The notes under the pieces are model-generated. The model saw nothing but the letters and a program-made list of their open reading frames with translations. It had not been told where the DNA came from and made no database searches. Made by a program: the position numbers and the translations under genes. Source: Fonticula alba ATCC 38817 (lineage: Eukaryota > Protista > Nucleariida). Taken from it: a stretch of DNA of 7,896 bases. Shown one piece after another: positions 1-7,896 of this stretch (position 1 is the stretch's first letter; the number at the start of each line of letters is the position of its first letter). The DNA lies in NCBI GenBank assembly GCA_000388065.2, contig KB932239.1; one strand, 5' to 3'.

Positions 1-2
1 AG

Positions 3-414
3 TAACTCGGCTTGAGACGAGTTAGTGGCAAGCGAAAATAGAAAGGAACTCGGATGTTAAAAAGGGTTCGAGAGGAAGCCTTAGAACAGGTGTTCGTCGG
101 CCTAACTGGTGCTTCGGCTATACTTCCGTATACTCTTCGACACACAGCTGCTAAGGCTTTCGCTCTCAGGAGGCTCTCAACGAGAGTCCCCCTTTTTGAC
201 CTTTGGGCTCGGTCAGGGGTTGGAACTGAGAACCCCGCGGCTGGGCCCGCCCACCCGCGTATCTCCGTCCTCGGTCGAGCGTTTATGCCGCTCGGCCTCG
301 GCGGCCACCTGGCTGTTGTTCTACCCCGCATTCCTCTCCGAGGAATGCTGTTCTGGGATGCTATCATTCCCACGATGTAACACGTGTGGCAATTCACTCA
401 CGTGTTGCTTCATC
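3..414 (+). other. Unidentified hairpin-dense element (possible structured RNA or foreign insert)
   Basis: Inverted repeats read directly: 3-9/18-24, 46-51/64-69, 76-84/151-159 (perfect 9 bp), 119-123/128-132, 169-178/182-190, 197-201/211-215, 216-221/231-236, 237-245/250-258, 273-281/289-297, 328-336/340-348 (perfect 9 bp), 354-360/365-372, 377-386/399-408. GC is 231/420. No family recognised. Confidence 0.55.
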
Positions 415-420
415 TATCGT

Positions 421-982
421 TTACATGGGGATTCCACTACAGGTCGCGAGGTGCACGAGGTCACCGAGGCCGCCTGCGGCCTCGGAGCTGGTGGCCGTGG
501 CGTTGGTTCCACGGAGCTCCTCCATCGCCGAAGAAGAAACACCGCCCCTGGCGTTGGTCTCGAGGCGAAGAAGCTGCTTCTGCTGCTGCTGCTGCTGCTG
601 CTGTAGGGCGATTTCAGCACCCGGGGAATGGGAAACGCTGCGGGTCCCCGTGGCGAGGGGCATGTCGATGGCCGATGGGGCCATCCCTGGCGAAGGAGCG
701 CGGCTGGTCGGGCCGCCATTGGCGAGCTGTGCCCGGAGTTGGGCGGTTCGGAGGACCTGGTCAAGTTGCGCCCGGGAGATGCTCCCCCCGGCCACGGTGC
801 CGGCAGCCGGCTGGTCGGCCGAGCCGGCGTTCTGTGACGAGGAAAAGGCAGCCTGGATGCACTGGCGAAGATCGGCCTCACTGAGATCCAGGATGTGTGA
901 GGGAATGGAGATATTGACGGCGGATGGCTGGGTGGACTTGCTCGATAGGTCCTGCTGCGGCTGCGGCTGCGGCTGCTGCTGC

Positions 983-1057
<75 letters not shown>

Positions 1058-1570
1058 CGGAGCTGCCAGAGCTGCTGCACCTGCGCCTGCTGCGCCTGTT
1101 GCTGGAGGATGAAGGAGGCATCGGATGCGGAATCGACCATATCCGCATCCTGACTGGGGACACTTGTGGAGCCGGGTTGGAGACTGGCAGTGGGATTGCC
1201 GTTGCTGGCACCGGCCGACGGCTCAATCAGAGAAATCAGCCCGAAGGAATGGTGTGCACCGGTGCCTGGCAGTGGGGGCCGGGGTGCCTGCTGCGCCGCC
1301 AGTGGGCCGGACACCGAGAGCATAGACACACTGGTCGAAAGGGCCGGCGAATCGGGTCCAGAAACAGAGCTGGCTGTCGGCGTGGCGGCAACATTGCCTC
1401 GCTGTCCGGACAGCAGCTGGGCTTGCGATAGGGCGCGCATTTGTTCCGGAGATAGATTCGGCAGAAGCTGCTCCAGGATTGCCTGCAGGGGGATGGTTGC
1501 CACCTCGGGCTGCACACCAGCCATGGCAGTCTGTCCATGTGGGAGATTCAGCTGCATCTGCTGCTGCTGC

Positions 1571-1602
<32 letters not shown>

Positions 1603-1603
1603 C

Positions 1604-1680
<77 letters not shown>

Positions 1681-3190
1681 CTGAAGGAGGGCCTGGATGA
1701 AATCCGACCGAAGGAGCGCAGACTGCTGCTCCAAGAGCAGGCTCTTGGCTGCTGCATCTTCTGAAGATACGGTGCCATCGAAGGAGCCGCCGTTGCCGGG
1801 TGCCGAAGCATAGGACTGGCTGAAGAGCCCATTGCCGCTGGCTGACGGCCCGGACACCTGCATCGCCCCGGCATCCAGCGGCGAAACCGCCCCACTGGAG
1901 GAGGAACCCGCCGCCAACGAAGTGCTTGACGATGAGGCTGACAGGAGGCCCCCGGGTACGCTGCCGAAGGCCCCAGGCCCCGGCGACGGGGTCGACCCCG
2001 GCGTCGGGGACATCATCAGTCCCGAGAAGGGCATGTCCAGGAAGGATCCCGGTCGGCTGCGAGAAGCGGCCGGCTGGGATTGGGCAGCCGCCGCCGCGGC
2101 CGCCTCGCTGATGACCTCCAGTCGAGCAATGCTCGAGGCAGCCTGGAGCTGGCTCATGCGTGCCGGGGAGGAGCCCCGCCGGTTGCGGTTGATTGGCGAG
2201 TGACTGGACAACCGCGCGGCGCTGGTCATGGTGGAACCGACCCCGGCACTGGCAACCACCGTGGTCTGGTGCGAAGGCCCGGCGGCCGGCGGCCCGGCCC
2301 CGCCGGGGGCCAGGTCGCTCGCCCCGGCGCCCGCCCCACCACCGAAGGACGCCTGATGGCTGGAGGTCATGCTCGGGAGGGAGAAGCGTCGAGTAAAGCG
2401 CCCCGTCGTGGCGGAAATCCCATGAGGCCCGGAGCCCGGCCCGCCGGCATGCTGATGGGCCCCCCCATGGAAGGAGCCCGGGCTGGGGCCCGAGCCACCG
2501 GCGAAGTGGCCACTGGGCGAGGCAAAGTGCGCAGACGCACTGCCAGGCCCCGGCGAGGGGGTGGTCGTCAGCAAGCCAGACACCGCGGTCGGGTTCATGG
2601 TGGCCGGCGAGGAGCTGGCCGACTTGGAAGAGGTCAGCCCGCTGCCCCCGGGGCCGGCGGTGTACAGCGGACTGACCAAGGGGCTGGATGCATTTGCCCG
2701 ATGCACGGCCGTCGCCAGGTGCGCCTGCTGGAAGGATTGGTGCGGCGCATGGCCACTGGCCGCCGGAGCCGAGGGCGGGGGGAATCCAAGTCCCATGCCG
2801 CCGGACAGGGTGCCAGACGCCCCGCCGGCCCCGAGCAGGGTCGACGATGCGGCACCATCGGCCAAGCCGAGCTGCGCCGACGACGAACTCCCAGCACTGC
2901 CGACCGGCGAAGGCATCCCCTGGTGCATGGTGGTCATGTTGCCAGCCTCCAGCGCCCCGGCGTCCAGGGTCTCCAGTGTGGCGACAATCGACTCGTTGCT
3001 GCTGCTCGCTGAGGCAGCAGCCCCGAGAGCCGAGTCGGAAAGGACCGCACGGAGTGCCGGCCGTGTGGCGCTGCCCCCGGTCCCGCCACTGGCGAAGGTG
3101 CCGGGCGGGGTGCCGGTGCCGCTGGCCAGGCCGCCGAAGGGCGAGGCGGCCGCTGCCGTTGTTCCTGCGGCGGCGGGGCCGGTGGCGGGC

Positions 3191-3222
<32 letters not shown>

Positions 3223-3508
3223 TTGCTGTTGTTGCTGCTGTTGTTGCTGTTGCTGCTGGAAGTTGAAACAGCTCAGAGCAAAGAGGTCAACGCCGGGCTG
3301 CTTCGACGAAGTGCCAATGTCGGCCTGCCAGATCCCCGGGCGCGAGGGCATCGCCTGGAGCCCGGGAGAGCCGCCGACAAATCCAAGCTGCTGGAGCTGC
3401 TGGAATTGCTGCTGGAGCTGGGCCTGCTGTTGCTGGGCGGCCTGCATCGTGCCGGCGGCTGGAACTGCCGGCGAAGAGGGAAGTGAGATCGAGACACCGC
3501 CTTGAGCA

Positions 3509-3544
<36 letters not shown>

Positions 3545-4827
3545 TGCTGCTGTTGGAAGGCCAATTGAGCGGCGTTGGAGATGCCACTGTGGCTGGTGGG
3601 CGGACTTGCGTTCCCGAGCGCAGGCGATCCCATCCACCCGCCACCCGGGCCGAGCCCGGTCAGAGCCCCGCCATTCCCGATGAGCAGCTCGCCCGGGGGG
3701 AATTCCATGGCCACCAGACCCCCCGGAGCCGAGAGGGACCCACCTGCGGCCACGAGCCACGCGGGATTGCCGCCGGCCATCGGGCCGCCGCCGACCAGTG
3801 ACTGAAGCATGGCCGCCGCCGGGCCATTGCCCGGGGTCTGGCCAAAGGGCAATGGCTGGGCGGCCATCGAGCCGGTGGCCATCGCCCCGCCCGGAGGGAG
3901 GGCCACTGTCGGAGAGGAGGCCGACGAAGCGCCAGTCGAGGCTGAGCCGCCACCGGTCAAAAGCCCGATGCCCGGAGGCGCACCGCTGGTCCCTGCCGTG
4001 GACGCTGCCGCTGCCGCCGCCGCCGCCGCCGCCGCCGCCGCAAATTGCTGCAAACTTCCCTGCTGGAAGAGCTGCGGCGAGATGAACTGCGACTGCTGGG
4101 CCGAGGGGTCCGGCTGCGACTGGGACTGCTGGTGCTGGTGGTGCTGCGGCTGCGGCTGCGGCTGCGGCTGCGACTGCGACTGCTGCTGCTGGGCCGTGGA
4201 AGAAGACAGGCCTCCGCTGGGGGCCAAGGAATAGACCGCCGGCAGGACCAGACCGCCGGCTTGGTCGGCCGGCGACACGGGAGTCTGGCCAAAGGGCGTC
4301 GAGGCTGTGCCCGACCCGCCGGGCATGCCGCCAAAGAAGGGCATGCCCTTGAGCATGGCACTCGGGTCGTGCAGGGGGAATTGCATGCTCGGGTTGGGAT
4401 ATGCCTCGGACATGGCGAAGCTGGCGCCCTGGGGAAGGGTCCCGCCGGGGCCGAAGAAGAGCGGCGTCATCTGCGGAAGACCGCTGCCCGGGTGGTACAT
4501 GAGCGAATGCTTGCCGGAGGTCGAGGGAGGCGGCTTGGTGCCGCGCACCGAACCGGGCCCGGCATCGGCCGATCCGTGGCCATTGCTAATGAGCCCCATG
4601 ACCGTGGCCGAGAGGGGCTTGTCGCCGTGCGTGAATTGGCCATTCTTGATGCTCTTCAGCTGCTGGTTGTGGATGACCGTGATGTGCTTCACCAGGTCGG
4701 GGTGGCGCTTGAAGGCGGTGTTGCAGAAATCACACGAGTGTGGCTTGCCCTCGATGTGGCAGTCAACATGGCTGACGGCATTGCTCCGAGTCTTGAACGG
4801 CCGTCCGAGCCGGTCGCAGCCCTTCCA
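421..4827 (-). CDS. Coding exon 3 (1468 codons + TAA): rest of finger 2, finger 3 and a Q/A/S/G/P-rich C-terminal region
   Basis: Acceptor CCCCAG|TGG AAG GGC TGC at 4828/4827, in the frame of the 1555-aa track ORF from its residue 88. Stop TAA at 423-421. Confidence 0.85.
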
Positions 4828-6034
4828 CTGGGGAGATTGTGTTCGAGGCGAGGAAAGGCGGCAGGGAGGTGAGTGCTTCGGCATTTTGATGATGCAAAAT
4901 GGGGAGGGGGGCCGGCCATGGGAGCGCGCGGTTGCATCCCCCGTGATGGTGGTGGGGGCGGGGGGGCGGGGGGGGGGGATGTCGGCGGTGGTCGGCGGCG
5001 CACCTTGCATACGAGGCACCGGTTCTTGCCGGCCACGGTGCCGATGTGCTCGGTGCTGATGTGGCGGCGCAGCTGGCGGCAAAAGCATGGTACGACATGT
5101 TAACAGAAGGAAGCACCAGAGGGAGACGTGGGAGGGCTGAGAGAGAGGCAGAGGGGAAAAGGAAGGCAGAGGCTAAATGGGGGAGCAGAGGCACGGAGGA
5201 GGGGGGCAGCAGCAGCTGCGGCATGCGGGAGGGCATGGCTGCTCCGCCCCCCCCCCCCCCCCCCCCCCCCTGGTGACGATGATGGCGCACCATCTCCGTC
5301 GAATTGAAGAGCATATTACAGCCCTGCCACTCGCAGAATTGCGACCCCTCGGGGATTTTGGGCTTGTCGGAGCCGGAAGTGGGCGAGCCGCTGTTCGACA
5401 CGGGCGCCGAGTGGCTTGGGGTGGTGGCCACGCTCGGGCCAGACTCGTGGAGGACCTCCTCGGCCGGTGTCGGGGAGGGGGACTTCACCGGGTCCGAGGC
5501 CTCCAACATTGAGGTGTCCAATGTCGGGGAGGACAGGCTCGAAGAGCTACCCGTCACCAGCAGGCCACGATTGCCCGCAAGGAGGGGGAAGCTGAGAGCA
5601 CCATGCGCGGTCTGTGGGTCCTGGGGCTTGTGGCCGGGAGGCTGCTGGCCGGGAGGCGACGGGTGGCTCGGAGGCTTCTGGTGGTCCCGGGGCTGCTGGG
5701 GCTGGGGCTGCTGGCCGTGAGATTGCTCCGCCTCGGGGTGCGGCGGAGACAGCGCCACATTCTCGGGCTGCTGGCCCGGGGGAGGGAGAAGCTTGCCTGT
5801 GCGCAGGTACTCCGCGGTCAGGAGGAAGTTCGCCGGCAGGTGGGAGCCGGAGGAAGTGGCAGGCAGCGATGGTGACGGAAGGGCACTGCGACTCGGGGTG
5901 TGGTCATTCGTCGAGTGGGTGACACGCATCGTCGGCGAGGAGAGGGCCATGATGGCCTCGATGGACTCGGCCAGCTGCTCATCGGTGTCCAGCGGCACGG
6001 CCGTGCGCGGGGACGCAGCCGGGGCCACCGCGGG

Positions 6035-6066
<32 letters not shown>

Positions 6067-6571
6067 GGGCGGAGGAAGACCCGGACTCGGCCGCGCAGGT
6101 GCGCTCTTCGGCATCGCCCATTTCCACATCGGCGCCGGACCAGCCGGCCGGTGGGATGGCATTGCGGGCGGCGGCAGACGCCGCGGCCATGGCCGCCACG
6201 ACGGCTGCCACCGAGGAAAGAGGGCCGCCAGAGTCGATGATCGGGGCGGGCGGCGAGGAGGCCGTGCCGTTGGTGGTGTCCTCCTTGGGGATCATGCTGA
6301 AGGAGGCAATCACCGAGGGAGGCAGCTTGGTGGCCAGGGTCGCGGCGTCGAGGAGCCCGGGGGACACGGGCTCCGATCGGGGCGGTGTGGCGGTGCTTGA
6401 GCCACTTAGACCGGCCTCGGTCGATCCCACGGTCAGGGGCTTCTGCGAGGCGAGGATGCCGACCTGCGAGGCGGCCTCGCCGGAGGCAGACTCCTCGGGC
6501 GAGGTGCCTGGCGAGTGGCGCGCGGTGGGGTCGGGTGCCCCGGTGGCGGGGAGGTTTCCAGGAGCCGACAT
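421..6571 (-). CDS. Spliced gene, join(complement 6571..5291, 5072..5004, 4827..421), about 1918 aa: PacC/Rim101-like three-finger C2H2 (tandem CWCH2) transcription factor with long polyQ/low-complexity regions
   Basis: Seen: removing two GT-AG introns gives one frame (1281+69+4407 nt) and rebuilds CEWQGCNMLFNSTEM|LRRHISTEH-IGTVAGKNRCLV-CK|WKGCDRLGRPFKTRSNAVSHVDCH-IEGKPHS-CDFCNTAFKRHPDLVKHITVIH, i.e. CX4CX12HX4H, CX4CX15HX3H, CX2CX12HX4H. Knowledge (recalled): Rim101 ZF1 CKWDNCGMIFNQPELLYNH; PacC ZF3 [21 protein letters not shown] (15/21 identical). Orthology, the start codon and the absence of further introns in exon 3 are unverified. Confidence 0.85.
580..603 (-). repeat. (CAG)8 encoding Q8
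   Basis: 8 CTG triplets on the + strand. Confidence 0.9.
952..1056 (-). repeat. CAG repeat encoding Q24 followed by PQQQPQPQPQQ
   Basis: CTG run at 985-1056 (one TTG interruption), then CTG/CGG alternation. Confidence 0.95.
1558..1683 (-). repeat. CAG/CAA trinucleotide repeat encoding Q42
   Basis: 42 consecutive CTG/TTG triplets on the + strand, in the CDS frame. Confidence 0.95.
3190..3258 (-). repeat. CAG/CAA repeat encoding Q23
   Basis: 23 CTG/TTG triplets. Confidence 0.95.
3511..3555 (-). repeat. CAG/CAA repeat encoding Q15
   Basis: 15 CTG/TTG triplets. Confidence 0.95.
4003..4041 (-). repeat. GCG/GCA repeat encoding A13
   Basis: CGC/TGC triplet run, in frame. Confidence 0.9.
4828..5003 (-). 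other. Spliceosomal intron 2 (176 nt, phase 0)
   Basis: Donor AAG|GTGCGCC, C-rich run, branch-like CACTCAC (4875-4869) and acceptor TCTCCCCAG. Removal restores C-K-W-K-G-C of ZF2. Confidence 0.9.
5004..5072 (-). CDS. Coding exon 2 (69 nt, LRRHISTEHIGTVAGKNRCLVCK): end of finger 1, linker and first Cys of finger 2
   Basis: Bounded by CAG acceptor (AG 5074-5073) and AAG|GTGCGC donor (5003). It supplies exactly the His pair needed to give ZF1 a 12-residue C-to-H spacing. Confidence 0.9.
5073..5290 (-). other. Spliceosomal intron 1 (218 nt, phase 0)
   Basis: Donor ATG|GTGCGCC, G24 run, pyrimidine-rich body, branch-like TGTTAAC (5105-5099) and acceptor GCCGCCAG. Removal restores ZF1. Confidence 0.9.
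5291..6571 (-). CDS. Coding exon 1 (427 codons): S/P/A-rich N-terminus ending in the first half of zinc finger 1
   Basis: ATG at 6571-6569. The frame is open to CEWQGCNMLFNSTEM, followed by donor GTGCGC at 5290. Beyond this point the track ORF reads through a poly-G intron as low-complexity sequence. Confidence 0.8.
6035..6064 (-). repeat. (GCC)10 encoding A10
   Basis: GGC x10 on the + strand within exon 1. Confidence 0.9.
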
Positions 6572-6583
6572 GTCGGGTTCTCT

Positions 6584-6925
6584 CTGTGGCCGGGGGGCAC
6601 ACGGGCTGGGGGGTTAGTTTTTGTCGGGCTCTTTTTTGTGTGTGTGTGTGTGTGTGTGTGAAGGACCAAGTGGGGAGGCCCGGCCGCCGGGCGGCTTCCT
6701 TCGCACCATATGACGGGGGAGAGAGAGGGGCCGGCGAAAAAAAGATGCTGGGTCTAGGCTCGGCCTGTCTCCCTTTATCCGCTTTCCGACGGCGCGGGGG
6801 TCTGCTATCGCCACATTTCGCCGGAGCCACGGCACATAGGGGGCGGGGTGCATGGGTGTCAGCAACATGGCCGGGGACAGGAGGCCGGCAGAAGGAGGGA
6901 GGGCCGAGGGCAAGCATGTACGGAC
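6584..6925 (-). other. Candidate 5' UTR intron ending 12 nt before the ATG (donor uncertain: 6925 or 6706)
   Basis: Branch consensus ACTAAC at 6618-6613 and CAG acceptor at 6586-6584. Possible donors are GAG|GTCCGT (6925) or ATG|GTGCGA (6706). Confidence 0.4.
6637..6660. repeat. (TG)12 dinucleotide microsatellite
   Basis: Read directly. Confidence 0.95.
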
Positions 6926-7128
6926 CTCTAGCTCAATGAGCGGCGAGGATGGAGACGAGGAGGGGCGTGGGGAAAGGAAGGGCAGGGGGGGGGGGTGATA
7001 TTCCGACGATGTGGATGCGATCTGGCGGCGGCGGCGGCGGCGACGGCGGCGACGACGACGGCGACAGCAGCAGCAGAAACAGTAGCGGCGGTGATGGCGG
7101 CGACGGAGGTCCGGAGAAGGAGGAGAGA

Positions 7129-7200
7129 CTATGGCAGAAGGACCAGGAAACAGTAACGCGTGAGCGTGAGAACGCGGTACTGCCGGCTGACAGGGCTTAC
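7129..7200 (-). other. Candidate 5' UTR intron (72 nt)
   Basis: GTAAGC donor, two CTCAC branch-like motifs (7170-7166 and 7164-7160), pyrimidine tract TGTTTCCTGGTCCTTCTGCC and TAG acceptor. There is no coding constraint to confirm it. Confidence 0.45.
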
Positions 7201-7840
7201 GAGGGAGGGGGGGGGGGGGGGGTGAGGGAAAGGCGGATGGGAGGCGGAGAGTGGGGAGTGCTCTTCCGACCGATGCCTGACGCGGTAGTCCACCGACAGT
7301 GGGGAACATAGCCTCTTTCCACACCTGCGCGCCAACCCATGACGGCGGTGGGCACAAGCCTCCTCGCATGTGAGCGGGTAGAAGGGGGGGCAGGGGGGGG
7401 GGCGGCGAGTCTATGTGACACCGTGCAAGGCTGGATCTGGCGCGGTGTCCGCCGGCGGGCCTCGGGGAGGATCGGGTCGTGCACGGCTCTGTCCTCCGCG
7501 GCGGGGTGAATCGTGTTGTGGGCGGGGCATCGCTGCGCAAGCTGGCGGCCCGGGGTGGTATACACGGTCCCGGGAGTGTGACGCATCTAGGAAGGGAAAA
7601 GAAAGCGCCAGCGGGAGGCGGGGGGGAGCGAATAAAGTGAGTCTGGATGAGAAGGCCGGCAAAAGGCCGGCGCGGCCGAATCCCGCCAACTGTGGGTGGC
7701 TGCTGGCCAACCGGCAGTTGGGGCCCGAGGACAACACGCAGCAGACACCTCCCAGGGCAGCCACACCCCCGAGGGCATGATGGCTGGACGTGGAAAAACA
7801 CGCCAGCCCGTTTCTCCGGCTCTCTCGGGCCACCGCCGGC

Positions 7841-7884
7841 CGTCCGGCCGTGCGTCCGGCAGTGCGTCCGGCCGTGCGTCCGGC
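7841..7884. repeat. 12-bp tandem repeat CGTCCGGC(C/A)GTG, about 3.7 copies
   Basis: Units at 7841, 7853 and 7865, partial unit at 7877. Confidence 0.9.
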
Positions 7885-7896
7885 TGCCCCCCCCCC

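Follow-up and report, generated by a model that had tools for sequence, protein, structure and literature searches.

Tandem CWCH2 Zinc Fingers of PacC/Rim101 and Related Families

The transcription factor PacC/Rim101 responds to alkaline pH. It and the Pal/Rim pathway are described as fungus-specific (for example PMC4393102). Separate roles have been reported for finger 1 and for fingers 2 and 3 of PacC, together with a GCCARG target site, and two YPXL/I motifs flank the signalling-protease box in the C-terminal control region of the protein (PMC10301932, PMC3618310). For tandem CWCH2 (tCWCH2) domains in general, Hatayama & Aruga 2010 (PMC2837044) used as criteria a Trp lying between the Cys residues of both members of a neighbouring C2H2 finger pair, V/L/I(/M) directly after the first His of each, and a long non-TGEKP linker of 11.8 ± 4.4 aa. 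An extended second finger (ZF2) with R..(K/R)PF is found there in Zic, Gli, Glis, Fungl-4ZF, a Rhizopus Fungl sequence and ZafA (supplements 7 and 11); ZF2 of Aebp2 is also long, and PacC is the short exception. The class alignments of that study were machine-read from PDF with visible errors and compared by eye, and the counts taken from them are rough.

Gene Structure and Expression

The gene described herein lies on the minus strand of a window of 7,896 nucleotides, the whole stretch of DNA that was analysed (contig KB932239.1, assembly GCA_000388065.2), from the slime-mould-like Fonticula alba, whose lineage is sister to fungi. It is expressed, has at least five exons and encodes a product of ~1920 aa. 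Its parts were placed with the help of transcript-type contigs of a single study, which supplied two samples (X1 and X2); residue numbers refer to a 1918-aa protein model spliced from the window sequence, which served for alignment, profile scoring and motif counts, while database searches used the exons singly.

6926..6967, minus strand: 5′ untranslated exon containing an in-frame stop, upstream end undefined; the loose end of X1 record 5 maps from 6928
6802..6925, minus strand: 5′ intron of 124 nt, GT..AG, from contig mapping; boundary set after allowing a 2-nt ambiguity
6707..6801, minus strand: short 5′ exon, from contig mapping; it ends with the first in-frame ATG (6709-6707)
6584..6706, minus strand: intron of 123 nt, GT..AG, splice sites checked; 6583 is joined to 6707 in X1
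5291..6583, minus strand: coding exon for the region before the fingers and for ZF1 residues 1-15, from contigs and sequence
5073..5290, minus strand: intron within ZF1 (after ...STEM), phase 0, GT..AG; missing from X1 record 1 and X2 record 8
5004..5072, minus strand: 23-codon exon with the remainder of ZF1, the 12-aa linker and ZF2 residues 1-2 (C-K), from contigs and sequence
4828..5003, minus strand: intron within ZF2, between C-K and W-K-G-C, phase 0, GT..AG; 4827 is joined to 5004 in X1 and X2
421..4827, minus strand: last exon with the remainder of ZF2, ZF3 and the tail, stop codon 423-421, from sequence

The initial annotation of this DNA, made from the sequence alone, had claimed that the finger array becomes visible only after splicing, and the contigs agree with it. 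Removal of two GT..AG introns, both of phase 0 (5290-5073, 218 nt, and 5003-4828, 176 nt), leaves exactly three C2H2 fingers at 5335-4669 (minus strand), where the spliced reading is CEWQGCNMLFNSTEM / LRRHISTEHIGTVAGKNRCLVCK / WKGCDRLGRPFK... (slashes are exon junctions). An intron-less transcript-type contig of 611 nt (X1 record 1) runs gap-free through 5366-5291, 5072-5004 and 4827-4362, and in X2 record 8 position 5291 is followed directly by 5072. Both finger junctions are thus exact in the two samples. The raw RNA runs X12 and X13, which carry another organism label, gave no reads on this DNA and are therefore no test of the splicing. Since the genome holds a single copy of the gene, a retrocopy was ruled out as the source of the intron-less contigs. 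The intron within ZF1 also contains a 24-base homopolymer (5247-5270).

Translation starts at the ATG at 6571 or at the one at 6709, five codons earlier. The region before the fingers comprises 412 aa and is rich in S/A/P/T, and the C-terminal tail comprises 1415 aa rich in Q/A/S/G/P, with long polyQ runs.

The Three-Finger Domain

The spliced product contains the following finger region, and no fourth finger was found in the whole predicted protein.

5046..5335, minus strand: ZF1, CX4CX12HX4H, aa 413-436 with Trp415, from the spliced sequence (coding 5335-5291 and 5072-5046, intron between)
5010..5045, minus strand: ZF1-ZF2 linker, 12 aa, ending N-R-C-L-V where PacC loci have N-L-(N/C)-L-T in the corresponding positions
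4756..5009, minus strand: ZF2, CX4CX15HX3H, aa 449-474 with Trp451 and R..GRPFK, from the spliced sequence (coding 5009-5004 and 4827-4756, intron between)
4669..4734, minus strand: ZF3, CX2CX12HX4H, aa 482-503 with FKRHPDLVKH, from sequence and profile comparison

The strings C-E-W-Q-G-C in ZF1 and C-K-W-K-G-C in ZF2 form a tandem CWCH2 pair. The first His is followed by Ile in ZF1 (H-I) and by Val in ZF2 (H-V), and the 12-aa linker is free of TGEKP, as in the tCWCH2 domains defined by Hatayama & Aruga. ZF2 and ZF3 are separated by seven residues, IEGKPHS, again without a TGEKP-type link. A Pfam scan of single exons returned only generic finger matches below threshold, among them PF23561 on ZF2 at 22.8 bits, under the cut-off, and a look-up in the ESM Atlas returned generic C2H2 clusters only. 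In an exhaustive search of representative proteins with 4621-4827 (minus strand), the best 150 matches were all poly-zinc-finger proteins with 6-36 finger stretches, at 26-39% identity and at least 96 bits, a result that is uninformative as to true relatives.

Relationship to PacC/Rim101

A profile was built from 16 PacC finger domains, the comparator loci being those given as "pH-response transcription factor pacC/RIM101" in public sources. It scored 77 bits on the spliced domain and covered profile positions 1-85 of 87. In a genome-wide search with the same profile, exon 3 of the gene ranked first (40 bits, E 1.5e-8); the remaining matches reached at most 39 bits and were generic C2H2 pairs that lack the two Trp residues. 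An alignment of 87 columns, interrupted by one indel of 3 residues, gives an identity of 38-44% to the PacC domains. Of the 43 columns that do not vary within PacC, the gene agrees in 30, and 16 of these are other than Cys, His or Trp. In a finger-only alignment the gene shares 10/17 of the PacC-invariant columns outside Cys/His/Trp, compared with 4-6/17 in three further tCWCH2 genes of Fonticula. With a full-length PacC profile, hhalign matched the stretch that begins at the ZF2 helix and includes ZF3, at 49% identity and a probability of 96.8%. The 77 bits of the domain and the E value of exon 3 put the resemblance to PacC far above the level expected by chance. The gene is shown by the profile search to be the best PacC-like locus of its genome, and PacC/Rim101 is shown to be the nearest family among those comparable by sequence, a comparison that covered PacC sequences, a few chains from the PDB and the machine-read alignment of the published classes.

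The layout is likewise that of PacC in several respects, as had been proposed for the 12-residue linker, the finger count and ZF3. There are exactly three fingers, of which ZF1 and ZF2 form the tandem CWCH2 pair. The linker has 12 aa, as in 16/16 complete PacC domains, and carries the N-x-C-L-x-C signature; the spacer between ZF2 and ZF3 has seven residues and ends in KPH. From the PacC linker, H-VGRKSTNNL-x-L-x-C, the gene shares the G, one N, L-x-C and the optional C; it lacks the R, the K, the second N and one L, which are invariant in the 16 PacC domains. From the PacC third finger, KPH-C--C---FKRPQDLKKH, it shares KPH, CX2C, FKR, DL and KH but not the P, the Q and one K.

Other characters set it apart. 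ZF2 has CX15H and TRSNAVSH, whereas all PacC loci with ZF2 in frame (100/100) have the CX4CX12H spacing that had been stated for them, with KRDH(I/V)TSH. The last spacing of ZF3 is HX4H instead of HX3H. Unlike in PacC, the finger domain does not lie near the N-terminus, being found at aa 413-503 of ~1920 aa, and the comparison of intron positions proposed by the initial annotation gave no match with those seen in PacC loci. By these differences, the gene is not a canonical PacC.

Control Region and Pathway Partners

The PacC open reading frames from metagenome loci end in YPSL or YPVL. A motif search found no YPX[LIVM] anywhere in the Fonticula protein, and with the full-length PacC profile no PacC region outside the fingers could be aligned (hhalign). 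In six-frame, exon-wise searches of the genome, which can miss genes, neither the PalH receptor (PF08733; no positive control) nor the PalB calpain (PF00648) was found. BRO1 is present.

The gene is somewhat more likely than not a divergent relative of the PacC lineage, probably its non-fungal counterpart, which would have kept the long ZF2 common among tCWCH2 families and would be without pH-signalled proteolytic control. The differences in ZF2, in the end of ZF3 and in intron positions count against this reading, as do the missing control region and Pal parts.

Paralogs and the Possibility of a Separate Class

The same observations could also fit a tCWCH2 class of its own, confined to this lineage or to the nucleariids, in which the PacC-like ZF3 and linker would be due to convergence or to shared ancient characters and not to orthology. 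Identity to PacC is only ~40%, 13/43 PacC-invariant columns are lost, including the entire ZF2 recognition helix, and neither the regulatory region nor the Pal parts turned up in the protein and genome searches. In addition, the genome contains at least four other tCWCH2 genes, two of which have a long ZF2 (15 and 14 residues). One paralog (contig C2, ~3,455,000, locus L008) also has three fingers, a tandem CWCH2 pair, a CX2C ZF3 with HX4H and a 14-residue ZF2 loop, and an intron interrupts its ZF2 at exactly the same point, after C-x and before W-x-x-C. The shared intron position, three-finger layout and HX4H in ZF3 suggest a local expansion of the family. Protein searches by word index, in which the finger part of exon 3 was compared with candidates of 330-1050 and 807-2569 aa, which also missed the gene's own product, returned no homologue.

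However, the C2 paralog differs in its 5-aa linker and in an identity of only ~30%, and the PacC profile did not pick it up at E <= 1. Moreover, the 12-aa linker with N-x-C-L-x-C and the string KPH-C--C--FKR--DL-KH are common to all sampled PacC sequences and are not seen in the other classes of the published alignments. A separate class is therefore regarded as rather unlikely. A small maximum-likelihood tree was computed from the 16 PacC domains, the Fonticula gene and three of its paralogs in that genome. It was saturated, its terminal branches having reached the maximum length allowed; it did not resolve the placement of the gene, and PacC monophyly excluding it was not rejected (p-AU 0.18).

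The Long Second Finger and the Relation to GLI

The initial annotation had described the array as a mosaic of PacC and GLI, which might link the fungal pH regulator with the animal Hedgehog effector. Several of the underlying observations hold. As stated, ZF2 has the CX4CX15H spacing and R..RPFK of GLI1, to which it aligns ungapped with 14/30 identical residues (PDB 7t91); ZIC3 follows with 11/29, and the two are the best matches in the PDB apart from poly-finger proteins. ZF1 resembles both families about equally, as had been noticed, with hand counts of 13/26 for GLI1 and 11/26 for PacC. The gene thus combines a linker, a finger count and a ZF3 of PacC type with a long ZF2, and in this descriptive sense the term mosaic is justified; the part that does not stand is the attribution of the long ZF2 to GLI. 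With Zic, Gli and Glis it shares the tandem CWCH2 pair and the CX4CX15HX3H ZF2 with R..(K/R)PFK, but the same kind of ZF2 also occurs in Fungl-4ZF, the Rhizopus Fungl sequence, ZafA and another gene of the Fonticula genome. From this distribution, the long ZF2 is a general tCWCH2 character, not a GLI one.

Accordingly distributed over several classes, the long ZF2 with R..xPF gives the gene no specific tie between PacC and the Hedgehog effector. A surviving intermediate, with PacC and Gli descending as the same ancestral gene, would account for the ungapped ZF2 and the similarity of ZF1, but it is very improbable. Zic, Gli and Glis have five fingers (PMC2837044) and the gene has three. Their third finger is CX4C with TGEKP-type links, whereas ZF3 is CX2C without such a link; the linker has 12 aa as compared with 9 aa in GLI1 and 10 aa in ZIC3, and the residues A-Y-LV of their ZF2 helix are not shared. 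The partner SUFU and an SYGH-type motif are features of GLI. A motif search found no S[YF]GH in the Fonticula protein, and SUFU (PF05076) had no match in the genome, although control genomes did match. In the trees of the 2010 study, furthermore, Fungl and not PacC is placed nearest to Zic/Gli/Glis, with weak support (PMC2837044). As far as the compared sequences go, a specific link to GLI is not supported, and this gene by itself provides no connection from PacC to Hedgehog signalling.

Fungl-4ZF and Zap1/ZafA deserve separate consideration, because they also have a long ZF2 with R..xPF. The ZafA rows of the machine-read alignment show R..DRPF or R..GRGF, and the finger next to the pair is CX2C; the Fungl-4ZF rows carry R..KPF-KR, and by a rough hand count on these rows ~7-8 of 16-20 ZF2 positions match. 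Nevertheless, the linkers in both classes have 9 aa, there are more fingers, and the third fingers, CX4C in Fungl-4ZF, do not have FKR..DL.KH. A reduced member of either class that lost its downstream fingers is hence an improbable source of the gene.

Evolutionary Implications and Putative Function

Descent from the PacC lineage with retention of the general long ZF2 is a plausible but unproven history for the gene. A further-reaching proposal, tentative and on the doubtful side, is that the sister lineage of the fungi preserves the pre-fungal state of PacC, with a linker and ZF3 of PacC type, a long ZF2 of Zic/Gli/Fungl-4ZF type and no Pal-dependent proteolytic switch. If so, the DNA-binding module of PacC, which may be older than the fungi, would predate them. 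ZF2 would have become 3 residues shorter on the fungal stem, where the KRDHITSH helix and control by pH signalling would also have arisen, and the root of PacC could lie among the Gli-like tCWCH2 families. A PacC-like finger domain with a different ZF2 in a non-fungal relative, in which no receptor, protease or docking motifs were detected, would allow asking whether the DNA-binding module arose before or after the pH-signalled processing. It would also serve as an outgroup for polarising the ZF2 indel between PacC and the other tandem CWCH2 families.

The ~1920-aa product is probably a sequence-specific transcription factor whose sole ordered part would be the three-finger tandem CWCH2 DNA-binding domain; the long low-complexity flanks may play a role in activation. 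By analogy with the packing described for PacC, GLI and ZIC, ZF1 would not read DNA but pack on ZF2 through Trp415 and Trp451 together with Ile432 and Val471, the hydrophobic residues following the first His of ZF1 and ZF2. DNA would then be read by ZF2 and ZF3. In canonical helix numbering, the -1, +3 and +6 residues of ZF3 are R, D and K, the same as in PacC, so a PacC-like subsite is expected. The -1, +2 and +3 residues of ZF2 are T, S and N as compared with K, D and H in PacC, and the full site is therefore probably not GCCARG.

Gene structure and splicing

The window, 7,896 bases long, opens contig C40 of the 31.3-Mb Fonticula alba assembly and is GC-rich (about 57-75% G+C, down to 0.57 in its first 500 bases, which include the 3' flank of the gene past the stop codon). 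The initial annotation had recognized a three-finger array that appears only after splicing, and both junctions are indeed carried by transcript contigs from two samples. The following features were delineated:

5335-4669, minus strand: finger region, running exactly from the first Cys codon through the last His codon
5290-5073, minus strand: finger intron 1, GT..AG, phase 0
5003-4828, minus strand: finger intron 2, GT..AG, phase 0
6584-6706, minus strand: 5' intron, GT..AG, 123 nt, from transcript contigs
6802-6925, minus strand: 5' intron, GT..AG, 124 nt, from transcript contigs

On the minus strand, the first finger exon ends with ...CEWQGCNMLFNSTEM, followed by the intron start GTGCGCC.... 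The middle exon, preceded by ...CAG, consists of 23 codons (LRRHISTEHIGTVAGKNRCLVCK) and is again followed by GTGCGCC.... Exon 3 (421..4827), which encodes the rest of ZF2 and ZF3, begins after ...CAG with WKGCDRLGRPFK... and continues as a single open frame to the stop at 423-421. The spliced form is present in public contigs of two samples, both part of a single 2012 study: a 611-nt contig from the first corresponds to 5366-5291 / 5072-5004 / 4827-4362 with no added letters, while one from the second joins 5291 to 5072 and then continues from 5004 onward. Since the finger-domain gene sequence has a single genomic copy, the intron-less contigs come from spliced RNA. With both 5' introns removed, an in-frame stop lies upstream of the start. 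Candidate starts are the ATG at 6709-6707 (the last three bases of a 95-nt exon) and the ATG at 6571, five codons later, hence a product of about 1918-1923 aa. Finger intron 1 contains a 24-C homopolymer on the plus strand (5247-5270), and mapped reads appear cut at 5235-5284, spanning it; finger intron 2 has G-rich (near-)homopolymer runs at 4950-4985.

Domain architecture

Ordinary amino acid composition is confined to residues roughly 391-510; elsewhere every 40-aa window is at least half Q/A/S/G/P/T, with long polyQ runs. The ordered part comprises exactly three C2H2 fingers.

Table. Elements of the finger domain
ZF1: CX4CX12HX4H
ZF1-ZF2 linker: 12 residues
ZF2: CX4CX15HX3H
ZF2-ZF3 spacer: 7 residues, ending KPH-S
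ZF3: CX2CX12HX4H

Trp occupies the third position of ZF1 and ZF2, the first His is followed by Ile in ZF1 and Val in ZF2, and no TGEKP link joins the fingers. ZF1 and ZF2 thus carry the published hallmarks of tandem CWCH2 (tCWCH2) domains: a Trp pair, a hydrophobic residue after the first His, and a non-TGEKP link (PMC2837044).

Relationship to fungal PacC

Comparators for PacC, the fungal pH-response transcription factor, were collected by running a degenerate DNA pattern for KPH-C--C---FKR--DL-KH over metagenome contigs. At least 120 loci were listed, every one a canonical PacC. Among these, ZF2 reads C-W--C, 12 residues ending KRDH(I/V)TS, and H---H in 100 of 100 in-frame cases, the same 100 continuing with ...KPH-C--C-K-FKRPQDLKKH; listed loci with an intact upstream frame carry HVGRKSTNNL-L-C ahead of ZF2. 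A protein search from one PacC locus ORF returned 1,165 matches, with the source name 'pH-response transcription factor pacC/RIM101'. Pfam PF28334 occurs in the precomputed annotation of nearly all PacC proteins P0001-P0120. Four metagenome loci (L046, L064, L065, L086) make up a divergent PacC group that has no introns and encodes 1000-1100 aa; they carry five inserted residues after the Trp and ahead of the second Cys in ZF1 (C-L-W-TPPDKPP-C), KKKRDHVTSH in ZF2, and IEF replacing VPL before KPH.

The Fonticula gene is somewhat more probably than otherwise a divergent relative of the PacC lineage outside fungi that has kept a general long ZF2. Across an 87-column alignment with a reference set of 16 complete and mutually distinct PacC finger domains, its spliced domain reaches 38-44% identity; the gaps are a single 3-residue indel in ZF2 and an additional residue between the ZF3 histidines. 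The profile of these domains scores 77 bits on positions 1-85 of 87. Genome-wide, its top match is exon 3 of this gene (40 bits for the exon alone), the remaining matches (up to 39 bits) being ordinary C2H2 pairs without the Trp pair. Of 43 PacC-invariant columns, 30 are kept, including 16 that are not Cys, His, or Trp. The linker matches that of PacC in length and also shares the string N-x-C-L-x-C-K-W-K-x-C with L090 and L112, two PacC loci of basidiomycete type. Profile-profile comparison with full-length PacC aligned 39 columns from the ZF2 helix to ZF3 (49% identity) and nothing beyond them.

A maximum-likelihood tree built on 68 columns of concatenated fingers from PacC sequences, same-genome paralogs, and the Fonticula gene only was saturated and resolved no grouping; uniting all fungal PacC minus this gene cost 3.5 log-likelihood units and was not rejected (p-AU 0.18). 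Nesting within PacC, named by the initial annotation as a refuting outcome, was not borne out: because 13 residues common to all sampled PacC are missing, comparison at the residue level shows the gene to lie outside the sampled fungal PacC.

The comparison of intron positions with PacC loci, also proposed by the initial annotation, revealed none in common, since both finger sites differ. In 34 of the listed PacC loci (e.g., L011, L013, L016), a phase-0 intron ending in CAG (AAG in one locus) directly precedes ZF1 [DE]H-C--H, two codons 3' of the Fonticula position. The ZF2 break lies before VHTPL in basidiomycete-type PacC loci, whereas in Fonticula it falls at C-x|W. The identical C-x|W position recurs, between C-Q and W-R-G-C of ZF2, in the three-finger paralog L008 (contig C2, about 3,455,000), which has a 14-residue ZF2 loop, ZF1 CKWGDC..., a 5-aa linker, and ZF3 CNIC...HX4H. 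The main rival is an independent tCWCH2 class, a tentative reading with distinctly lower probability than PacC-lineage descent; the intron site common to L008 and the lost columns speak for it, the retained PacC-invariant residues and the shared linker against it.

Other tCWCH2 classes

The earlier description of the array as a mosaic is fair, as a PacC-like linker and ZF3 accompany a ZF2 three residues longer than that of PacC. The likeness of ZF2 to GLI1 noted there is real: its exon-3 part aligns ungapped with GLI1 ZF2 (14/30 identical, PDB 7t91) and with ZIC3 ZF2 (11/29), these proteins being the top PDB matches to exon 3 once multi-finger proteins summing many weak matches are set aside. 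Database searches used single exons, and joined exons served local comparisons; for Gli, Zic, Fungl, and ZafA, the material compared was a published alignment read by machine, together with a few PDB chains.

The spacing is not specific to GLI, however. In that alignment (Hatayama & Aruga, PMC2837044, supplements 7 and 11; machine-read and error-prone), the extended ZF2 with R..(K/R)PF occurs in Zic, Gli, Glis, Fungl-4ZF, one Rhizopus Fungl sequence, and ZafA; Aebp2 ZF2 is also long, and the short PacC form stands apart. Within the Fonticula genome, L005 (contig C14, about 10,000) is a tCWCH2-type gene whose ZF2 is CX4CX15H with G-R-H-F-R-K. Given its spread across many classes and same-genome paralogs, the long ZF2 is a general tCWCH2 character. 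The features that define Zic/Gli/Glis, namely five fingers, a third finger of CX4C type, and a linker of 9-10 aa, fail in the Fonticula gene, and SUFU, the partner of GLI, was not found in its genome. Despite the ZF2 likeness, the proposed specific bridge between PacC and the animal Hedgehog effector is therefore quite improbable.

Two further tCWCH2-type genes are L001 (contig C14, about 209,000), which passes Pfam PF23561, and L003 (contig C4, about 2,414,900). By its CX4C third finger and HTKER|PF, L001 resembles the Fungl class of the literature; in L001 and L005 alike, the ZF1-ZF2 linker is about 80 residues long.

Predicted function

The protein may be read as a nuclear, sequence-specific transcription factor. 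In PacC, it is established that ZF1 is structural and that ZF2 and ZF3 read DNA (PMC10301932); by analogy, ZF1 would cap ZF2 while ZF2 and ZF3 contact DNA. By canonical finger numbering, ZF3 has the PacC residues R, D, and K at -1/+3/+6, so one ZF3 subsite is probably PacC-like, while +1, +2, and +5 differ. The ZF2 recognition helix is T-R-S-N-A-V-S, in contrast to the invariant K-R-D-H-I-T-S of PacC, and with these contact residues changed the whole predicted site is probably different from GCCARG.

PacC carries two YPXL/I motifs as docking sites for PalA (PMC10301932), and the ORFs of metagenome PacC loci terminate in YPSL or YPVL. Neither the Fonticula protein nor the genome gave a sign of pH-signalled proteolysis: a whole-protein scan for YPX[LIVM] found no motif, and six-frame family searches of the genome gave no match to a calpain domain or to the receptor PalH, the latter absence being provisional as that search had no positive control. 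The six-frame searches did recover BRO1-domain genes in the Fonticula genome.
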